Shown: in pieces, positions 1 to 64,000 of the stretch
Layout of the letters: each line of letters opens with the position of its first letter
Position numbering within the stretch: the first letter of the stretch is position 1
DNA from: an uncultured Candidatus Saccharibacteria bacterium
GTDB lineage: Bacteria > Patescibacteriota > Minisyncoccia > Phycocordibacterales > CALRHW01
Direction: 5' to 3'
DNA length: 64,000 nucleotides
Assembly (NCBI GenBank): GCA_964407105.1
Contig: CAYOUG010000002.1
Location: 11,041 to 75,040 of the forward strand
Made by a program: the position numbers and the translations under genes
Notes under the pieces: generated by a model
Seen by the model: the letters and a program-made list of their open reading frames with translations, nothing else
Databases searched by the model: none
What the model was told of the DNA's origin: nothing

Positions 1-924
1 AGGATTTGTTTTTAGCGCTTTGATAGAAAGAGAAATTTTTCCTTCTTTAATCTCAATTATTTTTACACGTAATTTGTCGCCAATTTTAAATAGTGTTTTT
101 GGATTTTCTACGAGTGTCCAATCAATCTCAGAAATATGCACAAGACCCTCAAGACCTTCTTCGAGTTTCATAAATACACCAAAATCTACAACACCGGTTA
201 CTTCACCCATTACTTCATCACCCACAGTATACTTGCCGATAATTTTTTCTTTGTTTTTAAGTTCAGGACTCTTTTCAGAGAAAATGAGTTTGCCTTCTTT
301 TGGTACAGCACCAATAATAGATACAGCAATTTTTTGACCAATAAGTTTTTTGAGCTCTTCGAGAATTTTATCTTTATCACCATCCGTTACGCGAGGGTAA
401 TGTTCAGTTTTGAGCTGAGATGCTGGCAAAAAACCAGCGATACCTTGCCAAGCAAGAATAAGACCACCTTTGTTTGCGTCTTGTACTGGAATTTCGTAAA
501 TTGTTTTTTCTGCAATTGCTACTTCAGCTTCGCTCCAAATGAGCGCTTGTCGAGCTTCTTTTAGTGAAATTTCGATGTAGCCTTCTTTGTTGTCGATTGC
601 TACAACTTTTCCTGCAACATTGTCGCCGATATTTATTTTTTTGATAATATCGCGCGCACTCATAAATTCCTTACCATAAATGATACCCGTACCAAATGGG
701 GGAATGTCTACATAGACAGCACTTTTTTCTATACCGATTACCAGTCCTTCAATAAGATCTCCGGGAGCTGGAGGATTTTTGGTGTCATTTACAATCTTTG
801 TCATCACAGAATCCTTTTTTATTTTGGATTCTTTTTCGGCGTCAGATCCCTCTTGTGTATCACCTGTGATCTCTTCAACGACGGCTTTTGCCGCCTTCAC
901 AATCTTTTCTTTAATAGTTGTCAT
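1..924 (-). CDS. rpsA: 30S ribosomal protein S1 (partial; the C-terminal end runs off the window start)
   Basis: On the minus strand, an ATG at 924-922 opens a frame that reaches position 1. The translation MTTIKEKIVKAAKAV... contains repeated S1 domains (GDLIEGLVIGIEKSAVYVDI, GIAGFLPASQL, VDFGVFMKLEEGLEGLVHISEI). The six-frame track does not list it because it is truncated at the window edge. Confidence 0.85.
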   Translation of the reverse strand, partial: MTTIKEKIVKAAKAVVEEITGDTQEGSDAEKESKIKKDSVMTKIVNDTKNPPAPGDLIEGLVIGIEKSAVYVDIPPFGTGIIYGKEFMSARDIIKKINIGDNVAGKVVAIDNKEGYIEISLKEARQALIWSEAEVAIAEKTIYEIPVQDANKGGLILAWQGIAGFLPASQLKTEHYPRVTDGDKDKILEELKKLIGQKIAVSIIGAVPKEGKLIFSEKSPELKNKEKIIGKYTVGDEVMGEVTGVVDFGVFMKLEEGLEGLVHISEIDWTLVENPKTLFKIGDKLRVKIIEIKEGKISLSIKALKTNP

Positions 925-1165
925 AATTTTGTGCTAAAGCTTCCTGTTGTGCGTTCTGTTTTTGCGGCAAATGATGCTGTTCAAACTTGAACGCGCCCGA
1001 GGGAGATTACCTTTAGCGTTTATAATGTGCGACGCTGTGAGTCATCGCCTAAAACATGCCTTTTCTCACATAAATATGGCCCTAGTGGGGCCAGATCAGG
1101 CATAGGGGAGAGTATACAGGAAAATGGGGGTTTGTATAGGGAGAAAATGGATGTGTATAAACCAC

Positions 1166-1194
1166 TTGACATATACGTACATATATGCTATTAT
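1166..1194 (+). promoter_or_regulatory. sigma70-type promoter: TTGACA, 17-nt spacer, TATTAT
   Basis: TTGACA at 1166-1171 and TATTAT at 1189-1194 are separated by exactly 17 nt. The promoter lies inside a 450-nt GC-enriched spacer upstream of a short ORF. Confidence 0.45.
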
Positions 1195-1268
1195 TACATA
1201 AGTCAGTTACCACACAGCCACGTAAGGTTCGTGTGCCGCACATAGATTAGATTACAGGAGAGATTCCC

Positions 1269-1397
1269 ATGAAGCAGATCTTTAACAAGACGGCAGACGC
1301 GATCAATGAGCAGTTTCCCAAAATCTTGACCTTCGGTCTTCTGCTCACGTTCGTCTGCTTGGTGGTCTACTTTTTGTGTAATGGACCCCGTTAGCAT
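1269..1397 (+). CDS. small hydrophobic peptide of 42 aa (MKQIFNKTADAINEQFPKILTFGLLLTFVCLVVYFLCNGPR)
   Basis: AGGAG at 1256-1260 sits 8 nt before the ATG at 1269. The ORF encodes one predicted transmembrane helix. It lies between the promoter at 1166 and the hairpin at 1448-1490. It falls below the 60-aa cutoff of the ORF track. Confidence 0.35.
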
Positions 1398-1447
1398 GGA
1401 TTGGACCATGCTCTCGACAACACAGCAGTCCGCTTGAGAAAAATCCA

Positions 1448-1490
1448 TCACTGGACGCTTCTCTGGCGGATTTTTCTTTGTCTAAAAATC
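1448..1490 (+). terminator. rho-independent terminator: GAAAAATCC, 21-nt loop, GGATTTTTC, then TTTG
   Basis: A perfect 9-bp inverted repeat at 1448-1456 and 1478-1486 is followed by a T-rich stretch. Confidence 0.5.
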
Positions 1491-1528
1491 TAGCGCCTCA
1501 CACCCTGTCGTGTTATAATACCCCCATC

Positions 1529-2167
1529 ATGATAATTTCATACCACGGACTTCAGTCTTTCAAAATACAGTTTGGCGATATTATTGTTGCTTACAATCCC
1601 ATTTCAAAGGATTCAAAATTTAAATCTACAAAATATGGCGCAGATATTGCGCTCATTTCCGCAAATCATCCAGATTTCAACGGTTATGAAATGGCAGAGC
1701 GTGGCGACAGAATGCCGTTTGTGATTTCTGGTCCGGGAGAGTATGAAATAAAAGAAGTTTTTATAAAAGGTTTTGGATCGGCAACAGAGTATGGTGGTAA
1801 GCCAATGATCAATACTATATATACAGTGGCACTTGAAGGTATCAATTTATGTTTTCTTGGTGCACAAAGTAGTTCAGAGCTTTCAAATGAAACAATAGAA
1901 GGACTCGAGGGTGTAGATATTTTATTTGTACCGATCGGTGGTGAGGGTGTACTAGATCCTGCACATGCATACAAACTCGCTGTATCACTTGAAGCAAAAA
2001 TTATTATTCCAATGCATTACGGAGATGTGGGAGATAAAAATGCGTTAAAAACATTTTTGAAAGAGGGTGGAGAAGAGGGAATAAAACCAGTCGATAAATT
2101 AACAATTAAGAAAAAAGATCTCGAAGGTAAAGAGGGCGACGTGGTCGTCATCGAGCCGGCGATATAA
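1529..2167 (+). CDS. metallo-beta-lactamase-fold metal-dependent hydrolase (UPF0173-like)
   Basis: MIISYHGLQSFKIQFGD...ILFVPIGGEG...PMHYGD is typical of the small MBL-fold hydrolase family. The track ORF (1478-2167) starts at an upstream alternative codon; the ATG at 1529 is the likely start. Confidence 0.65.
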   Translation: MIISYHGLQSFKIQFGDIIVAYNPISKDSKFKSTKYGADIALISANHPDFNGYEMAERGDRMPFVISGPGEYEIKEVFIKGFGSATEYGGKPMINTIYTVALEGINLCFLGAQSSSELSNETIEGLEGVDILFVPIGGEGVLDPAHAYKLAVSLEAKIIIPMHYGDVGDKNALKTFLKEGGEEGIKPVDKLTIKKKDLEGKEGDVVVIEPAI

Positions 2168-2172
2168 AAACT

Positions 2173-2517
2173 ATGTTTGATTTCATCGAAAACATGCGTT
2201 CAAAGCCAGAGCATAAGCGTCGTATTTTTGCTGTTCTAACATCTACCGGAGTTACGGCGATTATATTAATAGTTTGGTTTACCACTTACGCTTCTGGATT
2301 TTCTAAAGAGCTTTCTGGTACAAAAAATGAAGTGTTGGGTCCATTTGCGTCGTTTAAAGCAAATATCGCTGGCGCTTTTGTGAGTTTTCAAAATAGCTTG
2401 GGTGGTGTAAAAGAAACTGTGGGAAGTATTGCGACAGAAGTAGAAAAACAGTATCAAGCACAGCTTGTAAACACCTATACTGCATCAGATAATTCAGTTA
2501 CAAATACTGCAAAATAG
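2173..2517 (+). CDS. hypothetical membrane-anchored protein (114 aa)
   Basis: One N-terminal transmembrane helix (IFAVLTSTGVTAIILIVWF) is followed by a Ser/Thr/Ala-rich soluble tail. I see no recognisable family. Confidence 0.45.
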   Translation: MFDFIENMRSKPEHKRRIFAVLTSTGVTAIILIVWFTTYASGFSKELSGTKNEVLGPFASFKANIAGAFVSFQNSLGGVKETVGSIATEVEKQYQAQLVNTYTASDNSVTNTAK

Positions 2518-2531
2518 CCCACAGTTTAGGC

Positions 2532-2560
2532 TTTTATTAAGACTTTGAATGTGTTATAAT
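2532..2560 (+). promoter_or_regulatory. candidate extended -10 promoter (TGtTATAAT) for gyrA
   Basis: TGTTATAAT at 2552-2560 lies 11 nt upstream of the gyrA ATG region. The -35 element is weak (TTTTAT). Confidence 0.35.
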
Positions 2561-2570
2561 ATCCAGATAT

Positions 2571-5039
2571 ATGGCCAAAAAAGATGAACAGGAAGTAATC
2601 AAGGAAGACTCAGCTGGTGGTGTAGTAATACCGCGAGAAATTGTCTCAGAAATGAAGGATTCATACCTCGACTATGCAATGTCGGTGATTACTTCTCGTG
2701 CTCTTCCAGATATTCGTGACGGCCTAAAGCCGGTTCATCGTCGTATCCTTTATACGATGCATGAGCTCAATTTAACCGCGGGTGCAAAGACTCGAAAATC
2801 AGCAAAAATTACTGGAGATACTACAGGAAATTATCATCCGCACGGAGACGTGTCTGTTTATGATGCAATGGTAAAAATGGCTCAAGATTTTAGTTTTAGA
2901 TATCCACTTGTGATTGGTCAGGGAAATTTTGGATCCATAGACGGAGACAATGCTGCCGCCCCACGTTATACCGAAGCAAAAATGTCTCGTGTTGCGGCCG
3001 AGCTTTTGCGAGACTTGGATAAAGAAACCGTAGACTGGCGACCAAATTATGAAGGCACCAGACAAGAGCCAGTGGTGCTTCCAGCGGCAGTTCCAAATCT
3101 TCTTTTAAACGGTACACTTGGTATTGCGGTGGGTATGGCTACCAACATTCCTCCACACAACCTTCGCGAAGTGCTTGCCGCAACCACGCATCTTATAGAC
3201 AACAAAGACGCCACCACCGAAGATCTTCTCGAGTTTATTCAAGGTCCAGATTTTCCACTTGGCGGTGTTATTTTTAATAAAAAAGATATTCATCATGCAT
3301 ATGCAACCGGTCGTGGAGGTGTGGTCACGCGCGGTGTTGCAGAAATTGTTGAAACAAAAGCAGAGACGTTTCAAATAATTATTACATCTATTCCATATCG
3401 TGTTATAAAAGCCGACCTCATTATTCGTATCGCCGATCTTGTGCGTGACAAAAAAATTGAAGGCATAAAAGGTATTCGCGATGAGTCCACAAAAGACATT
3501 CGCGTGGTTATTGATCTAAAAGGAGGTACTCATCCTCAAAAAATTCTTAATTCTCTCTACAAACACACCCAATTGGAAGAGGCTTTTCACTTCAATCTTG
3601 TGGCGCTTGTAGACGGAGTCCCACAAACTCTTTCACTAAAATCTTTTTTAAGTGAGTTTATCGCTCATCGTCAGATTGTTGTGCGACGACGCACAGAATT
3701 TGATCTTCGCAAGGCACAAGAGCGAGAACATATTTTATTGGGTCTTAAAAAAGCACTCGACCACATAGATCAGATTATAAAACTCATTCGTGGCTCCAAA
3801 ACTGTTGAAGATGCACACTTGGCATTACGAAAAGAATTTAAATTTTCAGATATTCAAGCTACGGCTATTCTAGAAATGCGTTTGCAAAAGCTTGCGGGTC
3901 TCGAGCGAAAGAAAATAGAAGACGAGCTTAAGGCGGTGCAAGAGCTTATAGAAACACTTAAAGAAATTTTGGCAAAACCAAAAATGATTTTGGATATTAT
4001 TAAAAAAGAACTCAAAGAAATTGGTGAAAAATATGGTGATGACAGACGTACTGCTGTGGTCAAAGGTGGTGCAACCGTAATTTCTGTTGAAGATCTTGTG
4101 CCAGATGAAGAAAATGCACTTGTGCTTACTTCTGGTGGATATGTAAAGCGCACAAGCCCTGATGAATTTCGTAAACAAAAACGTGGTGGTGTGGGTGTGG
4201 TGGATCTTGATACAAAAGACGAAGATTTTGTCACAAAAATGCTTACCGCAAGCACGCACAGCGACATGCTCTTTTTCTCTGATCGTGGAAAGGCGTATCA
4301 GATCAAAATGTATGATCTTCCGGAGGGACGTCGTGCAACAAAAGGCAAATCGGTGATGAATTACGTATCATTAGCCGCAGAAGAAAAGGTTACGTCACTT
4401 CTTGCAATGCCAAAAGAAGTAAAAGCGGCAGCCGAACTCTCACTTCTTATGGTGACCGAACAAGGTGTAGCAAAAAAAGTGAAAGCAGAAAGTTTTCATG
4501 ATGTTCGTCGTAGTGGTTTGATTGCTATTTCTCTTGGTGATGGTGATAAACTCATTTCTGTGTCATTTGTTACGAAGGGCGATAGTGTTGTGATAGCTAC
4601 TTCAAAAGGTCAATCGATTCGATTTAAAGAATCAGATATTCGTGAAATGGGTCGTGGTGCTGTGGGTGTGCGTGCTATGAAACTTGGTAAGGGTGACAAG
4701 GTTATTACCGCACAGGTGGTAAAAAAAGATTCCAAAAACGCTGAACTTCTTGTGATCAGTGCCAATGGTTACGGTAAAAAAACTTCTATTGAGGAATATA
4801 AAATCCAAAAACGTGGTGGATCAGGTATTAAAACTGCAAAAGTAACTCCAAAAACAGGTGACATTATTTGTTCACAGGTGGTGACTGACCAAGAAGAAGA
4901 AGTAGTTTCAATGTCTCAAAAAAGTCAGGTGGTGCGTGTGGATATTAAAGAAATTCCAAACCTCGGACGACAGACGCAGGGTGTAAGAATTATGAAATTG
5001 CGAGAAGGGGATAAAATTGCGTCGCTTATTTGTTTGTAG
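2571..5039 (+). CDS. gyrA: DNA gyrase subunit A
   Basis: The 822-aa product carries the [26 protein letters not shown] signature, the active-site Tyr region, and a C-terminal beta-pinwheel domain. Confidence 0.97.
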
Positions 5040-5050
5040 GAAGTATACAC

Positions 5051-5225
5051 ATCAACACAAAGACCTCTTGAACGAGTTAGCGGAAGAGGTTTAGAAAATG
5101 TTGAGATTTTTAGAAAAATGAAGCTGTCTGACGAGCGAAGCGAGGAGTTCTTCATTTTTCGTTAAAAAATCGATTACATTTTCAAAGCTCTGTAGCGCTT
5201 TAGTGAGAGAGGTCTTTGTGTTGAT
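5051..5225. repeat. nested inverted repeats in the gyrA 3' spacer
   Basis: The outer 18-bp inverted repeat is ATCAACACAAAGACCTCT (5051-5068) with AGAGGTCTTTGTGTTGAT (5208-5225). The inner hairpin is GAAAAATGAAG (5113-5123), a 26-nt loop CTGTCTGACGAGCGAAGCGAGGAGTT, and CTTCATTTTTC (5150-5160). Confidence 0.7.
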
Positions 5226-5229
5226 GCTA

Positions 5230-5337
5230 AAAACCAAAAACCATCTTTGGAAAACCACGCATAAATCGCTGCTGCGATTTTGCTACGCTCGGCCCGTCGG
5301 CCTGCGCGATGCTTTTCCAAAGATGGTTTTTGGTTTT
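5230..5337 (+). repeat. copy 1 of a conserved 58-nt GC-rich core (5255-5312) inside a perfect 25-bp AT-rich inverted repeat
   Basis: The arms are AAAACCAAAAACCATCTTTGGAAAA and TTTTCCAAAGATGGTTTTTGGTTTT. The core is CCACGCATAAATCGCTGCTGCGATTTTGCTACGCTCGGCCCGTCGGCCTGCGCGATGC. The core is repeated at 34218-34275 (minus) and 36819-36876. Confidence 0.9.
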
Positions 5338-5393
5338 TCCTTATACACATAAACAAATACTCCGATTGTCTTTTTTCCGCTATAATTAAAGTA

Positions 5394-5918
5394 ATGTTTG
5401 CCGATCCTATAAAAAACATAGAAAGCTTTTCACTTATTTCTGGTATGACAATAGCAGATCTTGGTGCTGGCTCTGGTGCGTATACGGTGCCCATAGCTCG
5501 TGCGGTGGGTGGTTTGGGAAAGGTGTATGCGGTAGACGTGCAAAAAGACCTTCTTACGCGCATAAAAAATGATGCCAACAAACAACACCTCATGAACATA
5601 GAGGTGGTGTGGGGAGATATTGAAAAACGCGGTGGTACTAAAATACGTGAGGGCTGTATCGATGGTGCTATTGCAAGCAACATTCTTTTTCAACTTCACG
5701 ACAAAGAGGGTTTTAGAGACGAAGTAAAAAGAATATTAAAACCCGGCGGTAGGGTGTTTATTATAGATTGGACGGATTCATTTGGTGGTCTTGGACCACA
5801 GCAGGCATCAGTATTTTCTCTTGCATCGTGCAAATCACTTTTTTCTAATGGTTTTTCAGTAGAAAAAGAATTTAGTGCGGGCACTCATCATTACGGGATA
5901 ATTTTCAAAAAACAATAA
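5394..5918 (+). CDS. class I SAM-dependent methyltransferase
   Basis: The SAM-binding motif I is ADLGAGSGAYT, and acidic and hydrophobic post-motifs follow (VYAVDVQ, FIIDW). The track ORF has an N-terminal extension that reads through the repeat; the ATG at 5394 is the likely start. Confidence 0.7.
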   Translation: MFADPIKNIESFSLISGMTIADLGAGSGAYTVPIARAVGGLGKVYAVDVQKDLLTRIKNDANKQHLMNIEVVWGDIEKRGGTKIREGCIDGAIASNILFQLHDKEGFRDEVKRILKPGGRVFIIDWTDSFGGLGPQQASVFSLASCKSLFSNGFSVEKEFSAGTHHYGIIFKKQ

Positions 5919-5919
5919 T

Positions 5920-7224
5920 ATGAAAAACATGAGCAAATTTCAGTTAATATTTACCGGTGTTTTTGTCGCTCTTATTTTTTTTGCAGTGATATTATTTTCT
6001 ATTGGCGGTATAGGGTCTTCCAATAATCAGTCTTCAGATCTTGTTGTGTGGGGTACTTTAAATGCGGCGCAATTTTCACAAATTGTAGAACGTTCTGGTT
6101 TAAAAAATAACAAATCACTAAAATTTACATATGTTCAAAAAAATGATGCCACTTTTGATACAGATTTTATAGAAGCGTTGGCTTCGGGTGTTGGTCCAGA
6201 TCTTTTCTTTTTACCGCAAAATTCAATACTTAAACATCAAGACAAACTTTATGTAATTCCATACAAAACCCTTTCCGAAAGAGATTTTAAAGACGTGTTT
6301 ATTGAGGAAGGGGAGCTTTATCTTACTTCAAAAGGTGTTCTTGGTATTCCTTTTATCATTGACCCACTTGTGATGTATTGGAATCGTACGATTTTTTCAA
6401 ATGCTGGCGTGAGTGCTCCACCAAAATATTGGAGTGACTTGTATGATCTTGCGCCACGTCTTGTTACAAAAGACGGTGCACTTAATGTGCGCCAAAGTGC
6501 TATTGCTTTTGGAGAATATTCAAACGTTTCTCATGCTCAAGATATACTTAGTATGCTTGTGATGCAGGCGGGTGGAAAAATAGCAGAGCGTCAATCAGAT
6601 GTTGTTACTAGTACACTTTTAAATAAATACAATGCACCGATAGTGCCAGCAAACACAGCGCTTAGTTTTTACACCGAATTTACAAATCCACTAAAGCCAT
6701 TTTATTCTTGGAACCGATCACTTTTAGCTTCAAAAAATTATTTTATTTCTGGTGATTTAGCGATTTATATCGGTTATGCTTCAGAGGTTGGTGAAATTCG
6801 TGCCAAAAATCCAAATCTTAATTTTGACGTGGCAAAAGTGCCACAATCGAAAGAAACAACACAAACTCTCACCTTTGGATCAATGCAAGCATTAGCCATA
6901 CCAAAAGCGTCTAAAAAACAAGCTGGCGCGGTAGAAGCCGCTCTTCTTTTGGTGGGTAAACCAGCACTTACCGAGCTTATAAACGTCACAAGTTTGCCGC
7001 CAGTGCGCCGTGACATGCTTTTGTCACAACCAGATGACAAATATATGTCGATATTTTATGAAAGTGCTGTGCAGGCTCGTGCATGGCTTGAACCCGATCG
7101 ATCACAAACCAAAAATATTTTTAAAGAAATGATAGAGTCTGTCACAAGTGGTAGGCGCACGATTAATGAGTCTGTGTCGCGTACAGATCTTGAACTTAAT
7201 GGATTATATAAAGAATTACAATAA
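5920..7224 (+). CDS. extracellular solute-binding protein (ABC transporter substrate-binding, family 1-like) with N-terminal membrane anchor
   Basis: The 434-aa product has an N-terminal transmembrane helix followed by a periplasmic-binding-protein-like fold (MalE-type length and composition). Confidence 0.55.
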   Translation: MKNMSKFQLIFTGVFVALIFFAVILFSIGGIGSSNNQSSDLVVWGTLNAAQFSQIVERSGLKNNKSLKFTYVQKNDATFDTDFIEALASGVGPDLFFLPQNSILKHQDKLYVIPYKTLSERDFKDVFIEEGELYLTSKGVLGIPFIIDPLVMYWNRTIFSNAGVSAPPKYWSDLYDLAPRLVTKDGALNVRQSAIAFGEYSNVSHAQDILSMLVMQAGGKIAERQSDVVTSTLLNKYNAPIVPANTALSFYTEFTNPLKPFYSWNRSLLASKNYFISGDLAIYIGYASEVGEIRAKNPNLNFDVAKVPQSKETTQTLTFGSMQALAIPKASKKQAGAVEAALLLVGKPALTELINVTSLPPVRRDMLLSQPDDKYMSIFYESAVQARAWLEPDRSQTKNIFKEMIESVTSGRRTINESVSRTDLELNGLYKELQ

Positions 7225-7646
7225 TGAAAAAACCTTTTTTACAACGTATCACTGTAGTAATGATGTTTTTGCTTATATTTTTTGTGATTGCTATGCCTGC
7301 AGTATCATTTGCTAAAATTAAAAGCGGTATTATACCTTGTGGCAACACTCCACCCGGTGCAACATTGGAACAAATAAATGCAGAGGCCTGTGATTTCAAC
7401 GATTTTCTTCAGTTAGGTAAAAATATTATTAATTATTTGGTGTTATTATCAATCCCACTTGCCGCGATTGCTTTTGCGTGGGCTGGATTTTTATACATTA
7501 CTTCGGGTGGAAGTGAGGGAAAAATTGGTAAAGCAAAAGATATATTTTGGAAGGTGATGTGGGGATTTATTTTTATTCTCACCGCGTGGCTGATAGTCTA
7601 CAGTATTACCAAGTTTTTGGACCCAGGATTTTCGTATCTTGGTTAA
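7224..7646 (+). CDS. pilin-like two-transmembrane protein, VirB2/TrbC (T4SS pilin)-like family, paralog 1
   Basis: A signal peptide is followed by a Cys-containing N-domain and a conserved C-terminal core (AFAWAGFLYITSGGSEGKIGKAKDIFWKVMWGFIFILTAW). All six tandem paralogs share the pattern hydrophobic helix, [FW]WG, acidic/basic loop ending in R/K, WGhh, second helix. Confidence 0.6.
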   Translation: MKKPFLQRITVVMMFLLIFFVIAMPAVSFAKIKSGIIPCGNTPPGATLEQINAEACDFNDFLQLGKNIINYLVLLSIPLAAIAFAWAGFLYITSGGSEGKIGKAKDIFWKVMWGFIFILTAWLIVYSITKFLDPGFSYLG

Positions 7647-7695
7647 TGTGTGTAGTATTCTCGACTTTATGAAACAGAAAAAATATAATAGATAT

Positions 7696-8085
7696 ATGAA
7701 ATTTCTTTCAAATGTGATGTTGGGGCTTTTGTTTGCCTTAGCGATTTTTGTGCCCTTTGTGCACGCAGAAATTACGTCTGGTAATTTATTTCCAAATCCA
7801 CTTGGTGACAGTGTTGGTAATAGTTTATATGGTTTTGTGTATTTTGTTCTTACAAATATTGTGATGCCTATTGGTTCCGTTGTCGTAGTATTTTTCATTA
7901 TTTATGCTGGATTTTTGTTTGTTACTGCGCGTGGCAATGAAAAGAAGCTTGAAAGCGCTAAAAAAACCTTTCTTGCTGTGGTTATCGGTGCAGTTATTTT
8001 ACTCGGCTCTTGGACAATCGCGAGTGCTATAAAAGGTACACTGTGTCAGATTTCTGGTGGAAATATTCCTGATCTATGTAACTAA
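7696..8085 (+). CDS. pilin-like two-transmembrane protein, paralog 2
   Basis: A signal peptide is followed by the core (FFIIYAGFLFVTARGNEKKLESAKKTFLAVVIGAVILLGSW) and a C-terminal Cys pair (LCQISGGNIPDLCN). Confidence 0.55.
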   Translation: MKFLSNVMLGLLFALAIFVPFVHAEITSGNLFPNPLGDSVGNSLYGFVYFVLTNIVMPIGSVVVVFFIIYAGFLFVTARGNEKKLESAKKTFLAVVIGAVILLGSWTIASAIKGTLCQISGGNIPDLCN

Positions 8086-8086
8086 T

Positions 8087-8497
8087 ATGAAAAAATATCT
8101 TACAAATTTTATAGGAATATTTCTTTTCGTGATTTTTCTGAGTGTACCAAACATAGCGTCAGCTCAGTTTTTGCAAGGCCTTTTTGGTTGTCCGGTTCCT
8201 CCGCAAAATTTTTCTGAGGTTGTGTGTATTTTTGTAGATATTTTACTTCTTCTCGTGCCACTTCTTGTAGGTATCGCATTACTTGTATTTTTCTGGGGCA
8301 TCGTAAAGTTTATTAAAAGTGCTGGTAGTGAAACTGCGCGAGACGATGCAAAAAATATTATGTTTTGGGGTATTATCGCTCTTTTTGTAATGGTTTCTAT
8401 TTGGGGTATCGTGCAATTTTTCTTTCAAGACTTTTTTGGTTTTAGTGTCGGTATTCATGTGTTTGGTATTCCACAGCTTCCATTTTTTCCAAATTAA
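8087..8497 (+). CDS. pilin-like two-transmembrane protein, paralog 3
   Basis: A signal peptide is followed by a Cys pair and the core LLVFFWGIVKFIKSAGSETARDDAKNIMFWGIIALFVMVSIWG. Confidence 0.6.
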   Translation: MKKYLTNFIGIFLFVIFLSVPNIASAQFLQGLFGCPVPPQNFSEVVCIFVDILLLLVPLLVGIALLVFFWGIVKFIKSAGSETARDDAKNIMFWGIIALFVMVSIWGIVQFFFQDFFGFSVGIHVFGIPQLPFFPN

Positions 8498-8506
8498 TTT
8501 TAAATT

Positions 8507-8803
8507 ATGTTTCAAATTTCTAACATTCAGCAACTCATTTTGGGCGTGACCTCTCTTGTGAAAATGCTTATTCCGCTTGTGGCAGGTATCGCATTACTTG
8601 TATTTTTTTGGGGCCTGGCAAAATTTGTGCTTCACGCAGACAGTGAAGATGCGCGTGAAGAGGGAAGGCGTCTTATGTTTTGGGGTATTATCGCTCTTTT
8701 TGTGATGATATCTGTATGGGGACTTGTATATTTTATTGGATCAGCTCTTGGTATTGGCCAGGGTGGTATAATGGGCTCTTTTTTCTCTTGGTCTGGATGG
8801 TAA
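8507..8803 (+). CDS. pilin-like two-transmembrane protein, paralog 4
   Basis: The core LLVFFWGLAKFVLHADSEDAREEGRRLMFWGIIALFVMISVWG is almost identical to the paralog 3 core. Confidence 0.6.
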   Translation: MFQISNIQQLILGVTSLVKMLIPLVAGIALLVFFWGLAKFVLHADSEDAREEGRRLMFWGIIALFVMISVWGLVYFIGSALGIGQGGIMGSFFSWSGW

Positions 8804-8926
8804 AAACATAAGCTATTCACATATCTTGCTGTCGTTGCGGTTGTATTAGGTTGTTCATAATAGTATGATTATATTGTGGTTTTTACACGTCGAAACGACG
8901 ATTATTATTTAAATAATTAAAGAAAG

Positions 8927-9268
8927 ATGAAAAAAGTTATTTTACTATTGGGATTATTTGCTACCCCATTATTTATACACGCACAAGTACTTGGAAACAT
9001 AACAGAAATTTTGAATGCAATAAAAAATATTGTTTCAAACCTTATTCCAATTATATTTGCACTTATTCTTATATATTTCTTTTGGGGTTTGGCAAAATTT
9101 GTGCTCAATTCAGGTGATGAAGACGCTCGAACAAACGGACGACAGATGATGATTTGGGGACTTGTGGCACTTTTTGTAGCTTCTGCGGTGTGGGGTCTTA
9201 CAAAGTTTATTGGAGATGCTATTGGTGTAGATAATGTAGATTCTGTAGACGTTCCTAGTATAAATTAA
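8927..9268 (+). CDS. pilin-like two-transmembrane protein, paralog 5
   Basis: The signal peptide is MKKVILLLGLFATPLFIHA and the core is LILIYFFWGLAKFVLNSGDEDARTNGRQMMIWGLVALFVASAVWG. Confidence 0.6.
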   Translation: MKKVILLLGLFATPLFIHAQVLGNITEILNAIKNIVSNLIPIIFALILIYFFWGLAKFVLNSGDEDARTNGRQMMIWGLVALFVASAVWGLTKFIGDAIGVDNVDSVDVPSIN

Positions 9269-9285
9269 ATCTGACTGTTAGTTTA

Positions 9286-9552
9286 ATGACGATTAATCAG
9301 CTTCTCAACAACATAATAGCTTACATTCTTCAGCCAATTATTTTGCTTATGTTTGCTATTGCTCTTGTTACTTTTTTCTGGGGCATTATTCAATTTATTT
9401 CCACATCAAACAGTGATGAGGGAAGAGAAACTGGCAAACGTACTATTGTGTGGGGGATTATTGGAATGCTTATAATGATAGGTGTGTATGGTGTTATTCG
9501 TATTTTGCTAGGCACTTTCGGTATTCCTGCTCCAAGTTATTTGGGATTTTAG
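9286..9552 (+). CDS. pilin-like two-transmembrane protein, paralog 6
   Basis: The core is ALVTFFWGIIQFISTSNSDEGRETGKRTIVWGIIGMLIMIGVYG. Confidence 0.55.
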   Translation: MTINQLLNNIIAYILQPIILLMFAIALVTFFWGIIQFISTSNSDEGRETGKRTIVWGIIGMLIMIGVYGVIRILLGTFGIPAPSYLGF

Positions 9553-9570
9553 GGTTTTGCAATTTAATCG

Positions 9571-9645
9571 AAAATAAAACAAAAAAACACTTCTCGAGTG
9601 GTTTAGCGAAGCGCTTTAACGAGAGAAGTGTTTTTTTGTTTTATT
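9571..9645 (+). terminator. long AT-rich hairpin terminator ending the pilin-like array
   Basis: A roughly 24-26-bp inverted repeat, AAAATAAAACAAAAAAACACTTCTCG with CGAGAGAAGTGTTTTTTTGTTTTATT, flanks a 23-nt loop AGTGGTTTAGCGAAGCGCTTTAA. Confidence 0.6.
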
Positions 9646-9661
9646 ATTATGTAACGTATCC

Positions 9662-9695
9662 AAAAAAAAGCGGCGAGTCTCGAAAGACTCGCCGC
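9662..9695 (-). terminator. rho-independent terminator of the minus-strand gene 9715-11007
   Basis: GCGGCGAGTC, loop tcgaaa, GACTCGCCGC is a perfect 10-bp stem at 9670-9695. The A8 run at 9662-9669 gives a U-run on the minus strand. Confidence 0.7.
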
Positions 9696-9714
9696 GCACG
9701 TTCACCCAAAGTTG

Positions 9715-11007
9715 TTACTTAAAGGTGATCGTGTAAGTGATGGGTGAACCCCCATCTGGTGCTCGGAACGCAATCGTCCGAATCGCCCCACCAAGATCTC
9801 TCTCGGCGGAAATCTGCATCCCCGGTTCGTACCAAAACTCTCTCGAGTCATTAATACGAATCCACGCCCCGCTACTGGTTTCGCACCCAATGTGCTTTCC
9901 AGCGACGTTGTACGTTTCGCTTTCTTTTCCTGGCATCAGCGTGCCTGTGATAACGGGCTTTGAAGAAGGTTGTGACACGTTTGTCACTGGCCTTCCCCAC
10001 GTTCCGTCTTTCTTGAGACCAATCGTGGCATCAAGAATGAGGAGTGTGATTGCTCCCACAATAACGAGCGTGATCGCACCCTTCAAAACCGCACTAAACG
10101 TTCCGGTGAAGAATGTCCAGCGGTCTTTGGCGGTAACCCTGTTCTTGTCTTCCACCACCTCTGGCTTTTTGAAGAGCCATGCAAGGAGCAGAACACTAGC
10201 CAGTCCAACAATCAGCCAAAACTCCAACGGTTTGTCCGCTTTAGTTTTTTCTAATGTCGGAACTACTGTGTGCTCCCACACGTCAGTGAACACAAGGCTC
10301 ATGATGACGTAGATGAGAACAATAAGGCAGAACAACCCCAAAAGCTTCTTCCAGAATGTGCCAGATGGTACGAATGGCTTGGTAGAGTCTATCACCCTTC
10401 CGAACCGCCCTCTTGGCGGGTTCGCAGGTGTCGGTGGTGATGTGGTGGCTGGCACCGCAGGTGTCGGCGACGTTGTCGTCGCAACCCTAGATTTTTGATT
10501 GGCCAGATATTTCTTCCGGAGAATCAACACCACCACAATACCAACAGCCAGCATGATTAGGTTGTTTACCAAGTTTCCTTGGACCACATTAACCACTTCA
10601 GCTGTTGCGGGTGATTCATCTACCACTTCCTCTTTGCTGTTTGAAGACAAGGAAAGAAATGGGTAGATGAGTGGGAAATACGTCGTGGATGAGTAAACGA
10701 CCATCACCGTGGTCGCAACCACCCCAACGAAAAACACCGCAAGCGAGGTGGTGGCCTTGTGTTTCCACAGATAATCACCCAACTTTTTTGTCTGTGTCCA
10801 CACCCACACGAAGCACCAATGAATGATACTTCGTGTTGTTTTGACAAAGGCAGTTCTCCTAAATCTCCTTGTTGTCATTGCGACCGCTGTTCCGAGTCGA
10901 TACCGACCAACCCATTCAAAGAATGAGGTATCGAGTATTACCCAGAACACCATACTGATCACAGAAATCAACAGAAGCAGGCCCACAAGGGCCAAAATTG
11001 TCCACAT
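9715..11007 (-). CDS. GC-rich polytopic membrane protein with Pro/Thr-rich linker and C-terminal beta-rich extracytoplasmic domain (hypothetical)
   Basis: The 430-aa product has multiple transmembrane helices, a TTTSPTPAVPATTSPPTPANPP linker, and a C-terminal soluble domain. Its GC content is about 50%, against about 38-40% in neighbouring genes. Confidence 0.6.
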   Translation of the reverse strand: MWTILALVGLLLLISVISMVFWVILDTSFFEWVGRYRLGTAVAMTTRRFRRTAFVKTTRSIIHWCFVWVWTQTKKLGDYLWKHKATTSLAVFFVGVVATTVMVVYSSTTYFPLIYPFLSLSSNSKEEVVDESPATAEVVNVVQGNLVNNLIMLAVGIVVVLILRKKYLANQKSRVATTTSPTPAVPATTSPPTPANPPRGRFGRVIDSTKPFVPSGTFWKKLLGLFCLIVLIYVIMSLVFTDVWEHTVVPTLEKTKADKPLEFWLIVGLASVLLLAWLFKKPEVVEDKNRVTAKDRWTFFTGTFSAVLKGAITLVIVGAITLLILDATIGLKKDGTWGRPVTNVSQPSSKPVITGTLMPGKESETYNVAGKHIGCETSSGAWIRINDSREFWYEPGMQISAERDLGGAIRTIAFRAPDGGSPITYTITFK

Positions 11008-11102
11008 AGGGCCTCCAGTTTGGTTGAATGAAAGGGAATTGTGAAAGGACGCTACGGTTTAAACCTTATCATAAAAAAATATAAAAGTCAAGTTTTTTAC
11101 AT

Positions 11103-11134
11103 GAAAAAGGCCCGCGACAACTCTGTCGCGGGCC
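11103..11134 (-). terminator. GC-rich rho-independent terminator of the SPFH gene
   Basis: GGCCCGCGACA, loop actc, TGTCGCGGGCC (11109-11134) is preceded on the plus strand by an A-run, which gives a U-run on the minus strand. Confidence 0.7.
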
Positions 11135-11165
11135 GGCTTGCTTTGAAGAACATACAACAGTGGAT

Positions 11166-12455
11166 CTAGGGCGTCCCTGGAGACGGTGGAGTCGTGGTTG
11201 TTGGGGGGGTTGTGGTTGTTGGAACCCCCTTGTCTCCCGCACCAAGCAATCCTTCCATAGCTGCTGCCATGAGTGGATTTCCTGCACCTCCATTACCCAT
11301 GAAAACAGTCTTGGTCTTGTCTCCACCCCACACGTCTTTAGCTGTTTGGGCTTGAAGAGCTAGTTGACCTTCACGTGTCTTCGCTGTTTTAGCGAGCCTT
11401 GCCAAACCAGCAGCTTCGCCCTCAAGCTCGTGCTTACGAGCCAGACCTCTACCTTGTCCATTAAGAATTGATTGCTCTCTGGTTGCCTCTGCGTCGGTGA
11501 TCGTTTTTCCCTTATTTGCTAATGCCTCACTTCGATTTGCCATAGCAAGGCTTACCCTTTTCGGAATTCCAAGATCAGTGATCTGGATTCCTTCATTGTC
11601 GATGTCGATACCCCACTGGTTTTTTTCATTTGACTCGGTGGCTGTTCCGGCGGCAACGTCCGGATCACCGATTGCTTCACCGACCTTTTTCTGAATGCTT
11701 GTCTTGAGTTCTTCTAATCTAGTTCGAGCCGTCGCCAAGCTCATTTTGCCCGACTCTGCTTGAAGTACACCCGTAACACTGTCTGCCAATGTCACACCCA
11801 CTTGCTCAAGGCTGTTAAACCTTTCTGCAAATGCAATGGTGTCGAAGATACTTAATCGAATCGTGATTCTCGGGTCTGTTGTAATCTCAGTGCGCAACGG
11901 GTTATTGTTAGTATTAGGACCGGTGTCAGCACTCCATATGACCCTGAACGGATCATTACTTCTCAGAAGCACGTCACCACGACTATCAAAAGTCGAAAAG
12001 TGACTAGTGATTCCGCTGTTTCCAGACGGAATAATGTTTCCTTCTTCATCCAAAATCGTTCTCGGTGTTGCAAGTTCGATTTGGATTTTTGATCCCGGAA
12101 AGGGTCGGAGAGAACACACTAGAAATGGCACAAACACAATTCCTGCCTTTACCCTTTGAATGGGTTTGCCGAAAAATAGTTTGACACCAATATCCGGTGC
12201 TGTAACTGACCGAAAACTAAGCGCAATGTAAATTACGCCAAGCCCCCCAAACAGCAAATCCGTGCTGATCGTTTGTCCGAAAATGGAGTATTGCTTACCG
12301 AATCCGGTAAACCACTTCCATCCAACAAACAGAACGACGATCGAAACAACGACCGTCATCCAAAACAGGAAAAACCTACGCCAGTTGTCATTCCGCATTT
12401 CATCTCGAGTCATGGTTTGTCTCCAGTAAGGTGTTGTATTTATTGTTCTTCGCAC
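11166..12455 (-). CDS. SPFH/band-7 (stomatin/HflK/C/flotillin-like) membrane protein with C-terminal Thr/Pro-rich tail
   Basis: An N-terminal transmembrane helix precedes SPFH-like core segments (IVFVPFLVCSLRPFPGSKIQIELATPRTIL, RITIRLSIFDTIAFAERF) and a long Ala/Glu-rich helical region. The tail is TTTTPPTTTTPPSPGTP. The gene is GC-rich. Confidence 0.6.
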   Translation of the reverse strand: MRRTINTTPYWRQTMTRDEMRNDNWRRFFLFWMTVVVSIVVLFVGWKWFTGFGKQYSIFGQTISTDLLFGGLGVIYIALSFRSVTAPDIGVKLFFGKPIQRVKAGIVFVPFLVCSLRPFPGSKIQIELATPRTILDEEGNIIPSGNSGITSHFSTFDSRGDVLLRSNDPFRVIWSADTGPNTNNNPLRTEITTDPRITIRLSIFDTIAFAERFNSLEQVGVTLADSVTGVLQAESGKMSLATARTRLEELKTSIQKKVGEAIGDPDVAAGTATESNEKNQWGIDIDNEGIQITDLGIPKRVSLAMANRSEALANKGKTITDAEATREQSILNGQGRGLARKHELEGEAAGLARLAKTAKTREGQLALQAQTAKDVWGGDKTKTVFMGNGGAGNPLMAAAMEGLLGAGDKGVPTTTTPPTTTTPPSPGTP

Positions 12456-12483
12456 ATCTCAAAGAACGTTCTTTACTGTTGTA

Positions 12484-12511
12484 GATTATACATAAAAAAT
12501 ATAAAAAGTCA
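12484..12511 (-). promoter_or_regulatory. sigma70-type promoter (TTGACT, 16-nt spacer, TATAAT) for the SPFH gene
   Basis: On the minus strand, TTGACT is at 12511-12506 and TATAAT at 12489-12484. A near-identical module, CATAAAAAA(A)TATAAAA(A)GTCAA, recurs at 11072-11091 upstream of gene 9715-11007. Confidence 0.5.
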
Positions 12512-12755
12512 ATACTTCCGTAATAGTTCAACGACTTGAATGGAAGCTTGGACGGATTTGGCGTAATATCGCAATATCACAAAACAGGATCAAATTGTAA
12601 TATAAATGAAACAAGTTTTGGCACCCAAATATTTTGTGTCAAAAGTAGACCAATTCCGATAATAATTAAAACTAACAAAAATATTCTTATAAAATCTATA
12701 AATTTCATTGTTACAATTATACTAAATAAAAATCATTACCCAAAACATTTTTCTG

Positions 12756-12837
12756 TGGGCGAGGGGAGACTCGAACTCCCATGGATTACTCCACTAGTTC
12801 CTAAGACTAGCGCGGCTACCAATTACGCCACTCGCCC
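12756..12837 (-). tRNA. tRNA-Leu (anticodon UAG), type II with a long variable arm
   Basis: The reverse complement GGGCGAGTGGCGTAATTGGTAGCCGCGCTAGTCTTAGGAACTAGTGGAGTAATCCATGGGAGTTCGAGTCTCCCCTCGCCCA folds as a cloverleaf. The acceptor is GGGCGAG/CTCGCCC, the T-arm is GGGAG-TTCGAGT-CTCCC, and the anticodon loop is CTTAGGA. Confidence 0.85.
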
Positions 12838-12873
12838 GGCGTTTACTTACGCTCGCATATTTTTGCGAACTTG

Positions 12874-12946
12874 TCCGCCCACCAGGATTCGAACCTGGGA
12901 CCCACCGCTTAAGAGGCGGTTGCTCTACCAACTGAGCTATAGGCGG
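12874..12946 (-). tRNA. tRNA-Lys (anticodon CUU)
   Basis: The reverse complement CCGCCTATAGCTCAGTTGGTAGAGCAACCGCCTCTTAAGCGGTGGGTCCCAGGTTCGAATCCTGGTGGGCGGA has the D-arm GCTC-AGTTGGTA-GAGC, the anticodon loop CTCTTAA, and the T-loop TTCGAAT. Confidence 0.8.
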
Positions 12947-13008
12947 ATTCACACATTTTATATATTCACACGTTGTCTTTATAACACAAACTCACTGAAA
13001 ATTAAACC

Positions 13009-13095
13009 TGGTGCCCGGGGCGGGAATCGAACCCGCAAGAGCTTTAGCTCACGACATTTTAAGTGTCGCATGTTTACCAATTTCATCACCTGGGC
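13009..13095 (-). tRNA. tRNA-Leu (anticodon UAA), type II, with CCA encoded
   Basis: The reverse complement GCCCAGGTGATGAAATTGGTAAACATGCGACACTTAAAATGTCGTGAGCTAAAGCTCTTGCGGGTTCGATTCCCGCCCCGGGCACCA has the anticodon loop CTTAAAA and the T-arm GCGGG-TTCGATT-CCCGC. Confidence 0.8.
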
Positions 13096-13567
13096 GTTTC
13101 TTCCGATTCTTTCCTCTGTGGGTCAGTTTGAGACTGTGACAGTTTGGACAAAGAATCCTCAAATTTTCTAAACGATTATCATGGCTATCACCGTTTATAT
13201 GATCGAGTTCTAAGGGTAATCTACCATCTTCTGACCTTTTTGCCCACCCACACTCTACACATTTATTAGACATAAAACCCTCTTTTATTAATCTATTTTT
13301 TAACTTATAACTTTGGTAATAACTATCTTTAATTAATATTTTTTCAATAGGTAAAATGGGTTTTCCTATTCCCATCAGACCCTTATTCCATGATTTTCCC
13401 CGAAAATGTTTCGTGTCAATTTTATAATATTCTATATATTTTTTAATTTGTGAATAATTTCCACCAGCCTCAATAAGTCCAAGCTTTTTTATGACTTGTC
13501 TAAAATTTGTTGAAGACTCCGAGGCTTCTCTTAATTGTTCTTCTGTCCAACTTTTCTTTTTATTCAT
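13049..13567 (-). CDS. HNH endonuclease (homing-endonuclease-like)
   Basis: The HNH motif is CVECGWAKRSEDGRLPLELDHINGDSHDNRLENLRILCPNCHS. The N-terminal region (SWTEEQLREASESS..KKLGL..GGNY) is typical of phage/mobile HNH enzymes. The last roughly 47 nt of the frame overlap the 5' half of tRNA-Leu(TAA). Confidence 0.75.
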   Translation of the reverse strand: MNKKKSWTEEQLREASESSTNFRQVIKKLGLIEAGGNYSQIKKYIEYYKIDTKHFRGKSWNKGLMGIGKPILPIEKILIKDSYYQSYKLKNRLIKEGFMSNKCVECGWAKRSEDGRLPLELDHINGDSHDNRLENLRILCPNCHSLKLTHRGKNRKKRPGDEIGKHATLKMS

Positions 13568-13627
13568 TTTGCCAATTATTATAGACAAAAAGAGATAAAG
13601 AAATTATAAAAAAAAGATAAAATTTTG

Positions 13628-13701
13628 AGGCGTAGGCCGGGGTTGAACCGGCGCATAGCAGTTTTGCAGACTGCCGCGTTAACCAACTTCGCCACTACGC
13701 C
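13628..13701 (-). tRNA. tRNA-Cys (anticodon GCA)
   Basis: The reverse complement GGCGTAGTGGCGAAGTTGGTTAACGCGGCAGTCTGCAAAACTGCTATGCGCCGGTTCAACCCCGGCCTACGCCT has the anticodon loop CTGCAAA, the T-arm GCCGG-TTCAACC-CCGGC, and the acceptor GGCGTAG/CTACGCC. Confidence 0.8.
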
Positions 13702-13762
13702 ATTTAGTGCACAATACCATTTATACCATATTTTAAGGGTTCAAACCAAAGAACTTTTGTTT

Positions 13763-14095
13763 TTAATTTTGTTTAGTTTGCTGTTCTAGATCGTCTATTA
13801 GCTGACGATTTTTTTCACCTTTATCTATTTCAAATTGGAAAAAAGGCAGAGATCGAATGCGGGTGTGTTCTTTTACATATTCTCGAAATTCACGTGCTTT
13901 TCGCGAAGCAAATTCAAGTGCTGTGCGTTCTTTATCTTCTGGAAACACCGTAAAAAAAATTGTGGCAATGTTGCTGTGTTCGTTGAAGGTGGAGTTGGTG
14001 ACGGTAATTAGAGAAGCAAGACTTGCTTCGTTGCGTAAAAATTCTGCCGCAAGATGCATCACATGTTCGCGAATTTTTTGTTCTCGGATGTTCAT
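13763..14095 (-). CDS. rbfA: ribosome-binding factor A
   Basis: The product is 110 aa, lies immediately downstream of infB, and has an RbfA-like KH fold and length. Confidence 0.7.
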   Translation of the reverse strand: MNIREQKIREHVMHLAAEFLRNEASLASLITVTNSTFNEHSNIATIFFTVFPEDKERTALEFASRKAREFREYVKEHTRIRSLPFFQFEIDKGEKNRQLIDDLEQQTKQN

Positions 14096-14097
14096 AA

Positions 14098-15639
14098 TTA
14101 AAGTTGTTTTTCTACAACACGTACAGATTCTATTCGATCACCGGGTGCAAGCTCTATTTTTGATTCAATGAGAGCGCCAAACTCAACACCCTCTTCCACT
14201 TCTGAGGCTTTTTCTTTAAATCTTTGAAGACCGCGTATTCTACCATTACCTATTTCTGCATCACGACGTAATATTTTTACTTGTGAACCGACACTAATCA
14301 TCCCACTTTCTACTTTTCCTCCTATTACGTGTTTGTCTTTTGTGGTGCTAAATATTTTTGCAATGCGAGCTTTGCCTGTGGATTCTTCTACGGACACATG
14401 AGGTTTTCGTTCATTTAAAAGTGCTTCTAGCCATTCGAGAAGTTTGTAAATGATATCAAATGTATAAATTGTTACGCCAGATCTTTCGGCGAGACTTATG
14501 GCAAGGGGATCAGCTTTTGTATGAAAACCAACCACAAAAGAAGAGCTGTCACCAATAGCGAGTTTTATGTCGGTTTCAGATATGGCGCCGATACCACTTT
14601 GAATTATTGAAAATTCTACCTGATCATTTTTTAGTTGTGAAATTTTATTTACTACAGCTTCAAGACTTCCACCCATATCTGCACGAATAATGAGGGGGAT
14701 TACAACGCGTTCGTTTGCACCACCACGTGATTCAGAAACTTTTTTCTTTTGTTCGTTTGCGGTTTTTTCAGCTTCTTGTGTTGCGTACAATTCTGCTTCT
14801 TTTTTTGTTGCAAATGTTTTAAACGGTGTACCTACAGCAGGAAGAATGTTCCAACCGATTACTCTTATTGGACTTGAAAAAGTTGCTTCTTTAATATTTT
14901 TTCCCATAAAATTTTCCATAATACGAATTGGCGATATACTTTTTCCAGCAACCACAAACATTCCTTGTGAAATTGTGCCATTTTGAATTATGAGTGTCGC
15001 GGTAATACCTTTTTTTGGATCAAGATTACTTTCAAGCACTACACCTTCTGCGGACACGCTGTGATTGGCGGTAAGTTCTTCAATTTCTGCAACAAGAAGC
15101 ATCATATCCAGAAGATCGTTTACGCCTTCGCCGGTTTTTGCAGAAATGGAAACGGTGGGAATATCACCACCATAACCTTCAATAAAAATTTCATTTTCAG
15201 CCAGACTTTGTTTTGTGTATTCTATGTTTGCGTTTGGTAGATCAATTTTATTTATTGCAACGATAAAAGGAACACCAGATTCTTTTATACATTTAAGCGC
15301 ATCGAGTGTTTGAGGTTTTACACCATCTTCGGCAGAGACAACAAGAACAGCAATATCTGCCACTTGAACACCGCGCATACGCAATGATTGAAAGGCTTCG
15401 TGTCCGGGTGTGTCAAGAAAAGTGATTGTGTGTTTTTCACCATCTTTACTTGTGTGAATTACTTCGTAGGCAGATACGTGCTGTGTAATGCCGCCAGCTT
15501 CTTTTGCGATAATGTTTGTTTTGCGAATATAATCAAGCAAGCTTGATTTTCCATGATCAATATGACCCATTACAGCAATAATAGGCGGTCTTAGAGACTG
15601 CTTTGTAGAAGCGGTTTTTTGTGGTGCAGTTTTTTTCAT
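14098..15639 (-). CDS. infB: translation initiation factor IF-2 (short form lacking N-terminal domains)
   Basis: The G domain is IIAVMGHIDHGKSSLLD / DTPGHEAF / NKID, followed by beta-barrel domains. It is 513 aa. Confidence 0.92.
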   Translation of the reverse strand: MKKTAPQKTASTKQSLRPPIIAVMGHIDHGKSSLLDYIRKTNIIAKEAGGITQHVSAYEVIHTSKDGEKHTITFLDTPGHEAFQSLRMRGVQVADIAVLVVSAEDGVKPQTLDALKCIKESGVPFIVAINKIDLPNANIEYTKQSLAENEIFIEGYGGDIPTVSISAKTGEGVNDLLDMMLLVAEIEELTANHSVSAEGVVLESNLDPKKGITATLIIQNGTISQGMFVVAGKSISPIRIMENFMGKNIKEATFSSPIRVIGWNILPAVGTPFKTFATKKEAELYATQEAEKTANEQKKKVSESRGGANERVVIPLIIRADMGGSLEAVVNKISQLKNDQVEFSIIQSGIGAISETDIKLAIGDSSSFVVGFHTKADPLAISLAERSGVTIYTFDIIYKLLEWLEALLNERKPHVSVEESTGKARIAKIFSTTKDKHVIGGKVESGMISVGSQVKILRRDAEIGNGRIRGLQRFKEKASEVEEGVEFGALIESKIELAPGDRIESVRVVEKQL

Positions 15640-15752
15640 TTCGGACTATTAAATGGGAGTATAGCATAAATAGTGACCAAAAACATACTTAAAATCATAT
15701 ATAATAACCACCAACAAAATTGGTTAAAAGTAAAAATATTTTACCTCTCTCT

Positions 15753-16229
15753 TTATTTTTGATTCACCACCTCTTTAGATTTATTCACCACTTCTTTTTC
15801 TTCATCAGAAAGTTCGTATTCTGATCCAAATTCTTTGAGCGGTTTTGAAAAAACACTAATGCGTTCACGAGAATGAAGTGTTGAAATTACAACACCGTCG
15901 CCGTGTTCGTTTAAAAAAGATGTAGAAAAGCTTTGATTGCCACCACCACCCGTTCCTTTAAATGGATTAAAACGTATTGTTTCAATACTCTGAATACTTT
16001 TTCGTAATCTTTTTTCTATGTTATGAAAATGCAAACTGGCTTTTTCTGCGAAAGCCTGCATCGATTTTATTTCTACTCGAAGTGTTTGTATAGCTTCTTC
16101 AATATTTTTTGCATTTGTGCCACCAAGTAAATTATTGATTCTCATTTCGAGTCTAACTATGAGTAATATAAACAATGCTAAAAGAGCAATGACGATTAAT
16201 AAAAGTATGTTGTCTGAAATGAAAGGCAT
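15753..16229 (-). CDS. hypothetical membrane protein (N-terminal transmembrane helix, coiled coil, Gly-rich FNPFKGTGGGGNQSF motif; DUF4446-like)
   Basis: The assignment rests on protein architecture only. Confidence 0.45.
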   Translation of the reverse strand: MPFISDNILLLIVIALLALFILLIVRLEMRINNLLGGTNAKNIEEAIQTLRVEIKSMQAFAEKASLHFHNIEKRLRKSIQSIETIRFNPFKGTGGGGNQSFSTSFLNEHGDGVVISTLHSRERISVFSKPLKEFGSEYELSDEEKEVVNKSKEVVNQK

Positions 16230-16278
16230 TTGATCGGTGTTGTTATTAGTAAGTTTAATTATATAAAAAAAGATTCGT

Positions 16279-17175
16279 TTGCAAAAGGACTCAATTTCTC
16301 TTATGATTAGTGTATCTATGGAGGATCTTAGTAAAACTCAAATAGTTCTTTTGTGTCTTCTCGTAAGTTTTGTAACTTCTATCGGAACGGGAATTATTTC
16401 TTTTTCATTACTTAGTGAAGTTCCTCAAACTATAACACAAACCATAAACAGAGTTGTGGAGCGCACAATTGAGAAAGTGGTGCCTGTTGTCACGCCCGGT
16501 GATAAAACTATTCAAAAAGAGATAACGACGGTGGTGGTAAAAGAAGACGATTTGGTAATGGAGGCGATTGCGAAAAATGAAAAAAGTATTGTAAGAATTA
16601 GTACTTTAGCCGCTAACACCAGCGCAAGCAGTACAAACGCATCTATAATATACGGTCTTGGACTCATTGTTACAAAAGATGGTGTGGTGGTAGCGGATGC
16701 TCATGCAATAGATGCTACCGCACAATATATAGCAACACTTTCTGATGGAAAAAAATACACACTTTCACCAATGAAATCTATTACAGAAAATCCAGAAATA
16801 TTATTTTTTGAAATTAAAAAAGAAAAAGACGATAAAACAATATTTACACCAGCCACACTTGGCAATTCTGATGGACTCCAACTCGGACAAACAGTTATTG
16901 CAATAAGTGGTATAGAAAATTCTTCTGTAACAATAGGTTATATTTCTGGTTTAAAAAAGAGTGTTCCTGATGCCAGTGGTGCTGTTTCTTTTGTGGGCAT
17001 TGAAACAGATATTATATCGAAAAATACTATTACAGGTGGGCCGCTGTTAAATCTTTCCGGTCAAGTGATAGGCCTAACCACTCTTGGTGCCACCGGTTCA
17101 AATGCACCACCATTTACTCCAATCAACCTAATACAATCTGCTCTTTTAAGTCAGCAAAATTCTTCACAAAACTAA
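16279..17175 (+). CDS. membrane-anchored trypsin-like serine protease (S1 family, HtrA-like catalytic domain without PDZ)
   Basis: An N-terminal transmembrane helix is followed by motifs of a chymotrypsin fold (..DAHAI.., TGGPLLNLSGQVIGL around the catalytic Ser). Confidence 0.6.
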   Translation: MQKDSISLMISVSMEDLSKTQIVLLCLLVSFVTSIGTGIISFSLLSEVPQTITQTINRVVERTIEKVVPVVTPGDKTIQKEITTVVVKEDDLVMEAIAKNEKSIVRISTLAANTSASSTNASIIYGLGLIVTKDGVVVADAHAIDATAQYIATLSDGKKYTLSPMKSITENPEILFFEIKKEKDDKTIFTPATLGNSDGLQLGQTVIAISGIENSSVTIGYISGLKKSVPDASGAVSFVGIETDIISKNTITGGPLLNLSGQVIGLTTLGATGSNAPPFTPINLIQSALLSQQNSSQN

Positions 17176-17241
17176 ACAGAATAAAGTTTCTTAAGTAGTA
17201 GACGTCTATTTATTAGTATTGTATTATACCCCTACACATAT

Positions 17242-19920
17242 ATGCCACCATTTAATCATTTTACAACAAAAGCAAAAGAAGCGATTCGTAAGGCTCATGA
17301 GCTCGCTATAGAGCGTGGACAAAATCATGTAAACCCACTTCATTTGCTTGCCTCACTTATCTTGCAAGAAGAAAGCATGGTTTCTTCCATTCTTGATAAA
17401 TTAGAAATAGACACTATTTTACTTACAGATTCAATAATGGAAGCGATTGAGTCTCCTGAGACAAGCGCCACACTTGCGCCGTCTTATCAGATTTATCTTA
17501 CACCAGAACTTGCACACACTATTGAAAATGGTGCAAAAATTGCGGCGAGTTTAAATGATGAATTTGTATCTACAGAGCATTTATTTATTGCTATCACTGA
17601 AGTGCCTGGTACAGCACGAGAAATTTTGGCGCGCTTTAAAATAGACAAAAATCGTGTGCTTTCAGTAATAGAAGAACTAAAAACTTCAAAACAAACAGAT
17701 GTTCAGCATCCAAAGAAATTTAAATCAATTGCAAAATATACTCGTAGCCTTACCAAGCTTGCACACGAAAACAAACTTGATCCAGTGATAGGTCGTGATA
17801 ACGAAATTTCTAGAATTATTCAAATTTTGTCTCGTCGTAAGAAAAATAATCCTATTTTGATAGGTGAAGCTGGTGTGGGAAAAACCGCTATTGCCGAAGG
17901 TCTTGCTATTCGTATGGCCACAGGTAATGTACCAGAATCTTTGAAAGATAAAGAGCTCGTATCTCTTGATCTTGGGCTTTTGATTGCTGGTACAAAATAT
18001 CGCGGAGAATTTGAAGAACGTCTTAAAAATATTTTAAAAGAAATTGAAAGATCAGAAGGTAAAATAGTTTTATTTATAGATGAAATTCATACTATAGTAG
18101 GTGCTGGTGCCGCAGAAGGTTCTATCGACGCATCAAATATGCTCAAACCACCACTTGCTCGCGGTGAGCTTAGGGCTATTGGTGCCACAACTCTAAAAGA
18201 ATATCAGAAACACATTGAAAAAGATCCCGCTCTAACACGTCGTTTCCAGCCGGTGTATATAAACGAACCAAGTATTGATGATGCTATTACTATTTTGCGT
18301 GGGCTTAAAGAAAAATATGAGTTATATCATGGTGTGCGTATTACAGATGACGCCATTGTTGCGGCGGTTAATTTAAGTAGCAGATATATTGCTGATAGAT
18401 TTTTGCCAGATAAAGCGGTAGATCTTATCGATGAGTCTGCGTCATTACTTAAAATTTCTCTTGAAAATATGCCACCAATTCTTCAAGAAGCACATTCAAG
18501 AATAATGAAGCTTGAAATAGAAAAACAAGCACTTTCAAAAGAAAAAACTTCAAAAGCAAAATCGCGCGTTAAGGAAATCGAAAAGGAAATTGCAGATTTG
18601 AAAGAAAAAACATCAGAAATTGAACTTAAATGGAAAAACGAAAAAGAAACCGTTGAAGGTATTAAAACAATTAAAAAAGAACTTGAAAGTTTTAGACGCG
18701 AGGCTGAGTCTGCAGAGGCACGTATAGATCTTGCTCGAGCCGCTGAAATTCGTTATGGCAAAATTCCGGCACACGAAAAAGATTTGGAAACAAAAACAAA
18801 ACGCCTCAAAAAACTCCAAAGTTCTAGAAGTATTATTCATGAAGAAATAAAAGAAGCAGATATTGCTGAGGTGGTAGCAAAATGGACAGGTATTCCAATG
18901 TCTCGAATGCTTGAAGAAGAAGCAGAAAAGCTTGGTCGTATTGAAGATGTGCTCAAACGTCGCATTGTGGGTCAAGATGAAGCGGTAAAAAAGATTGCCG
19001 ACACAGTAAAGCGATCACGAGCAGGTATTGCCGACCCAAATCGTCCGATGGGTTCTTTCATTTTTCTTGGGCCTACAGGTGTGGGAAAAACGGAACTTAC
19101 AAAAGCACTTGCAGAGTTTATGTTTAATGATGACAAGTCACTCATTCGTATCGACATGTCCGAGTTTATGGAAAAACACTCAGTTTCAAAACTCATTGGC
19201 GCACCCCCTGGATATGTGGGTCATGACGAGGGCGGTAGTTTTACGGAAATGATACGACATCGTCCATATTCAGTAATTCTTTTTGATGAAATTGAAAAAG
19301 CACATCCAGAAGTATTTAATATTTTACTTCAAGTGCTTGATAATGGTCGTCTTACCGATGCAAAAGGACGTACTGTAAATTTTAAAAACACAATTATCAT
19401 TCTTACTTCAAACGTTGGTGCACAACACATAGACAAGATGCAAAAACTTGGTTTTGCTGCGCAGGGAGACAAAGAAAATTATGAAAATGTGAAAAATAAA
19501 CTTACAGATAGTTTAAAAGACTATTTCCGTCCAGAATTTCTAAATCGTCTAGATGATATTATCGTCTTTGATATTTTGTCAAAAGAATCTATTGCTGAAA
19601 TTGTAAAAATTCAGGTGGATATTATAAAACAGCGTTTACTTGTAAAGGAAATCAAGCTTGATGTGTCAGATGATGTGTTAGCGTATCTTTCAAAGGAAGG
19701 ATACAATCCACAATACGGTGCGCGTCCTCTCAAACGAATCATTCAAAATAAAATTCTTACACCGGTGGCGTCACTTATTATTTCAAAAGGTCTTATGAAG
19801 GGTGGTGCTGTGGCTGTTACTATGAAAGACGGTGAATTTTCTTTTGATGTTAAAAAGGGACGAAGGGGGAGTTTGATTGGTGAAAATCTGTTGCACACAA
19901 ATTCCACAACCTCTGCTTAA
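17242..19920 (+). CDS. clpB: ATP-dependent chaperone ClpB
   Basis: The 892-aa product has a Clp N domain, two AAA+ modules ([15 protein letters not shown]; [15 protein letters not shown]), and a long coiled-coil middle domain between the first and second AAA+ modules. Confidence 0.92.
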
Positions 19921-19923
19921 AAA

Positions 19924-19952
19924 AGAAAACCCAGAGACATGCTCGGGGTTTT
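19924..19952 (+). terminator. rho-independent terminator after clpB (GAAAACCC, 13-nt loop, GGGTTTTC)
   Basis: A perfect 8-bp inverted repeat is followed by a T-rich stretch. Confidence 0.55.
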
Positions 19953-19984
19953 CAGTGTTGTGATTGTGTGCCAACCCCACCTTG

Positions 19985-20266
19985 TTAGTTTGTGAAGATT
20001 GTTGTACCTCCCACGATTGAGAGAATTGTTCCAGCCGTTTTCAGGTGAGCACAGATTTGTTTGTTGCGCGTTCTTCTTCTTGCGTATTCATCTGCCATCA
20101 ACTCATCTATTGCTTCTCCATCGTACTCCTGTTCTGCTTTTTTGAAAGCTTTCTCCAAATTCACCACACCCGGTTTTTGATGCACATCTCCTCCTTGAGA
20201 ATAAGAAACGCAATCTAAACCAACACTGAAGTTAAAAAATATATCATAAAAGAATATTTTCGTCAC
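19985..20266 (-). CDS. hypothetical small protein in a GC-enriched spacer (GTG start, no clear RBS)
   Basis: The ORF is 93 aa with a C-terminus ...AGTILSIVGGTTIFTN. Support is weak. The region could instead be non-coding. Confidence 0.25.
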   Translation of the reverse strand: MTKIFFYDIFFNFSVGLDCVSYSQGGDVHQKPGVVNLEKAFKKAEQEYDGEAIDELMADEYARRRTRNKQICAHLKTAGTILSIVGGTTIFTN

Positions 20267-20331
20267 CAGTATTTGTTCACATGTTTAATATGCGCTATTG
20301 TATTTGTATCATATTAAATTAACCATAATTT

Positions 20332-21072
20332 ATGCTTTCATACATTATTATTGCCTCAGTGCTTGAAATGCTCATTGCTTTTGCCGGTATTTTGTTTGTG
20401 TTTGCAGGAATAGAAAAGATAAAAAAATATTTATATTATTTTATTAGTTTTTCGGTCGGTACTTTTTTGGGTGTTGTTTTCTTCGACTTACTCCCAGAAG
20501 CAATAGAACTTACGCCAGTAGGAAAAGCTCCGATGTGGGTTCTTGTTGGCTTCCTCCTTTTTTACCTTCTTGGAAGATTTTTGTTTTGGTATCATCACCA
20601 TGAAGATGAACACTGTGATCATACGTATACAAAAACAAGTGGCACCATGGTGCTTGTCGCTGATCTTGCTCACAATTTTGTAGATGGCATTGTAATAGCT
20701 ACCGCATTTATTGCGGATACACATTTGGGAATTGTGACCACACTTGCTGTTCTTCTTCACGAATTTCCTCAAGAAATGTCAGATTTTTTTGTACTTATTA
20801 ATGCTGGAATGTCAAAAGGGCGTGCTTTGTTTTTAAATTTTTTAGTTTCAACAACAACGCTTCTTGGTGCGTTTCTTGGTTATTTTGCATTTAGTTCAAT
20901 CGAAGGTGTTATTGGGCCACTTATCGGTATTGCTGCTGGTAACTTTTTGTACATTGCTGCTTCCGATCTTTTACCCGAACTTCATCGCACAGAAAATGGT
21001 GGTAAAAAGGTGATTCAAGTAGCACTTCTCTTTTTTGGTCTTGTGATTATATATATTATCTCTATGGTATAA
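20332..21072 (+). CDS. ZIP-family divalent metal (Zn) transporter (ZupT-like)
   Basis: The His-rich loop is HHHEDEHCDH and the HEFPQEM motif is present. The predicted topology is multi-pass. Confidence 0.8.
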   Translation: MLSYIIIASVLEMLIAFAGILFVFAGIEKIKKYLYYFISFSVGTFLGVVFFDLLPEAIELTPVGKAPMWVLVGFLLFYLLGRFLFWYHHHEDEHCDHTYTKTSGTMVLVADLAHNFVDGIVIATAFIADTHLGIVTTLAVLLHEFPQEMSDFFVLINAGMSKGRALFLNFLVSTTTLLGAFLGYFAFSSIEGVIGPLIGIAAGNFLYIAASDLLPELHRTENGGKKVIQVALLFFGLVIIYIISMV

Positions 21073-21164
21073 ACTTACTCGCACCTATCCACAGTTTTTA
21101 ACAAAACTTTAAGAATATTTTAACTCGTTTTTTCTATACTCGTTGTGTTATTATTAACGACAAC

Positions 21165-21449
21165 ATGATTATGGAGAGATTTGATAAACTTGAGCATCTT
21201 ATAGACGGCTTGGCTATTATGGTCAAGGAGGGTTTTGATCGTGCGGCAAGTGAATTGCAGGAATTTAAAAATGAGGCGAATCAAAGATTTGATAATATCG
21301 AAACACGTTTAGATGGTGTTGAGCAGAGATTAGACAGAGTGGAGTTCCGTTTAGATAAAATTGAATTTCGATTAGATAGTTTTAGCAATCGGCTTGATAT
21401 ACACGACGACAGGTTTCGTCTCATTTCTACAAAAATCGGCCTCGCGTAA
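21165..21449 (+). CDS. hypothetical coiled-coil protein with five tandem heptads ExRLDxx
   Basis: ETRLDGV-EQRLDRV-EFRLDKI-EFRLDSF-SNRLDIH. The protein is 94 aa. Confidence 0.45.
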   Translation: MIMERFDKLEHLIDGLAIMVKEGFDRAASELQEFKNEANQRFDNIETRLDGVEQRLDRVEFRLDKIEFRLDSFSNRLDIHDDRFRLISTKIGLA

Positions 21450-21468
21450 TGCGGGCCGTTTTTGTTTT
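21431..21468 (+). terminator. rho-independent terminator (A-run, CGGCC, loop, GGCCG, T-run) overlapping the stop codon
   Basis: AAAAATCGGCCtcgcgtaatgcGGGCCGTTTTTG. Confidence 0.55.
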
Positions 21469-21528
21469 ATATTCTTTTCAAAAGATTACTCTACTGATTA
21501 TTCTATTTCTGCTTATTTTTTTTATTCC

Positions 21529-23304
21529 TTACTTTTTCTCTTGAATTTCTGTGGTGAGTCGTGCAAGTACATCGACATATGAGAGTGCACCAAGATTTCC
21601 CGCGTCACGACCTTCGAGTGTCACAGTATTTGATTCGATTTCCTTGTCGCCGATAATAATCATATACGGAATTTTATCGACTTTTCCACTGCGAATTTTT
21701 TTGCCGAGATTTTCATCGTCATTCGCAAACTCGGTGCGTATACCAAGCGCGACAAATGAATCATTTATTTCTTGTGCTACTTTCTGATGTGCTTCAGCGA
21801 TAGGAATTATTTTTACTTGAACAGGATGTAGCCAAAGAGGGAAGTTGCCGGCGTAATGTTCAATGAGTGTAGACATAAATCGTTCGACAGAGCCCATGAT
21901 TGCACAATGAATCATTACAACGGGTTCACGTTCCCCCTTTTCATTCGTGCATTCAAGACCGAAATTGTGTGGCATGTTGTAATCGAGCTGAATTGTTGCT
22001 ACCTGAAGTGATCGACCGATAGAATCTTTTGCAATGAAATCAATTTTTGGTCCGTACATTGCTGCCTCACCCACACCATCAATCCAATCTTTTACACCGC
22101 GCTTTTCTACAAGTAAAGTGAGTTGCTTTTCAGCTTTCGCCCAAATCTCTGGAGTGCCAAGATATTTTTCAAATGTTTTTGGATCGTGTTTTGAAATGCG
22201 CACTTTTATATCTTTAAAACCAAACACACCATAAAATTCATCAATAATATCCCAGACCGCAAAAATTTCTTTTTCTACCTGATTTTCTCGACAAAAAACA
22301 TGGGCATCGTCTTGAGTAATTGAAAGCACACGTGAAAGTCCAGAGAGTTCTCCCGACTGTTCGTCGCGATAAACCATTGTTGTTTCGCAGTATCGCTGTG
22401 GCATGTCGCGATAACTTTTAAGACCACTTGCAAAAATCTGCGTGTGATGAGGACAGTTCATCGGCTTCATTGCGTAGAGATGTTTTTCTCGAGTTTCGAT
22501 TTTGAAAAGTTCATCTGCAAATTTACTCCAATGTCCAGATGTTTCGTAAAGAGATTTTTTTGTGATATGTGGAATGGCTACTTTTTGATACCCACGCTTT
22601 TTGCGAAGTTCCCATACAAAATCGTTGAGGAGTTCGCGCATAATAGTGCCTTTTGGTGTCCAAAGCGGAAGGCCCGCTCCCACGAGTTCTGAAAATACAA
22701 AAAGTCCCATTTCTTTTCCAATTTTTTTGTGATCACGCTTTTTTGCTTCTTCACGTTGGACAATGTATTCATCAAGCTCAGTTTTTGTATCAAAAGCAAG
22801 ACCGTAAATGCGTGTGAGCATTGTATTTTTTTCGTCTCCTCGCCAGTATGCGCCCGCTATACGGTCAAGCACGAAAGATTCTACGTCGATGTCTTGCGCC
22901 GGATTGTCCACGTGTCCGCCACGGCATAAGTCTGTAAATTCACCAGAAGTATAAAGTGTAATTTTTTCACCCTTCTCAACAATTTCATCAATGAGTTCGA
23001 GTTTGTATGGATTGCCAGAAAATTTTTCACGAGCTTCATCAGTCGATACTTCCTGCCCGTCAAAACTTTTCCACGTCTTTAGATTTTTTTTCATTTCTTT
23101 TTCAATGCGCGGTAAATCTTTATCTGAAATAGGGGATGAGAATTCAAAGTCATAATAAAAACCATTGTCGATGGCTGGTCCGAGTGTTGGTTTTGCATCT
23201 GGGTAAAATTTGAGCACCGCTGAGGCAAGCAGGTGGGCGAGAGAATGACGTTTGTGTTCAAGGTGTAATATATGGTCTTTTTCTGTTTTCATAAGTTCAA
23301 GCAT
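21529..23304 (-). CDS. thrS: threonyl-tRNA synthetase (no TGS domain)
   Basis: The N2/editing motif is HSLAHLLASAV. The class II core has HRDLG-like motifs and a C-terminal anticodon-binding domain. The likely start is at MLELMKTEKD; the track ORF extends further upstream. Confidence 0.9.
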   Translation of the reverse strand: MLELMKTEKDHILHLEHKRHSLAHLLASAVLKFYPDAKPTLGPAIDNGFYYDFEFSSPISDKDLPRIEKEMKKNLKTWKSFDGQEVSTDEAREKFSGNPYKLELIDEIVEKGEKITLYTSGEFTDLCRGGHVDNPAQDIDVESFVLDRIAGAYWRGDEKNTMLTRIYGLAFDTKTELDEYIVQREEAKKRDHKKIGKEMGLFVFSELVGAGLPLWTPKGTIMRELLNDFVWELRKKRGYQKVAIPHITKKSLYETSGHWSKFADELFKIETREKHLYAMKPMNCPHHTQIFASGLKSYRDMPQRYCETTMVYRDEQSGELSGLSRVLSITQDDAHVFCRENQVEKEIFAVWDIIDEFYGVFGFKDIKVRISKHDPKTFEKYLGTPEIWAKAEKQLTLLVEKRGVKDWIDGVGEAAMYGPKIDFIAKDSIGRSLQVATIQLDYNMPHNFGLECTNEKGEREPVVMIHCAIMGSVERFMSTLIEHYAGNFPLWLHPVQVKIIPIAEAHQKVAQEINDSFVALGIRTEFANDDENLGKKIRSGKVDKIPYMIIIGDKEIESNTVTLEGRDAGNLGALSYVDVLARLTTEIQEKK

Positions 23305-23353
23305 AACAATTTTGACGCGGATTTCAAAGGGATTTTGGTTTTGAGAGAGTGTA

Positions 23354-23382
23354 TTGACTTTAAATATATAATATGTTATTAT
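23354..23382 (+). promoter_or_regulatory. sigma70-type promoter (TTGACT, 17-nt spacer, TATTAT)
   Basis: TTGACT at 23354-23359 and TATTAT at 23377-23382 sit in the divergent thrS / 23448 intergenic region. Confidence 0.4.
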
Positions 23383-23447
23383 TAAATAAGCAATAACAAA
23401 AAGCTCTTTGGTATTTTTCTCAACCCAACAAGAAAGGATTGTGCGAC

Positions 23448-24056
23448 ATGGAAACGCTCTCGAAAGTGATTCTGGTCGTCGCAAGTCTCATCTTGTTGTC
23501 GGCCCCCGTGGTGATGATCACAAAGATTCATCGCGGGCACGTTACTCTGAATAGAGTTACCTTTGGTGTTCGTAGTGGGGTGTCAATAATGAACCTCATT
23601 ACGTATTTCTTGGGTACTCAGAGTGACTACTTTAAGTCAGCAATCATGTTTACTTCAGCGCTTAGTCTGTCCACCATCTTTGGCTATTCCTTTTTTAGGG
23701 GGAAAGCAAAACTTCAGTGGTACGACGTTTGGGCGTTGGTGATCGTGGTTGTGGTGGTGATCAAGTGGAAAAGTAGCGGAGATGCGATGGTTGCCAATCT
23801 TTGGCTTCAGACCGCACTGTTACTCTCCTTTGTCCCGTCCATTTGGGGTGTTATCAATGGTGTGCTAAAGGATCAGCCTCTTGGTTGGTTCCTTGCGACG
23901 ATTGCTTACGCCCTCATGACTATTGGACTTTTACTGTCGGCAGATGCTCGGTGGCAAGAGTTCATTAATCCTTTGTGTGTTGGTTTTGTGGGCAACGGCG
24001 CTCTTGCGCTAGTGATAGTCCTCAAGAACCGACAGGTAATGCGACAGGTACCATAA
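23448..24056 (+). CDS. GC-rich hypothetical polytopic membrane protein (about 6 transmembrane helices)
   Basis: The product is 202 aa from METLSKV. GC is about 50%. No family was recognised. Confidence 0.5.
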   Translation: METLSKVILVVASLILLSAPVVMITKIHRGHVTLNRVTFGVRSGVSIMNLITYFLGTQSDYFKSAIMFTSALSLSTIFGYSFFRGKAKLQWYDVWALVIVVVVVIKWKSSGDAMVANLWLQTALLLSFVPSIWGVINGVLKDQPLGWFLATIAYALMTIGLLLSADARWQEFINPLCVGFVGNGALALVIVLKNRQVMRQVP

Positions 24057-24124
24057 CCCTGTCCAAACCCGCGCTAGACAAAAGTCGAAGCGCGGTTTTT
24101 CTTTTGCAAAATAACTGAGCGGTG

Positions 24125-27100
24125 CTAAAGCGCCTTCGCTTTTTCTGCAATAATACTTACCGCGCCGTTTCGCATTGAAATTTTTCCTTTGATAGCAATA
24201 CACATTTCTGGCACAAAAAGATTTTTGAATTCAAGATAAACACGTGGAAAGACAACACATTCAACACCGCCAGATAAATCGCTGACTTTAAGAAACAACA
24301 TATTGTCACCCTTTTTTGTAACAATATTTTTTGCTTCTTCAACAATTCCAGCGATCACCACAGGCATTCCTTCTTTTGCTTCTTCACACACTTTTTTAAT
24401 ATTAAAATTTTTACTTTCTAGTTTTTCACGAAAACGATCAAGGGGGTGGCCGGAAATATAAAGGCCGAGAAGTTCTTTTTCCCAAGCGAGTTTGTCGATC
24501 ATACTTGCTTCTGGTGCGGGTTCGAGTTTAAGTGATGGTATTGTGGATTTGTCGCTCATCAATCCAAAAAGTGAGTCTTGACTGTCGCCATTTTTATTTT
24601 TTTCTTTGTTGTATGAAAGTATTTGTTCAAGATTTGCCAACATTACTCCACGCTCACCAAATGCATCCATTGCACCAGCTTTGATAAGTGCTTCAAGAGA
24701 TTTTTTATTTAAATTTTTATCTTTAATGCGATCGAGAAAATCCGCGAGAGATTTAAATGGACCATTTTTTTTGCGCTCGTTGATAATTGATTCGCCGATA
24801 CCTTCACCAAAATTTTTAATAGTCGTAAGTCCAAAGCGAATTTTATCGCCACCTTCTGTAATACCTTTTCCCACACCTCCTTCGTTGCTGATTACTGTAA
24901 ATCCACCAAAACTTTCGTTGATGTTTGGTGCGAGTACCGGAATATTCATACGTTTGCATTCTGCGATAATTTCAGCAATTTTTTCTACATCACCAGAGTC
25001 GGCGGTGAGTACTGCGGACATGTAGACGGCGGGGAAATTGGCTTTCATGTATGCAGTTTGATATGCCACCTTTCCATAGCTCGCTGCGTGAGCTTTGTTA
25101 AATCCATACGCGGCAAAAGGTTCGATGAGTTTCCAAAGTTCATCTGCCTTTGCTTCTGTCATACCATTTTTTATGAAACCCTCACGAAGTTTTCCTTTTT
25201 GTGCTTCCATTTCGGCAGGGATTTTTTTACCCATTGCTTTTCGAAGTTTGTCTGCTTCGAGCCATGAATAGCCACCGAGTTTTATTGCGATCAACATGAC
25301 GTCGTCTTGATATGTGATGACTCCGTATGATTGGTCCAAAATATCTTTCATGCGTGGATCAAGGTAAAAAACACGTTCGGGATTATGTTTGCGCTCTATA
25401 TATTGTGGGATTGATTCAAGTGGGCCGGGGCGATAAAGTGCCACCATTGCGTTGATATCTAAAATGCTTGTTGGTTTTAGTTCTTTTAGAAAACGTGTCA
25501 TGCCTGTGCCGTTGAGTTGAAAGAGTCCGATCGTTTCACCTTTGGCAAGCATTTCAAATGTATGTTTGTCGTCGATTGGAATATTTTCGATGTCTATATT
25601 TATGTTGAGGATTTTTTTTACAAGAGAAACAGCATCGGCGAGAATCGAAAGATTTTTAATGCCAAGAAAGTCGAATTTGAGTAAACCAGCGTCTTCCACC
25701 GCGTGCATGTCGTATTGTGTGATAATTTTATTTTCTCCTTTGGTGTCGTATTGGAGAGGAACAAAATCGGTGAGTGGGTGCGGCGCGATAACAACACCGG
25801 CTGCGTGCACCGAAATGTGGCGCGCCGCACCCTCAATCTTTTTCGCCATATCAATAATCTCGTGCACATCTTTTTCTTCTTTATATATTTTTTTTAAATC
25901 TGGCACCTCATCAAGTGCTCGGTCGATGGTCATTGGAAAACCCTGGGCGCCCATAGGAATAAGTTTTGCGATTTTGTCTCCCGTTCCGTAACCCAAACCA
26001 AGTGCACGTGTGACGTCACGTACTGAACCGCGCGCCGCCATCGTACCAAAAGTACCAATCTGGGCGACCTTATCCGCTCCATATTTTTGTTTTGCGTATT
26101 CAATCATTTCATCACGTCGGTTGTCGGCATAATCCATGTCGATGTCGGGTGCCGAAGGACGTTCTGGATTTAGAAAACGTTCAAAGGGTAATTTATATAC
26201 AAGAGGATTTACATTTGTTATGCGCGCAAGGTAGGTTGCAAGCGATCCAGCCACCGATCCTCGAATTGTAGTTAAAATTTTATTTTCATGCGCAAACCTC
26301 AACAAATCTCCCACCACCAAAAAGTATGGAGCGTAGCCTTTGTCTTTTATAACCTTGAGTTCGTATTCAACACGTTCAAGTGCTTCCGCACTTTTTTCTA
26401 CTTTTCTGAGTTCAAATCCTTCATAGACAATACGACGAAACTCATCGTCATAAGATAGTCCGCTTGGAACTATATAATTTGGAAAAACCCATTTTCCCAA
26501 CTCAAGTTCAAGATTGCACATATCAGCAATTTTTTCTGTATTTAAAAGTGCATCCGGAAGATCTTTAAAATATTTGATCGCATCTTTTTCATTAATAAAA
26601 GAAAAATCTTCTTCGGTATCGTCAAGAATTTTATCATTGCGATCGCTGTTGGTTTGTATCGACATGAGTGTTTTGCGTGCGAGTCGATCTTCTTTGTGAA
26701 TATAATAGACGTCGTGTCCAGCAACGATTTGTGTATTGGTTTCGCGCGCGAGTGCTACAAGTGACTTCATTTTTTCTTCATGATCAAGTATTTCTGGATG
26801 ATGTGAAATTTCTATAAAGAAATTATCTTCTCCAAAAACCCGTTTGTGCCAAGCTATAAGTTCGCGTGCCTTGTCTTGATTGTTATTTTTAAGAGCTAAA
26901 GCAATATCTCCGGAAAAAGAAGGAGAAATACACACAAGACCATCTTTATGTAACTCTAAAATTTCTTTATCTACGCGGGGTTTGTAATAAAATCCCTCTA
27001 AAAAACCCTTAGTTACGAGCTGTATTAAATTTTTATAACCATTAAGATTTTTTGCAAGCAACACCAGACGAGAACGAGAATTGTCGATACCGCTTTGTTT

Positions 27101-27331
27101 GTCGTGTCGTGTGCGTACCGCAACATATGCATCAATACCAATTATTGGTTTGATATTCGCTTTTTTACATTTTTTATAAAATTCAATTGCGCCGTATAGA
27201 TTACCGTTGTCGGTAAGAGCAAGGGCCGTCATTTCATTTTTTTTAGCAGCATCTATAAGCTCATCAATTTTTGGTAAAGCATTAAGAAGACTGTAGTGAC
27301 TGTGGGTGTGAAGGTGTGTAAATTTGCTCAT
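24125..27331 (-). CDS. dnaE: DNA polymerase III alpha subunit
   Basis: The 1068-aa product has an N-terminal PHP domain (MSKFTHLHTHSHYSLL), a polymerase core and an OB domain. Confidence 0.95.
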   Translation of the reverse strand: MSKFTHLHTHSHYSLLNALPKIDELIDAAKKNEMTALALTDNGNLYGAIEFYKKCKKANIKPIIGIDAYVAVRTRHDKQSGIDNSRSRLVLLAKNLNGYKNLIQLVTKGFLEGFYYKPRVDKEILELHKDGLVCISPSFSGDIALALKNNNQDKARELIAWHKRVFGEDNFFIEISHHPEILDHEEKMKSLVALARETNTQIVAGHDVYYIHKEDRLARKTLMSIQTNSDRNDKILDDTEEDFSFINEKDAIKYFKDLPDALLNTEKIADMCNLELELGKWVFPNYIVPSGLSYDDEFRRIVYEGFELRKVEKSAEALERVEYELKVIKDKGYAPYFLVVGDLLRFAHENKILTTIRGSVAGSLATYLARITNVNPLVYKLPFERFLNPERPSAPDIDMDYADNRRDEMIEYAKQKYGADKVAQIGTFGTMAARGSVRDVTRALGLGYGTGDKIAKLIPMGAQGFPMTIDRALDEVPDLKKIYKEEKDVHEIIDMAKKIEGAARHISVHAAGVVIAPHPLTDFVPLQYDTKGENKIITQYDMHAVEDAGLLKFDFLGIKNLSILADAVSLVKKILNINIDIENIPIDDKHTFEMLAKGETIGLFQLNGTGMTRFLKELKPTSILDINAMVALYRPGPLESIPQYIERKHNPERVFYLDPRMKDILDQSYGVITYQDDVMLIAIKLGGYSWLEADKLRKAMGKKIPAEMEAQKGKLREGFIKNGMTEAKADELWKLIEPFAAYGFNKAHAASYGKVAYQTAYMKANFPAVYMSAVLTADSGDVEKIAEIIAECKRMNIPVLAPNINESFGGFTVISNEGGVGKGITEGGDKIRFGLTTIKNFGEGIGESIINERKKNGPFKSLADFLDRIKDKNLNKKSLEALIKAGAMDAFGERGVMLANLEQILSYNKEKNKNGDSQDSLFGLMSDKSTIPSLKLEPAPEASMIDKLAWEKELLGLYISGHPLDRFREKLESKNFNIKKVCEEAKEGMPVVIAGIVEEAKNIVTKKGDNMLFLKVSDLSGGVECVVFPRVYLEFKNLFVPEMCIAIKGKISMRNGAVSIIAEKAKAL

Positions 27332-27369
27332 AAAGAGTTTTACTGACGTGTTATGATTATATCAAAGAC

Positions 27370-27996
27370 ATGAAGTATCGCTACATTATTGGTGTCGATG
27401 AGGTGGGAAGGGGGCCACTTGCTGGGCCGGTGACAGTGGGTGTGGTATGTGTTCCGGTTGATTTTAATATGGATTTTTTGAAAGGAATTAAAGATTCAAA
27501 AAAATTATCTCCACAAAAACGTAAAGAATGGCAGAAAAAAGTAAAGAATTTAAACAATAAATTTTTACAATTTTCAATTTCTTCTGTTTCGGCTGAAATT
27601 ATAGATAAAATTGGTATAAATCAAGCAATAACTAAAGCAATAAATCGATCTTTAAAAAAAATACTTGGCATTTTAAATAAAAACCCAAAAGATTTTATGG
27701 TGCTTCTTGATGGGGGATTAAGGGTTCCAAAAGAATATATTTTTCAAAAAACGATTATAAAAGGAGACGAAAAAGAGCCGATTATTGCACTCGCTTCTAT
27801 TTTTGCCAAAATACACCGTGATACAAAAATGGAACGGTTTTCAAAAATTTATCAAAATTATGGTTTTGAAAAACACAAAGGTTATGGCACCTCTACGCAT
27901 CTTTTACAAATTCGCAAACTTGGAATGTCGCCGATACATCGTCGAAGTTTTTTAAAAAAATTTCACCAAAAAAACACTAAAAAACATATACAATAA
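27370..27996 (+). CDS. rnhB: ribonuclease HII
   Basis: The active-site region is IIGVDEVGRGPLAGPV. Confidence 0.9.
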   Translation: MKYRYIIGVDEVGRGPLAGPVTVGVVCVPVDFNMDFLKGIKDSKKLSPQKRKEWQKKVKNLNNKFLQFSISSVSAEIIDKIGINQAITKAINRSLKKILGILNKNPKDFMVLLDGGLRVPKEYIFQKTIIKGDEKEPIIALASIFAKIHRDTKMERFSKIYQNYGFEKHKGYGTSTHLLQIRKLGMSPIHRRSFLKKFHQKNTKKHIQ

Positions 27997-28091
27997 AATG
28001 ATTGACAATATACTGTCGCATATGTTTTAATTTAAAAAGAGTGGGAATGGATTGTTTCCAATCCCATCTATTTTGCAAAAGGAGTAGATTC

Positions 28092-28571
28092 ATGTTCTCT
28101 CACAAGTTTTCTCGAATCGTGTCTCTGCTCGCATTGGTGGCTATTTTCTGTGCCAATGTCTTTAGTTGCTCAAAGGATCCAACCGCCGGGACGACGGCGG
28201 TATCACATTCTCCAAATCCACAACCTAGAATTGGGGGGTGGGCCTTCCAAGGACAACTTCCAATGAAGGTCGATATCAATTCTGCATATTTGCAGATTGT
28301 GCCGATGAGAGTTCTGAAAGTTGACAGAGTGATTGGCGTGGCTGACGTTGAACTTCCAAACGGAAACACCCTCTTCATGGACAATCCATATGTGGTTGCA
28401 CTAGAGGCGGGTACGTATTTCAGGTTTCTTCCAAATCACACCCCACAGTCTGTTTTGGTGCACTTGACCTTACCAAACTGGCAAGACCGTGATCAGATGG
28501 TGGAGGTGCTAGAATTGGCTGACATCGATTTCAGTAAAACCAACTATTACGATGACGCTGTCGGTCCTTAG
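28092..28571 (+). CDS. GC-rich secreted/lipoprotein of unknown function (paralog of 37468-37965)
   Basis: AAGGAG sits 8 nt upstream of the ATG. The signal peptide with lipobox-like VFSC|S is followed by a Thr/Pro linker and a conserved domain (..SAY..ELPNG..TYFRF..VEVL..IDF.K.NYYDD). Confidence 0.6.
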   Translation: MFSHKFSRIVSLLALVAIFCANVFSCSKDPTAGTTAVSHSPNPQPRIGGWAFQGQLPMKVDINSAYLQIVPMRVLKVDRVIGVADVELPNGNTLFMDNPYVVALEAGTYFRFLPNHTPQSVLVHLTLPNWQDRDQMVEVLELADIDFSKTNYYDDAVGP

Positions 28572-28677
28572 CTGGGTCGTCGGTTTCTCATTCTGGTGGT
28601 ACGGTCCATCATATAGCGCGTGACCTCTTTTGGGGTCGCGCGCTTTTTATTATTATTTTTTTGTTATACTTAAACAT

Positions 28678-28878
28678 ATGGATCAAGATATAAAAGATAA
28701 AATTGACGCACAAGATGCGAAACTAAATTTGATTTTAAAATCAGTAGAAAAAACGCGAAAATATTTTGTATGGATTTTTTGGATAACAATTATTGCTGTG
28801 GTTTTACCAATTATCGGACTAGCTTTTGCAATTCCTTCTTTTTTAGATACTTATGTAAAAACTTTGGGTAGTTTTTAA
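28678..28878 (+). CDS. small membrane protein (66 aa, one transmembrane helix)
   Basis: MDQDIKDKIDAQDAKLNLILKSVEKTRKYFVWIFWITIIAVVLPIIGLAFAIPSF. Confidence 0.4.
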   Translation: MDQDIKDKIDAQDAKLNLILKSVEKTRKYFVWIFWITIIAVVLPIIGLAFAIPSFLDTYVKTLGSF

Positions 28879-28901
28879 AATAAATTATTATTTTGTTACA
28901 T

Positions 28902-28957
28902 AAAAAAAGAGCCGAGAGGTCGTCGTAAGACGGCCACTCGGCTCTGAGCGTTTTTTT
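28902..28957. terminator. bidirectional terminator: A-run, GAGCCGAG, 20-nt loop, CTCGGCTC, T-run
   Basis: A perfect 8-bp GC-rich stem is flanked by an A7 run upstream and a T7 run downstream, between convergent genes. Confidence 0.6.
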
Positions 28958-28968
28958 GTTGCTTCAAA

Positions 28969-29598
28969 TCAAGAGCAAATTATTTCAAACAATTCGGTGA
29001 CGTGCTTAAACGCCTCACGTATCACCGTGTCTGAAATGAAGTAACCCATCTGCATCTCTTGTGCCGTCATTCTGAAAAGATCTTCCATTGCGTCATTTGT
29101 CACACTGATTGGCGACCCATCAAGTGTGTCCAGGTGTTGACCAGCAAGCCAAAAGTTGAGTGTTTGTGCCAAAACCTCCAAAGCTGTAAGTAGCGTGATT
29201 CCAGTTAGACCACCACGTTCACGATTTTCAGCACGTAATTTGTCCACAAAAACATCAGAGAACTTCTTTAACCTTTTTTCGAACCCATCTGGTTTCGTTC
29301 CCCCACGTGTCAGTGTGGAATTTTCTATGAACGATCTAAGTGTTCTTATGTTACTTCTTTCTGTTTCAGCAAAAACCTCCACACATTCACGCGCCAAAGG
29401 ATGTCTTACCCATGATTGTGTCTGCGATATCCAATCTTTCATTTGGACTTTGTGGACAGTATTCCAACGCGCAAGAATTGTTGGTAGATCTACCCGAGAA
29501 TTCTTCAGAGTTTCTCGGGTCCGGTCCATGAACGGCATTACGTGTGCCAAGATGTTTTGTTGAAAAGGATAGGTTGGGGTTTTGGTCGATATGCTCAC
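28969..29598 (-). CDS. GC-rich hypothetical all-alpha protein
   Basis: The product is 209 aa from a GTG preceded by GGAG. The composition is helical. An R-x4-H (RWNTVH) motif is noted, but no confident family was found. Confidence 0.45.
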   Translation of the reverse strand: MSISTKTPTYPFQQNILAHVMPFMDRTRETLKNSRVDLPTILARWNTVHKVQMKDWISQTQSWVRHPLARECVEVFAETERSNIRTLRSFIENSTLTRGGTKPDGFEKRLKKFSDVFVDKLRAENRERGGLTGITLLTALEVLAQTLNFWLAGQHLDTLDGSPISVTNDAMEDLFRMTAQEMQMGYFISDTVIREAFKHVTELFEIICS

Positions 29599-29753
29599 TT
29601 TTTTCTCCAATCAAGAAAGGGGATGAAAGACAATGACACAGCAGACAGTATTCCATTTTCGATAGTATAGGAAAAAATACATTTTCACAATATCAAAGTA
29701 TCTATTGTATTTTTTCTGGAATTGTATATAATCTTTTTCATATGGTTGTACGA

Positions 29754-29957
29754 ATGCGAAGCACGCGATCTCATACGGGAAATAGACGATCTCATCACAA
29801 GCTTGCGACGAGGTCTCTTTCAAAGTGCCCACAATGCGGTGCTCCAAAAATGGGACATCGAATGTGTGCAAAATGCGGTACCTACAAAGGTAAAACTGTA
29901 ATAAACACGCTTGCAAAAGCGACAAAGAAAAGTAAGGCAAAAGAGTCAACAAAATAA
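29754..29957 (+). CDS. rpmF: 50S ribosomal protein L32
   Basis: RRSHHKLATRSLSKCPQCGAPKMGHRMCAKCGTYKGKTV matches the bL32 zinc ribbon. Confidence 0.8.
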   Translation: MRSTRSHTGNRRSHHKLATRSLSKCPQCGAPKMGHRMCAKCGTYKGKTVINTLAKATKKSKAKESTK

Positions 29958-30014
29958 ATCAGCGAATGGTTTTCCCATGTGGGTTTTTGGAACGCTCTTA
30001 CATAAAATATAATA

Positions 30015-30920
30015 ATGGCAAACAGGCATCTTAGCAGATCAATAGTCACACAATCGCTCTTTGAGTGGGATTTCAACCACAAAAGTGATTTAGAGGCTAT
30101 GGAGATTTTTAATCGAAATGCACAGGAATTCGCTCTTGGTATGGGCGATTTTTCTTTTATGGAGTCGCTTATGAAAAACGTGCTTGCGAAAAGAAAAGAT
30201 ATTGATGTGATTATTGAAAAAGCGGCGCCAGATTGGCCAATAGATAAAATTTCTATTATTGATCGAAACATTTTACGCATCGGTCTTTATGAACTTCTTT
30301 TTTCAGACAGAAAAGAGGTACCTCCAAAAGTGGCTATAAATGAGGCGATTGAACTTGCAAAAACATTTGGTGGTGATACTAGTGGTAAGTTTGTAAACGG
30401 TGTGCTCGGTGCTGTGTATAAAGAAATGGGTGAGCCGGGTAAAGAAGAAACATCAAAACGAAAACGCCATCCAGATATTCCAGATGATCAGGCGCCAATA
30501 GAAAAACTTGGCGGTGCTGTGGTGTATGCGCTTGATGGAGAAGATGTTTATTTGGCACTTGTGCACGACGTTTTTGGACACTGGACCCTTTCAAAGGGGC
30601 ATTTTGAAGAGGATGAAGAAGATGTCTCGGGTATCAAACGTGTGATAAAAGATGAGCTCGGTCTTTCTATTGAAGTAAAAGAAGAACTTGGTAACAATAG
30701 CTACATTGCATTTGATCCTGAAAAAGGAAAGATAAAAAAGATGGTGCATTACTATTTGGCAGAGTCAAAATTTAAAGATATTAAATTAAAAGAAAGTGGT
30801 GGACTAGATGATGTGCGGTGGTTTAAACTCGCCGACATACTTGACCTCAATTTTTATAATGATATTCTGCCACTTGTAACTAAGGCAATAAATATTTTAC
30901 TGAAAAAGGGAGAAAAGTAG
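30015..30920 (+). CDS. nusB: NusB antitermination factor fused to a C-terminal Nudix-fold domain
   Basis: Residues 1-140 are NusB-like (RHLSRSIVTQSLFEWDF, ...VPPKVAINEAIELAKTFGGDTSGKFVNGVLGAV). Residues about 160-300 have a Nudix-like beta-grasp and a box GHWTLSKGHFEEDEEDVSGIKRVIKDELGL, in which the consensus REx2EE is replaced by RVIKDE. Confidence 0.7.
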   Translation: MANRHLSRSIVTQSLFEWDFNHKSDLEAMEIFNRNAQEFALGMGDFSFMESLMKNVLAKRKDIDVIIEKAAPDWPIDKISIIDRNILRIGLYELLFSDRKEVPPKVAINEAIELAKTFGGDTSGKFVNGVLGAVYKEMGEPGKEETSKRKRHPDIPDDQAPIEKLGGAVVYALDGEDVYLALVHDVFGHWTLSKGHFEEDEEDVSGIKRVIKDELGLSIEVKEELGNNSYIAFDPEKGKIKKMVHYYLAESKFKDIKLKESGGLDDVRWFKLADILDLNFYNDILPLVTKAINILLKKGEK

Positions 30921-30935
30921 ACGGTGCGGAAAATA

Positions 30936-31640
30936 ATGCGAATTATGAATATAGACTTTTCAAAATTTGAAAAAAAGGCCGGAGTAATATTTAGCGACAA
31001 AAAACTTTTAAAACAAGCTTTTGTTCATCGTTCATATATTAATGAAAACAAGGATTCTGGTTTTGATCATAATGAACGTTTGGAATTTTTGGGTGATGCG
31101 GTGCTCGAACTTGTAATTACTGACTATTTGTATCAAAAATATCCAAATGAAGACGAGGGTCATATGACAAGTTTGCGCTCAGCTCTTGTAAATGCCACCA
31201 CTTGTGCACAGGTGGCGACAACACTTGATGTCAATGATTTTCTTCTTCTTTCGCGCGGTGAAACAAAAGACACCGGCCGAGCTCGACAATATATTTTAGC
31301 AAATACACTTGAGGCGGTGATCGGTGCTATTTATTTAGATCAAGGTTATGAAATAGCGAAAAAATTTATTTACGAACATATTTCTCCGCTAGTTGAAGAT
31401 ATAATTTCAAAAAAGGCATGGATTGATGCAAAAAGTCTTTTTCAAGAAAAAGCTCAGGAGGTGGAGGGGGTTACTCCATTGTATAAAACAACAAAAGAAA
31501 CTGGTCCAGACCACGATAAGCGATTTACTGTAGCTGTGCATTTAGGTAAAAAACTCATAGCTTCTGGAGAAGGTGAATCAAAACAAGATGCTGAGCAAGA
31601 AGCGGCACGCAAAGGACTTATAAAAATGGGTTGGGAATAA
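30936..31640 (+). CDS. rnc: ribonuclease III
   Basis: The signature is ERLEFLGDAVLELVITDYLY. A C-terminal dsRBD is present. Confidence 0.9.
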   Translation: MRIMNIDFSKFEKKAGVIFSDKKLLKQAFVHRSYINENKDSGFDHNERLEFLGDAVLELVITDYLYQKYPNEDEGHMTSLRSALVNATTCAQVATTLDVNDFLLLSRGETKDTGRARQYILANTLEAVIGAIYLDQGYEIAKKFIYEHISPLVEDIISKKAWIDAKSLFQEKAQEVEGVTPLYKTTKETGPDHDKRFTVAVHLGKKLIASGEGESKQDAEQEAARKGLIKMGWE

Positions 31641-31915
31641 AAAGAAAACCCCCACCACTAAAGGTATGGGGTTTATGGGCATTGTTTCTGGTTTTTGTTT
31701 TTCATGACATGTATCTGAAGAGCACCAGAAGTAGAACTGCGCCCACGAGAATGAAGATACCGATTAAGGTGATGTTTAGAGACTCTCGTTTTCGTTCATC
31801 CATTTTCACACTCCTATTCTTTTGATATGCACCCGATTCTTTAAAGAGAATATAATAAAAATCGTTAAAGTCAACTGTTTTATGAGTCTAAAATTAATGA
31901 TATTCTGTACTGTAT

Positions 31916-34171
31916 ATGTATCTCAAAAGCCTTGAACTCAATGGATTTAAGTCTTTTGCCAAAAAAAGCACACTCGATTTTAAATCACCAATTTCTTCAA
32001 TTGTTGGGCCAAACGGATCTGGCAAATCAAACATTGCTGAAGCTTTTCGTTTTGTGTTGGGTGAACAATCAATAAAATCTTTGCGTGGAAAAAGAGGAGA
32101 AGACTTGATTTTCAATGGTAGCAGTGAAGTGCCGCGTTCAAATCGTGCCTCAGTAAAAGTTGTTTTTGATAACCATAATCGTTTTTTAAATATAGATTTT
32201 GATGAAGTTACTTTAGAGCGTGTTGTGCATCGCGACTCGGTGAATGAATATTTTATCAATGGTAGTGTGGTGCGTCTGAAAGATATTATCGAGCTTCTTG
32301 CTCAAGCACACATAGGTTCTTCTGGACACCACATTATTTCTCAGGGTGAGGCAGATAAAATTTTGAATGCGAATATGCGTGAACGCAGAGCAATGATTGA
32401 AGATGCGCTTGGACTTAAAATTTATCAATATAAAAGGCAGGAGAGCGAAAGAAAACTCGAAAAAACACAAGAAAATATTGTATCTGTAGAATCGCTTAGA
32501 AAAGAGGTGGCGCCACATTTGCGATTTTTGAAAAAACAGGTAGAAAAAGTTGAAAAAACATTTCAAATGAAAGAAGAGCTCCGTGCACTTTATATGGAGT
32601 ATCTAAAACGTGAAGATGAATATTTAAAAAAAGAAAAAACATCACTTGATTTAGAAAAAAATCCGTTAGACCAAGAACTTAAAAAACTTGAAGAAGAACT
32701 TTTACAAGCAAAAAAAATTCTAGAACAATCTACTGAAAAAGATAAAAAAAGTGCAGAATTAATTTCTCTGGAAGAACAAATTCGTTCTGTGCGCGTACAT
32801 AAAGATGAATTTGTACACAACCTTGGAAAAATTGAGGGAGAGATTTCTTCGGAGGAACGTATTATTAAAAAACAGCACGAAATCGAGCGTTCTGAAGATG
32901 GGAAAATGGTAAGTTTCAAGGATATCGCTCGTGTGGCAGATGAAGTAAAAAAAGAGATTAAAATAGTTGATGGTTTAAATAGTCTTGAAGAAGTTAAAAA
33001 ACTTCTTCGGGTGGTTGCGGATATGATTATTGGTTTTGTGGCGTCACATCGCACGGCTGGCAACGATTCACTTTCAAAAGAATCAGAAGTGCTTGTGGTT
33101 TCTTTAAATGCCGAGAAAAAAGATATTGAAAATAAAATTCAAGAATTAAAACAGAAAGAAGATGAGTTACAACTAAAATACAACGAGCTAAAAAACGTTA
33201 TCGAACGAGAAAAAGATACAAACAGGCAAGCAGAACGAGATATGTTTTCTGTTATGACGCGTCAGCAAGAGGTGTTTTCAAAACTAGCTACCATTCGTGC
33301 TTCACAAGAAAAAATTCGAATCGAAGAAGAGGATTTTAAACGTGAACTCAATGAAGCTGGGGTGCTTATTGGTCGTGCGGTTTTAGATTTTGTTAACTAT
33401 ATAGTTTCTTCAGATGGTGACCAATCTCGTGGTGCTCAAGAAGAACGTCGACGCGCTATTGAGAAAATTAAAATTAGGATTGAAGATGCTGGTGGTAGTT
33501 CTGGTGAAGATATTTTGAAAGAATATAAAGAGGTCAGCGAGCGTGACACATTTTTGGAGCGTGAGTTGGAAGATTTACATAAATCAGCAGAATCTCTCAA
33601 GAAACTTATTGAGGAATTGGATGAAAAACTCACAACAGAATTTAAAAATGGTGTAGAAAAAATCAATACACAATTTGAACATTTTTTTGCCCTAATGTTT
33701 GGTGGTGGACAAGCGTCTCTTAAAATAGTAAAAGAAAAAAAGAAAAAACGTCTTGATACAGATTTGGGCGTGCTTGATATAGAAAATGTGGAAGAGATTT
33801 TTGAGGAAGAAGGGGAAGAAGGTTTGGATATTGAAGTAAATTTACCAAGAAAAAAAATAAAAGGTCTTGTGATGCTTTCTGGCGGCGAGCGAGCTCTCAC
33901 TTCTATTGCGCTTCTTTTCGCAGTATCTCAAGTAAACCCCCCACCATTTATTATTCTTGATGAAACTGACGCGGCGCTTGACGAAGCAAATTCAAAAAAA
34001 TACGGAGATATGATAGAAAGTCTTTCAAAATATTCTCAACTTATTTTGATTACTCACAATCGCGAAACAATGTCTCGTGCGGGAATTTTATACGGCGTGA
34101 CCATGGGTTCTGGTGGAGTTTCAAAACTTCTTTCTATTGAATTTGAAGAGGCGGTGGTGGTGGCGAAGTAA
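31916..34171 (+). CDS. smc: SMC-family ATPase (short chromosome-partition Smc-like protein with no obvious hinge)
   Basis: The Walker A is GPNGSGKSN, the central coiled coil is long, and the signature LSGGERALTSIALLFA and D-loop FIILDETDAALD follow. It is 751 aa. Confidence 0.65.
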   Translation: MYLKSLELNGFKSFAKKSTLDFKSPISSIVGPNGSGKSNIAEAFRFVLGEQSIKSLRGKRGEDLIFNGSSEVPRSNRASVKVVFDNHNRFLNIDFDEVTLERVVHRDSVNEYFINGSVVRLKDIIELLAQAHIGSSGHHIISQGEADKILNANMRERRAMIEDALGLKIYQYKRQESERKLEKTQENIVSVESLRKEVAPHLRFLKKQVEKVEKTFQMKEELRALYMEYLKREDEYLKKEKTSLDLEKNPLDQELKKLEEELLQAKKILEQSTEKDKKSAELISLEEQIRSVRVHKDEFVHNLGKIEGEISSEERIIKKQHEIERSEDGKMVSFKDIARVADEVKKEIKIVDGLNSLEEVKKLLRVVADMIIGFVASHRTAGNDSLSKESEVLVVSLNAEKKDIENKIQELKQKEDELQLKYNELKNVIEREKDTNRQAERDMFSVMTRQQEVFSKLATIRASQEKIRIEEEDFKRELNEAGVLIGRAVLDFVNYIVSSDGDQSRGAQEERRRAIEKIKIRIEDAGGSSGEDILKEYKEVSERDTFLERELEDLHKSAESLKKLIEELDEKLTTEFKNGVEKINTQFEHFFALMFGGGQASLKIVKEKKKKRLDTDLGVLDIENVEEIFEEEGEEGLDIEVNLPRKKIKGLVMLSGGERALTSIALLFAVSQVNPPPFIILDETDAALDEANSKKYGDMIESLSKYSQLILITHNRETMSRAGILYGVTMGSGGVSKLLSIEFEEAVVVAK

Positions 34172-34200
34172 AAACTTTTAGAAAAGTCTAAAAACAAAAT

Positions 34201-34292
34201 AAAAAAGCTTTTGAAAAGCATCGCGCAGGCCGACGGGCCGAGCGTAGCAAAAAGCCAGCAGGCTTTTATGCGTGGTTTTCAAAAGCTTTTTT
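34201..34292 (-). repeat. copy 2 (reverse orientation) of the conserved 58-nt core (34218-34275), flanked by a perfect 17-bp AT-rich inverted repeat
   Basis: The arms are AAAAAAGCTTTTGAAAA and TTTTCAAAAGCTTTTTT. The core on the minus strand is CCACGCATAAAAGCCTGCTGGCTTTTTGCTACGCTCGGCCCGTCGGCCTGCGCGATGC. Confidence 0.9.
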
Positions 34293-34317
34293 ATTTTGTT
34301 TTTTTACTTTCCTTTCT

Positions 34318-36294
34318 TTAACCCACCAACACATAATCTAGCGTTTTCCTATCCAAATCAGCGCCAGTAATTTTAAATTTTATTTTATCTCCAAGAGAAT
34401 ATTTTTTTCCAGTTTTACTACCCACAAGAGCATAATTTTTTTGATCGAGCTGATAAAAATCATCTTTCATATCGCGAATTTTTATCATGCCTTCACTTTT
34501 GGATTCAGCTTCTTCTACGTAAACACCCCACTCTGTAACGCCTGAAATGGTTCCATCAAACACACCGTCCATACGTTTACTCATATATTCTACCTGCTTA
34601 TATTTCACTGATGCGCGTTCTGCTTCTGCTGCCGCTATTTCTTTATCGGTAGTGTCAGATGCAATGCGTTCATATTTCGCAAATTCACCCTCTGATACTT
34701 TTCCACCTGTGAGATGACGCTGAAGTAATCGATGCACGATAAGATCAGCATATCGTCTGATTGGCGATGTAAAATGTGTATAAAATTCAAACCCAAGTCC
34801 GAAGTGACCAATGTTTTTTGTTGAATAAACCGCTTTTGCCATCGAACGTACGGTGGCTGTTTTTATCAAAAATTCAGCAGGGGAGCCGGTGATAGTTTTA
34901 AGCATCGCGGCGATATCTTTTGATGTAGTACTACCATTTGTAGAACGAAGTTCATAACCAAGGGCTTTTAAAAACATGGCGAGATCAGCAATTTTTTCTT
35001 GATTTGGCACATCATGAATACGATAAATAAATGACTGAGGTATTTTACTTTTTCCATGTGCTTTGAAAATAAATTCTGCTACTTCGCGATTTGCGAGAAG
35101 CATAAATTCTTCCACGAGCTTGTGAGTATCCATGCGCTCTTTGCGATACACTTTTATAGGTACACCGTTTTCATCAAGCTGAAATTTCACTTCTTCTGTT
35201 TCAAAATCTATTGCACCGTTTTCATAACGATATTTTTGAAATATTTTTGCAATTTTGTTTAGCGTATCGAGTTCTTCAAAATATTCTCCGCCATCAAGGT
35301 CTTTTGCGGCGTTTAGAGAGCCAGCAGTGAGCACCGCTTGAGCATTTTCGTAGGTAAAACGTTTGTTTGAATTGATCATCGTTTTTCCAAACCAACGATC
35401 TTTTACTTTTCCTTTTTCACTCATTACAAATACAGCAGAAAATGCAAATTTATCTTCGCGAGGATTGAGACTGCACATATCATTTGAAAGAACCTCTGGA
35501 AGCATTGGAATGGTGCGATCTACTAGATATACAGAAAAGCCACGTTTTCTAGCTTCGCGATCGAGCACTGAACCTTCGGTTACAAAGTGAGACACGTCGG
35601 CAATATGCACACCAATCTCGTAATCTCCATCAGGAAGTTTTTTAAATGAAATTGCATCATCAAAATCTTTTGCATCAACTGGGTCGATGGTGAAGGTGAG
35701 AGTGTCACGAAAATCTTTTCGCTTCGCCACCTCTTCATCAAAATGTTTATGTGCTTCGCTTGCTACGCGCTCTGCTTCGGCGTCCACCTCAACAGGAAAA
35801 CGAGTATCAAAACCTTTTTCAAGGACAATAGATTCCATTTCGACATTGTGCACACCCTTTTTTCCGATAACACGAAGTAATTCGCCTTGAGGGTTGCTAT
35901 CCATACCTGTCCACTCTGTAATGTGAACAAAAATTTTGTCACCTTCTTTAGCTTCACCCACCTTTTCTGTTGGTAAAAAAATATCCCGATACATTTTTTT
36001 GTTATCAGGAACAACAAAAAAACCTTTTTCAGCTTTTTCTAAAACACCAACAAATTCCATTTTTGCGCGCTTTACGATTTTTACCACCTCTCCTTGTTGG
36101 CGTACGTTTTTTACAGCAGGAAGAAGTTTTACTTCTACTTCGTCGCCATCAAGCGCCGTCTTTAAAAGCTGCCATTGAATTTCAATATCTTCACCTTCAG
36201 GATCATTTGGATTTTCTACATATCCCACAGCTTTTCCGGTGAGGGTAATATGGCCGATAATTTTCTTTTCGGCGTCGGTGTGTTTTTTAGTCAT
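34318..36294 (-). CDS. rnr: ribonuclease R (RNB-family 3'-5' exoribonuclease with C-terminal S1)
   Basis: Cold-shock-like and RNB domains are present, and the C-terminal S1 is GMIKIRDMKDDFYQLD. The likely start is MTKKHTDAEKK at 36294; the track ORF is extended upstream. Confidence 0.88.
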   Translation of the reverse strand: MTKKHTDAEKKIIGHITLTGKAVGYVENPNDPEGEDIEIQWQLLKTALDGDEVEVKLLPAVKNVRQQGEVVKIVKRAKMEFVGVLEKAEKGFFVVPDNKKMYRDIFLPTEKVGEAKEGDKIFVHITEWTGMDSNPQGELLRVIGKKGVHNVEMESIVLEKGFDTRFPVEVDAEAERVASEAHKHFDEEVAKRKDFRDTLTFTIDPVDAKDFDDAISFKKLPDGDYEIGVHIADVSHFVTEGSVLDREARKRGFSVYLVDRTIPMLPEVLSNDMCSLNPREDKFAFSAVFVMSEKGKVKDRWFGKTMINSNKRFTYENAQAVLTAGSLNAAKDLDGGEYFEELDTLNKIAKIFQKYRYENGAIDFETEEVKFQLDENGVPIKVYRKERMDTHKLVEEFMLLANREVAEFIFKAHGKSKIPQSFIYRIHDVPNQEKIADLAMFLKALGYELRSTNGSTTSKDIAAMLKTITGSPAEFLIKTATVRSMAKAVYSTKNIGHFGLGFEFYTHFTSPIRRYADLIVHRLLQRHLTGGKVSEGEFAKYERIASDTTDKEIAAAEAERASVKYKQVEYMSKRMDGVFDGTISGVTEWGVYVEEAESKSEGMIKIRDMKDDFYQLDQKNYALVGSKTGKKYSLGDKIKFKITGADLDRKTLDYVLVG

Positions 36295-36394
36295 TTGCCT
36301 AGAACTATAGCAGATTGCGTCTTTATGTAGAAGAGTATTTGTGGGGTTTTTCCATGCATTGACCATTTTATTCAATTCTGTTAAGATAATCGCC

Positions 36395-36796
36395 ATGTTA
36401 AAAATTCGATTACAACGAGTAGGACGCAAGCACGAACCCACATTTCGTCTTGTTCTTACCGACTCAAAAAACAGTCCAAAAAGTGGACGAACACTTGAAA
36501 CTCTTGGTGCATATGATTCTCGTCGAGGAGACAAAGCAGAATTTAAAAATGATCGAATAAAATATTGGATAACTCAGGGAGCACAACTTTCTGGAACGAT
36601 TCACAATCTTCTTGTTGATCGAAAGGTGATTGAGGGAAAGAAAGTAAACGTACTTCCAAAAAAGAAACCTATTGTAAAAGAGGGTACTGAAGCTCCAGTA
36701 GCATCGGCTCAGACAGAAACACCAGCTCAGGTGACGGAAACGGCACCAGTTGAAACTTCAGCTCCAGAAGTTGTTGCAGAAACTCCTGCGGCTTAA
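36395..36796 (+). CDS. rpsP: 30S ribosomal protein S16 with Ala/Pro/Thr/Glu-rich C-terminal extension
   Basis: MLKIRLQRVGRKHEPTFRLVLTDSKNSPKSGRTLETLGAYD is canonical bS16. Confidence 0.9.
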   Translation: MLKIRLQRVGRKHEPTFRLVLTDSKNSPKSGRTLETLGAYDSRRGDKAEFKNDRIKYWITQGAQLSGTIHNLLVDRKVIEGKKVNVLPKKKPIVKEGTEAPVASAQTETPAQVTETAPVETSAPEVVAETPAA

Positions 36797-36800
36797 AAAT

Positions 36801-36894
36801 AAAAGTGTTTTTCAAAAACCACGCATAAATCCCTGCTGGTATTTTGCTACGCTCGGCCCGTCGGCCTGCGCGATGCTTTTTGAAAAACACTTTT
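36801..36894 (+). repeat. copy 3 of the conserved 58-nt core (36819-36876), flanked by a perfect 18-bp AT-rich inverted repeat
   Basis: The arms are AAAAGTGTTTTTCAAAAA and TTTTTGAAAAACACTTTT. The core is CCACGCATAAATCCCTGCTGGTATTTTGCTACGCTCGGCCCGTCGGCCTGCGCGATGC. It begins 5 nt after the rpsP stop codon. Confidence 0.9.
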
Positions 36895-37074
36895 ATTTTT
36901 TCACCGATCACAGTGCGTGGTTTTTGAAAGACACTTTTATTTTTTTGTCTCTCTGTGGTGTGGGTAACTTCGTTGACCACGATTTCTTGTGTTGTAAAAT
37001 TAAGTGAGCAGTAAAAAGTTTTCATACTGCACGGAAGTTATACCTTTATTATTTATAGAAAGTAGTACATTTAT

Positions 37075-37386
37075 ATGGAACAAGACGCACAGTTTTTGGA
37101 GTATGTGGTAAAAGCTTTGGTAGATAATCCAAACGACGTAAAGATCAAGCGAACGGTAGATGAAATGGGTGTGCTTATGAATCTTGATGTGAACCCCGCA
37201 GATATGGGAAAGATTATTGGCCGAGAAGGAAATACTGCAAAGGCGATTCGAACATTGCTCCGAGTGGTAGGAATGAAAAATAATGCTCGTGTAAATTTAA
37301 AAATTAACGAACCTGAAGGCGGTATGCGAAGTGAATCAAAAGTAACGAAAACGGTAGACGAGGCGATGGAGGATTTGAAAATATAA
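37075..37386 (+). CDS. KH-domain RNA-binding protein (YlqC/UPF0109 family)
   Basis: The GxxG loop is KIIGREGNTAKAIRTLL. The gene holds the conserved position after rpsP. Confidence 0.75.
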   Translation: MEQDAQFLEYVVKALVDNPNDVKIKRTVDEMGVLMNLDVNPADMGKIIGREGNTAKAIRTLLRVVGMKNNARVNLKINEPEGGMRSESKVTKTVDEAMEDLKI

Positions 37387-37403
37387 TATCTAAATTTAGA
37401 AAG

Positions 37404-37448
37404 AAAAAACAACACGTGGTCCGCTTGGACTGCGTGTTGTTTGGTTTT
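37404..37448. terminator. bidirectional AT-rich hairpin terminator
   Basis: AAAAAACAACACG, 16-nt loop, CGTGTTGTTTGGTTTT, between convergent genes. Confidence 0.55.
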
Positions 37449-37467
37449 ACGAGAGGACTTCTTTTCT

Positions 37468-37965
37468 CTACTGTTGTCCACCGAACGGATCGGTGTAGTA
37501 GATCTTGTCGAAGTCGATCTCGTATGGCTTGAGCACTTCGACAAGAGGATCCTCGTGCATTCGTGGCGGATCGTACCGTGCCTTGAAGCGAAAGAACGTA
37601 CCCGGTTTCATCTTTACCACATCTTTGTGGTTTGTCATGAATCCGGTACCGTCTGGCAGTGCTACCAGTGCCACCGCCGTATCGTAGTTCACGATCTCCA
37701 CAAACATCACCTTGAGGGGGATCCCTGAATAGATGTAGGCGGAGTCGATACCGATCGGATTGATCACACCATTACTAAACGCTTTGGTGTTGGTGTACAT
37801 TCCACTGTACCTGGGCCCAACAGAATTCTCAGTTGTTGTTGGGCTCGACGAATTGCCGTTAGACTTTTCGTCACCCCAATTGGTATAAACAGAAAGCCGA
37901 TAACGCAGATAACGAGAAACGGTCCATACATCCAAGTCCATTCTCGTGCACGTGTCTTATCCATG
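37468..37965 (-). pseudogene. frameshifted paralog of the secreted protein at 28092-28571
   Basis: AGGAG is followed by an ATG at 37965 and a signal-anchor (MDKTRAREWTWMYGPFLVICVIGFLFIPIG) in one frame, 37965-37764. The conserved domain (GIDSAYIYSGIPLKV..ALPDGTGFM..TFFRFKARYD..VEVLKPYEIDFDKIYYTD) is in another frame, 37941-37468. The frames switch near the homopolymers TTTT/CCCC at 37864-37877. Confidence 0.55.
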
Positions 37966-38127
37966 GCCAGTCTCCTAAAAAGATCCTTTTTCCTCAGCTC
38001 AACGATTGAGCTTTCTACATATATGTAATCACATCTAACACATTTTGTCAAATATTCGTAATACCCCAATAATTTGAAATTACGCAGTATTATTGTCAAA
38101 TAAGGCATTTTATGGTTTAATCACCAT

Positions 38128-38832
38128 ATGAATTTTCACATCATCACTTTATTTCCCGACGCGTTTAGCTCGTATCTTAGCGAGTCTATTATTAAGCGTG
38201 CGATAGAAGACAAGAAAATAAAGGTAAAATTATACAACCCACGTGACTACACGGATGATAAATGGAAACGTATTGATCAAAAACCGTACGGTGGTGGCCC
38301 GGGTATGGTGATTCAAGCCTTGCCGGTAATAAAAGCGATTGAAAAAGCAATTGGTAAAAAAGGCGCAAAAACGAACACTAAAAAAGATATCGCTATTACG
38401 GCTAGCGCAAAGTCTCGCGTCAAAAAATTCAAAATTATTTTTCTTTCTCCGAGCGGCACACAATTTACAAACGACTACGCAAAAACCACAGCAAAAAAAT
38501 ATACAGACATCATTATTGTTTCTGGTCGTTATGAGGGTATCGACGCGCGCATTAAAAAGATTTTCAAAATGGAAGATATTTCTGTGGGGCCATTTGTGCT
38601 TACGGGTGGTGAGCTTCCGGCTATGATCATAATCGACTGCATTGCACGACAAATAAAAGGCGTGCTTGGCGATTTTAATTCTCTTGAAGAATCTCGCGTA
38701 TCAAGCCCAGATGTATATACTCGACCCGAAGTGCTTGCGTATAAAGGCAAAAACTATCGGGTACCAAAAGTACTTCTTTCAGGTAATCATGCGAAAATTG
38801 ACGAATGGAGACAGGGGAGAAAGGAAAAATAG
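38128..38832 (+). CDS. trmD: tRNA (guanine37-N1)-methyltransferase
   Basis: HIITLFPDAF...KPYGGGPGMV...VSGRYEGIDARI. It carries a Lys-rich internal insertion. Confidence 0.9.
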   Translation: MNFHIITLFPDAFSSYLSESIIKRAIEDKKIKVKLYNPRDYTDDKWKRIDQKPYGGGPGMVIQALPVIKAIEKAIGKKGAKTNTKKDIAITASAKSRVKKFKIIFLSPSGTQFTNDYAKTTAKKYTDIIIVSGRYEGIDARIKKIFKMEDISVGPFVLTGGELPAMIIIDCIARQIKGVLGDFNSLEESRVSSPDVYTRPEVLAYKGKNYRVPKVLLSGNHAKIDEWRQGRKEK

Positions 38833-38934
38833 ATTTTTTATATAAACTCGATTTATTTTGTTGACATAGTTCTGGTATGAGCATATCCTTTTTAAGGACA
38901 CCGGAACACAAGATCCAATCCAGAAGGAGAAACA

Positions 38935-39234
38935 GTGGCAAAATTTAGATTGTTTTGGAATGATGGACGTATCGATGATGTTGACGGAGAAGATTTCAGA
39001 GATGCCTGTGCTCGAATGAACAGGCCGGTCGAGTTTTTTTTCGATCTTGATTACTACTTCAGAGAGGAAGATGGAATCAAAGTCCAAGTCGCTTGTCGTG
39101 CTTGTTGTGGTTGTCCATGTGATCCACGAAAAGTTACGGCGTGTGTGCACGACCTAGGACGAGTCTTTACTGAAGCATTTTTTGATGAAGTGTCGCTGAT
39201 AGTTGTTCCCATTGGATACGATGCTGGTATCTGA
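38935..39234 (+). CDS. GC-rich hypothetical Cys-rich protein (99 aa, GTG start)
   Basis: AAGGAG sits 5 nt upstream of the GTG. A Cys cluster, CRACCGCPCDPRKVTAC, is present. A TTGACA box lies at 38863. Confidence 0.4.
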   Translation: MAKFRLFWNDGRIDDVDGEDFRDACARMNRPVEFFFDLDYYFREEDGIKVQVACRACCGCPCDPRKVTACVHDLGRVFTEAFFDEVSLIVVPIGYDAGI

Positions 39235-39263
39235 TGGGAATTTTTTTTATACACACCCGATTA

Positions 39264-39292
39264 TTGACAAAAAAACAGCACTGTCCTATACT
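39264..39292 (+). promoter_or_regulatory. strong sigma70 consensus promoter (TTGACA, 17-nt spacer, TATACT) upstream of rpoB
   Basis: TTGACA at 39264-39269 and TATACT at 39287-39292 with a 17-nt spacer. A roughly 190-nt leader containing a small hairpin and T-run (39405-39440) follows. Confidence 0.55.
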
Positions 39293-39480
39293 GTAATTCC
39301 TTATTGCACAAGATTGAGTTGTGGATAGAATGCAATGGTTTAGTAATTGTATCTCAAGCACATCTTGCCTACATACAATATATAAAGCGAGTTTCGCCAC
39401 ATAGACACCTTGAAGAGAGGTGCCTTTTGGCTTTTTATTAGTTTGGGAAATTTCATTAATAACGTCTAAACAACGAACGT

Positions 39481-42400
39481 ATGTCACCACAAACACACGC
39501 GGAGGGAAAGTCCCTTCGAGAGAAAAAGTATTTCGGTCGCTTTAAAAAACCACTCGCTGAGTTGCCAAATTTGGTAGAGTCTCAAATAACCTCGTTTACA
39601 TGGCTTATAGAAAAAGGTCTTAAAGAAGTTTTTGATGAATTTTCTTCAATCAAAGATTATTCTGAAAAAAAGTTTCAGCTAGATTTTACTGGTTTTGAAT
39701 TAAGTCAGCCAAAGTATGACGAGTATTACGCAAAAGATCAGAAAATGTCGTATGAAGCACCACTTAAAGTAAAGGTGCGACTCACGAATCAGATTTTAAA
39801 AACAGTAAAAGAACAGGAAATTTTTCTCGCAGATTTTCCTCTAATGACAAATCACGGTACTTTTATCGTGAGTGGTATTGAGCGTGTAATTGTGCCTCAG
39901 CTCGCTCGATCTTTCGGTGTGTTTTTTACTTCTCAAGAAGTAAAAGGTAAAACTTTGTTTGGTGCAAAAATCATTCCATCTCGTGGTGCATGGATTGAAA
40001 TTGAAACCGATGCAGACAACGTGCTTTATGTGCGTGTAGACAAAAAACGAAAATTTCCTATAACATCTCTTCTTCGTGTGCTTGGTGCGGCTACAGATAA
40101 GGATATTTTGGCGCTTGCGAAAGGTAATGAATTTGCAAAAACTTATCTTGAAAAATCTCTTGCCAAAGACCATGCAAAAACTCTCGACGAAGCGTATGTG
40201 GAGATTTATAAAAAACTTCGTGACGGTGATCTTGCGGCGGTAGAAAATGCAAAAGAATTTGTACTCTCTATTTTTAGTGAAGAAAGATATGATCTTTCTC
40301 GTGTTGGACGTTTTCGATTCAATCAACGTTTCGAAAGATCTCTTGCCGAAAAAGATTTAGAAAAAAAGATAATTACTCTTGCCGATGTAGAAATAATTCT
40401 TTCTCATATTGTTACGTTAAATAACACACCAAACGCTCTTCCAGATGATATCGACCATCTTGGTTCACGACGTGTGCGTTATGTGGGTGAACTTTTTCAG
40501 CAAAAAATTCGCATGGGTATGGCGCAGATAAAACGCAACATTCAAAACAGAATGTCTACGGTGGATACTGACGTTACACTTCCAGTGCAATTTATTAGTC
40601 CAAAGCCACTCCAAGCTCGTATCAAAGAATTTTTTACAACAAATCAGCTTTCTCAGTTTATGCAACAAACAAATGCACTCGAAGAACTCGAACATTTGCG
40701 AACACTTTCTGCTCTTGGTCCTGGAGGTCTAAATCGAGCACGCGCTGGATTTGAAGTGCGTGACGTTCACACATCTCATTATGGCCGACTTTGTCCGATT
40801 CATACACCAGAAGGTCCAAACATCGGTCTTATTTTACGTCTCGGTCTTTATGCTCGTATCAACGAATTTGGAATGATTGAAACTCCATATGCAAAAGTAA
40901 AAAATGGAAAAGTAACCGAAGAAATTGTCTATATGAATGCTCTTGAAGAGGAGTTGTACAAGATAGCACATGCGGCTACAGCTATAGATGAAAATGGAAA
41001 AATTCTTGGTGACAACGTAGAGGTGCGAATTAAGGGAAAACCAGGACTTATCACAAAAGATCAAGTTGATTTTATTGATGTTTCTACAAGTCAGGCTTTT
41101 TCTGTAGCCACTTCAATGATCCCATTTCTTAATCATGATGATGCAAACCGAGCACTTATGGGATCAAATATGCAAAAACAAGCAACTCCTTGTATCGTTC
41201 CAGAAGCTCCTTTTGTGGCAACAGGTATTGAAAATAGAGCGGTGATGGACACCGGAAGACTTGTACTTGCTGAAGAGTCTGGAACAGTAGTATCTTCTGA
41301 TGCAAAGAAAATTGTAGTAAAAAATGAAAAAGGAAAAGAAAAAGAGTATAAGCTTGTAAATTTCTCAAGAACAAACGGTTTTACTGCATTTTATCAACGA
41401 CCGAGTGTAACTGTGGGAGATAAAATAAAAAAAGGACAAGTAATTGCGGACAATTCTTCAAGTGATCGCGGACAAATGGCACTCGGACAAAATATTCTCG
41501 TGGCATTTATGTCGTGGTCTGGATCAAATTATGAAGACGCTATCATTGTGTCAGAACGACTTGTAAAAGAAAGTAAATTCTCATCTATTCATATTGAAGA
41601 ATTTGTGGTAAATGTGCGCGACACAAAACTTGGACCAGAAGTAACCACGTGTGATATTCCAAACGTTGGTGAAGCAAAATTAAAAAATCTTGCCGAAGAT
41701 GGAATTATTCGTATCGGTGCAGAAGTACGATCAGGAGATATTTTAGTTGGAAAAATTACCCCAAAAGGAGAAACTCAGCTTACACCAGAAGAACGTCTCC
41801 TTCGTTCACTCTTTGGTGAAAAAGCCCGCGATGTAAAAGACACATCAAAACGAATGGAGGGTGGAAAAAGAGGCCGTGTTATAAACGTGCAAGTATTCTC
41901 ACGAGAAAAGGGAGACAAGCTTGAATCTGGAATCATTAAGCGAATTCATATCGAGGTTGCTCAACTTCGAACGGTATCTGTGGGCGACAAACTTGCTGGA
42001 CGTCACGGAAACAAAGGTGTTATTTCAAGAATTCTTCCTGAAGAAGATATGCCGTACATGGTTGATGGAACTCCGATAGATATTATTTTGACACCACTTG
42101 GAGTGCCATCTCGTATGAATCTTGGACAAATTCTTGAGCTTCATCTTGGACTAGCAGCCAACACCCTTGGTTATCAAGCTATTGTTCCTTCTTTTGCTGG
42201 AGCAACAGATAAAGAAATAAAAGAGGAACTTGTAAAAGCAGGATTTAATACAAACGGTAAAATGAAACTTTTTGATGGACGCACAGGTGTTGCGTTTGAT
42301 CAAGAAATCGCCGTGGGATACATGTATATTATGAAGCTTCATCACATGGTGGAAGATAAAATTCATATGCGTTCTATTGGTCCTTATTCTCTTATTACAC

Positions 42401-42699
42401 AACAACCACTTGGCGGAAAAGCGCAGGGTGGAGGACAGAGATTTGGAGAAATGGAAGTGTGGGCACTTCTTGGACACGGTGCGGCATATACACTTCGTGA
42501 AATGCTTACTGTAAAATCTGATGACATTGTGGGACGATCAGCAACATTTGATGCAATCGTAAAGGGTGAAAAAATTCAAGATCCAAACACTCCTGCATCA
42601 TTTAATGTGCTTCTCAACAACCTTCGAGGTATATCACTAGATATTGATTTAAAGAAAACGGATGAGTCGGCTCCGTCGGAAGAAGATCAGAATGAATAA
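39481..42699 (+). CDS. rpoB: DNA-directed RNA polymerase beta subunit
   Basis: The product is 1072 aa. The conserved blocks are beta-subunit blocks (GPGGLNRARAGFEVRDVH, NMQKQA, GDKLAGRHGNKGV). Confidence 0.97.
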   Translation: MSPQTHAEGKSLREKKYFGRFKKPLAELPNLVESQITSFTWLIEKGLKEVFDEFSSIKDYSEKKFQLDFTGFELSQPKYDEYYAKDQKMSYEAPLKVKVRLTNQILKTVKEQEIFLADFPLMTNHGTFIVSGIERVIVPQLARSFGVFFTSQEVKGKTLFGAKIIPSRGAWIEIETDADNVLYVRVDKKRKFPITSLLRVLGAATDKDILALAKGNEFAKTYLEKSLAKDHAKTLDEAYVEIYKKLRDGDLAAVENAKEFVLSIFSEERYDLSRVGRFRFNQRFERSLAEKDLEKKIITLADVEIILSHIVTLNNTPNALPDDIDHLGSRRVRYVGELFQQKIRMGMAQIKRNIQNRMSTVDTDVTLPVQFISPKPLQARIKEFFTTNQLSQFMQQTNALEELEHLRTLSALGPGGLNRARAGFEVRDVHTSHYGRLCPIHTPEGPNIGLILRLGLYARINEFGMIETPYAKVKNGKVTEEIVYMNALEEELYKIAHAATAIDENGKILGDNVEVRIKGKPGLITKDQVDFIDVSTSQAFSVATSMIPFLNHDDANRALMGSNMQKQATPCIVPEAPFVATGIENRAVMDTGRLVLAEESGTVVSSDAKKIVVKNEKGKEKEYKLVNFSRTNGFTAFYQRPSVTVGDKIKKGQVIADNSSSDRGQMALGQNILVAFMSWSGSNYEDAIIVSERLVKESKFSSIHIEEFVVNVRDTKLGPEVTTCDIPNVGEAKLKNLAEDGIIRIGAEVRSGDILVGKITPKGETQLTPEERLLRSLFGEKARDVKDTSKRMEGGKRGRVINVQVFSREKGDKLESGIIKRIHIEVAQLRTVSVGDKLAGRHGNKGVISRILPEEDMPYMVDGTPIDIILTPLGVPSRMNLGQILELHLGLAANTLGYQAIVPSFAGATDKEIKEELVKAGFNTNGKMKLFDGRTGVAFDQEIAVGYMYIMKLHHMVEDKIHMRSIGPYSLITQQPLGGKAQGGGQRFGEMEVWALLGHGAAYTLREMLTVKSDDIVGRSATFDAIVKGEKIQDPNTPASFNVLLNNLRGISLDIDLKKTDESAPSEEDQNE

Positions 42700-42725
42700 A
42701 TAAAACTCTCCATAAAAACAAAATC

Positions 42726-45700
42726 ATGAATACAAAAAATACAACAAAGCCAAGATATCCTCGATCAAATCAACAAGATTTTGATGTGATTACACTCAAA
42801 CTTGCGTCTCCAGAAAAAATAAAAGAATGGTCTTTTGGTGAGGTTACAAAACCAGAAACAATAAATTATCGAACACAACGCAGTGAACGAAACGGTCTTT
42901 TTGATGAAAAGATTTTCGGACCAGACAAGGACTATGAATGTTACTGTGGAAAATATCGCGGTATTCGATATAAGGGAGTAATTTGTGAAAAATGTGGAGT
43001 TGAAATTACTCGATCTATAGTACGACGAGATCGAATGGGACACATCGAACTTGCAACACCAGTATCACATATTTGGTTTTTGCGAAGTATGCCATCACGC
43101 ATTAGTATGCTTATGGGTATTTCTACTGCAGATCTCGAAAAAGTAATTTATTTTGCTGGATATATTGTAACAAGTGTTTCTGAGACAGAACGACTTCGAA
43201 TTTTAAAAGATCTCGATTCAGAATTTAAGGCAAAAATAAAATCTGTAAATGATGACAAAACAAAAGAGGCGATAAAAGAAATGCTTCTTACAGCAAAGCG
43301 AGATATTGAAAGTGTTCAAGAAGGTCGTGTACTTGATGAAATAGAATATCATAACTTTTCTGTAAAATATGGAACGCTTTTTGAGGCGGGTATTGGTGCT
43401 GAAGCGATTTATAATATTTTCAAAAAGCTTGATCTACCAACACTCGAATCAAATCTTGTGGCCGAACTTGAAAAGGCTGGAGCACTTGAAATAGACAAAC
43501 TCAACAAACGACTTTCACTCATTCGTTCAATGATAAAGACAGGTGTACGACCAGAGTGGATGTTTCTTACACGCATTCCAGTTATTCCACCAGCTCTTCG
43601 ACCAATGGTGCCACTTGATGGAGGACGTTATGCTACATCAGATGTAAACGATTTGTATCGTCGTGTAATTAATCGAAATAATCGTCTCAAAAAACTAAAA
43701 GAAATTAGCGCGCCAGAAGTTATTTTGCGAAACGAAAAACGTATTCTTCAAGAAGCGGTAGACTCACTTATTGATAATTCTATTCGACACGGTGCTTCTC
43801 CTTCTTCTGCTGTAAATCAATCACAACGTCGACCATTGAAATCTCTCGCAGACAATCTAAAAGGTAAGCGAGGTCTTTTCCGCGCAAATCTTCTTGGAAA
43901 GCGTGTGGATTATTCCGGACGTTCAGTGATCGTTGTAGGTCCAGATCTTAAATTAAATCAATGTGGTCTTCCAAAACACATGGCACTTGAACTTTTCAAA
44001 CCATTTGTTATTTCACAACTTATAAGACGAGAACTTGCATACAATATTCGTGGCGCCAGTCGTCTTATTGAAGATGGAATTCCAGAAGTTTGGGCGATTC
44101 TTGAAGAGGTTATAAAAGACCGATACGTTTTGCTCAATCGTGCACCAACTCTTCATCGTCTTGGTATTCAGGCTTTCAAACCAATTCTTATCGAAGGAAA
44201 TGCTATTCAAGTGCATCCACTTGTGTGTACAGCTTTCAATGCCGACTTCGACGGAGATCAAATGGCGGTGCACGTACCACTTTCAGAAGAAGCTCAAATA
44301 GAAGCTCGCGAGATCATGGCTTCAAATAAAAACATTCTAAAACCAGGAAGTGGAGATCCTATTATTTCAGGAAAAATGCTCGATATCGTGCTTGGTTGTT
44401 ATTGGATGACAAAAATTATTGTTGGTGAATTGGGTGAGGGAATGTATTTTGAAAGTCCAACATCTGCTATCAGAGCGTTTGATTATAACGCGGTTGGTTT
44501 TCGCGCAAAAATAAAAGTTCTTCCTACGGACGAAGTTAAATTCAAACAGTTTGAAGGAAAAATATTTGAAACCTCAGTTGGTCGACTTTTGTTTAATAGT
44601 GTTCTTCCATCAGATTATTCGTACATCAATGCAGACATTGACCGAAAGAAAATGGCGGCACTTGTAGATGATCTTATTGAAAAATATGGTATCGAAAATA
44701 TTCCAAACATCATGGACGATATCAAGGCTTTCGGTTTTAAGTACGCAACTTATTCTGGAGTCACTTGGGGTATTGATGATGTGCTTATTCCAGCAGGAAA
44801 AAATGATGTGATTGCTCGAGCAAAAACAAAAGCAGATGAAGTGATGGATCAATACAAAAACGGTTTTATTTCAGAAGACGAAAGACTTCGAAAAAATATT
44901 GAAATATGGCACGGTGCTAAAAATGAAGTAGAAAAACTTATTCCTGACACTCTTGATAAAAAAGGTTCCGTATATGACATGGTGTATTCTGGTGCCCGAG
45001 GTTCTTTTAGTCAGATTACACAAATGGTGGGAATGAAGGGTCTTATTCAAAATACTGCCGGTGAAACAATAGAATTTCCTATTCTTTCATGTAGTAAAGA
45101 AGGATTAAGTCCACTTGAATATTTCATCACCACTCACGGTTCTCGAAAGGGTCTTACAGACACAGCCTTGAATACAGCAAAAGCGGGATATCTTACTCGT
45201 CGACTTTTCGATGTGGCCCAAGATGCAATTGTTACAGAAGAAGATTGTGGAACAAAAGACGGTATTAAACTTCGAAAAGAAAATGCATCTGGTATAGAAA
45301 TCGCTCTTTCACGAAACTGTAAAGGACGTTTTCTTGCAGAAGATGTATTAAATTCAAAAGGTGAAGTGTTATTTAAAAAAGGAGAATTTCTTACAAAAGA
45401 ATATGCACTTGTAATAGATAAAGAAGGAATACAAGAGGTGGTGGTACGATCTCCTCTTGTATGTAAAACAGCCACCGGTATTTGTGTAAAATGTTACGGT
45501 GCTGATCTTGGAAAACACAAAATTATTGAACTTGGTGAAGCTGTGGGAACTGTTGCGGCTCAAGCTATTGGAGAACCAGGAACACAACTTACAATGCGTA
45601 CATTCCATGCTGGAGGTACTGCATCTGTGGGCGGAGACATCACACAAGGTCTTCCTCGTGTTGAAGAAGTTTTTGAAAAACGAAAACCAAAAAATCCAGC

Positions 45701-46397
45701 TGTGATTACTCATGTAGAGGGCGTTGTAACAGAAGTGGTTACATCTGGTCCTGATAAAAAAATTGTGATTTTGCCTGAAATTTCAGATAAATCAAAACTA
45801 AAAACAAAAGGTGAATTGGAATATCTTGTAAGTCCAATGCGTATGATTTTGGTAAAAACTGGTGATAAAGTAAATCGAGGCGATATGCTTACTGATGGTT
45901 CTGCGGACATTGATGAGCTTTTCCGATTTGCTGGAAAGGAAAAAGCAGAAAATTATATCATTCGTGAAATCAGCAAACTTTACGAGCTTCAGGGAGAAGC
46001 TGTTTCCAGAAAACACATTGAAGTTATTGTGCGTCAAATGTTTTCACGTCGAAAGATAAAAGATAAGGGTGGTACAGAACTTTCTGTGGGAGATGTTGTG
46101 GAGGTATCAGAACTTACCAGTGCAAACAAAAAAGCACGAGAAGCAAATCTTGAAGAATCAAAATCTGATTCAGTGGTGATGGGAATTACTGAAGTATCAC
46201 TTTCACGAAAAAGTTTTCTTTCTGCCGCTTCATTCCAACACACCACAAGGGTGCTTATAAACGGTTCTATTCGTGGAAATACAGATCGACTTATTGGTTT
46301 GAAAGAAAATGTGATCATTGGACGTCTTATTCCAGCCGGCACAGGTTTTAAAGATAGTCCGAAAGAGAAAATGGTGAAGGAAATTTTAGGAAGGTAA
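42726..46397 (+). CDS. rpoC: DNA-directed RNA polymerase beta' subunit
   Basis: The product is 1223 aa. It has the Zn finger [22 protein letters not shown] and the catalytic [14 protein letters not shown]. Confidence 0.97.
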
Positions 46398-46422
46398 ATA
46401 AAGTTTCATTAAAAGTATACGA

Positions 46423-48138
46423 ATGTCTTCATCCGTAGACCTTATAAAAGAAAAGCTTGATGTCGCCGATATTATTGGTTCCTACATTAAGCTTGAAAAA
46501 GCAGGCACAAACTTTAAAGCAAAGTGTCCTTTCCATAATGAAAAAACACCAAGTTTTTTCATTTCTCCAGATCGTGGCACTTACTATTGTTTTGGTTGTG
46601 GTGCAAAGGGTGACATTTTTACTTTTGTGGAAGAGTTTGAGGGTTTAGATTTTCGTGGAGCACTGAAGGCTCTCGCGCTTCGGGCGGGTGTAGAACTCGA
46701 GCAAGAAAATGTTTCGGCTCGTACAGAAAAAGATCGACTTCTCTCGGCACTAGAACAAGCCACATTTTTCTTTGAAAAAAAGTTTTCTGAAACACCAGAA
46801 GCTTCGCGATACATTCTTAATCGTGGACTTACAGAAGCTACAATAAAAGAATGGCGCATTGGTTATACTCCACTTGATTGGCGTCAGCTTCATGATTTTT
46901 TGCTCGAAAGGGGTTTTACAAAAGATGAACTTGAAAAAGTTGGACTTGTAAAAAAAAGTGATAAACGTGAAGGGGATTATTACGATGTGTTTCGTGGACG
47001 TATTATGTTTCCGATTTTTGATCAGTCTGGCAAAGTAATTGCTTTTTCTGGTCGAATTTTGATTGACGACGGAAAGTCTCCAAAATACTTAAACACACCA
47101 GAAACGATTTTGTTTAATAAATCTGAAACTCTTTATGGTTTACACAAAGCAAAAGTAGATATTCGACGCAAAGATTATTCTATTCTTGTGGAGGGACAAA
47201 TGGATTTGGTAATGTCGCATCAGGCGGGTTTTGGAAATACTGTTGCGTCTTCAGGCACTGCTTTTACGTTGGAACACTTGGGTAAATTGAGACGACTTTC
47301 AAATAGGATTATTATGGCCTTTGATGCTGATGGTGCAGGATTTAATGCTTCAAATAAAAGTGCTCAGCTTGCACTTTCGCTTGGTATGGAAGTGAAGGTC
47401 GCATCTTTACCAAAAGGAAGTGATCCAGCAGAACTTATTAAAACCAATATGCCAGCATGGACAGGTGCACTCAAAAACGCACTACACATTATTGATTTTT
47501 ATATGCAATCACTTCTTGCGCAAAAACTTGATCAACGTGTAATGACCAAAGAAATTCAAACTAAAGTTTTGCCATACATAAACATGTTGCAAAGTAGTAT
47601 GGAACGTTCACATTTTGTGTCAAAGGTAGCAAGTGCGGTCGGAATAAAAGAAGAAGCTGTTTGGGAAGATTTGAAAAAGGTTGTAGCGACACAAAGTGTG
47701 GGTGTAGTTCCTTCACAAACTGCACGTGGCAATAGTGTTAGAAAAAATGCTATTGAGAAAAAAATTATCGGCATATATATGTGGCAGGAGAGTCGCGCTG
47801 AAAAACAGCTTGACCCACAAGCACTTTTAGCTAGACTTCAAGATGAGATAGGAAAAGATGAGCTTTCAGAACTTATGAAAACAATAGAACCCAATGCAAG
47901 TGAATTAATATTTGAAATTGAGGCGTATTATGATAAACGTGATACACCCACCCAAGACATTGAAGAGTTGTTTGCAAATTTAAAAGAAGAAAGACTCAAA
48001 GAAACATTTACACGCACCATGACTGATCTTTCTATTGCAGAAAAAGACCACGATGTAAAAAAAATAGAGGAATTACTTGCTTTGTGTCAGGAGTTGTCAA
48101 AAAAAATATCATTGTTGTCAAATAAAAAAATAATTTAA
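46423..48138 (+). CDS. dnaG: DNA primase
   Basis: The Zn-binding region is CPFHNEKTPSF...CFGCGAKGD. A Toprim domain is present (EGQMDLV, DADGAG). Confidence 0.92.
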   Translation: MSSSVDLIKEKLDVADIIGSYIKLEKAGTNFKAKCPFHNEKTPSFFISPDRGTYYCFGCGAKGDIFTFVEEFEGLDFRGALKALALRAGVELEQENVSARTEKDRLLSALEQATFFFEKKFSETPEASRYILNRGLTEATIKEWRIGYTPLDWRQLHDFLLERGFTKDELEKVGLVKKSDKREGDYYDVFRGRIMFPIFDQSGKVIAFSGRILIDDGKSPKYLNTPETILFNKSETLYGLHKAKVDIRRKDYSILVEGQMDLVMSHQAGFGNTVASSGTAFTLEHLGKLRRLSNRIIMAFDADGAGFNASNKSAQLALSLGMEVKVASLPKGSDPAELIKTNMPAWTGALKNALHIIDFYMQSLLAQKLDQRVMTKEIQTKVLPYINMLQSSMERSHFVSKVASAVGIKEEAVWEDLKKVVATQSVGVVPSQTARGNSVRKNAIEKKIIGIYMWQESRAEKQLDPQALLARLQDEIGKDELSELMKTIEPNASELIFEIEAYYDKRDTPTQDIEELFANLKEERLKETFTRTMTDLSIAEKDHDVKKIEELLALCQELSKKISLLSNKKII

Positions 48139-48179
48139 ATATCATGAATAATAACAACAAATAAATTTTAAATATCATT

Positions 48180-49400
48180 ATGAAAAAAAAGAAAAAAACA
48201 ACTTCAAAAAAAATAGCAAAAAAGAAGATCACCAAATCTTCAAAAAAAGTGCTAAAAAAAGCAAAAAAAAGTTTATCAAAAAAAGTTAAAAAGGTTACAT
48301 CTGTACAAGCAAAAAAGAATCAAAAAATTGAGCATGGAGTAAAGATGCTTTTAGCAAAAGGTAAGGAACGAGGCTTTGTAACTCACGATGAAATTTTAAA
48401 AGAATTTCCAACAGTCGAAGATGACATTATGTTTATTGACGATCTTTACTCACAGCTCGCAATAGCGGGTATCGACGTTCTTGAGGGCGGTGGTTTACTT
48501 GACACAAAAGATCCTGCGGATGATCCAGCAATTAAAAAATATACATATAACAAAGGTGAAGGATCGCCATATGATTCTATTCAAATGTATTTAAAAGAAA
48601 TTGGACAGTACCCACTCATTTCAGGAAATCAAGAAAAAGATCTTGCAAAGCGTATTGAAAAAGGGGATCAGGAGGCGAAAAATTTGCTCGCCCGATCAAA
48701 TCTTCGTCTTGTGGTGTCTATTGCTAAAAAATATGTAGGACGAAGCCCCGACCTCACACTTCTCGATCTTATTCAAGAAGGAAATCTCGGTCTTTTTAAG
48801 GCGGTAGATAAATTTGATTGGACAAAAGGATATAAATTTTCTACGTACGCTACATGGTGGATTCGTCAGGCTATTACTCGTGCACTTGCCGACCAGTCCC
48901 GTACCATTCGTGTGCCAGTGCATATGGTAGAAACAATCGCAAAATACAAGCAGGTGGTGCGTCGACTTTCTCAAGATCTTGGCCGTGACCCTCTTCCAGA
49001 AGAAGTGGCGATGGAAATGAATTTGGATGTAGACAAGGTTTACAATATTGAAAAAATTGATCAAAGCACGGTGTCTCTTGAAAGTCCTGTGGGTGATGAT
49101 GGAGATGACGGCAAATCTACACTCGGTGATTTTATCGCTGATGAGAAAATTCTTTCTCCAGATCAAGAATCTTCACGACGTATAATATCAGATCAGGTAA
49201 AAGAAATTCTCAACGACCTTCCACCAAAAGAACGAAAGATTTTGGAAATGCGACATGGACTTGTAGACGGTGTGACTCATACGCTTGAAGAAGTAGGAAA
49301 AGAATTTGGTGTGACTCGTGAACGTATTCGACAAATTGAAGCAAAGGCGCATGAAAAAATTCGACAACACGAAAATATAAATCGCTTAAGAAATTATTAA
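48180..49400 (+). CDS. rpoD: RNA polymerase sigma factor RpoD with a lysine-rich N-terminal tail
   Basis: Regions 2 (DLIQEGNLGLFKAVDKFD, YATWWIRQAI), 3 and 4 (TLEEVGKEFGVTRERIRQIE) are present. The N-terminus is MKKKKKTTSKKIAKKKITKSSKKVLKKAKK... rather than an acidic region 1.1. Confidence 0.9.
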   Translation: MKKKKKTTSKKIAKKKITKSSKKVLKKAKKSLSKKVKKVTSVQAKKNQKIEHGVKMLLAKGKERGFVTHDEILKEFPTVEDDIMFIDDLYSQLAIAGIDVLEGGGLLDTKDPADDPAIKKYTYNKGEGSPYDSIQMYLKEIGQYPLISGNQEKDLAKRIEKGDQEAKNLLARSNLRLVVSIAKKYVGRSPDLTLLDLIQEGNLGLFKAVDKFDWTKGYKFSTYATWWIRQAITRALADQSRTIRVPVHMVETIAKYKQVVRRLSQDLGRDPLPEEVAMEMNLDVDKVYNIEKIDQSTVSLESPVGDDGDDGKSTLGDFIADEKILSPDQESSRRIISDQVKEILNDLPPKERKILEMRHGLVDGVTHTLEEVGKEFGVTRERIRQIEAKAHEKIRQHENINRLRNY

Positions 49401-49495
49401 TAAATTTGTTTGACATTAGTATAACTTTCAGTATTCTTACTTTGGGAATGTACTCAGACTAATTAAACTCACTTAAATCAAGAAAGGGGTGTGTT

Positions 49496-50359
49496 GTGTC
49501 TAAAAAGACTATTGATCCTTGGATTGATGAGATGCGATCGATCTATGAAGTGGCTAGAAATTACCCACTACTTAGTCGAGAACAAGAAAAACAACTTGCG
49601 ATACTTATCGAGGCTGGTGGTGAGGAAGCTAAAAAATCAAGAGAGACGTTTTTGCTTTCTAATGTGCTTTTGGTTGTTTCTATTGCTAAAAAATATAGAA
49701 GATCACTTTCTTCCCAGTTTTCTTTTTTGGAGATTTTTAATCAAGGATTTTTTGGCCTTGTGCGTGCATTGGAAAAGTTTGATTACAGACGTGGGTATAA
49801 ATTTTCTACATACGCTCAGTGGTGGATTAGACAGAGTATCCAAAGAATTACCAGGATCGCATTTATGCATGGCACCCATGTGCCATACCATATGTACAAA
49901 AATCTTGGTGATTATCGAAAACAACAAGAAAGATGGATTCAACGTACTGGAAGAAAACCAACACCAGAAGAAACGTTGGAGAATTTTGGTTTCTCTAAAA
50001 AGGACATGAGACTCATCACGCGTCTTAATAGTCCTGAATTGGTTTTTGAATCTGTGCGTCAAAAAACCACCCCATCTTTTTTACTAGACGCTCAATCAAT
50101 AGCGTGTCGTGAAAATCTGCGAGAAAACATAAGAAAGGAAGTTTCTTTAACACTTATTGACTCCGGTTGGTCGCAGAGAGATTGTCGTATCGTGATGTTG
50201 TATTTCGGTCTTGAAACTGGCCAAAAACTTCCACTTGAAGAAATCGGTACGATTGTAAAATTAACAAAGGAGCGTGTACGTCAGATTAAAAATAAGACAC
50301 TGCCCATACTCAAATCATCAAAAACTTTGCGTGGGTTTGCAGAGGACAACTTTGAGTAG
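49496..50359 (+). CDS. sigma-70 family paralog (short, with regions 2 and 4 only; GTG start)
   Basis: FSTYAQWWIRQSI is region 2.4 and LTKERVRQIKNK is region 4.2. It lies immediately downstream of rpoD. Confidence 0.7.
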   Translation: MSKKTIDPWIDEMRSIYEVARNYPLLSREQEKQLAILIEAGGEEAKKSRETFLLSNVLLVVSIAKKYRRSLSSQFSFLEIFNQGFFGLVRALEKFDYRRGYKFSTYAQWWIRQSIQRITRIAFMHGTHVPYHMYKNLGDYRKQQERWIQRTGRKPTPEETLENFGFSKKDMRLITRLNSPELVFESVRQKTTPSFLLDAQSIACRENLRENIRKEVSLTLIDSGWSQRDCRIVMLYFGLETGQKLPLEEIGTIVKLTKERVRQIKNKTLPILKSSKTLRGFAEDNFE

Positions 50360-50439
50360 AACTCGTAGACAGAAATGTGTACGAGTTTTTTAATAAAACC
50401 TTGTTATTTTGGCTAAAAATGACGTGATATAATGCCCCC

Positions 50440-53439
50440 ATGACCGAGATGATTTTTCAAGATTTATACAAAAAACTCAATCCGGAACAGAAGGAGGCTG
50501 TAGATGCTATAGAAGGGCCTGTAATGGTGATAGCGGGGCCTGGTACCGGCAAAACGTCTATTCTCACACTTCGTATTGCTAACATACTTAAAAACACAGA
50601 TACGACGCCAGATAGTATTTTAGCCCTCACGTTTACTGAATCTGGCGTGCATTCTATTCGTAAAAAATTGGTGGATATTATTGGTTCGGCGGGTTATCGT
50701 GTGCATATTCATACTTTTCATAGTTTTTGTAATGAAATAATTAAAAATTATTCTCAAGAATTTCCGCGTATTATTGGTGCCCAACACATGACAGATGTTG
50801 ATCAGATACGTATTTTGGAAAACATTATCATAAAAGCGAAGCTTGAAATATTGCGACCATACGGTAATCCACTTTTTTATCTTAGACCGGCGCTTTCTGA
50901 AATTAAAAATTTAAAACGAGAAGATATTGATCCTGTGGAGTTTGCAAAGATAATAAAAAATCAAGAAAAAACATTTTTTGATATTGAAGATTTGTATCAT
51001 GAAAAAGGAAAATACAAAGGAGAGATGAAGGGTGAATACAAAAAAATACAAAAGAAAATTGAAAACAATAAAGAGCTTTTGTTGTTGTATAAGGAATACG
51101 AAAAAAGACTTGCAATCGAAAAACTTTTTGATTTTGAAGATATGATTATGGAAGTGCTTCGGGTTTTGCGCACAAACAATGATCTTTTATTACAACTTCA
51201 GGAAAATTATCAATATGTTTTGGCAGACGAACATCAGGATGCAAATAATGCACAAAACAAACTCCTCGAACTCATTTCGGGTTTTCATGAAAGTCCAAAT
51301 TTATTTATTGTGGGTGATGAGAAACAAGCAATTTTTCGTTTTCAGGGAGCGTCGCTTGAAAATTTTTTGTATTTTAAAAAACGTTTTCCTGACGCGCGAC
51401 TTATTTCTCTTTCACACAATTATCGTTCGTCACAACGCATTTTAGATGCATCATTTAATTTAATTTCTAATAATTTTGTTGCACTCAAAGAACTTAAGGT
51501 AGAACTAAAATCAGCAAAAAAAGGAGAATTTCCGTATATTCGTATTCATGAATGTTCTACGCAAAATATTGAACATGAATATATCGCAACTCACATTCAA
51601 AAACGTCTTGCTTCTGGTGTCGATCCCGCTTCTATTGCGGTTTTGTATAGAAACAATAAAGATAGTGAGCCGCTCGAGCGCGCTTTTAAACGAATAGGTG
51701 TTCCACATGTGACACATTCAGATTTCGATCTTTTTGAAGACGCAGATATACAAAAATTTATAAATATTCTTTTTGTTATCAATGATTTTGGTAACGATGA
51801 GTTTTTGGCAACAACACTTTTTGTTGACCTATTAAATCTTGATCATTTGGATATTTATAAAATTATTCATACAGCATACAAAGAGCATTTATCAATATTT
51901 AACACAATTAAATCTAGTAAATTACTCGAGCGGGCGGGTGTAGAACACGTCAAAACATTTGTTGATTTATACGCAAAACTTCACAAACTTTCAGTGCAAG
52001 CAAAAAATAAATCACTTATTGAGGTTATTGAAATTATTGAAAGAGAATTTAAATATGTTGAACATTTACTCTCACTTCCAAATGGTCAGGCAAAACTTGA
52101 ACTTTATGACACACTTCTTTCTCAAATTACTATGATTATAGAAAGACACAAATCATACAAACTTTCAGATTATATAAATTTTCTAAACACACTAAAAGAA
52201 CACAACATTTCTACAAAAGCGAATTCTTTTGTAGAAAACGGCGGAAGGGTGCATCTTATGACCGCACATAGATCAAAAGGTCTTGAATTTGATTTTGTTT
52301 ACTGTGTTGGTCTGACAGATGGTCATTGGGGCAACAGAAGTAATCCAACATATTTTAATACAGCACTATTTGGTCTGGATGCAGAAGATCATGGTGTGGA
52401 GGACGAGCGTCGTTTGCTTTATGTTGCTATCACTCGCGCTCGTGCAGAAGTTCACCTTTCATATTCTAAAAAAAGCGACACGGGTAAAGAGCTTTTACCA
52501 AGTCAATATTTGTCTGAGATAGGTGACACAAACATAGAAAAAATTTCTACAGATGATTTTGAAAAACAGTTTATAAAAGAGCGTGGAAAAAATATTGAGC
52601 AAAAAATACAACCACATGTTGCGGATGTTGCGTATATTTCCAATCTTTTTATCGAGCAAGGACTTTCTGTGAGTGCTCTTAATAATTTTTTGCGATGTCC
52701 GTGGAGTTTTATATTTCTTAACGTTTTGCGTATTCCGAAGACGCAAGAACGCCACCAGCTTTATGGCACAGCTGTTCACGAAACACTTAAAATATTTTTT
52801 GACGCATATCGACAAGATGTATTAATGTCAAAAAAAGAATTTATAGAATTATTTAAAAATTTTTTAAATCGTAAGGCACTTTCGCAAACAGATTTTGATG
52901 AAATGCTTGAAAAGGGCACACGAGCGCTTTCTGGATACTATGATACATATCACAAAATTTGGCACAAAACTTTACAAAACGAGTTTAATATTTCGGGTGT
53001 CTTTTTGCCTATTAAAAATGAAAAAAACCAAAAATTACTTTTAAAAGGAAATTTAGATAAACTCGAAATTCAGCCGGATGATTCTGTTTTGGTGGTAGAT
53101 TATAAAACAGGTGCACCAAAGTCACGCAATCATATAGAGGGCGATACAAAATCTTCAGATGGAGACTATAAACGCCAGCTTGTTTTTTATAAGCTTTTAT
53201 TAAAGTATTTTGATAATGGTAAATATAAAATGCGCGAAGGGGAAATAGATTTTATTGAACCAGATGAAAGGGGGCGATATAAAAAAGAACGTTTTGAAAT
53301 TACTGATGAAGATGTTGTGGCACTTGAAAATGACATTAGTCGTGTCGCCCAAGAAATATTTTCTGGATCTTATTGGAATAATACGTGTGATGATGTCAAA
53401 TGTGAATATTGCGCACTTAGTAAATATTTAAAAAAATAA
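50440..53439 (+). CDS. UvrD/PcrA-family helicase fused to a C-terminal PD-(D/E)xK (RecB/Cas4-like) nuclease with Cys cluster (AddA/RecB-like)
   Basis: The N-terminal Walker A is AGPGTGKTS. The C-terminal region has LVVDYKTGAPK (nuclease motif III) and CDDVKCEYC. Confidence 0.75.
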   Translation: MTEMIFQDLYKKLNPEQKEAVDAIEGPVMVIAGPGTGKTSILTLRIANILKNTDTTPDSILALTFTESGVHSIRKKLVDIIGSAGYRVHIHTFHSFCNEIIKNYSQEFPRIIGAQHMTDVDQIRILENIIIKAKLEILRPYGNPLFYLRPALSEIKNLKREDIDPVEFAKIIKNQEKTFFDIEDLYHEKGKYKGEMKGEYKKIQKKIENNKELLLLYKEYEKRLAIEKLFDFEDMIMEVLRVLRTNNDLLLQLQENYQYVLADEHQDANNAQNKLLELISGFHESPNLFIVGDEKQAIFRFQGASLENFLYFKKRFPDARLISLSHNYRSSQRILDASFNLISNNFVALKELKVELKSAKKGEFPYIRIHECSTQNIEHEYIATHIQKRLASGVDPASIAVLYRNNKDSEPLERAFKRIGVPHVTHSDFDLFEDADIQKFINILFVINDFGNDEFLATTLFVDLLNLDHLDIYKIIHTAYKEHLSIFNTIKSSKLLERAGVEHVKTFVDLYAKLHKLSVQAKNKSLIEVIEIIEREFKYVEHLLSLPNGQAKLELYDTLLSQITMIIERHKSYKLSDYINFLNTLKEHNISTKANSFVENGGRVHLMTAHRSKGLEFDFVYCVGLTDGHWGNRSNPTYFNTALFGLDAEDHGVEDERRLLYVAITRARAEVHLSYSKKSDTGKELLPSQYLSEIGDTNIEKISTDDFEKQFIKERGKNIEQKIQPHVADVAYISNLFIEQGLSVSALNNFLRCPWSFIFLNVLRIPKTQERHQLYGTAVHETLKIFFDAYRQDVLMSKKEFIELFKNFLNRKALSQTDFDEMLEKGTRALSGYYDTYHKIWHKTLQNEFNISGVFLPIKNEKNQKLLLKGNLDKLEIQPDDSVLVVDYKTGAPKSRNHIEGDTKSSDGDYKRQLVFYKLLLKYFDNGKYKMREGEIDFIEPDERGRYKKERFEITDEDVVALENDISRVAQEIFSGSYWNNTCDDVKCEYCALSKYLKK

Positions 53440-53478
53440 AAGAAAGACCCCACAACAACAAAAAGTTGTTGGAGGGTC
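53440..53478 (-). terminator. imperfect hairpin (GACCCCACAACAAC, loop, GTTGTTGGAGGGTC) with a U-run on the minus strand
   Basis: 12 of 14 bp pair. An A-rich run lies upstream on the plus strand, which gives a T-run after the hairpin for the minus-strand gene 53501-53998. Confidence 0.4.
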
Positions 53479-53500
53479 GTAATAATTGAGACGGTTTCGA

Positions 53501-53998
53501 TTATCTGAAGTGTGCGGTAAAATCGTGATGGTCGAGTCCGGGTTCGTCGTTGTCAATTGCGAGCCAGTGGATTGCAATTGAGCCTCCACCACAATATAAA
53601 TAGGGCACACAGATTCGTCCACTACAGTGAGGAAAAAGAACAGCAGATTTCCAGAGAAGAATGTTTCCAATTCTGCAAAACATCACACACGCATGACATT
53701 TTCTTTCCTGGATCGCAAGTCCGTCGCGCAGACTCAGACAGTTTTTGATGGAGTCGCTGTGGACAAGGTGGTCAAACAGAACTCTTCCGTGCACCGGACC
53801 AATTTTAGGTTTTTGACCCTCATAAAGCCAAAGCCCAACACTTGAGAGTGGATAACGAGCCGGTCCCTCTTGTTCAAATTGAGGAAAAGCAAGAATTTGT
53901 GCCCATGGTGGGTATGTTATATTTTTTCTGTGGTTGACAAAAATCAGTGCTTCTCGAGAACCCGCGAGCTTACCCAAAGGGTTCCAGCTACTAGCCAT
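53501..53998 (-). CDS. GC-rich hypothetical Cys/His-rich protein (165 aa)
   Basis: AAGGGAG sits 7 nt upstream of the ATG. Several Cys/His residues (CHAC..C..HC..C) are present. No family was recognised. Confidence 0.5.
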   Translation of the reverse strand: MASSWNPLGKLAGSREALIFVNHRKNITYPPWAQILAFPQFEQEGPARYPLSSVGLWLYEGQKPKIGPVHGRVLFDHLVHSDSIKNCLSLRDGLAIQERKCHACVMFCRIGNILLWKSAVLFPHCSGRICVPYLYCGGGSIAIHWLAIDNDEPGLDHHDFTAHFR

Positions 53999-54082
53999 TT
54001 TTGACTCCCTTCTGAAGGTTGGTGTTTTGGAAAATTATTTCCGTGCTCTTTAAAGACTATACATTCCAAAAAGATAAATGTC

Positions 54083-54117
54083 AAAAAAACAGCAATACTA
54101 GTATTGCTGTTTTTTTA
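54083..54117 (-). terminator. perfect 22-bp palindrome (ACAGCAATACT|AGTATTGCTGT) flanked by A7 and T7 runs
   Basis: It lies downstream of the dsbA-like gene on the minus strand. It is symmetric and could act in both directions. Confidence 0.55.
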
Positions 54118-54136
54118 TTTCCCTTTATAATTTTTT

Positions 54137-54928
54137 TTATTTTAAGATCAAATCGATTATTTGTTTTACTGCGTCATATGGTAATGCACCACTCATAAAC
54201 ACCTTTTTTTCATCTTTAGAAACTCCCATAATAGGAGAACCCTGCTGACCATATTGGTTGTTTATAGAATTTACAAAAGAAACAACTTCTTTACTTGCTT
54301 TATCTTGAAGTACAAAGATACTAAATGGTGTACCTCGTCCACCATTTTTCATTGCTTCCTGCACATCATCTACAACATCTTGTTTGTATTTTCCGCTAGT
54401 GAGACAGCTTTCAAATGCTGTTTTTTCAATTCCAACCGACACTGCAAGTTTTGGAAGTTCTGCTGGGTCGAGTTTATCTCCTGATCCTGTAGTTTCATAT
54501 ATTTTATTTATGTATTCCCAAAATTTTGCATTACCACCAAGCTGTGCTACACATTCTGTACTCTCTGCTTCGTTTCGAGCTTTTTTGTGAAGAGTATCAA
54601 GTGGAAAGTGTCTGTAAACCCATGTAAATTTTCCGTCTTTTCCATATTCATCTACAAAACGATTTAGGGTTTGGTGAAATACTTTACAGAAAGGACATTC
54701 GGTATCTGAATATTCTACAAGCACCACTTTTGAGTTTGGATTACCTACGATATGGTCTGAAGAATCAATTGGACGAATGTTGATATCAACCGCTTCTGCG
54801 CTCGGTGCTTGGTTTGCGGTACCCGCTACGGTGTTTGAATTTCCTTTATTGCTAAACATTACCGCGCCACCAATGATAACGCCGGCTACAATGATTGCAA
54901 TTGGAACGGTGAGAATATTTTGCTTCAT
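54137..54928 (-). CDS. DsbA-family thiol:disulfide oxidoreductase (membrane-anchored)
   Basis: An N-terminal transmembrane helix is followed by a thioredoxin fold with CPFC. Confidence 0.75.
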   Translation of the reverse strand: MKQNILTVPIAIIVAGVIIGGAVMFSNKGNSNTVAGTANQAPSAEAVDINIRPIDSSDHIVGNPNSKVVLVEYSDTECPFCKVFHQTLNRFVDEYGKDGKFTWVYRHFPLDTLHKKARNEAESTECVAQLGGNAKFWEYINKIYETTGSGDKLDPAELPKLAVSVGIEKTAFESCLTSGKYKQDVVDDVQEAMKNGGRGTPFSIFVLQDKASKEVVSFVNSINNQYGQQGSPIMGVSKDEKKVFMSGALPYDAVKQIIDLILK

Positions 54929-55008
54929 GAATTACGAATTATGAATAACTCAAACATTCTATCATAGTGTCGGGCGAAAAGGGAATAATGTGGTATTCTT
55001 TTGTGTGT

Positions 55009-55887
55009 ATGGATATATTTTCAGCTATATTTCTTGGTGTGGTGCAGGGAGCAACAGAATTTTTGCCGATATCATCATCGGGACATTTGATTTTAATGCG
55101 TGCTTTTTTAGGACTCGACATGTCACAATCTCTGGCCTTTGATGCTGTACTTCAACTTGCCACAACACTTGCGGTGATTTTATATTTTTGGAAAGATTTG
55201 TGGACACTTTTAAGCGTAAGAAATAAAAAAAATAACACAATTTTTGGTGCAATTGTGATTGCCACCATTCCTGCTGTGGTCGTTGGTTTTCTATTTGAAA
55301 ATAAAATTGATGCGCTTTTTAGAAATGCTCACAGTGTAGCGTGGGCACTTATCGCGGGTAGTGTTCTTTTTATTTTTGCAGAATGGTATGCAAAAAAACA
55401 TTTTTTAAGTGGTGAGAGTGGTGCGGGTGTTAAAAATATCACTGGGGAAAATATTAATAAAAGTGAAAATATAAATTTAGAAAAATATTTGAACCTAGAT
55501 AACGCAGAGCAAACCGAGAAAAGTAAAATTTCTTTAGTAAAAGGTTTGTGGATTGGCCTTTTTCAAACACTTGCTTTCATCCCCGGAATGTCTCGCTCGG
55601 GCGTGACCATATCCGGCGGCTTATTCCTCACCCTCCCACGCGCCCTCGCTGTCCGCTTCAGCTTTCTTCTTTCAATCCCGATCTTACTTGGTTCGGGTCT
55701 TAAAAAATTACTTGACCTGGGAGGATCGGGGAGTATTGATGCATCGCTAATTGTCGGTTCACTTTTTGCTTTTTTTGTTGGCCTCGCCTCAATTCATTTT
55801 CTAATTTTATTTTTGCGAAAGCATACGCTGAATGCATTTGTAGTTTATCGAATATTACTTGCGGTGATGATTTTTTGGTTTTTGTAA
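55009..55887 (+). CDS. uppP: undecaprenyl-diphosphatase
   Basis: The motif is GVVQGATEFLPISSSGHL and a PGMSRSG motif is present. There is a low-complexity Asn/Glu/Lys insertion (NITGENINKSENINLEKYLNLDNAEQ). Confidence 0.85.
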   Translation: MDIFSAIFLGVVQGATEFLPISSSGHLILMRAFLGLDMSQSLAFDAVLQLATTLAVILYFWKDLWTLLSVRNKKNNTIFGAIVIATIPAVVVGFLFENKIDALFRNAHSVAWALIAGSVLFIFAEWYAKKHFLSGESGAGVKNITGENINKSENINLEKYLNLDNAEQTEKSKISLVKGLWIGLFQTLAFIPGMSRSGVTISGGLFLTLPRALAVRFSFLLSIPILLGSGLKKLLDLGGSGSIDASLIVGSLFAFFVGLASIHFLILFLRKHTLNAFVVYRILLAVMIFWFL

Positions 55888-55954
55888 AAAATAAAAAACC
55901 GCTGTATATGTGTGCACATTACTAAACGTCACTGACTTTTTTGTATTCTTTGTT

Positions 55955-56539
55955 TTAAAACGGCAATGTAAAAGTCATTGCATTGCCCTCGGTTGATTTT
56001 GGTTTTTCCCACGCACTCGTATCGAGCTTTATTTCAATAGTTGCGCCACCTTCTTTAAATTTTAGTAAATTATTTTTAAGGGCGTATTCATAAATATCTT
56101 TTGTGATGCGCACGTCATCAAGACAGTATTGTTTTACTTTTTCTTTTTCACCTTGGCGCCACCACGTGACCGCTTCAAGTCCGTGACCAGATTTTTTTGT
56201 GCCGAGCGTGCCTTCTGCTATTTGATCGAGTTTCATTCTGCGACCAAAAGTCTCGCGAATTTCTTTTAAAATATCTAGATGATGAATTTTAGAAAGATCA
56301 CCAGCGTAATATTTATTTAAAAGAGGCAGGTCAAAGTGCTCTGAATTAAAACCAATCAAAATATCTGCATTTTCAAAAACCGGCCACATATTTGCAAACT
56401 CATGTTGTTCATAACAAACATATGATTCATCTGCAGAGTTGTATACACCCACAACAGAAATATCTAAAAGACTCGGGTCATTTTTGCCAACGTCGGAAAA
56501 AATATTACTTGTTTCAATATCAAAAACAACCTTTTTCAT
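55955..56539 (-). CDS. DnaQ-like 3'-5' exonuclease (DEDDh family)
   Basis: MKKVVFDIETSN (Exo I), FNSEHFDLPLL (Exo II), H..D near CLDDV (Exo III). Confidence 0.65.
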   Translation of the reverse strand: MKKVVFDIETSNIFSDVGKNDPSLLDISVVGVYNSADESYVCYEQHEFANMWPVFENADILIGFNSEHFDLPLLNKYYAGDLSKIHHLDILKEIRETFGRRMKLDQIAEGTLGTKKSGHGLEAVTWWRQGEKEKVKQYCLDDVRITKDIYEYALKNNLLKFKEGGATIEIKLDTSAWEKPKSTEGNAMTFTLPF

Positions 56540-56566
56540 AGTAAAAAATGAAAGAAATAAAATTGA

Positions 56567-57874
56567 TTAGTGCGCCATAGTGTTGGCGTTTATCATATCC
56601 ATAATCGCTTTAGTGTCATCCAAAATAAATTCGCTTTCTTCACGTGTTGTAAGATTTTTTATTTTGATTTTTTTCTGTGATACTTCTTGGCTACCGATTA
56701 TTACAAATAATGGAACACTGTCTCTAAGAGCTTTTTTTAATTGATCGCCAACAGCTTTGCTACTGTAGTCTATTGCGACATTTACACCAACATTTCGAAG
56801 TGTGTCAGCAAATTGTTGCGCCACATCAAAAGCATTATCGAGCACACCAACATAAAGCTGGGTTTTTGAAACTGGTGTTGGAAGTAATTTGTGTGTTTCA
56901 AGAAAATCACGAACAGTAACATCGCCAGCGCCAAAGCCCACAGCTGGTACTTTGTCATCACCAAAAAGCGTCAAAAGATCGTCATAGCGTCCACCACCAA
57001 AAAGTGATCGACGATTTTCTGGATTTGTGTCAAATATTTCAAATACGATGCCGGTGTAATAATCGAGCCCACGCACAAGAGATGGATCAAATACGACATT
57101 TTTAATACCAAGCATATCTAGGCCATCAATAAGCGCTACAAGATTTAAAATGAGGGGATTGTCTTCACCAAGCGTTTTAATGAGTTCTTTGTTTGATTCT
57201 ATTACACGCACAAAATCGTCTACTTTTTGATCGTGATTAAAAATACTCATTAGGCCAGTTTTGAATATCTCGATGGTAGTTTTATTTTTTTTATCGATTG
57301 TTTTTGAAACTTTTTGTGCATCTTCTGGAGTAAGGGAAAATTTTTCGTACAAAGCGTTCATAATTCGGCGGTCATTGATACGAATTTCAAAATCTGTATC
57401 TTGTGCGCCAAGATTTTTCATCAATCTGTGCGCTAGCACGAGTATTTCTTTTTCTGCTTCATTGTTTTCAACGCCGAAAATGTCGACGTTTAGTTGCCAA
57501 TGTTCTCGTAGGCGTCCGCGTTGGGGTTGTTCATAACGAAAAAGGTTTGGAATTGAATACCAACGAAGGGGGAAAGAAAGCTCACGACGACGTGCGGCTA
57601 CCATTCGTGCTACCGTAGGAGTCATTTCTGGACGAAGTGTTACGTCTCTGTCGCCACGATCTTTAAAAGAATATGTCTGCTCGTTTACAATTTCTTGACC
57701 GGATTTTTCTTTATACAATTCAGCTGGTTCTAAAATCGATGCACTGTATTCGCTGTATCCAAAGCTTTCTGCGGTTTGCTTCATTTTATCAAATATGTAG
57801 TTTTGCACCGCCATGTCTTCTGGATAAAAATCACGCACACCTTTGTACGAGTCTGTCGAAAGTTTCTTTGTCAT
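56567..57874 (-). CDS. hisS: histidyl-tRNA synthetase
   Basis: Class II motifs are present (YRYEQPQRGRLREHWQ; GGGRYDDL) together with a C-terminal anticodon-binding domain. Confidence 0.92.
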   Translation of the reverse strand: MTKKLSTDSYKGVRDFYPEDMAVQNYIFDKMKQTAESFGYSEYSASILEPAELYKEKSGQEIVNEQTYSFKDRGDRDVTLRPEMTPTVARMVAARRRELSFPLRWYSIPNLFRYEQPQRGRLREHWQLNVDIFGVENNEAEKEILVLAHRLMKNLGAQDTDFEIRINDRRIMNALYEKFSLTPEDAQKVSKTIDKKNKTTIEIFKTGLMSIFNHDQKVDDFVRVIESNKELIKTLGEDNPLILNLVALIDGLDMLGIKNVVFDPSLVRGLDYYTGIVFEIFDTNPENRRSLFGGGRYDDLLTLFGDDKVPAVGFGAGDVTVRDFLETHKLLPTPVSKTQLYVGVLDNAFDVAQQFADTLRNVGVNVAIDYSSKAVGDQLKKALRDSVPLFVIIGSQEVSQKKIKIKNLTTREESEFILDDTKAIMDMINANTMAH

Positions 57875-57980
57875 GAGCTACATTGTAGCTAAATTAAGTG
57901 TATTCTTCAAGAACAGCATTGGAAACAGTGCTTGAGAGAAAAAGATGTTTCCAATGCTATTTTTTGTTAGTATACGTCTT

Positions 57981-58727
57981 ATGTCGGTTTTGAATATATA
58001 TAAAAACCTTGGTGAAACGCCGCTGGAGGCGCTTGAGCGACTGCGTGTAGAGCAACCAGAATATAAAGATAGCAAACTCACATATGCTGGTCGGCTGGAT
58101 CCTATGGCTGAGGGTGTGCTTTTGGTGCTCACGGATGAAGACAATAATCGTCGTGATGAGTTTTTGGGTTTAGAAAAAGAATATGAGTTTGAGGTGCTTT
58201 GGGGTGTGGAGACCGATACCTATGATGTACTTGGAAAAATTGTCGCGGAAAAAATACCAGCGATTTTTAAGCCTAACGATTTTAGGAAAACTTTAGATAA
58301 ATTTGAGGGAGTTTATGATCAGCCGTATCCACCATATTCTTCTCAACCTGTGCAAGGCAAACCACTTTTTTGGTGGGCGCGCGAAGGTCGTTTAAATGAG
58401 ATTGAAATTCCGCGAAAAGAAATTGAAATTAAAAAACTCGAGCATGTGCGCGACACAAAAATTACCACGTCTGAATTGCGCGAAAAAATTCTTTACAACA
58501 TTTCGCTTGTGAAAGGGGATTTTCGACAAGAAGAAATTACCGCCGGTTGGCAGAAATTTTTTGCAAAATATCCAAGCGCAATTTTTACCATTTCTACCTT
58601 TCAAGCGACCGTTTCAAGTGGCGCATACATGCGCGGTTTCGCTCACGTTTTTGGAAAAGAACTCGGCTGTGGCGCTATTGCATTGAGGATTTTGCGCACA
58701 AAAGTAGGGAAGTATTCAAAAATTTAA
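57981..58727 (+). CDS. truB: tRNA pseudouridine55 synthase
   Basis: The catalytic Asp is in the motif AGRLDPMAEGVLLV. The likely start is MSVLNIYKN. Confidence 0.85.
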   Translation: MSVLNIYKNLGETPLEALERLRVEQPEYKDSKLTYAGRLDPMAEGVLLVLTDEDNNRRDEFLGLEKEYEFEVLWGVETDTYDVLGKIVAEKIPAIFKPNDFRKTLDKFEGVYDQPYPPYSSQPVQGKPLFWWAREGRLNEIEIPRKEIEIKKLEHVRDTKITTSELREKILYNISLVKGDFRQEEITAGWQKFFAKYPSAIFTISTFQATVSSGAYMRGFAHVFGKELGCGAIALRILRTKVGKYSKI

Positions 58728-58739
58728 TTTAATTTTGTT

Positions 58740-59159
58740 ATGTGTGTGTTTCTTGATATAGTGTTAAATGTGATCGAATATGGTATTCGTTCAACAAGGA
58801 GTTAACATGCCTTAAAAACGGCACGAGAGAATACAAAATTTTCCATGACGCCATGTGGCCTTGATCATCCATGTGGGTCGGCGGTAGCCAACCCGTCAAG
58901 TTTTGTCGTCCTGGGCATCACATTGCTTAGTGGACTAACTATGGATACAAGTCTGTTTTCTTTGTGAGCCGGTGGTAGTCAACCCATCCAGTTACAAACG
59001 TACTTTGTAGAAATGTGTACGTTTGTATAAATCTCTGTTTGTGACAGATGGAGATCGGGCAGGATTCGCACAATCTACTTACCACACCACGCTAATGTTC
59101 ACGTGATGCGGTAAATCCAAAATGGAGCATCCAAATGTTTTCACAGACATTTGGCGTCA
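58740..59159 (+). other. 470-nt GC-enriched non-coding region (candidate structured RNA or decayed gene)
   Basis: No ORF of 60 aa or more lies on either strand. Two ~30-nt direct repeats at about 75% identity (GGTCGGCGGTAGCCAACCCGTCAAGTT and GAGCCGGTGGTAGTCAACCCATCCAGTT) are roughly 95 nt apart. A 10-bp hairpin (ACAAACGTAC, 13-nt loop, GTACGTTTGT) and a mini-ORF (AAGGAG, 6 nt, ATG CCT TAA) are present. Confidence 0.35.
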
Positions 59160-59207
59160 CCACCGACACGCGCACACAAGTGCAGTCGGTGGTTTTTTTA
59201 TTTTTTT
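59160..59207 (+). terminator. rho-independent terminator (CCACCGAC, 17-nt loop, GTCGGTGG, then T8 A T7)
   Basis: A perfect 8-bp stem is followed by a long T-run. It overlaps the typA stop codon on the opposite strand. Confidence 0.65.
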
Positions 59208-60952
59208 AAATCTCTTTTTCGGAGACGAACGCTTATTGGAGTAATTTCAATATAATCATCTTCTGCCATAATTTCCATAGCGCGTTCTATGGTGAGTTTA
59301 AAAGGAGGAACAAGAAAAATTCCTTCATCAGACCCAGATGCACGCATGTTGGTAAGCTGTTTTCCTTTTGTTGGGTTTACATACATTGTGTCGCCCTTGG
59401 TGACGTTGCCTACGATCATTCCTTCATACACCTCTACAGTAGGTTCTATATATAGAACACCACGCTCTTGGAGATTCCAAAGTGAAAAGGCGAGCGCTTT
59501 TCCAGCAGTCATAGATATCATTGATCCATATGTTTGCTTTTTTATTTCACCTACATGTGGTTTAAATTCTGTAAATCGGCTTGAAATAATTCCTTCGCCC
59601 TTTGTGTCGATGATAAATTGTCCGCGATAGCCGAGAAGGCCACGTGTTGGAATTTCAAATGTCATGCGTTGATGACCTTGCTCCTGCTTCATGTTGGTGA
59701 GAATTCCTTTTCGTTCGCCGAGTTTGGCAATTACAGATCCGGCCGCTGTATCTGGGACATCCACAATCACTTCTTCAAAAGGTTCGTATGTGACGCCTTC
59801 AATTTCTTTTAAAATTACATTTGGTTGAGAGACCTGTAGCTCAAAACCTTCACGGCGCATATTTTCGAGAAGAATTGCAATGTGAAGTTCTCCGCGACCA
59901 TAAACGATATAATGTTCACCATCTTCAAAATTAATTTTTAAACCAACATTTATCTCAAGTTCTTTTTCTAGACGCTCACGAATTTGGCGACCAGTAACAT
60001 ATTTTCCTTCGCGTCCAGCGAAAGGAGAATTATTTACTAGAAAATTTAGAGAAATTGTGGGTTCGTCGATTTTAATAGCAGGAAGAGCTTCTTGTTCAAC
60101 GTTATTACAAATTGTTTCTCCGATATATATTTCTGGAAGACCAGCGATCATTACGATATCACCAGCAATAGCTTCTATAAGTTCTTTTTTTGCAATACCT
60201 TCAAATGTGAAAATTTTTGTGAGTTTACCGGTGTATGATGTGCCATCAGGACGTTTTACCACCACAGGTTCTCCAACCTTTATTTTTCCTTCATAAATAC
60301 GACACACTGCAAGACGACCAAGAAAATTATCGTAGCCCAGATTAAATGTTTGCATGCGAAGTGGTGCATCAATATCACTTGGTGCTGGAGGCACTTCTTT
60401 TAAAATGGTATCAAGAAGGGGGGTTAAATCTTTTGATTCATCTTCAAGATTAATTTTTGCAATACCGTCGCGACCAATAGCGTATACAGTTTTAAAATCC
60501 ATTTGCGCATCATGTCCACCAAGATCAAAAAACAATTCAAGCACCTCGTCTATTACTTCTTTTGGTCGAGCAGCTGGCTTGTCTATTTTATTGATAACAA
60601 CGATTGGTTTTAGTCCGAGTTCGAGAGATTTTTTAAGTACAAAACGAGTCTGTGGCATTGGACCTTCTTGGGCATCTACCACTAAAAGTACGGTATCTAT
60701 AGAACGAAGTACACGCTCCACCTCTGAACCGAAGTCGCTGTGGCCCGGAGTATCTACGATATTAATTTTTGTGCCCTTGTAAAAAACAGAGGTATTTTTT
60801 GCATAAATAGTAATACCCCGCTCTTGTTCCAGAGCATTTGAATCCATAGTAACTCCCTCTACTCCAACACCCGTTTGTTTCATAAGAGCGTCGGTTAGGG
60901 TTGTTTTGCCATGATCCACGTGGGCTATAATTGCGATATTGCGAATTTCCAT
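59198..60952 (-). CDS. typA: translational GTPase TypA/BipA
   Basis: MEIRNIAIIAHVDHGKTTLTDALM is an EF-G-like G domain. The 584-aa length fits BipA. Confidence 0.9.
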   Translation of the reverse strand: MEIRNIAIIAHVDHGKTTLTDALMKQTGVGVEGVTMDSNALEQERGITIYAKNTSVFYKGTKINIVDTPGHSDFGSEVERVLRSIDTVLLVVDAQEGPMPQTRFVLKKSLELGLKPIVVINKIDKPAARPKEVIDEVLELFFDLGGHDAQMDFKTVYAIGRDGIAKINLEDESKDLTPLLDTILKEVPPAPSDIDAPLRMQTFNLGYDNFLGRLAVCRIYEGKIKVGEPVVVKRPDGTSYTGKLTKIFTFEGIAKKELIEAIAGDIVMIAGLPEIYIGETICNNVEQEALPAIKIDEPTISLNFLVNNSPFAGREGKYVTGRQIRERLEKELEINVGLKINFEDGEHYIVYGRGELHIAILLENMRREGFELQVSQPNVILKEIEGVTYEPFEEVIVDVPDTAAGSVIAKLGERKGILTNMKQEQGHQRMTFEIPTRGLLGYRGQFIIDTKGEGIISSRFTEFKPHVGEIKKQTYGSMISMTAGKALAFSLWNLQERGVLYIEPTVEVYEGMIVGNVTKGDTMYVNPTKGKQLTNMRASGSDEGIFLVPPFKLTIERAMEIMAEDDYIEITPISVRLRKRDLKK

Positions 60953-61071
60953 AAAAGTCTGCGATGTATTAAATAGTGAGTGTTAATTAAAGCAATAAAA
61001 GGGCTTAGTGTCAACGATATATGTGCAAAAGAGCTTTGTTCGTGTTTGTTTCGCATGATACTATATATGTA

Positions 61072-61309
61072 ATGAAAAATACCTTTGATCTTGTTTCTGG
61101 TTTCTCGATAAAGTTTTCATCAGGTATGCTTTGGGGACTTTTGGTTCTTATTTTTGCAATTTTCTGTCTTGCAAGTTCTGTTTTGGTGTTTCATTGGCAG
61201 AAATATGGAATGGGGAATCGCAGAATTGTTTTGGCACAGATAATATATTTTATAGTATCTGGAGTTATTATGTTTTTTATATTTTCATCAGCAATAGCAA
61301 TTATTTACC

Positions 61310-61323
<14 letters not shown>
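61072..61323 (+). CDS. small two-transmembrane membrane protein (83 aa)
   Basis: MKNTFDLVSGFSIKFSSGMLWGLLVLIFAIFCLASS... It overlaps the next gene by 14 nt. Confidence 0.4.
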
Positions 61324-63210
<1,887 letters not shown>

Positions 63211-63278
63211 GCTTTTTTTAAGTAGATAATGTATAAGGCGTCCTTTCTTTTCTTTCTCTAGCATCTGAGGTGGTGCGC

Positions 63279-63980
63279 ATGAAACGAAGATTTGATAGAC
63301 GGGCTTTGATCATAGACGGAAGACCTGATTGCGGTAAATCAATGCAAGCACAACTTTTGGCTGAATATGCCAGAGATCGTGGTCTTGGGGTTGTGACGGT
63401 TTCGGTTGGAGAAATTGTTCGCAGGGTGGAAGCTGGTGATACAACAGATTCCCCCTGGGATGATTTTGTCAGAGATGTTGCTCCTGAAGTGAAAAAGGAG
63501 CTTCATCTTTGGGTTGCAGGAGAGCCCCTAACAGACAGGCTGGTAAAGGAAATTGCTGGCGGTCTGTTTGATCGGATTCCTCAAGATTTGGACCCCGATC
63601 TATTTATTCTTGACGGGTTTCCCAATTCGTCACCACAAGTACAAACGGCGTGTGTCATGCTTGCTAACGTCGGTGTGGCGATAAACTTGAATGCTTATGT
63701 GGTACGAATTTACGCTAGACGTGAAGACTGTGTCGCGTGTCGCCAAGAGCGTTTACGTACACAAAATTCGCATCACAGCAGTTTAGCTGAGGGGACTCAT
63801 CGCTGTCACGATGTGTACGATCGCAACCGGGATTCTATGTGGGATTCGCTCTCAAGGTTGGTTGCTCGTGCATATCGAGTTTCGAGTTCGGAAGAAGATT
63901 CTCAAGCTACACACAACAGAATTGTCTCATTTCTTCCACGTGGTCTGTTTAGGCCGCGTGCCGACATGATTGCAAGCTAG
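63279..63980 (+). CDS. GC-rich divergent adenylate-kinase-like P-loop protein
   Basis: GAGGTGG sits before the ATG at 63279. IIDGRPDCGKSMQAQLLAEYARDRGLGVVTVSVGEIVR resembles the AK motif G-PG-GKGTQA....S.GD.LR. DGFPNSSPQVQ resembles DGFPRT, and the Cys-rich lid is C..C...C/H. Confidence 0.5.
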   Translation: MKRRFDRRALIIDGRPDCGKSMQAQLLAEYARDRGLGVVTVSVGEIVRRVEAGDTTDSPWDDFVRDVAPEVKKELHLWVAGEPLTDRLVKEIAGGLFDRIPQDLDPDLFILDGFPNSSPQVQTACVMLANVGVAINLNAYVVRIYARREDCVACRQERLRTQNSHHSSLAEGTHRCHDVYDRNRDSMWDSLSRLVARAYRVSSSEEDSQATHNRIVSFLPRGLFRPRADMIAS

Positions 63981-64000
63981 TTGGAGGGTGAGTACAAACA

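Follow-up and report, generated by a model that had tools for sequence, protein, structure and literature searches.

NusB (TIGR01951/PF01029), which partners S10/NusE in binding BoxA within the antitermination complexes of rRNA operons and lambda N, is to our knowledge one of the best conserved and most thoroughly studied transcription factors of bacteria; we know of no accessory domain in its textbook description. Ribosome biogenesis in CPR bacteria is already known to be unusual. Nudix enzymes carry the box G-x5-E-x7-R-E-U-x-E-E-x-G-U and a further metal-binding glutamate outside it, a role also filled by MutT Glu98 and C. elegans Glu103. In DHNTPase, Ap4A hydrolase and RppH, the metal cluster is formed by the Glu of the RE pair, the last Glu of the box and one extra-box Glu, the latter lying about 48 residues after the box (Glu117 in DHNTPase, with equivalents in Ap4A hydrolase and RppH) (PMC5526541). 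Human NUDT2 trims PPP-RNA, and its E58A substitution abolishes PPP-RNA dephosphorylation (PMC8616924). The P1 phosphate ligands of this enzyme are a His, Lys42 and Lys89 (PMC4734340), and Ap4A hydrolases have a base-stacking Tyr or Phe about 17 residues after the box (PMC2425470). RppH and the ApnA hydrolases are described as acting on Np4 caps (PMC8833179, PMC7044304). Nudix folds with impaired catalysis are also found in regulatory settings. NrtR joins such a domain, of the ADPRase-like branch and with ADP-ribose as ligand, to a winged-helix DNA-binding domain. CFIm25 (NUDT21), which works in RNA 3′-end processing, lacks two of the box Glu residues and binds Ap4A at 2.4 µM without hydrolysis (PMC2425470).

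In the window analysed here, a stretch of 64,000 nucleotides, a single forward-strand reading frame (30015..30920, +; ATG start, 301 aa plus stop) encodes both a NusB and a Nudix domain. The frame is uninterrupted, neither a stop codon nor a frameshift separating the halves, so the original prediction of one intact fused gene stands, and the same single frame is found in all 80 of the best related loci. Both Pfam domains score above their cutoffs, and PF01029 and PF00293 were the sole Pfam hits at E ≤ 1; neither the Pfam nor the NCBIfam models revealed an HTH or wHTH domain. The gene encodes the NusB of a Paceibacteria (CPR/Patescibacteria) bacterium, with a tethered Nudix domain.

The NusB half comprises residues 1–138 (30015..30428, +) and is all-helical. 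PF01029 matches residues 7–136 with 117.7 bits (cutoff 23.1) over profile positions 3–133 of 133, and the NCBIfam equivalog model TIGR01951 gives 127 bits against a cutoff of 88.35, in agreement with the prediction of a NusB in the first 140 or so residues. Among solved NusB proteins, phmmer found those of T. maritima (2.5e-20), Aquifex (1.6e-17) and E. coli (about 2e-15). In the AF2 model, helices span residues 4–20, 25–39, 46–58, 60–70, 81–96 and 104–138, mostly at pLDDT 75–94, and the model superposes on the NusB of the Aquifex NusB–NusE–BoxA complex (3r2c) with a TM score of 0.88 and an rmsd of 1.9 Å; Foldseek against the NusB chains of 3r2c, 3r2d and 4eya gave TMt 0.87–0.89 and rmsd 1.7–1.9 Å. 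The family signature VPxKVAINEAIELAK..G....KFVNGVL is also present. Judged by all these sequence and predicted-fold hallmarks, residues 1–138 are a bona fide NusB. The differences from known NusB proteins lie elsewhere: solved NusB proteins, at about 140–150 aa, end where the linker of the window protein starts, whereas the window protein continues with the conserved motif GEPGK, the linker and a Nudix domain of 135 aa, and its gene is placed between rpmF and rnc.

The linker (residues 139–161; 30429..30497, +) opens with the motif G-E-P-G-K. AF2 gives pLDDT below 50 at residues 141–151 and a pTM of 0.48 for the fusion model, so that no domain packing or inter-domain geometry can be taken from it with confidence, and the linker is predicted to be a flexible segment of about 20 residues. 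The motif YKE.GEPGK is invariant across the best 120 homologues and is retained in about half of the divergent fusions, while beyond this motif the linkers differ in both length and sequence.

The remainder of the protein (residues 162–298; 30498..30908, +) is a Nudix-fold domain, and the protein ends three residues past the C-terminal helix of that fold. The domain search confirmed the predicted fold, with PF00293 matching residues 169–281 at 39.0 bits (cutoff 21.1), or 41.2 bits when the C-terminal half is searched alone. AF2 predicts an alpha/beta/alpha Nudix fold, mostly at pLDDT 75–91, and Foldseek returned 554 PDB matches at E ≤ 0.001, the top Nudix matches having a probability of 1.00. 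The best matches in both sequence and structure are NUDT2-type ApnA hydrolases (human NUDT2, C. trachomatis CT771/NudH and the enzymes of C. elegans, P. falciparum and Aquifex). Against the PDB, phmmer found CT771 (4.8e-06), human NUDT2 (1.5e-05 to 3e-05) and the Ap4A hydrolases of C. elegans (2.1e-04) and Aquifex (1.9e-03), and the Foldseek TMt values were 0.84 for the Aquifex Ap4A hydrolase, 0.83 for Ndx1, 0.75 for CT771 and 0.72 for the C. elegans enzyme. The Nudix domain of NrtR (3gz8) was also matched, with a TMt of 0.66. The Nudix half thus descends from a NUDT2/CT771-type ApnA or RNA-5′-polyphosphate hydrolase.

Features shared with these hydrolases include H/R-W-T-x-x-K-G-H before the box, an aromatic residue 16–17 positions after it, the K..K phosphate-binding residues and a Y-[FYW]-L-A strand. 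By sequence alignment, K194, kept in 153 of 154 fusions, corresponds to human K42, H/R189 to the His before the Trp, and K239 and K242 to NUDT2 K87 and K89; F233 aligns to NUDT2 Y82, and this position is Y or F in 113 of 154 fusions. RppH likewise has a Nudix fold, shares a history with ApnA hydrolases and is described as acting on RNA 5′ polyphosphate ends (PMC7144940, PMC8833179), the function that the original prediction had invoked. The window protein, however, lacks an equivalent of the RE-Glu and falls far below the cutoff of 118 bits of the RppH model NF001936, scoring 18.1 bits over its full length and 19.9 bits when the C-terminal half is scored by itself.

The catalytic site departs from that of the NUDT2-type enzymes. 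The box (residues 195–217, GHFEEDEEDVSGIKRVIKDELGL; 30597..30665, +) reads G195-x5-E201-x7-R209-V210-I-K-D213-E214-L-G-L, and the original prediction had correctly quoted it as only partly kept, with RVIKDE in place of REx2EE. G195, E201, R209, E214, G216 and L217 agree with the canonical pattern, whereas V210 (codon 30642–30644, +), aligned to NUDT2 E58, and D213 (codon 30651–30653, +), aligned to NUDT2 E61, each replace a Glu. E214 aligns to NUDT2 E62, and the box register is the same against the Nudix of Saccharibacteria (TM7). The extra-box metal-binding Glu of active relatives falls in the loop G262-G263-L-D265-D266 (30798..30812, +), where G263 aligns to the conserved Glu of NUDT2 (SHEHQ), CT771 (PDEIC) and canonical stand-alone relatives, the register of this loop being uncertain by one or two positions. 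A glutamate, E260, lies three residues before G263, and its position is not conserved (E59/K35/N15 among 120 close homologues). The question raised by the original prediction, whether the metal-binding glutamates are retained, therefore has a divided answer by alignment: the window Nudix appears to keep one of the three ligands, with V210, E214 and G263 at the respective positions. Since the equivalent of NUDT2 E58 is V210, the domain, although derived from the NUDT2 subfamily, should not be classified among the Ap4A hydrolases. From the sequence, an RppH-like catalytic role is unlikely for the window protein; the remaining carboxylates (E214, D/E213 and D265/D266) could hold a metal–phosphate complex or support catalysis, and slow turnover might be retained.

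The fusion is not confined to this genome. A related-DNA search returned 598 stretches, and as one of the search patterns was a general NusB motif, only the 80 verified full-length loci were counted as fusions. All of these best 80 match from residue 1 to about 295–301 in one frame (one locus to 286), and the best 120 protein homologues are about 270–340 aa long, most being recorded with both Pfam domains, so that an assembly artefact can be dismissed. One locus, L083, was considered as a split version (L32, a NusB of 133 aa, a NUDIX of 141 aa and rnc) and rejected. It carries a single in-frame TAA at the conserved Tyr135 codon (GAV*KELGEP), which is a nonsense mutation or a sequencing error and hence no evidence for separate genes. 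As the original prediction had supposed, the domain combination is absent from model organisms. The survey of related genomes that it proposed shows the fusion to be clade-wide and common in Paceibacteria, a large group of ultra-small CPR bacteria, where databases label it just 'NusB', and we found no mention of a NusB–Nudix fusion in the searchable literature.

Conservation within the family separates the catalytic site from the rest of the domain. Mean pairwise identity among the fusions is 0.47 for the 23 residues of the box, 0.74 for the rest of the Nudix domain and 0.78 for NusB, making the box the least conserved segment of the Nudix domain. On a 154-sequence tree, position 210 has changed at least 53 times and shows 11 different residues, compared with one or two changes each at D185, W190, K194, Y230, Y246, W269 and Y281, and in 114 of the 154 fusions it is occupied by V, K, G, I, A, N, C, S, Q or T. 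Position 263 is Gly in 149 of 154, including all 32 with a canonical box. E214 is invariant; D or E stands at position 213 in 133, E201 is kept in 107 and D265/D266 in about 130 of the 154. Selection has thus been relaxed at the catalytic site only, and the rest of the Nudix domain is conserved almost as strongly as NusB. A canonical box occurs in 28 of 120 close fusions, 5 of 38 divergent fusions and 12 of 17 stand-alone relatives, and since about a quarter of the close members have it complete, some of them may still be enzymes.

In Saccharibacteria (TM7), a sister lineage, an unfused Nudix gene of the NUDT2/CT771 subfamily lies directly between separate nusB and rnc genes, an arrangement found by using rnc as bait and accepted as genuine because eight loci have differing relative reading frames. 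The Saccharibacteria Nudix protein has 165 aa and its own start codon, and matches the fused domain with 32% identity (E 6e-13). It shares the subfamily and the slot between nusB and rnc with the fused domain, but its box, canonical in 117 of 119, is conserved more strongly than any other segment (0.95 identity, as opposed to 0.86 in the remainder), the reverse of the pattern in the fusions. A neighbour-joining tree did not place the fused and Saccharibacteria Nudix domains as sisters; orthology is proposed on the basis of genomic position and subfamily. The databases annotate the Saccharibacteria protein merely as 'NUDIX hydrolase'.

The neighbourhood of the fusion gene is stable. Upstream lies rpmF, encoding ribosomal protein L32 (29742..29957, +; Pfam Ribosomal_L32p, 1.6e-17), which is directly 5′ of the fusion gene in 75 of 80 related loci. 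Downstream lies rnc, encoding RNase III (30924..31640, +; Ribonucleas_3_3 1e-39, Ribonuclease_3 5.2e-29, dsrm 3.6e-15), directly 3′ in 76 of 80. The predicted position immediately before rnc thus holds, with a gap of 3 nt if rnc begins at its GTG and of 15–24 nt if it begins at one of the first ATGs; its true start is likely the ATG at 30936 or 30945. No terminator-like site was found in the window between the two genes, which are probably co-transcribed. A 751-aa ORF further downstream (31916..34171, +), putatively smc from a reading of its translation and given as context only, has a relative downstream of rnc in 69 of 80 loci. A promoter scan of the window found 18 candidates against 12.6 ± 3.9 expected, i.e. 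not above background, and its BoxA-like strings are chance-level AT-rich matches; neither the window nor any of 170 related loci retrieved contained a 16S or 23S motif. The rnc gene also adjoins a divergent fusion with only about 33% identity in the Nudix part, and nusB, nudix and rnc are linked in three separate gene orders. In compact CPR genomes, gene order can be conserved without functional coupling. The original prediction had proposed that the fusion couples antitermination to 5′-end processing, and one part of this has gained: the synteny with rnc (76/80), together with the lineages in which nusB, Nudix and rnc are separate but adjacent, strengthens the link to RNA processing. The other part, RppH-like catalysis, has become unlikely in view of V210, G263 and the NF001936 score.

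From sequence comparison, the best reading of the Nudix half is a non-catalytic, or at most feebly catalytic, module that binds polyphosphate or RNA 5′ ends, and the alternative offered in the original prediction, a nucleotide-binding or sensing module without catalysis, fits the evidence better than catalysis does. Overall, the explanation that we favour, though tentatively, is that a pseudo-Nudix domain binds the ppp- or Np4-capped 5′ end of a transcript while tethered to NusB at BoxA. An ancestral active Nudix enzyme would have shared a pathway with NusB and RNase III, in which rRNA or other structured RNA is transcribed and matured. Once it was fused to NusB, its catalytic activity would have become dispensable and the domain would have been kept as a binding module, that is, a pseudoenzyme. 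NusB with S10 would hold BoxA in the nascent leader, and the Nudix module would meanwhile bind the tri- or tetraphosphate (ppp- or Np4-capped) 5′ end of the same transcript without cutting it. The outcome would be either two-point recognition of the leader or a 5′ end that is shielded or marked until RNase III processing.

CFIm25 offers a precedent in principle, being a Nudix fold without two box Glu residues that binds Ap4A or ATP without hydrolysis within an RNA-processing complex (PMC2425470). It is not of the same subfamily, and the Pfam scan of the window protein gave no CFIm25 family match. CFIm25 lost the second and fourth Glu, whereas the window protein lost the second, partly the third and the extra-box Glu; CFIm25 is also eukaryotic, dimeric and free of any transcription-factor fusion, unlike the window protein. 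With NrtR the shared design is a catalysis-impaired Nudix joined to a nucleic-acid-binding module, but the window protein has an RNA-binding antitermination factor as its partner and a Nudix of the ApnA-hydrolase-like branch.

We consider it unlikely, in comparison, that the Nudix domain is still an active enzyme (RppH-like, Np4-decapping or an Ap4A hydrolase) brought to nascent rRNA by NusB, with E201, D213, E214, D265 and D266 carrying out catalysis. These carboxylates are indeed retained widely (E214 without exception, the others at the frequencies given above), and a full box persists in 28 of 120 close and 5 of 38 divergent members. The ancestral subfamily is enzymatic, its unfused Saccharibacteria version looks fully active from its sequence, and a general base from the protein may be dispensable where the metal cluster activates water (PMC5526541). 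However, V210 stands in place of the very Glu whose change to Ala inactivates NUDT2, and a position that is non-Glu in 114 of 154 fusions, with at least 53 changes, does not behave as a catalytic residue would. Gly replaces the extra-box Glu in 149 of 154, the box is the least conserved segment, opposite to the unfused control, and the RppH model reaches only 18–20 bits against its cutoff of 118.

The nearest alternative to the favoured binding of a transcript 5′ end is that the regulatory ligand is a free dinucleoside polyphosphate such as Ap4A. More broadly, the domain might sense a free small molecule (Ap4A/NpnN, ATP or (p)ppGpp) and tune NusB antitermination of rRNA operons to stress or growth, as an NrtR- or CFIm25-like switch, which we rate as improbable to about the same degree as retained catalysis. 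Dinucleoside polyphosphates are the cognate ligands of the subfamily, the P1-site residues are conserved, CFIm25 binds Ap4A (2.4 µM) without hydrolysing it (PMC2425470), and the NrtR Nudix domain (3gz8) is among the structural matches. In P0229 a related Nudix domain shares a chain with sigma70_r4 and DnaA-C HTH domains, as is typical of regulators that sense a ligand. However, with a flexible linker and no predicted contact between the domains, there is no obvious allosteric route to NusB, and the recurrent partners are RNA-handling (NusB, RNase III, RNase E/G, a cold-shock-like domain), which points to RNA over a free metabolite. Less probable still is that the Nudix domain binds no nucleotide and serves as a protein–protein scaffold in the antitermination complex, a role comparable to that of SuhB, a moonlighting enzyme in the E. 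coli rrn complex, or as an aid to the folding or stability of NusB. Loss of catalytic residues from a strongly conserved fold would fit such a role, the conserved YKE.GEPGK could be a docking site, and NusB–Nudix moves as a single cassette into HEPN/STAND proteins. Yet the best-conserved residues (W190, K194, Y230/F233, K242, Y246 and W269) are common to active ApnA hydrolases and line the substrate site, forming no new surface patch specific to the fusion, and about 74% identity over 130 residues in the close family would be unexpected for a mere stabilising appendage.

Throughout a whole class of CPR bacteria, a former Ap4A/RNA-5′-end hydrolase has thus been joined to NusB, its catalytic residues decayed and the rest kept. 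The fusion predicts that rRNA transcription and maturation in Paceibacteria involve a factor not recognised before. If the favoured reading of a 5′-end-binding pseudo-Nudix is right, it would also tie the field of dinucleoside polyphosphates and Np4 caps to transcription antitermination, and would be a clean natural example of an enzyme turning into a pseudoenzyme on fusion, with the unfused Saccharibacteria form as control. Recombinant proteins would allow a direct test of the idea, as would, in the case of the unfused form, the genetically tractable Saccharibacteria, in which genes are described as having been targeted (bioRxiv 10.1101/2024.11.25.624915).

Further architectures involve the same module. 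Nudix domains of the NUDT2/CT771 subfamily, likewise with degenerate boxes, also occur joined to an RNase E/G. In HEPN/STAND proteins (P0265), NusB–Nudix is preceded by a weak cold-shock-like match, and a split form of this architecture is seen in P0202 and its neighbours; a search for homologues of the STAND-linked P0202 returned P0202 alone. PADLOC gave no convincing match for the HEPN/STAND/NusB–Nudix proteins, the best being PDC-M34B (1.4e-07) at the HEPN end of P0265 and the others being at E 4.5e-04 or weaker. Plant NLRs carry integrated decoys, and phages hijack the antitermination machinery. A speculative reading, to which we give little weight, is that NusB–Nudix is a two-headed RNA cassette, NusB gripping BoxA-type RNA and the pseudo-Nudix a 5′ polyphosphate or Np4 cap, with which Paceibacteria couple rRNA antitermination to 5′-end status and RNase III processing. 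On this reading, immune-type proteins with a HEPN RNase and a STAND NTPase (P0265, and in split form P0202 with its neighbours) would have captured the cassette, with the cold-shock-like domain in front, for use as a C-terminal sensor or a Nus-factor decoy. Such proteins would be a bacterial counterpart of the plant integrated decoys, guarding antitermination machinery that phages hijack. For the stand-alone proteins closest to the fused Nudix domain (P0185, P0201 and P0215), the surroundings are uninformative as to synteny, being short contigs or a phage-like stretch with an integrase, a methylase and Rep-O.

The nusB-nudix gene (30015..30920, + strand) is one unbroken 301-aa ORF from an ATG start, with no stop or frameshift between its halves, confirming the single fused frame of the original prediction. 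Pfam places a NusB domain at residues 7–136 (117.7 bits versus a cutoff of 23.1) and a NUDIX domain at residues 169–281 (39.0 bits versus a cutoff of 21.1; 41.2 bits for the C-terminal half alone), and the NCBIfam NusB equivalog TIGR01951 scores 127 bits versus a cutoff of 88.35. In the AlphaFold2 model, built from a 67-sequence alignment (mean pLDDT 82), both domains are well folded and the linker between them is disordered (pLDDT <50 at residues 141–151); because the pTM is 0.48, the packing between the domains is not confidently predicted. The N-terminal domain overlays NusB of the Aquifex NusB–NusE–BoxA complex (3r2c; TM 0.88, rmsd 1.9 Å), and its sequence matches solved NusB structures, including the E. 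coli chains from antitermination-complex entries 5ms0, 6gov, and 6tqn. By every sequence and fold criterion, the window protein is a NusB. At the linker start there is a motif, Y-K-E-x-G-E-P-G-K, which is invariant in the 120 closest homologues and which roughly half of the divergent fusions retain. Its GEPGK part lies at 30429–30443 (residues 139–143), flanked by Y135 and K148, and the fuller form, YKE.GEPGK..SK, may be a hinge or docking motif.

The Nudix fold predicted for the C-terminal half is supported as well. Its best sequence matches are asymmetric Ap4A hydrolases, i.e. CT771 (4.8e-06) and human NUDT2 (1.5e-05), with the C. elegans and Aquifex enzymes also among them, and its best structural matches are Aquifex Ap4A hydrolase (TMt 0.84), Thermus Ndx1 (0.83), and CT771 (0.75). 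The Nudix box reads G195-HFEED-E201-EDVSGIK-R209-V210-I-K-D213-E214-L-G-L and is degenerate in the way first described, with V210 and D213 in place of Glu. In DHNTPase, the catalytic metal cluster is bound by three glutamates (the ‘RE’ Glu, the last box Glu, and one outside the box), which overlay the corresponding residues of Ap4A hydrolase and RppH (PMC5526541). These three positions are V210, E214, and G263 in the window protein. V210 aligns with NUDT2 E58, in the same register as against the Saccharibacteria Nudix; the E58A substitution abolishes PPP-RNA dephosphorylation by NUDT2 (PMC8616924) and is also present in PDB entries 1xsa and 4ick/4ijx. At the position aligned with G263, a Glu is conserved in NUDT2 (SHEHQ), CT771 (PDEIC), and the canonical stand-alone relatives; the register in this loop may be off by one or two positions, and a non-conserved E260 lies nearby in the window protein. 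Of 154 fusion proteins, 149 have Gly at position 263, among them all 32 with an otherwise canonical box. The domain thus has the Nudix fold of the NUDT2 type but, of the three metal-ligating glutamates, retains only E214. Furthermore, the RppH model gives the fusion protein only 18–20 bits versus a cutoff of 118, which, with Val at the E58 position, makes the proposed catalytic coupling of an RppH-like activity to NusB unlikely for the window protein.

As predicted, the fusion gene lies directly before rnc, the RNase III gene being the next ORF (30924..31640), with no terminator-like site found between the two. Pfam scans place ribosomal protein L32 upstream (29742..29957), and a large ORF that we take to be smc follows rnc. 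There is no second NusB or Nudix gene in the 64-kb window, and no rRNA gene anywhere in it; a cluster of four tRNA genes is present at 12756–13701 on the − strand. The rnhB–rpmF interval of the window spans ∼1.7 kb (27997–29741) and holds unannotated ORFs of 189 aa (28002–28571, +), 82 aa (28630–28878, +), and 213 aa (28969–29610, −), with a strong terminator-like hairpin at 28615–28644. Only ∼40 nt separate rnhB from rpmF in the closest relative (locus L001), and their distance differs widely among relatives, so that the interval is a variable site of insertion.

Both Pfam domains are recorded for most of the best 120 protein homologues (68–100% identity, ∼270–340 aa), which come from Paceibacterota, Parcubacteria, Zambryskibacteria, and unclassified Patescibacteria and are named only ‘transcription antitermination factor NusB’. 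The architecture is thus already in the databases under the name NusB, and neither a mention nor a description of the fusion was found in the searchable full-text literature. Among species-representative genomes, the best 80 loci, with Kaiser-, Zambryski-, Taylor-, Yonath-, and Nomurabacteria among their titles, all carry a single frame for the protein from residue 1 to ∼295–301 (to 286 in one locus). The fusion is directly followed by rnc in 76 of these and directly preceded by L32 in 75, and a relative of the large downstream ORF is present in 69. When only the C-terminal domain was used to search 50%-identity cluster representatives exhaustively, 988 matches were returned at E ≤ 1e-3; NusB was also present in 60 of the best 150, at Nudix identities down to ∼27–30%, and rnc also adjoins a fusion whose Nudix part is only ∼33% identical. 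These relatives place the window organism in the class Paceibacteria, within which the architecture is old. In one low-coverage metagenome contig (L083), gene callers report a separate NusB (133 aa) and NUDIX (141 aa) because an in-frame TAA (940–942) replaces the conserved Tyr135 codon; the stop probably stems from faulty sequencing or from a recent nonsense mutation, and the contig was rejected as an unfused form.

Conservation within the fused family is distributed unusually. Mean pairwise identity in the close family is 0.78 for the NusB domain and 0.74 for the Nudix domain minus the box, but 0.47 for the 23-residue box; thus, the box, normally the family hallmark, is the least constrained segment. 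Only G195 and E214 are essentially fixed in it among the 120 close homologues, in which position 210 is V (46), E (33), G (16), or otherwise K, N, A, C, I, S, or Q, position 213 is mostly E (65) or D (49), and the full canonical box occurs in 28. On a neighbour-joining tree of 154 full-length fusions, position 210 has 11 states and at least 53 changes, and there are at least 22 switches between the canonical and the degenerate state; D185, W190, K194, Y230, Y246, W269, and Y281 change once or twice each. The conserved residues are those common to active ApnA hydrolases in the sequence alignment: K194 aligns with human K42, H/R189 with the His preceding Trp in the human enzyme, the aromatic at 233 (Y/F in 113 of 154) with Y82, and K239 and K242 with K87 and K89 (for the roles of these residues, see PMC4734340 and PMC2425470). 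The fold and the remaining substrate cleft are under strong purifying selection.

The unfused Nudix provides a natural control. Since a search with the fusion itself would be biased, an alignment of the neighbouring RNase III was used as bait against metagenome contigs, and 54 of the 80 returned loci had at least 950 nt upstream of rnc. The fusion was found in eight of these, plain nusB only in 27–28, neither gene in ∼10, and an unfused nusB and nudix pair, ∼1 kb ahead of rnc, in eight (L119, L120, L122, L123, L125, L129, L136, and L152). In these eight, the relative frames vary (0 to 1, 1 to 2, 0 to 2, or an in-frame stop and then a new Met), showing that the gene boundaries are genuine; a further order, nusB–rnc–nudix, was seen in one other short contig, L112. 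By source names, the separate-gene form belongs to Saccharibacteria/TM7, where nusB, rnc, and between them the gene of a canonical-box Nudix of 165 aa form a conserved cluster, nusB and nudix often overlapping by a few bases. The TM7 Nudix, annotated only as a generic NUDIX/MutT/YjhB-type hydrolase, has a canonical box in 117 of 119 homologues, and the box is its most conserved segment (identity 0.95 versus 0.86 elsewhere), the opposite of the fused family. In the divergent set, a canonical box occurs in 5 of 38 fusions versus 12 of 17 stand-alone relatives. Relaxed selection on the catalytic positions is specific to the fused lineage. Fused and TM7 Nudix share 32% identity (E 6e-13), and on a neighbour-joining tree the fused domains are monophyletic, with the TM7 proteins on a separate long branch; a common origin is supported by subfamily and genomic position, while sequence alone does not resolve it. 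In all, several different gene orders in two CPR classes link nusB, a NUDT2-type Nudix, and rnc. One stand-alone Nudix among the closest to the fused domain, P0185 (L170 3001–3453; canonical box), is encoded near genes for an integrase, a DNA methylase, and a Rep-O-like protein, in surroundings that resemble a phage or mobile element.

A binding or sensing module, the other option of the original prediction, is therefore favoured and now has comparative support. We propose that the Nudix enzyme originally shared a pathway with NusB and RNase III, and that after fusion it was kept as a binding module without catalysis. The nascent leader could then be recognized at two points, i.e. BoxA by NusB–S10 and the 5′ end by the pseudo-Nudix. 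Among ligand classes, 5′ polyphosphate structures are the likeliest, because the substrates of the subfamily are NpnN and, for NUDT2, also PPP-RNA; because NpnN compounds also cap bacterial RNA 5′ ends, from which RppH and ApaH remove them (PMC7044304, PMC8833179); because the recurrent partners are RNA-handling proteins; and because the same subfamily, with degenerate boxes, occurs twice in tandem on an S1–RNase E/G protein, P0237. For these reasons, two-point recognition is our preferred, if tentative, reading.

Residual or relocated catalysis, with the canonical boxes of part of the family on one side and the near-invariant Gly263 on the other, appears unlikely. Sensing of free Ap4A-type nucleotides would suit the subfamily substrates and less so the RNA-handling partners, and we consider it just as doubtful. 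A purely protein–protein or structural role, to be set against the selection on the substrate cleft, is more improbable still. CFIm25 is a good functional precedent, as this Nudix protein lacks two box glutamates and binds Ap4A without hydrolysis inside an RNA-processing factor (PMC2425470), although it is no family relative of the fused domain.

Related Nudix domains also occur in other architectures. P0237 (1074 aa, L085 6001–9225) joins S1, RNase E-G, and thioredoxin-like regions to its C-terminal Nudix pair, adding a second example of an RNA-processing protein that bears a Nudix with a decayed catalytic site. In two further proteins, a NusB–Nudix cassette stands in a wholly different context. 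P0265 (1219 aa, L086 98–3757) runs from a weak HEPN_Swt1 match (3.5e-04, below the Pfam cutoff) through an NB-ARC/STAND NTPase and TPR to NusB and a final Nudix. The 577-aa P0202 matches the C-terminal 550 residues of P0265 (31% identity, E 4e-81) and has a weak cold-shock-domain match ahead of NusB (PF00313, 1.9e-03, below cutoff), with which the counterpart region of P0265 aligns. P0202 belongs to a split form (L084 1867–8217), in which an NB-ARC gene is directly followed by the P0202 gene (TPR-like/weak cold-shock-like/NusB–Nudix), a DDE transposase gene, and a HEPN_Swt1 gene. Both boxes are degenerate (R-V-I-K-E-E and R-I-I-E-R-E). PADLOC gave no convincing model for these HEPN/STAND/NusB–Nudix proteins, and a homologue search for STAND-linked NusB–Nudix returned no further members. 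The C-terminal region of STAND proteins is generally the sensor; therefore, from these two sequences, the cassette may be an RNA sensor or a decoy of the host antitermination factor, which would fit a non-catalytic recognition role of the Nudix. P0265, and P0202 with its neighbours, look like an uncatalogued conflict or defence-type system. Finally, P0229 (379 aa) joins a sigma-70 region-4-like HTH and a DnaA C-terminal HTH to a Nudix domain of the NUDT2-like subfamily (box G-E-R-K-E-E), a composition that resembles a transcription regulator with a Nudix as its sensor.

What the first reader, a model, noticed from the sequence alone, without database searches (positions are those of the whole stretch)
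37468..37965. A frameshifted secreted-protein paralog lies inside the rpsP-KH-trmD operon where rimM is missing; its intact paralog is at 28092-28571
The conserved operon is rpsP-KH-rimM-trmD. Here rimM is absent, and between the KH protein and trmD there is a convergent GC-rich gene. Its N-terminal signal-anchor, preceded by an AGGAG RBS with the ATG at 37965, is in one reading frame (37965-37764). Its conserved domain, shared with the lipoprotein at 28092-28571 (SAY, [EA]LP[ND]G, T[YF]FRF, VEVL, IDF.K..Y.D), is in the -1 frame (37941-37468). The frames switch near TTTT/CCCC homopolymers at 37864-37877. This is either a recent pseudogene, a sequencing error at a homopolymer, or slipped-strand phase variation of a surface protein.
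Basis: seen in the sequence. Interest (0 to 1): 0.5.

Follow-up and report, generated by a model that had tools for sequence, protein, structure and literature searches.

The report
Frameshifted accessory membrane-protein gene, CPR bacterium
A small strain-variable gene for a membrane-anchored protein, inserted between khpA and trmD in a Patescibacteria (CPR) genome, is broken by a one-base frameshift and is most likely a young pseudogene; the missing rimM is normal for this lineage, so the finding is real but ordinary.

Summary
On the minus strand, AGGAG-N7-ATG opens a 66-codon frame that encodes a transmembrane helix. The conserved domain lies in the -1 frame (37941-37468). It is homologous to the intact gene at 28092-28571 (E 3e-12).

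Sister strains show the ancestral state and parallel decay. Two assemblies carry an intact 163-aa single-frame allele. One carries only a 56-codon 3' remnant. One is identical to the window but probably comes from the same sample.

One extra base in the G4 or A4 run (37877-37865) restores a 165-aa protein. I found no long repeat tract, no credible slippery site and no frameshift in any homolog. Phase variation and programmed frameshifting are therefore not supported. A recent pseudogene is the best reading (about 0.65), and a read-level indel error remains possible.

The rimM point does not bear on the gene. rimM is absent from the khpA-trmD spacer in the 66 related Patescibacteria loci compared, and this absence is published for CPR. 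That spacer holds a terminator hairpin and often unrelated inserts.

The protein belongs to a very rare, unannotated family with an N-terminal TM helix and a small OB-like beta-barrel. The alleles are unusually divergent (dS about 0.8, against 0.02-0.15 in the flanks).

The parts
37972..37976 (-). Shine-Dalgarno AGGAG, 7 nt upstream of the ancestral start codon
   Evidence: Read in the sequence. The block AGGAGACTGRCCATG is conserved in the intact allele of L002/L003.
37764..37964 (-). Frame A: ATG at 37964, N-terminal transmembrane anchor (aa 14-32), then 35 out-of-frame codons and TGA at 37766-37764
   Evidence: ORF list and translation. Hydrophobicity of the three frames. Every small family member has an N-terminal TM helix.
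37865..37877 (-). Most likely site of the 1-nt loss: G4 run (37877-37874) or A4 run (37868-37865) on the gene strand. Adding one base to either run joins frame A to frame B and gives a 165-aa protein.
   Evidence: Codon reading. Third-position GC switches to frame B from about 37874. The frame-B linker NGNSSSPTTTENSVG resembles the linker of the L002 allele.
37468..37941 (-). Frame B ORF (157 aa). The conserved extracytoplasmic domain starts at TKAFS (about 37791) and runs to the stop at 37470-37468.
   Evidence: BLASTP to the paralog, E 3e-12. dN/dS 0.18 against the L002 allele over 106 codons. AF2 pLDDT of 80-92 over most of residues 70-150 (one 10-residue block at 57), a five-strand small beta-barrel.
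37788..38068 (-). Hypervariable segment: the 5' ~180 nt of the gene plus its upstream region. blastn cannot align it to the intact allele, although the flanks are 89-98.5% identical.
   Evidence: blastn of L002 against the window; alignment. L002 has a 12/12 sigma-70 consensus promoter here. The scan found no such site upstream of the window allele.
37407..37442 (.). Bidirectional terminator-like hairpin between khpA and the 3' end of the convergent gene (16-bp stem, A-run on one side, T-run on the other)
   Evidence: Inverted repeat I3. RNA fold -26.1 kcal/mol, z -4.7.
28092..28571 (+). Intact paralog (159 aa from this ATG; called as 174 aa from ATG 28047 in public data). It has an N-terminal hydrophobic signal with Cys residues and the same domain.
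   Evidence: (P0001).
37075..37386 (+). khpA (KH-domain protein), upstream neighbour
   Evidence: Pfam PF13083, E 9e-22.
38128..38832 (+). trmD, downstream neighbour. A -35/-10-like pair (TTGTCA-17-TTTAAT) ends 6 nt before its ATG.
   Evidence: Pfam PF01746, E 1e-36. Upstream sequences of relatives.

Best explanation
This is a young frameshift pseudogene of a species-specific accessory gene. The gene was inserted, convergently, into the khpA-trmD spacer of a Paceibacteria-type Patescibacteria (CPR) genome.

The ancestral gene encoded a protein of about 165 aa: an N-terminal transmembrane anchor, a Ser/Thr/Asn-rich linker, and a small OB-like beta-barrel of about 100 aa that presumably sits outside the membrane.

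In this strain one base was lost in a 4-nt G or A run just after the TM helix (37877-37865). Ribosomes that start at the conserved AGGAG-ATG (37964) now make a 66-aa TM peptide and stop at 37764. The domain is left in the -1 frame without a Shine-Dalgarno sequence or a signal sequence.

Shown here: the two frames, the paralogy, the intact single-frame allele in sister strains, the independent 5' deletion in another strain, and the lineage-wide absence of rimM.

Inferred: that the lesion is a real mutation rather than a read error; that the domain is not expressed; that the domain is extracytoplasmic; and the function of the family, which is unknown but possibly cell-surface interaction.
For: 1. 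Sister-strain assemblies found through the identical KhpA protein. L002 and L003 carry a 163-aa allele with the TM helix and the domain in one frame, behind the same AGGAGACTGRCCATG.
2. L004 keeps only the last 56 codons, after a deletion of about 410 nt (roughly 37643-38051) with AAT microhomology. The gene has therefore been inactivated at least twice.
3. L001, a separate assembly of SRR12487045, is 100% identical to the window over 3148 nt, frameshift included.
4. All small family members found by exhaustive HMMER have an N-terminal TM helix in frame with the domain.
5. The domain ORF has no further stop codon and keeps every invariant family residue. dN/dS against L002 is 0.18. The lesion is therefore recent.
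6. The promoter scan lists no sigma-70-like site upstream of the window allele. The intact allele has a perfect TTGACA-17-TATAAT.
7. The gene is accessory. It is absent from the spacer in the 66 related-species loci that hold both khpA and trmD, and its GC3 of 0.60 contrasts with 0.2-0.37 in host genes.
Against: - Reads could not be inspected. L001 very probably comes from the same sample as the window, so it rules out an assembler-specific artefact but not a systematic read problem.
- There is a single lesion in an otherwise perfect ORF. That is also what a consensus indel error would look like.
- Nothing tested here bears on expression.
- The public gene call is the 157-aa ORF, not a pseudogene.
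Confidence: 0.65

Rival explanations
1. Consensus indel error. The true sequence has G5 or A5 and the gene is intact (165 aa).
For: There is one lesion only, at a short homopolymer. The rest of the ORF and all conserved residues are intact. L001 is probably from the same read set as the window.
Against: Two different assemblies give the same base string over 3148 nt. Long error-free k-mer contigs argue for accurate short reads, in which 4-nt runs are not error-prone; this is my inference. Independent decay of the gene in L004 shows it is dispensable.
Confidence: 0.18
2. Slipped-strand phase variation: a contingency locus that switches a surface protein on and off.
For: The shift lies between the signal anchor and the mature domain of a probable surface protein. 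The locus is hypervariable between strains.
Against: The runs at the site are only 4 nt and the longest run in the gene is 5 nt. TRF finds only a 2.1-copy 9-mer elsewhere. The intact L002 allele has no repeat tract at the homologous place. The other 'off' state (L004) is an irreversible deletion.
Confidence: 0.05
3. Programmed -1 ribosomal frameshift or other recoding that yields the fused protein.
For: The shift needed is -1. One formal X XXY YYZ heptamer (G GGC CCA, 37818-37812) lies in frame A inside the overlap of the two frames.
Against: CCC-type heptamers are not known efficient slippery sites (my own knowledge). One formal match in about 63 codons is expected by chance roughly one time in four. 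The downstream fold is not better than shuffles (z -1.1). A shift there would give a linker unlike those of homologs, and third-position GC says frame B is already the native frame from about 37874. Every homolog is encoded in a single frame.
Confidence: 0.03
4. Functional split: a 66-aa membrane peptide plus a separately translated, now cytoplasmic, 157-aa domain protein.
For: Both ORFs are open. The 157-aa ORF is what public gene callers annotate.
Against: There is no Shine-Dalgarno sequence before ATG 37941. The family always has the TM helix fused to the domain. No other genome shows the split arrangement.
Confidence: 0.05

Closest known systems
Ordinary frameshift pseudogenes of accessory or surface-protein genes in bacteria
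   Same: A single-base indel at a short homopolymer. An intact orthologous allele exists in sister strains. Another strain shows independent deletional decay. The gene is absent from related species.
   Different: The host is a reduced-genome CPR bacterium, and the protein family is unannotated and extremely rare.
Phase-variable contingency loci (homopolymer or short-repeat tracts in 5' coding regions, as in Neisseria, Haemophilus and Campylobacter; my own knowledge)
   Same: The frameshift lies just after the export signal of a probable surface protein. The locus varies strongly between strains.
   Different: There is no long repeat tract (runs of 4 nt), no evidence of length heterogeneity, and the intact allele has no tract.
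The rpsP-rimM-trmD-rplS operon of E. coli and the rpsP-KH-rimM-trmD arrangement of Firmicutes
   Same: rpsP, the KH protein (khpA) and trmD are linked in the same order. The Firmicutes control loci L080, L082 and L084 have RimM directly upstream of trmD.
   Different: rimM is absent here and from the khpA-trmD spacer of the 66 related Patescibacteria loci compared. trmD is followed by rpoB-rpoC rather than rplS. A terminator-like hairpin and promoter-like motifs separate khpA from trmD.
Short NfeD-like proteins (a membrane anchor plus a C-terminal OB-fold barrel)
   Same: The overall architecture is similar: an N-terminal TM segment followed by a small five-strand beta-barrel.

Membership tests
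Frameshift pseudogene | Homologs and orthologous alleles encode the same parts in one uninterrupted frame | tested here: met
   The L002/L003 163-aa allele. Family members P0005-P0010 and the paralog.
Frameshift pseudogene | The lesion is present in the DNA of the organism, not only in the assembly | not testable with these tools
   Only assemblies are available. L001 agrees with the window but is probably from the same sample.
Frameshift pseudogene | Further signs of relaxed constraint (extra stops, lost conserved residues, a degraded promoter) | tested here: inconclusive
   There is no extra stop and all invariant residues are kept. However, the scan found no consensus-like promoter for the window allele, against 12/12 in L002.
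Slipped-strand phase-variable locus | A long homopolymer or short tandem-repeat tract at the switch site | tested here: not met
   Runs of 4 nt at the site and at most 5 nt in the gene. TRF finds only a 2.1-copy 9-mer elsewhere.
Slipped-strand phase-variable locus | Tract-length polymorphism within or between populations | not testable with these tools
   There is no access to reads. The only other copy of this allele (L001) is identical.
Programmed -1 ribosomal frameshift | A canonical slippery heptamer in the zero frame with a downstream stimulatory structure | tested here: not met
   Only G GGC CCA at 37818, which is a non-canonical type. The downstream fold has z -1.1.
Programmed -1 ribosomal frameshift | The frameshift is conserved among homologs | tested here: not met
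   All homologs are encoded in a single frame.
rpsP-KH-rimM-trmD operon | A RimM gene (PF01782 plus PRC barrel) between the KH gene and trmD | tested here: not met
   Pfam on the window genes and on the ORFs in relatives' spacers found none. A RimM HMM built from the control loci found nothing in the 64-kb window or in the fetched Patescibacteria loci. The controls were positive. Published as nearly absent in CPR.
Bacterial lipoprotein (applies to the paralog 28092-28571) | A lipobox [LVI][ASTVI][GAS]C at the end of the signal peptide | tested here: inconclusive
   By eye the sequence is ...ANVFSC-SKD. Positions -1 (S) and -3 (V) fit and -2 (F) does not. No predictor was available.
Pfam / NCBIfam / PHROG families | A significant profile match | tested here: not met
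   No family at E <= 0.01 for either window copy, the L002 allele, P0005 or P0007 in any of the three libraries, nor for P0006, P0009 and P0010 in Pfam.

The most novel reading that the evidence does not exclude
The khpA-trmD insert may be a strain-level hypervariable surface-protein locus of an episymbiotic CPR bacterium. Anciently diverged alleles (dS about 0.8 in the domain, an unalignable 5' end, mosaic recombinants) would be maintained and repeatedly switched off by frameshift or deletion, under pressure from hosts or phages. The elevated GC3 of the whole family would then reflect frequent recombination or horizontal exchange. On this reading the frameshift is one snapshot of an on/off arms-race gene, not plain decay.
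Probability: 0.12. Interest if true: 0.5.

Novelty: new member of a known kind. Interest (0 to 1): 0.2.

Why it matters
The practical value is for annotation. The 157-aa ORF in public records should be read as the 3' part of a disrupted 165-aa membrane-protein gene. The absent rimM should not be taken as an anomaly of this genome.

The finding also documents a very rare, unannotated Patescibacteria protein family (a TM anchor plus a small OB-like barrel) with two copies in one genome. It shows that the khpA-trmD spacer is a recurrent landing site for accessory genes in this lineage.

None of this overturns current understanding.

Tried and rejected
- The word-index homolog search with the frame-restored protein found nothing.
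- The metagenome scan gave one locus, L086. It shares only LPDGTEFM by chance, inside an unrelated ORF. The viral-contig scan found nothing.
- The afdb50 fold library was unavailable. The BFVD fold search gave nothing below E 0.1.
- Three giant Ig-repeat proteins (Big_4, DUF7743) matched the two-sequence profile in many short stretches. I treat this as compositional or beta-strand noise. The window proteins do not match those Pfam families, and the model is a barrel rather than an Ig sandwich.
- NfeD-like membership is rejected: no profile match and no structural match.
- rimM displaced by the insert is rejected: relatives without any insert also lack rimM.
- A mobile-element origin has no support. 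I saw no phage-family match and no duplication next to the gene. The spacers of the closest relatives differ too much to define the insertion borders.
- The sample accessions were not found in the paper library.

Full report
**What is in the sequence**

The window is low-GC DNA (38.5% GC). Pfam confirms rpsP (36398-36796), a KhpA-type KH protein (37075-37386) and trmD (38128-38832), all on the + strand. The 741-nt khpA-trmD spacer carries one convergent minus-strand gene.

AGGAG (37976-37972) is followed after 7 nt by ATG at 37964. This frame A encodes MDKTRAREWTWMYGPFLVICVIGFLFIPIGV... and stops at TGA 37766-37764. Its best 19-residue window has a Kyte-Doolittle mean of 2.32, against 0.99 and 1.53 in the other two frames.

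Frame B is -1 relative to A. It is open from 37956, has an ATG at 37941 and runs to 37468 (157 aa). The gene has 49% GC and GC3 of 0.60. The paralog has GC3 of 0.50, and host genes have 0.2-0.37.

**Where the frames switch**

Frames A and B overlap from 37956 to 37767. The TM helix ends at about 37871. From about 37874 the third-position GC favours frame B (0.57 against 0.30). The frame-B linker NGNSSSPTTTENSVG...TKAFS resembles the linker of the intact sister allele.

One additional G in the G4 run (37877-37874), or one additional A in the A4 run (37868-37865), gives a continuous 165-aa protein.

**Related sequences**

Exact look-ups of the flanking proteins returned four short assemblies of the same species from other read sets.

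- L001 (SRR12487045) is 100% identical to the window over 3148 nt, frameshift included. The contig carrying the paralog comes from the same run, and the 157-aa ORF is recorded from one NCBI contig of 141,748 nt. L001 is therefore probably a re-assembly of the window's own sample. It excludes an assembler artefact but is not an independent population.
- L002 and L003 (DRR783867, DRR783855) carry a 163-aa allele. The TM helix and the domain are in one frame, behind the same AGGAGACTGRCCATG. They have a perfect TTGACA-17-TATAAT promoter. The same scan finds no such site upstream of the window allele.
- L004 (DRR274965) retains only the last 56 codons, after a deletion of about 410 nt with AAT microhomology. 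Its sequence is a mosaic of window-like and L002-like stretches.

The gene has thus been inactivated independently at least twice.

**Allelic divergence**

- Flanking genes differ little between the window and L002: dS is 0.096 for khpA, 0.15 for trmD, 0.037 for rpoB and 0.016 for the 99-aa ORF.
- The domain has dS 0.82 with dN/dS 0.18.
- The 5' ~180 nt of the gene plus about 100 nt upstream (37788-38068) cannot be aligned by blastn.

So this is a real, selected protein-coding gene with unusually old or imported alleles.

**The family**

- No Pfam, NCBIfam or PHROG model matches.
- An exhaustive HMMER search of 1.84 billion representatives with a profile of the two window copies found only 10 proteins at E <= 1e-3.
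  - Two are the window's own paralog (P0001) and the L004 remnant (P0002).
  - Five are small proteins of 154-181 aa (P0005-P0007, P0009, P0010). All have an N-terminal TM helix followed by the same domain. One of them lies in another uncultured-bacterium genome, in an unrelated context.
  - Three are giant Ig-repeat proteins (Big_4, DUF7743), matched in many short stretches. I regard these as noise.
- The three homologous genes examined (L002, L087, L088) are each GC-richer than the rest of their locus.
- An AlphaFold2 model built on a 7-sequence alignment has pLDDT of 80-92 over most of residues 70-150 (one 10-residue block at 57). It shows a five-strand small beta-barrel.

Function therefore remains inferred only. 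It is a membrane-anchored, probably extracytoplasmic small barrel.

**The rimM question**

trmD-based retrieval places the window in the Patescibacteria. The best matches are 77% identical and are labelled Parcubacteria, Paceibacterota, Zambryskibacteria or Taylorbacteria.

- In the 70 loci with both khpA and trmD, the median spacer is 185 nt.
- None of the ORFs in the longer spacers is RimM. They include a GNAT acetyltransferase, a histidine phosphatase, a PD-(D/E)XK nuclease, a HAD hydrolase and hypothetical proteins.
- Firmicutes control loci do show RimM directly upstream of trmD.
- A RimM HMM built from those controls hits nothing in the window or in the fetched Patescibacteria loci.
- Two papers report rimM as missing in most CPR genomes, or nearly absent from them (PMC6744442, PMC12641178).

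The family gene occurs in this spacer only in this species. Spacers longer than 450 nt occur in 23 of the 66 other-species loci. The spacer is therefore a recurrent landing site.

In the window, khpA ends in a strong bidirectional hairpin (37407-37442, -26 kcal/mol, z -4.7). Relatives have comparable hairpins and -10-like motifs just before trmD. The insert therefore does not split a tight operon.

**Mechanism and alternatives**

- **Phase variation** is not supported. The runs are 4 nt, the longest run in the gene is 5 nt, and there is no relevant tandem repeat. The intact allele has no tract, and the second 'off' form is an irreversible deletion.
- **Programmed -1 frameshifting** is not supported.
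  - The only formal heptamer in frame A is G GGC CCA at 37818, which is a non-canonical type.
  - It is expected by chance about one time in four.
  - It lies 50 nt past the native junction.
  - It is followed by no significant structure (z -1.1).
  - No homolog is frameshifted.
- **A consensus indel error** cannot be excluded without reads. It is made less likely by the agreement of the two assemblies.
- **Best reading:** a recent, real one-base deletion that has turned a dispensable, strain-variable accessory gene into a pseudogene (confidence about 0.65).

**Verdict**

The finding is a real feature and was correctly described. It is biologically ordinary, and the rimM angle is a known lineage trait. 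The modest residual interest lies in the rare, unannotated family and in the hypervariability of the locus.

Noticed in passing
window 5230-5337 (+), 34193-34299 (-), 36795-36901 (+, with an extra 3' arm at 36914-36944); also L006 6799-6899, L007 5850-5957, L008 5851-5961, L009 1-89: A palindromic intergenic element of about 108 nt. Much of its roughly 60-nt core (CCACGCATAAA..CTGCTG..TTTTGCTACGCTCGGCCCGTCGGCCTGCGCGATGC) is identical in all three window copies. The core sits inside a ~24-bp outer stem whose sequence differs between copies but stays complementary (folds of -41 to -55 kcal/mol). It is conserved in the closest related species and matches no Rfam family at gathering score. All four Logan contigs L001-L004 break inside it, at window position 36851. 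It could be a structured RNA, or a mobile core that inserts into terminator hairpins.
   Followed up: partly
window 38935-39234 (+): A Cys-rich 99-aa ORF between trmD and rpoB. It was found only in this species (L001, and L002 at 97% identity). It has no Pfam, NCBIfam or PHROG match and is followed by a strong terminator-like hairpin at 39205-39241.
   Followed up: partly
khpA-trmD spacers of L011, L018, L021, L024, L028, L029, L031, L032, L035, L037, L038, L043, L045, L053, L057, L062-L064, L067, L069, L076, L078, L079: In 23 of the 66 related-species loci the khpA-trmD spacer is longer than 450 nt. Where ORFs in it were scanned, they are unrelated genes (GNAT, histidine phosphatase, PD-(D/E)XK nuclease, HAD hydrolase, hypotheticals). 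It looks like an insertion hot spot.
   Followed up: partly
window 38093-38130 and the 50 nt upstream of trmD in L005-L079: In the window and its closest relatives, TGGTTTAAT ends 6 nt before the trmD ATG, which may mean a leaderless transcript. In many other relatives a terminator-like hairpin with TGGTAT(A/T)AT in its loop sits directly before the trmD start.
   Followed up: no
window 38832-39481 and most loci L005-L078: trmD is followed by rpoB-rpoC rather than by rplS, both in the window and in most related loci.
   Followed up: no
window 36398-36796: The rpsP product is 132 aa. Pfam S16 covers only residues 7-65, and the C-terminus is a low-complexity Thr/Ala/Pro/Glu-rich tail.
   Followed up: no
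window 28002-29610: The intact paralog and the neighbouring minus-strand 213-aa ORF (28969-29610, no Pfam match) are both GC-richer (0.47 and 0.43) than the adjacent rnhB (0.31). This may be a small foreign island.
   Followed up: no
L088 5287-5847: Directly upstream of family member P0007 lies a 186-aa ORF that also has a single TM helix followed by a beta-rich region. It may be a distant paralog. This was not tested.
   Followed up: no

What the first reader, a model, noticed from the sequence alone, without database searches (positions are those of the whole stretch)
58740..59207. 470-nt non-coding GC-enriched region between truB and typA with internal direct repeats, hairpins, an SD-ATG-CCT-TAA mini-ORF and a strong terminator
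No ORF of 60 aa or more lies on either strand, which is very unusual in this gene-dense genome. The region contains two imperfect direct repeats of about 30 nt, roughly 95 nt apart (GGTCGGCGGTAGCCAACCCGTCAAGTT and GAGCCGGTGGTAGTCAACCCATCCAGTT). It also has a 10-bp perfect hairpin (ACAAACGTAC...GTACGTTTGT), a doubled CCATGTGG motif, and a two-codon mini-ORF with a perfect SD (AAGGAGTTAAC ATG CCT TAA). It ends in a rho-independent terminator (59160-59207). It could be a stable structured RNA or the remnant of a decayed gene. I looked for RNase P, tmRNA and SRP signature motifs and did not find them.
Basis: seen in the sequence. Interest (0 to 1): 0.5.

Follow-up and report, generated by a model that had tools for sequence, protein, structure and literature searches.

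The report
New structured small RNA downstream of truB
The gene-free stretch between truB and typA in this uncultivated Paceibacterota (CPR) genome most likely encodes a hairpin-rich RNA of about 430 nt that matches no catalogued RNA family. It recurs in a few close relatives with base-pair-preserving mutations, and its function is unknown.

Summary
It matches no Rfam 15 family and is not a tmRNA or tRNA.

Homologous sequences lie at the same place, downstream of truB on the truB strand, in six fetched loci representing about five distinct relatives whose TypA is 86-89% identical. Other equally close relatives have nothing there or an unrelated small ORF.

The conserved core is a tandem duplication of one unit: an 8-bp hairpin of variable sequence followed by the hairpin GGYGG-UAGYCAAC-CCRYC. 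The "doubled CCATGTGG" is the two arms of the first hairpin.

Across 9 distinct unit copies, 96% of cells pair and 10 of 13 pairs carry changes on both sides (0 of 500 shuffles reach this). G·U outnumbers A·C 13 to 1, which places the RNA on the truB strand. Predicted promoters and terminators agree.

The mini-ORF is not conserved, and no trace of a decayed protein gene was found.

Caveats: there are few sequences, and outside the conserved blocks the region diverges about as fast as silent codon sites. The locus is a recombination hot spot, and no expression data are available. Function is unknown. My best guess is an accessory RNA whose two identical loops form a binding platform.

The parts
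58735..58762 (+). Promoter-like site TTGTTA-16 nt-TATAGT with TG before the -10 box, 8 nt after the truB stop codon. The predicted transcript starts near 58770.
   Evidence: Stronger sites sit at the equivalent place in relatives: L015 TTGACA-16-TATAGT (11 of 12), L013u TTGACA-17-TAGTAT, L094 TTGACA-16-TATCCT. Consensus matches only; no expression data.
58796..58815 (+). AGGAG is conserved in long-form homologues; the ORF is not.
   Evidence: L013d and L087d have AGGAG...ATG CTC TAA, but L093 has ACG at the aligned start. The motif is absent from the short forms L013u, L015 and L094.
58851..58876 (+). H1: 8-bp hairpin CCAUGUGG/CCAUGUGG with loop CCUUGAUCAU, which contains the palindrome UGAUCA. 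First hairpin of unit A.
   Evidence: All 8 pairs show changes on both sides among copies, for example CUAUACGG/CCGUAUAG in L013u. 98% of cells pair.
58880..58897 (+). H2: signature hairpin GGCGG-UAGCCAAC-CCGUC. Second hairpin of unit A.
   Evidence: The loop UAGYCAAC is conserved. The third stem pair is C-G here and U-A in H4 and in most homologues.
58914..58970 (+). P3: helix GGC[A]UCACA ... UGUGA GCC with a variable 40-nt tip. First hairpin of unit B, paralogous to H1.
   Evidence: The inner stem covaries: UCACA/UGUGA (window), UCACG/CGUGA (L013u), CGACG/CGUCG (L015), GGAGA/UCUUC (L093d), GAAGG/CCUUC (L013d). Model R1, built on unit A, finds unit B in the window, L013u and L015.
58971..58988 (+). 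H4: signature hairpin GGUGG-UAGUCAAC-CCAUC. Second hairpin of unit B, abutting P3 with no linker.
   Evidence: The closing pairs covary: GGUAG/CUACU in L013d, GGCGG/CCGCC in L015, GGCGU/ACGCC in L094. In L093d and L013d the tip is extended by about 25 nt.
58994..59026 (+). H5: 10-11 bp perfect hairpin ACAAACGUAC/GUACGUUUGU.
   Evidence: The homologous hairpin in L093d and L013d is ACGGACA/UGUCCGU, so two A-U pairs have become G-C.
59031..59055 (+). H6: hairpin AUCUCUGUUUG/CAGAUGGAGAU.
   Evidence: L093d and L013d have AACCCCUA/UAGGGGUU at the same position.
59081..59115 (+). H7: hairpin with the conserved loop UAAUGYUU. The loop could pair with the conserved AGCAU at 59126-59130 as a pseudoknot; this is inference.
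   Evidence: The stem has U-A in L093d and C-G in L013d. The loop sequence is conserved in all three long forms.
59131..59154 (+). H9: hairpin CCAAAUGU/ACAUUUGG, preceded by the invariant GAGCAUCC (59125-59132).
   Evidence: The relatives have CCGG..UGCC/GGCA..CCGG, so A-U pairs have become G-C at two or three positions.
59158..59207 (+). Intrinsic terminator: stem CACCACCGAC...GUCGGUGG followed by U7AU7. The U tract overlaps the last codons of the convergent typA gene. The block GGCGUCACCACCGA is invariant in all long forms.
   Evidence: This terminator module occurs only in the window, L093, L013, L014 (a second assembly with the same RNA as L013) and L087.

Best explanation
Window ~58770-59200 (+ strand) is the gene for a structured non-coding RNA of about 430 nt. 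It belongs to a small, previously uncatalogued family that sits directly downstream of truB in one clade of Paceibacterota (CPR).

Anatomy. The predicted promoter starts 8 nt after the truB stop codon, and there is no terminator in between. The RNA could therefore also arise from truB read-through, as a 3'-UTR-type sRNA that shares the mRNA's terminator.

The conserved 5' core is a tandem duplication of one unit. Each unit is an 8-bp hairpin whose sequence varies but whose pairing is kept, followed 0-4 nt later by a 5-bp hairpin presenting the loop UAGYCAAC. Unit A is H1+H2 and unit B is P3+H4.

Long forms (window, L093, L013d/L087d) add five more hairpins and a sequence-invariant terminator. 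Short forms (L013u, L015, L094) have other 3' hairpins.

Shown: sequence homology, conserved pairing with compensatory changes, strand (G.U asymmetry), and no match to any known family.

Inferred:
- It is transcribed.
- It acts in trans as an accessory RNA. It is present in some close relatives and absent from others.
- The two identical apical loops, possibly with the palindromic UGAUCA loop of H1, form a bivalent binding platform for a protein or RNA partner.

The partner and the biological role are unknown. The confidence given applies to the claim that this is a conserved structured RNA gene; the binding-platform mechanism on its own deserves about 0.2.
For: - No known family. Rfam 15 at gathering and at E<=10 gives nothing credible on the window or on homologues. 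ARAGORN finds no tmRNA or tRNA there.
- Homologues at the same locus and strand. L093 E=3e-17; L013d, L014 (same RNA) and L087d E~3-5e-15; partial second copy L013u E~1e-5. L015 and L094 were found by the covariance model or by eye.
- Internal duplication. Model R1, built on unit A only, retrieves unit B in the window, L013u and L015, and a diverged member in L094.
- Covariation. 96.2% of cells pair, 10 of 13 pairs change on both sides, 0 of 500 shuffles reach this, and slid controls give 36-52% paired.
- Curated helices P3, H4, H5, H6, H7 and H9 also show compensatory changes. RNAalifold supports H9, H7 and the terminator.
- Strand. 13 G.U pairs against 1 A.C in the curated helices. The two CCAUGUGG arms pair only as RNA on the + strand.
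- Promoter-like sites and intrinsic terminators lie on that strand in the window and in relatives.
- For L013u and L015, the single-sequence minimum-energy fold is exactly the four-hairpin model.
- Not protein-coding.
Against: - Only about five independent sequences, some of them paralogous units. The counted alignment was fitted to the model, so the covariation statistics are indicative, not proof.
- Overall identity of the RNA between the window and relatives is 52-54%, close to the 48-52% at four-fold sites of typA. For L093 against L013d it is 77% against 76%. Outside the conserved blocks, constraint is therefore weak or purely structural.
- Thermodynamic z-scores of the core are unremarkable, -0.85 to -2.0. 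For the whole region the minus strand scores better (-6.4 against -4.0).
- The element is missing at this locus in equally close relatives: L091, L084-86, L018 and L100. The locus carries insertion scars.
- The long-form relatives lack a consensus-scan promoter at the equivalent (5') position; the only sense-strand hit in L093 lies inside the RNA.
- No transcription data. No partner or target was identified: the complement of the loop is not enriched in the window, and a duplex scan against 59 start regions found nothing compelling.
Confidence: 0.68

Rival explanations
1. It is only a structured 3' UTR and shared terminator region of truB (and of the convergent typA). It would act in cis, for mRNA stability or insulation of convergent transcription, with no trans-acting RNA product.
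For: - There is no terminator between the truB stop and the element. The only strong + strand terminator is at 59158-59207, and its U tract overlaps the typA stop.
- The element always lies downstream of truB on the same strand.
- In L013 the new truB 3' end and the short RNA appear to have arrived together.
Against: - Near-consensus promoters sit between truB and the RNA in L015, L013u and L094.
- Close relatives manage with a 110-nt spacer and a plain terminator (L091).
- A duplicated two-hairpin unit with conserved loops is more than a terminator needs.
Confidence: 0.15
2. It is non-functional hot-spot DNA: scars of recombination and mobile-element traffic that happen to be hairpin-rich. 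The hairpins would be maintained, if at all, at the DNA level, for example as recombination sites.
For: - The truB-typA spacer differs in almost every relative. It holds unrelated small ORFs of 172, 148, 137+76, 211 or 92 aa, or nothing.
- L013 carries a decayed duplicate of the truB 3' end.
- The L088-90 contigs end there with integrase-like and RT-like ORF fragments.
- Overall divergence is about the same as at silent sites.
Against: - At 48-52% silent-site identity, neutral DNA should not give nhmmer E-values of 1e-15 to 1e-17 or invariant 14-24 nt blocks.
- Pairing is kept by compensatory changes and by G.U wobbles that work on one strand only (13 G.U against 1 A.C). This argues for selection on an RNA, not on duplex DNA.
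- The element is single-copy in 64 kb.
- No attC-type R'/R'' core sites were seen by inspection.
- No match in phage or plasmid collections.
Confidence: 0.12
3. It is the remnant of a decayed protein-coding gene.
For: - Relatives carry small ORFs in the same spacer.
- The window region holds ORF-lets of 30-53 aa.
Against: - tblastn with the small proteins encoded in the spacer and nearby flanks of fetched relatives finds no trace in the window; the 92-aa ORF of L100, fetched later, was not tested.
- The ORF-lets have no Pfam hit at E<=1, apart from one marginal 0.05.
- Homologues differ by 1-, 2- and 5-nt indels.
- The conserved parts are hairpin stems with compensatory changes.
Confidence: 0.03
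4. It is a highly diverged member of a known RNA class that the models miss: RNase P RNA, tmRNA, 6S, SRP, a group II intron fragment, a TIGR array or a type III antitoxin.
For: - Its length of about 430 nt is in the range of RNase P RNA and tmRNA.
- CPR RNAs are often atypical (own knowledge).
- TIGR arrays occur in CPR (PMC12045711).
Against: - No Rfam hit even at E<=10 on three diverged homologues. ARAGORN is negative.
- The architecture is a string of local hairpins, with no closing long-range helix conserved. The 58846/59152 pairing is not kept in relatives.
- The element is absent from close relatives, so it is not housekeeping.
- TIGR units are 36 nt with 9-nt spacers next to a Nop-domain gene. 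Here the units are about 90 nt, there are only two, and the neighbours are truB and typA.
Confidence: 0.02

Closest known systems
3'-UTR-type bacterial sRNAs with their own promoter that share the upstream mRNA's terminator (such as DapZ and MicL in enterobacteria; own knowledge)
   Same: It lies immediately downstream of a coding gene on the same strand. A predicted promoter sits at or after the stop codon, and one intrinsic terminator serves both transcripts.
   Different: It is much longer and far more structured (nine or more hairpins). No single-stranded seed or target was identified. It comes from a CPR lineage; whether such RNAs depend on Hfq there was not examined. Expression is untested.
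Protein-sequestering sRNAs with repeated loop motifs (CsrB/RsmZ family; own knowledge)
   Same: The same short motif is presented repeatedly in hairpin loops of one RNA, which suggests a multivalent binding platform.
   Different: The loop motif is UAGYCAAC, not GGA. There are two copies rather than many. No cognate protein is known. There is no Rfam match.
Orphan structured bacterial ncRNA motifs found by comparative genomics of intergenic regions (Weinberg et al. 2017, PMC5737381)
   Same: It was found as an unusually long, somewhat GC-richer intergenic region in an AT-rich genome. It is supported by covariation, and its function is unknown.
   Different: It is not among the Rfam 15 families. 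Its distribution so far is very narrow, one Paceibacterota clade with TypA at least 86% identical, and patchy.
TIGR arrays (tandem interspaced guide RNA arrays; Faure et al. 2025, PMC12045711)
   Same: Both occur in CPR bacteria. Both are tandem units that combine variable palindromic stems with conserved short motifs. The signature hairpin begins with UG and ends with CCA in most copies.
   Different: TIGR units are 36 nt with 9-nt spacers, repeated 5-15 times, next to a Nop-domain Tas gene. Here there are two units of about 90 nt, the variable parts are self-paired rather than free spacers, and no Tas gene is nearby.

Membership tests
Any Rfam 15 family (including RNase P, tmRNA, SRP, 6S, group II intron, riboswitches, OLE/GOLLD/ROOL/raiA) | Covariance-model score at or above the family's gathering threshold | tested here: not met
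   Window at gathering threshold: only 4 tRNAs, all elsewhere. Region at E<=10: best hit E=0.82, 16 bits against a 51-bit threshold. Homologues in L093 and L013: nothing credible.
tmRNA / tRNA-like | tRNA-like acceptor and T-arm ending in CCA; tag reading frame | tested here: not met
   ARAGORN finds none in the region or in nine related loci. The 3' end is a terminator hairpin plus a U tract.
3'-UTR-type sRNA with own promoter | Lies downstream of a CDS on the same strand and shares that mRNA's intrinsic terminator | tested here: met
   The truB stop is at 58727. No terminator occurs before 59158-59207. The arrangement is the same in L093, L015, L013 and L094.
3'-UTR-type sRNA with own promoter | Independent promoter and a discrete stable transcript | tested here: inconclusive
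   Promoter-like sites score 9 of 12 in the window and 10-11 of 12 in L013u, L015 and L094. None is flagged at the expected upstream (5') position for the long forms L093 and L013d. The transcript itself is not testable with these tools.
Conserved structured ncRNA (general criterion) | Base pairs maintained by compensatory substitutions across homologues | tested here: met
   96% of cells pair, 10 of 13 pairs change on both sides, 0 of 500 shuffles reach this, and slid controls give 36-52%. Caveat: 9 distinct rows, and the alignment was fitted to the model.
Type III toxin-antitoxin antitoxin RNA (ToxI-like) | Array of contiguous direct repeats of about 34-40 nt followed by a terminator and a ToxN/AbiQ-family toxin gene | tested here: not met
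   There are two units about 91 nt apart. The downstream gene is the convergent typA. The 172-aa ORF after L013u has no Pfam or PADLOC hit and is separated from the RNA by a truB remnant.
TIGR array | 36-nt units (edge repeat, 9-nt spacer A, loop repeat, 9-nt spacer B) repeated 5-15 times, adjacent to a Nop-domain Tas gene (PMC12045711) | tested here: not met
   Unit size, copy number and neighbouring genes all differ.
CsrB/RsmZ-type sponge | Multiple GGA motifs in hairpin loops | tested here: not met
   The signature loops are UAGYCAAC. No Rfam hit.
Dispersed repeat (REP/MITE) | Many copies per genome | tested here: inconclusive
   The element occupies only this locus in the 64-kb window. The rest of the genome is not available.
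Pseudogene | Detectable similarity to a protein family or to proteins at the orthologous locus | tested here: not met
   A full blastx of the region against a comprehensive protein database was not run.

The most novel reading that the evidence does not exclude
The RNA is the functional core of a small accessory module that moves between strains by recombination at the truB 3' end. In L013, a second copy arrived together with a replacement truB 3' end. Its two identical UAGYCAAC loops and the palindromic UGAUCA loop would then make it either a bivalent or self-associating RNA scaffold, or the RNA partner of a still unrecognised CPR system, for example one linked to the variable small ORFs that occupy the same spot.
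Probability: 0.1. Interest if true: 0.7.

Novelty: new member of a known kind. Interest (0 to 1): 0.4.

Why it matters
CPR/Patescibacteria make up a large share of bacterial diversity. In the two literature searches run here I found no report of lineage-specific non-coding RNAs in them beyond introns and TIGR arrays. This is a concrete, covariation-supported candidate with a simple modular architecture: a duplicated two-hairpin unit. It could be synthesised and probed by SHAPE, pull-down or oligomerisation assays without cultivating the organism. Its patchy presence at a recombination hot spot suggests an accessory role rather than a housekeeping one. On present evidence it is one more orphan sRNA family of narrow distribution, so the significance is moderate.

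Tried and rejected
- Known RNA classes: Rfam at two thresholds on the window and on homologues, plus ARAGORN. Nothing found.
- TruB-based search of GTDB genomes: 10 relatives at 38-47% TruB identity. None has typA next to truB or any similarity to the element, so the scan was too distant to help.
All 63 hits were minisatellites, coding repeats or a CRISPR-like array, and none was homologous. The gap range also missed L015 by one base (51 nt).
- Viral-contig scans: one plus five hits, all in high-GC DNA that matches only the 20-mer. These are chance hits.
- blastn against phage and plasmid collections: no match.
- The long-range pairing 58846-58864 with 59141-59159 from the repeat finder is not conserved in L093 or L013d, so I rejected it.
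- A tRNA T-arm or group II domain V resemblance around GGAUUCGCAC / GGAAUCGAACC was checked by eye and with ARAGORN and Rfam. It is not real.
- Type III antitoxin, TIGR array, integron attC and T-loop mimicry for TruB were considered and rejected on unit size, motifs and neighbouring genes.
- Target search: the complement of the loop is not enriched in the window (8 matches found, 8 expected, two of them the element itself). An RNAduplex scan of 59 start regions gave nothing convincing.
- MAFFT could not align the variable linkers. The full-length and 3'-domain alignments (A1, A4, A9) therefore understate conservation, and I used hand-curated helices instead.

Full report
**What is there**

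The window comes from an AT-rich genome (GC 0.385). TruB and TypA relatives identify it as Paceibacterota (Patescibacteria/CPR).

A TruB-family gene lies at 57945-58727 on the + strand (PF01509, E=1.7e-25). A TypA/BipA gene lies at 59198-60952 on the - strand. The 470 nt between them hold no ORF longer than 53 aa. This is the longest stretch of the window without a 100-aa ORF.

- A 31-nt direct repeat, 81% identical, with 91-nt spacing.
- An 11-bp perfect hairpin.
- Two CCATGTGG copies.
- AAGGAG-N5-ATG-CCT-TAA.
- A stem followed by T7AT7, which abuts the typA stop.

GC enrichment is modest: 0.432 overall and 0.51 in the core.

**Not a known RNA**

Rfam 15 finds only four tRNAs elsewhere in the window. 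At E<=10 it finds nothing credible in the region. ARAGORN finds no tmRNA. The same holds for homologous regions in relatives.

**Homologues**

TruB-based loci from GTDB (38-47% identity) were too distant: there was no synteny and no similarity. I then used TypA homologues at 78-90% identity to fetch orthologous loci.

The truB-typA spacer turned out to be hypervariable.

Long-form homologues of the window element, next to typA on the truB strand:
- L093, E=3e-17.
- L013 and L087, E~3-5e-15. These two differ at one aligned position in 508 (99.8% identity).

Short forms, which share only the 5' core:
- L013u, a second copy in L013.
- L015.
- L094, a diverged member.

Relatives with no element at the locus:
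- L091 has a 110-nt spacer.
- L084-86, L018 and L100 carry unrelated small ORFs.
- L016 has lost synteny.

None of those small ORFs has a Pfam or PADLOC family, apart from a sub-threshold zinc-ribbon match and a marginal DUF3262 match. tblastn with those fetched by that point finds no trace in the window; the 92-aa ORF of L100 was fetched later and not tested.

**Structure**

They differ by a compensatory C-G to U-A change.

The "doubled CCATGTGG" is the two arms of hairpin H1 (58851-58876). The arms pair through two G.U wobbles, so they pair as RNA on the + strand only.

Between H2 and H4 lies helix P3 (58914-58970), GGC[A]UCACA/UGUGA-GCC. Its inner stem covaries in every homologue: UCACG/CGUGA, CGACG/CGUCG, GGAGA/UCUUC and GAAGG/CCUUC.

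I built covariance model R1 on H1+H2 only. It also retrieves P3+H4 in the window, L013u and L015. The core is therefore a tandem duplication of a two-hairpin unit. R1 also picks up the diverged L094 member at the expected place and strand.

On the resulting alignment (9 distinct rows):
- 96.2% of cells pair.
- 10 of 13 pairs have changes on both sides.
- No shuffle of 500 reaches this.
- Slid controls give 36-52% paired.

The long forms share further hairpins with compensatory changes: H5 (AA/UU to GG/CC), H6, H7 and H9 (AA/UU to GG/CC). They also share invariant single-stranded blocks: the H7 loop UAAUGYUU, GAGCAUCC and GGCGUCACCACCGA. The H7 loop could pair with AGCAU as a pseudoknot; this is my inference only.

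**Strand and transcription signals**

The curated helices hold 13 G.U pairs against one A.C. This favours the truB strand.

On that strand the window has TTGTTA-16-TGATATAGT, starting 8 nt after the truB stop. L015, L013u and L094 have 10-11 of 12 consensus promoters at the same place, and L015 and L013u also have scan-detected intrinsic terminators.

No terminator separates truB from the element. It may therefore also be made from truB read-through.

**Mini-ORF**

AGGAG is invariant in the long forms. ATG-NNN-TAA is present in the window and in L013d/L087d. L093 has ACG at the aligned start, and the short forms lack the motif. I regard the mini-ORF as incidental.

**Cautions**

- There are few independent sequences, and the counted alignment was fitted to the model.
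- Overall identity of the RNA (52-54% window against relatives; 77% L093 against L013d) is about the same as at four-fold sites of typA (48-52%; 76%). Constraint is therefore concentrated in the paired core and a few blocks.
- Single-sequence folding z-scores are unremarkable for the core, and for the whole region the minus strand scores better. For L013u and L015, however, the minimum-energy fold is exactly the four-hairpin model.
- The locus is a recombination hot spot. L013 carries a decayed duplicate of the truB 3' end between its short RNA and a 172-aa ORF, whereas the near-identical L087 does not. The L088-90 contigs end there with integrase-like and RT-like ORF fragments.
- No expression data are available, and no target or partner was found.

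**Comparison with known systems**

By position it resembles 3'-UTR-type sRNAs with their own promoter. By design (repeated identical loops) it resembles multivalent sponge or scaffold RNAs. It meets none of the defining features of CsrB-type RNAs, type III antitoxins or TIGR arrays. TIGR arrays have 36-nt units, 9-nt spacers and a Nop-domain neighbour (PMC12045711). The metagenome and viral pattern scans and the phage and plasmid searches yielded no further members.

**Verdict**

This is a real, previously uncatalogued, lineage-restricted structured RNA family. It is well supported as a conserved RNA structure. It is not supported as a pseudogene. Its function is unknown.

My best guess, at low confidence, is an accessory trans-acting RNA whose two UAGYCAAC loops act as a bivalent binding platform. 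Interest is moderate (0.4).

Noticed in passing
L013 ~7900-8030 (- strand): A decayed duplicate of the truB 3' end lies between the short-form RNA and a 172-aa ORF. It matches the genuine truB 3' ends of eight other loci. L087, whose long-form RNA is 99.8% identical, lacks this insertion, so the insertion or replacement at the truB 3' end is recent.
   Followed up: partly
L088, L089, L090 5777-6115 (- strand): Contigs from three assemblies all end about 360 nt past typA. The ORF fragment there combines an rve-integrase-like C-terminus (YNSRRPHWTLG) with a reverse-transcriptase-like C-terminus (FLGWVHF...SYSGLLSHGNS). These look like mobile-element scars at the same hot spot.
   Followed up: no
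truB-typA spacer in L013, L084-86, L018/19, L094, L100: Each relative carries a different small ORF here (172, 148, 137+76, 211 or 92 aa). Those tested (all but the 92-aa ORF of L100) have no Pfam or PADLOC family, apart from a sub-threshold zinc-ribbon match at the C-terminus of the 211-aa protein. The pattern is cassette-like turnover of unknown genes.
   Followed up: partly
window 1270-1395 (+): A 41-aa ORF (MKQIFNKTADAINEQFPKILTFGLLLTFVCLVVYFLCNGPR) with an AGGAG Shine-Dalgarno motif and a hydrophobic helix lies inside the 391-nt "ORF-free" gap 991-1381, which has GC 0.445. It is probably a small membrane protein.
   Followed up: no
window 59158-59200 / typA stop at 59198-59200: The U tract of the + strand terminator is the complement of the last lysine codons and the stop codon of typA. 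On the minus strand the hairpin has no U tail. typA transcripts may therefore read antisense into the RNA gene.
   Followed up: no
L081 ~5080-5290 (metagenome contig ERZ826396 NODE-841): A CRISPR-like array whose repeat GTTTTGGAGCAGTGACAAACTGACTGGTAGTCAACCC happens to end in the 12-mer used as the search pattern. It is unrelated to the finding.
   Followed up: no
L093 4967-5426: A second ORF-free gap of 460 nt lies between truB and the next gene in this relative. It contains a long AT-rich hairpin (5241-5296) that gave only chance miRNA-model hits.
   Followed up: no
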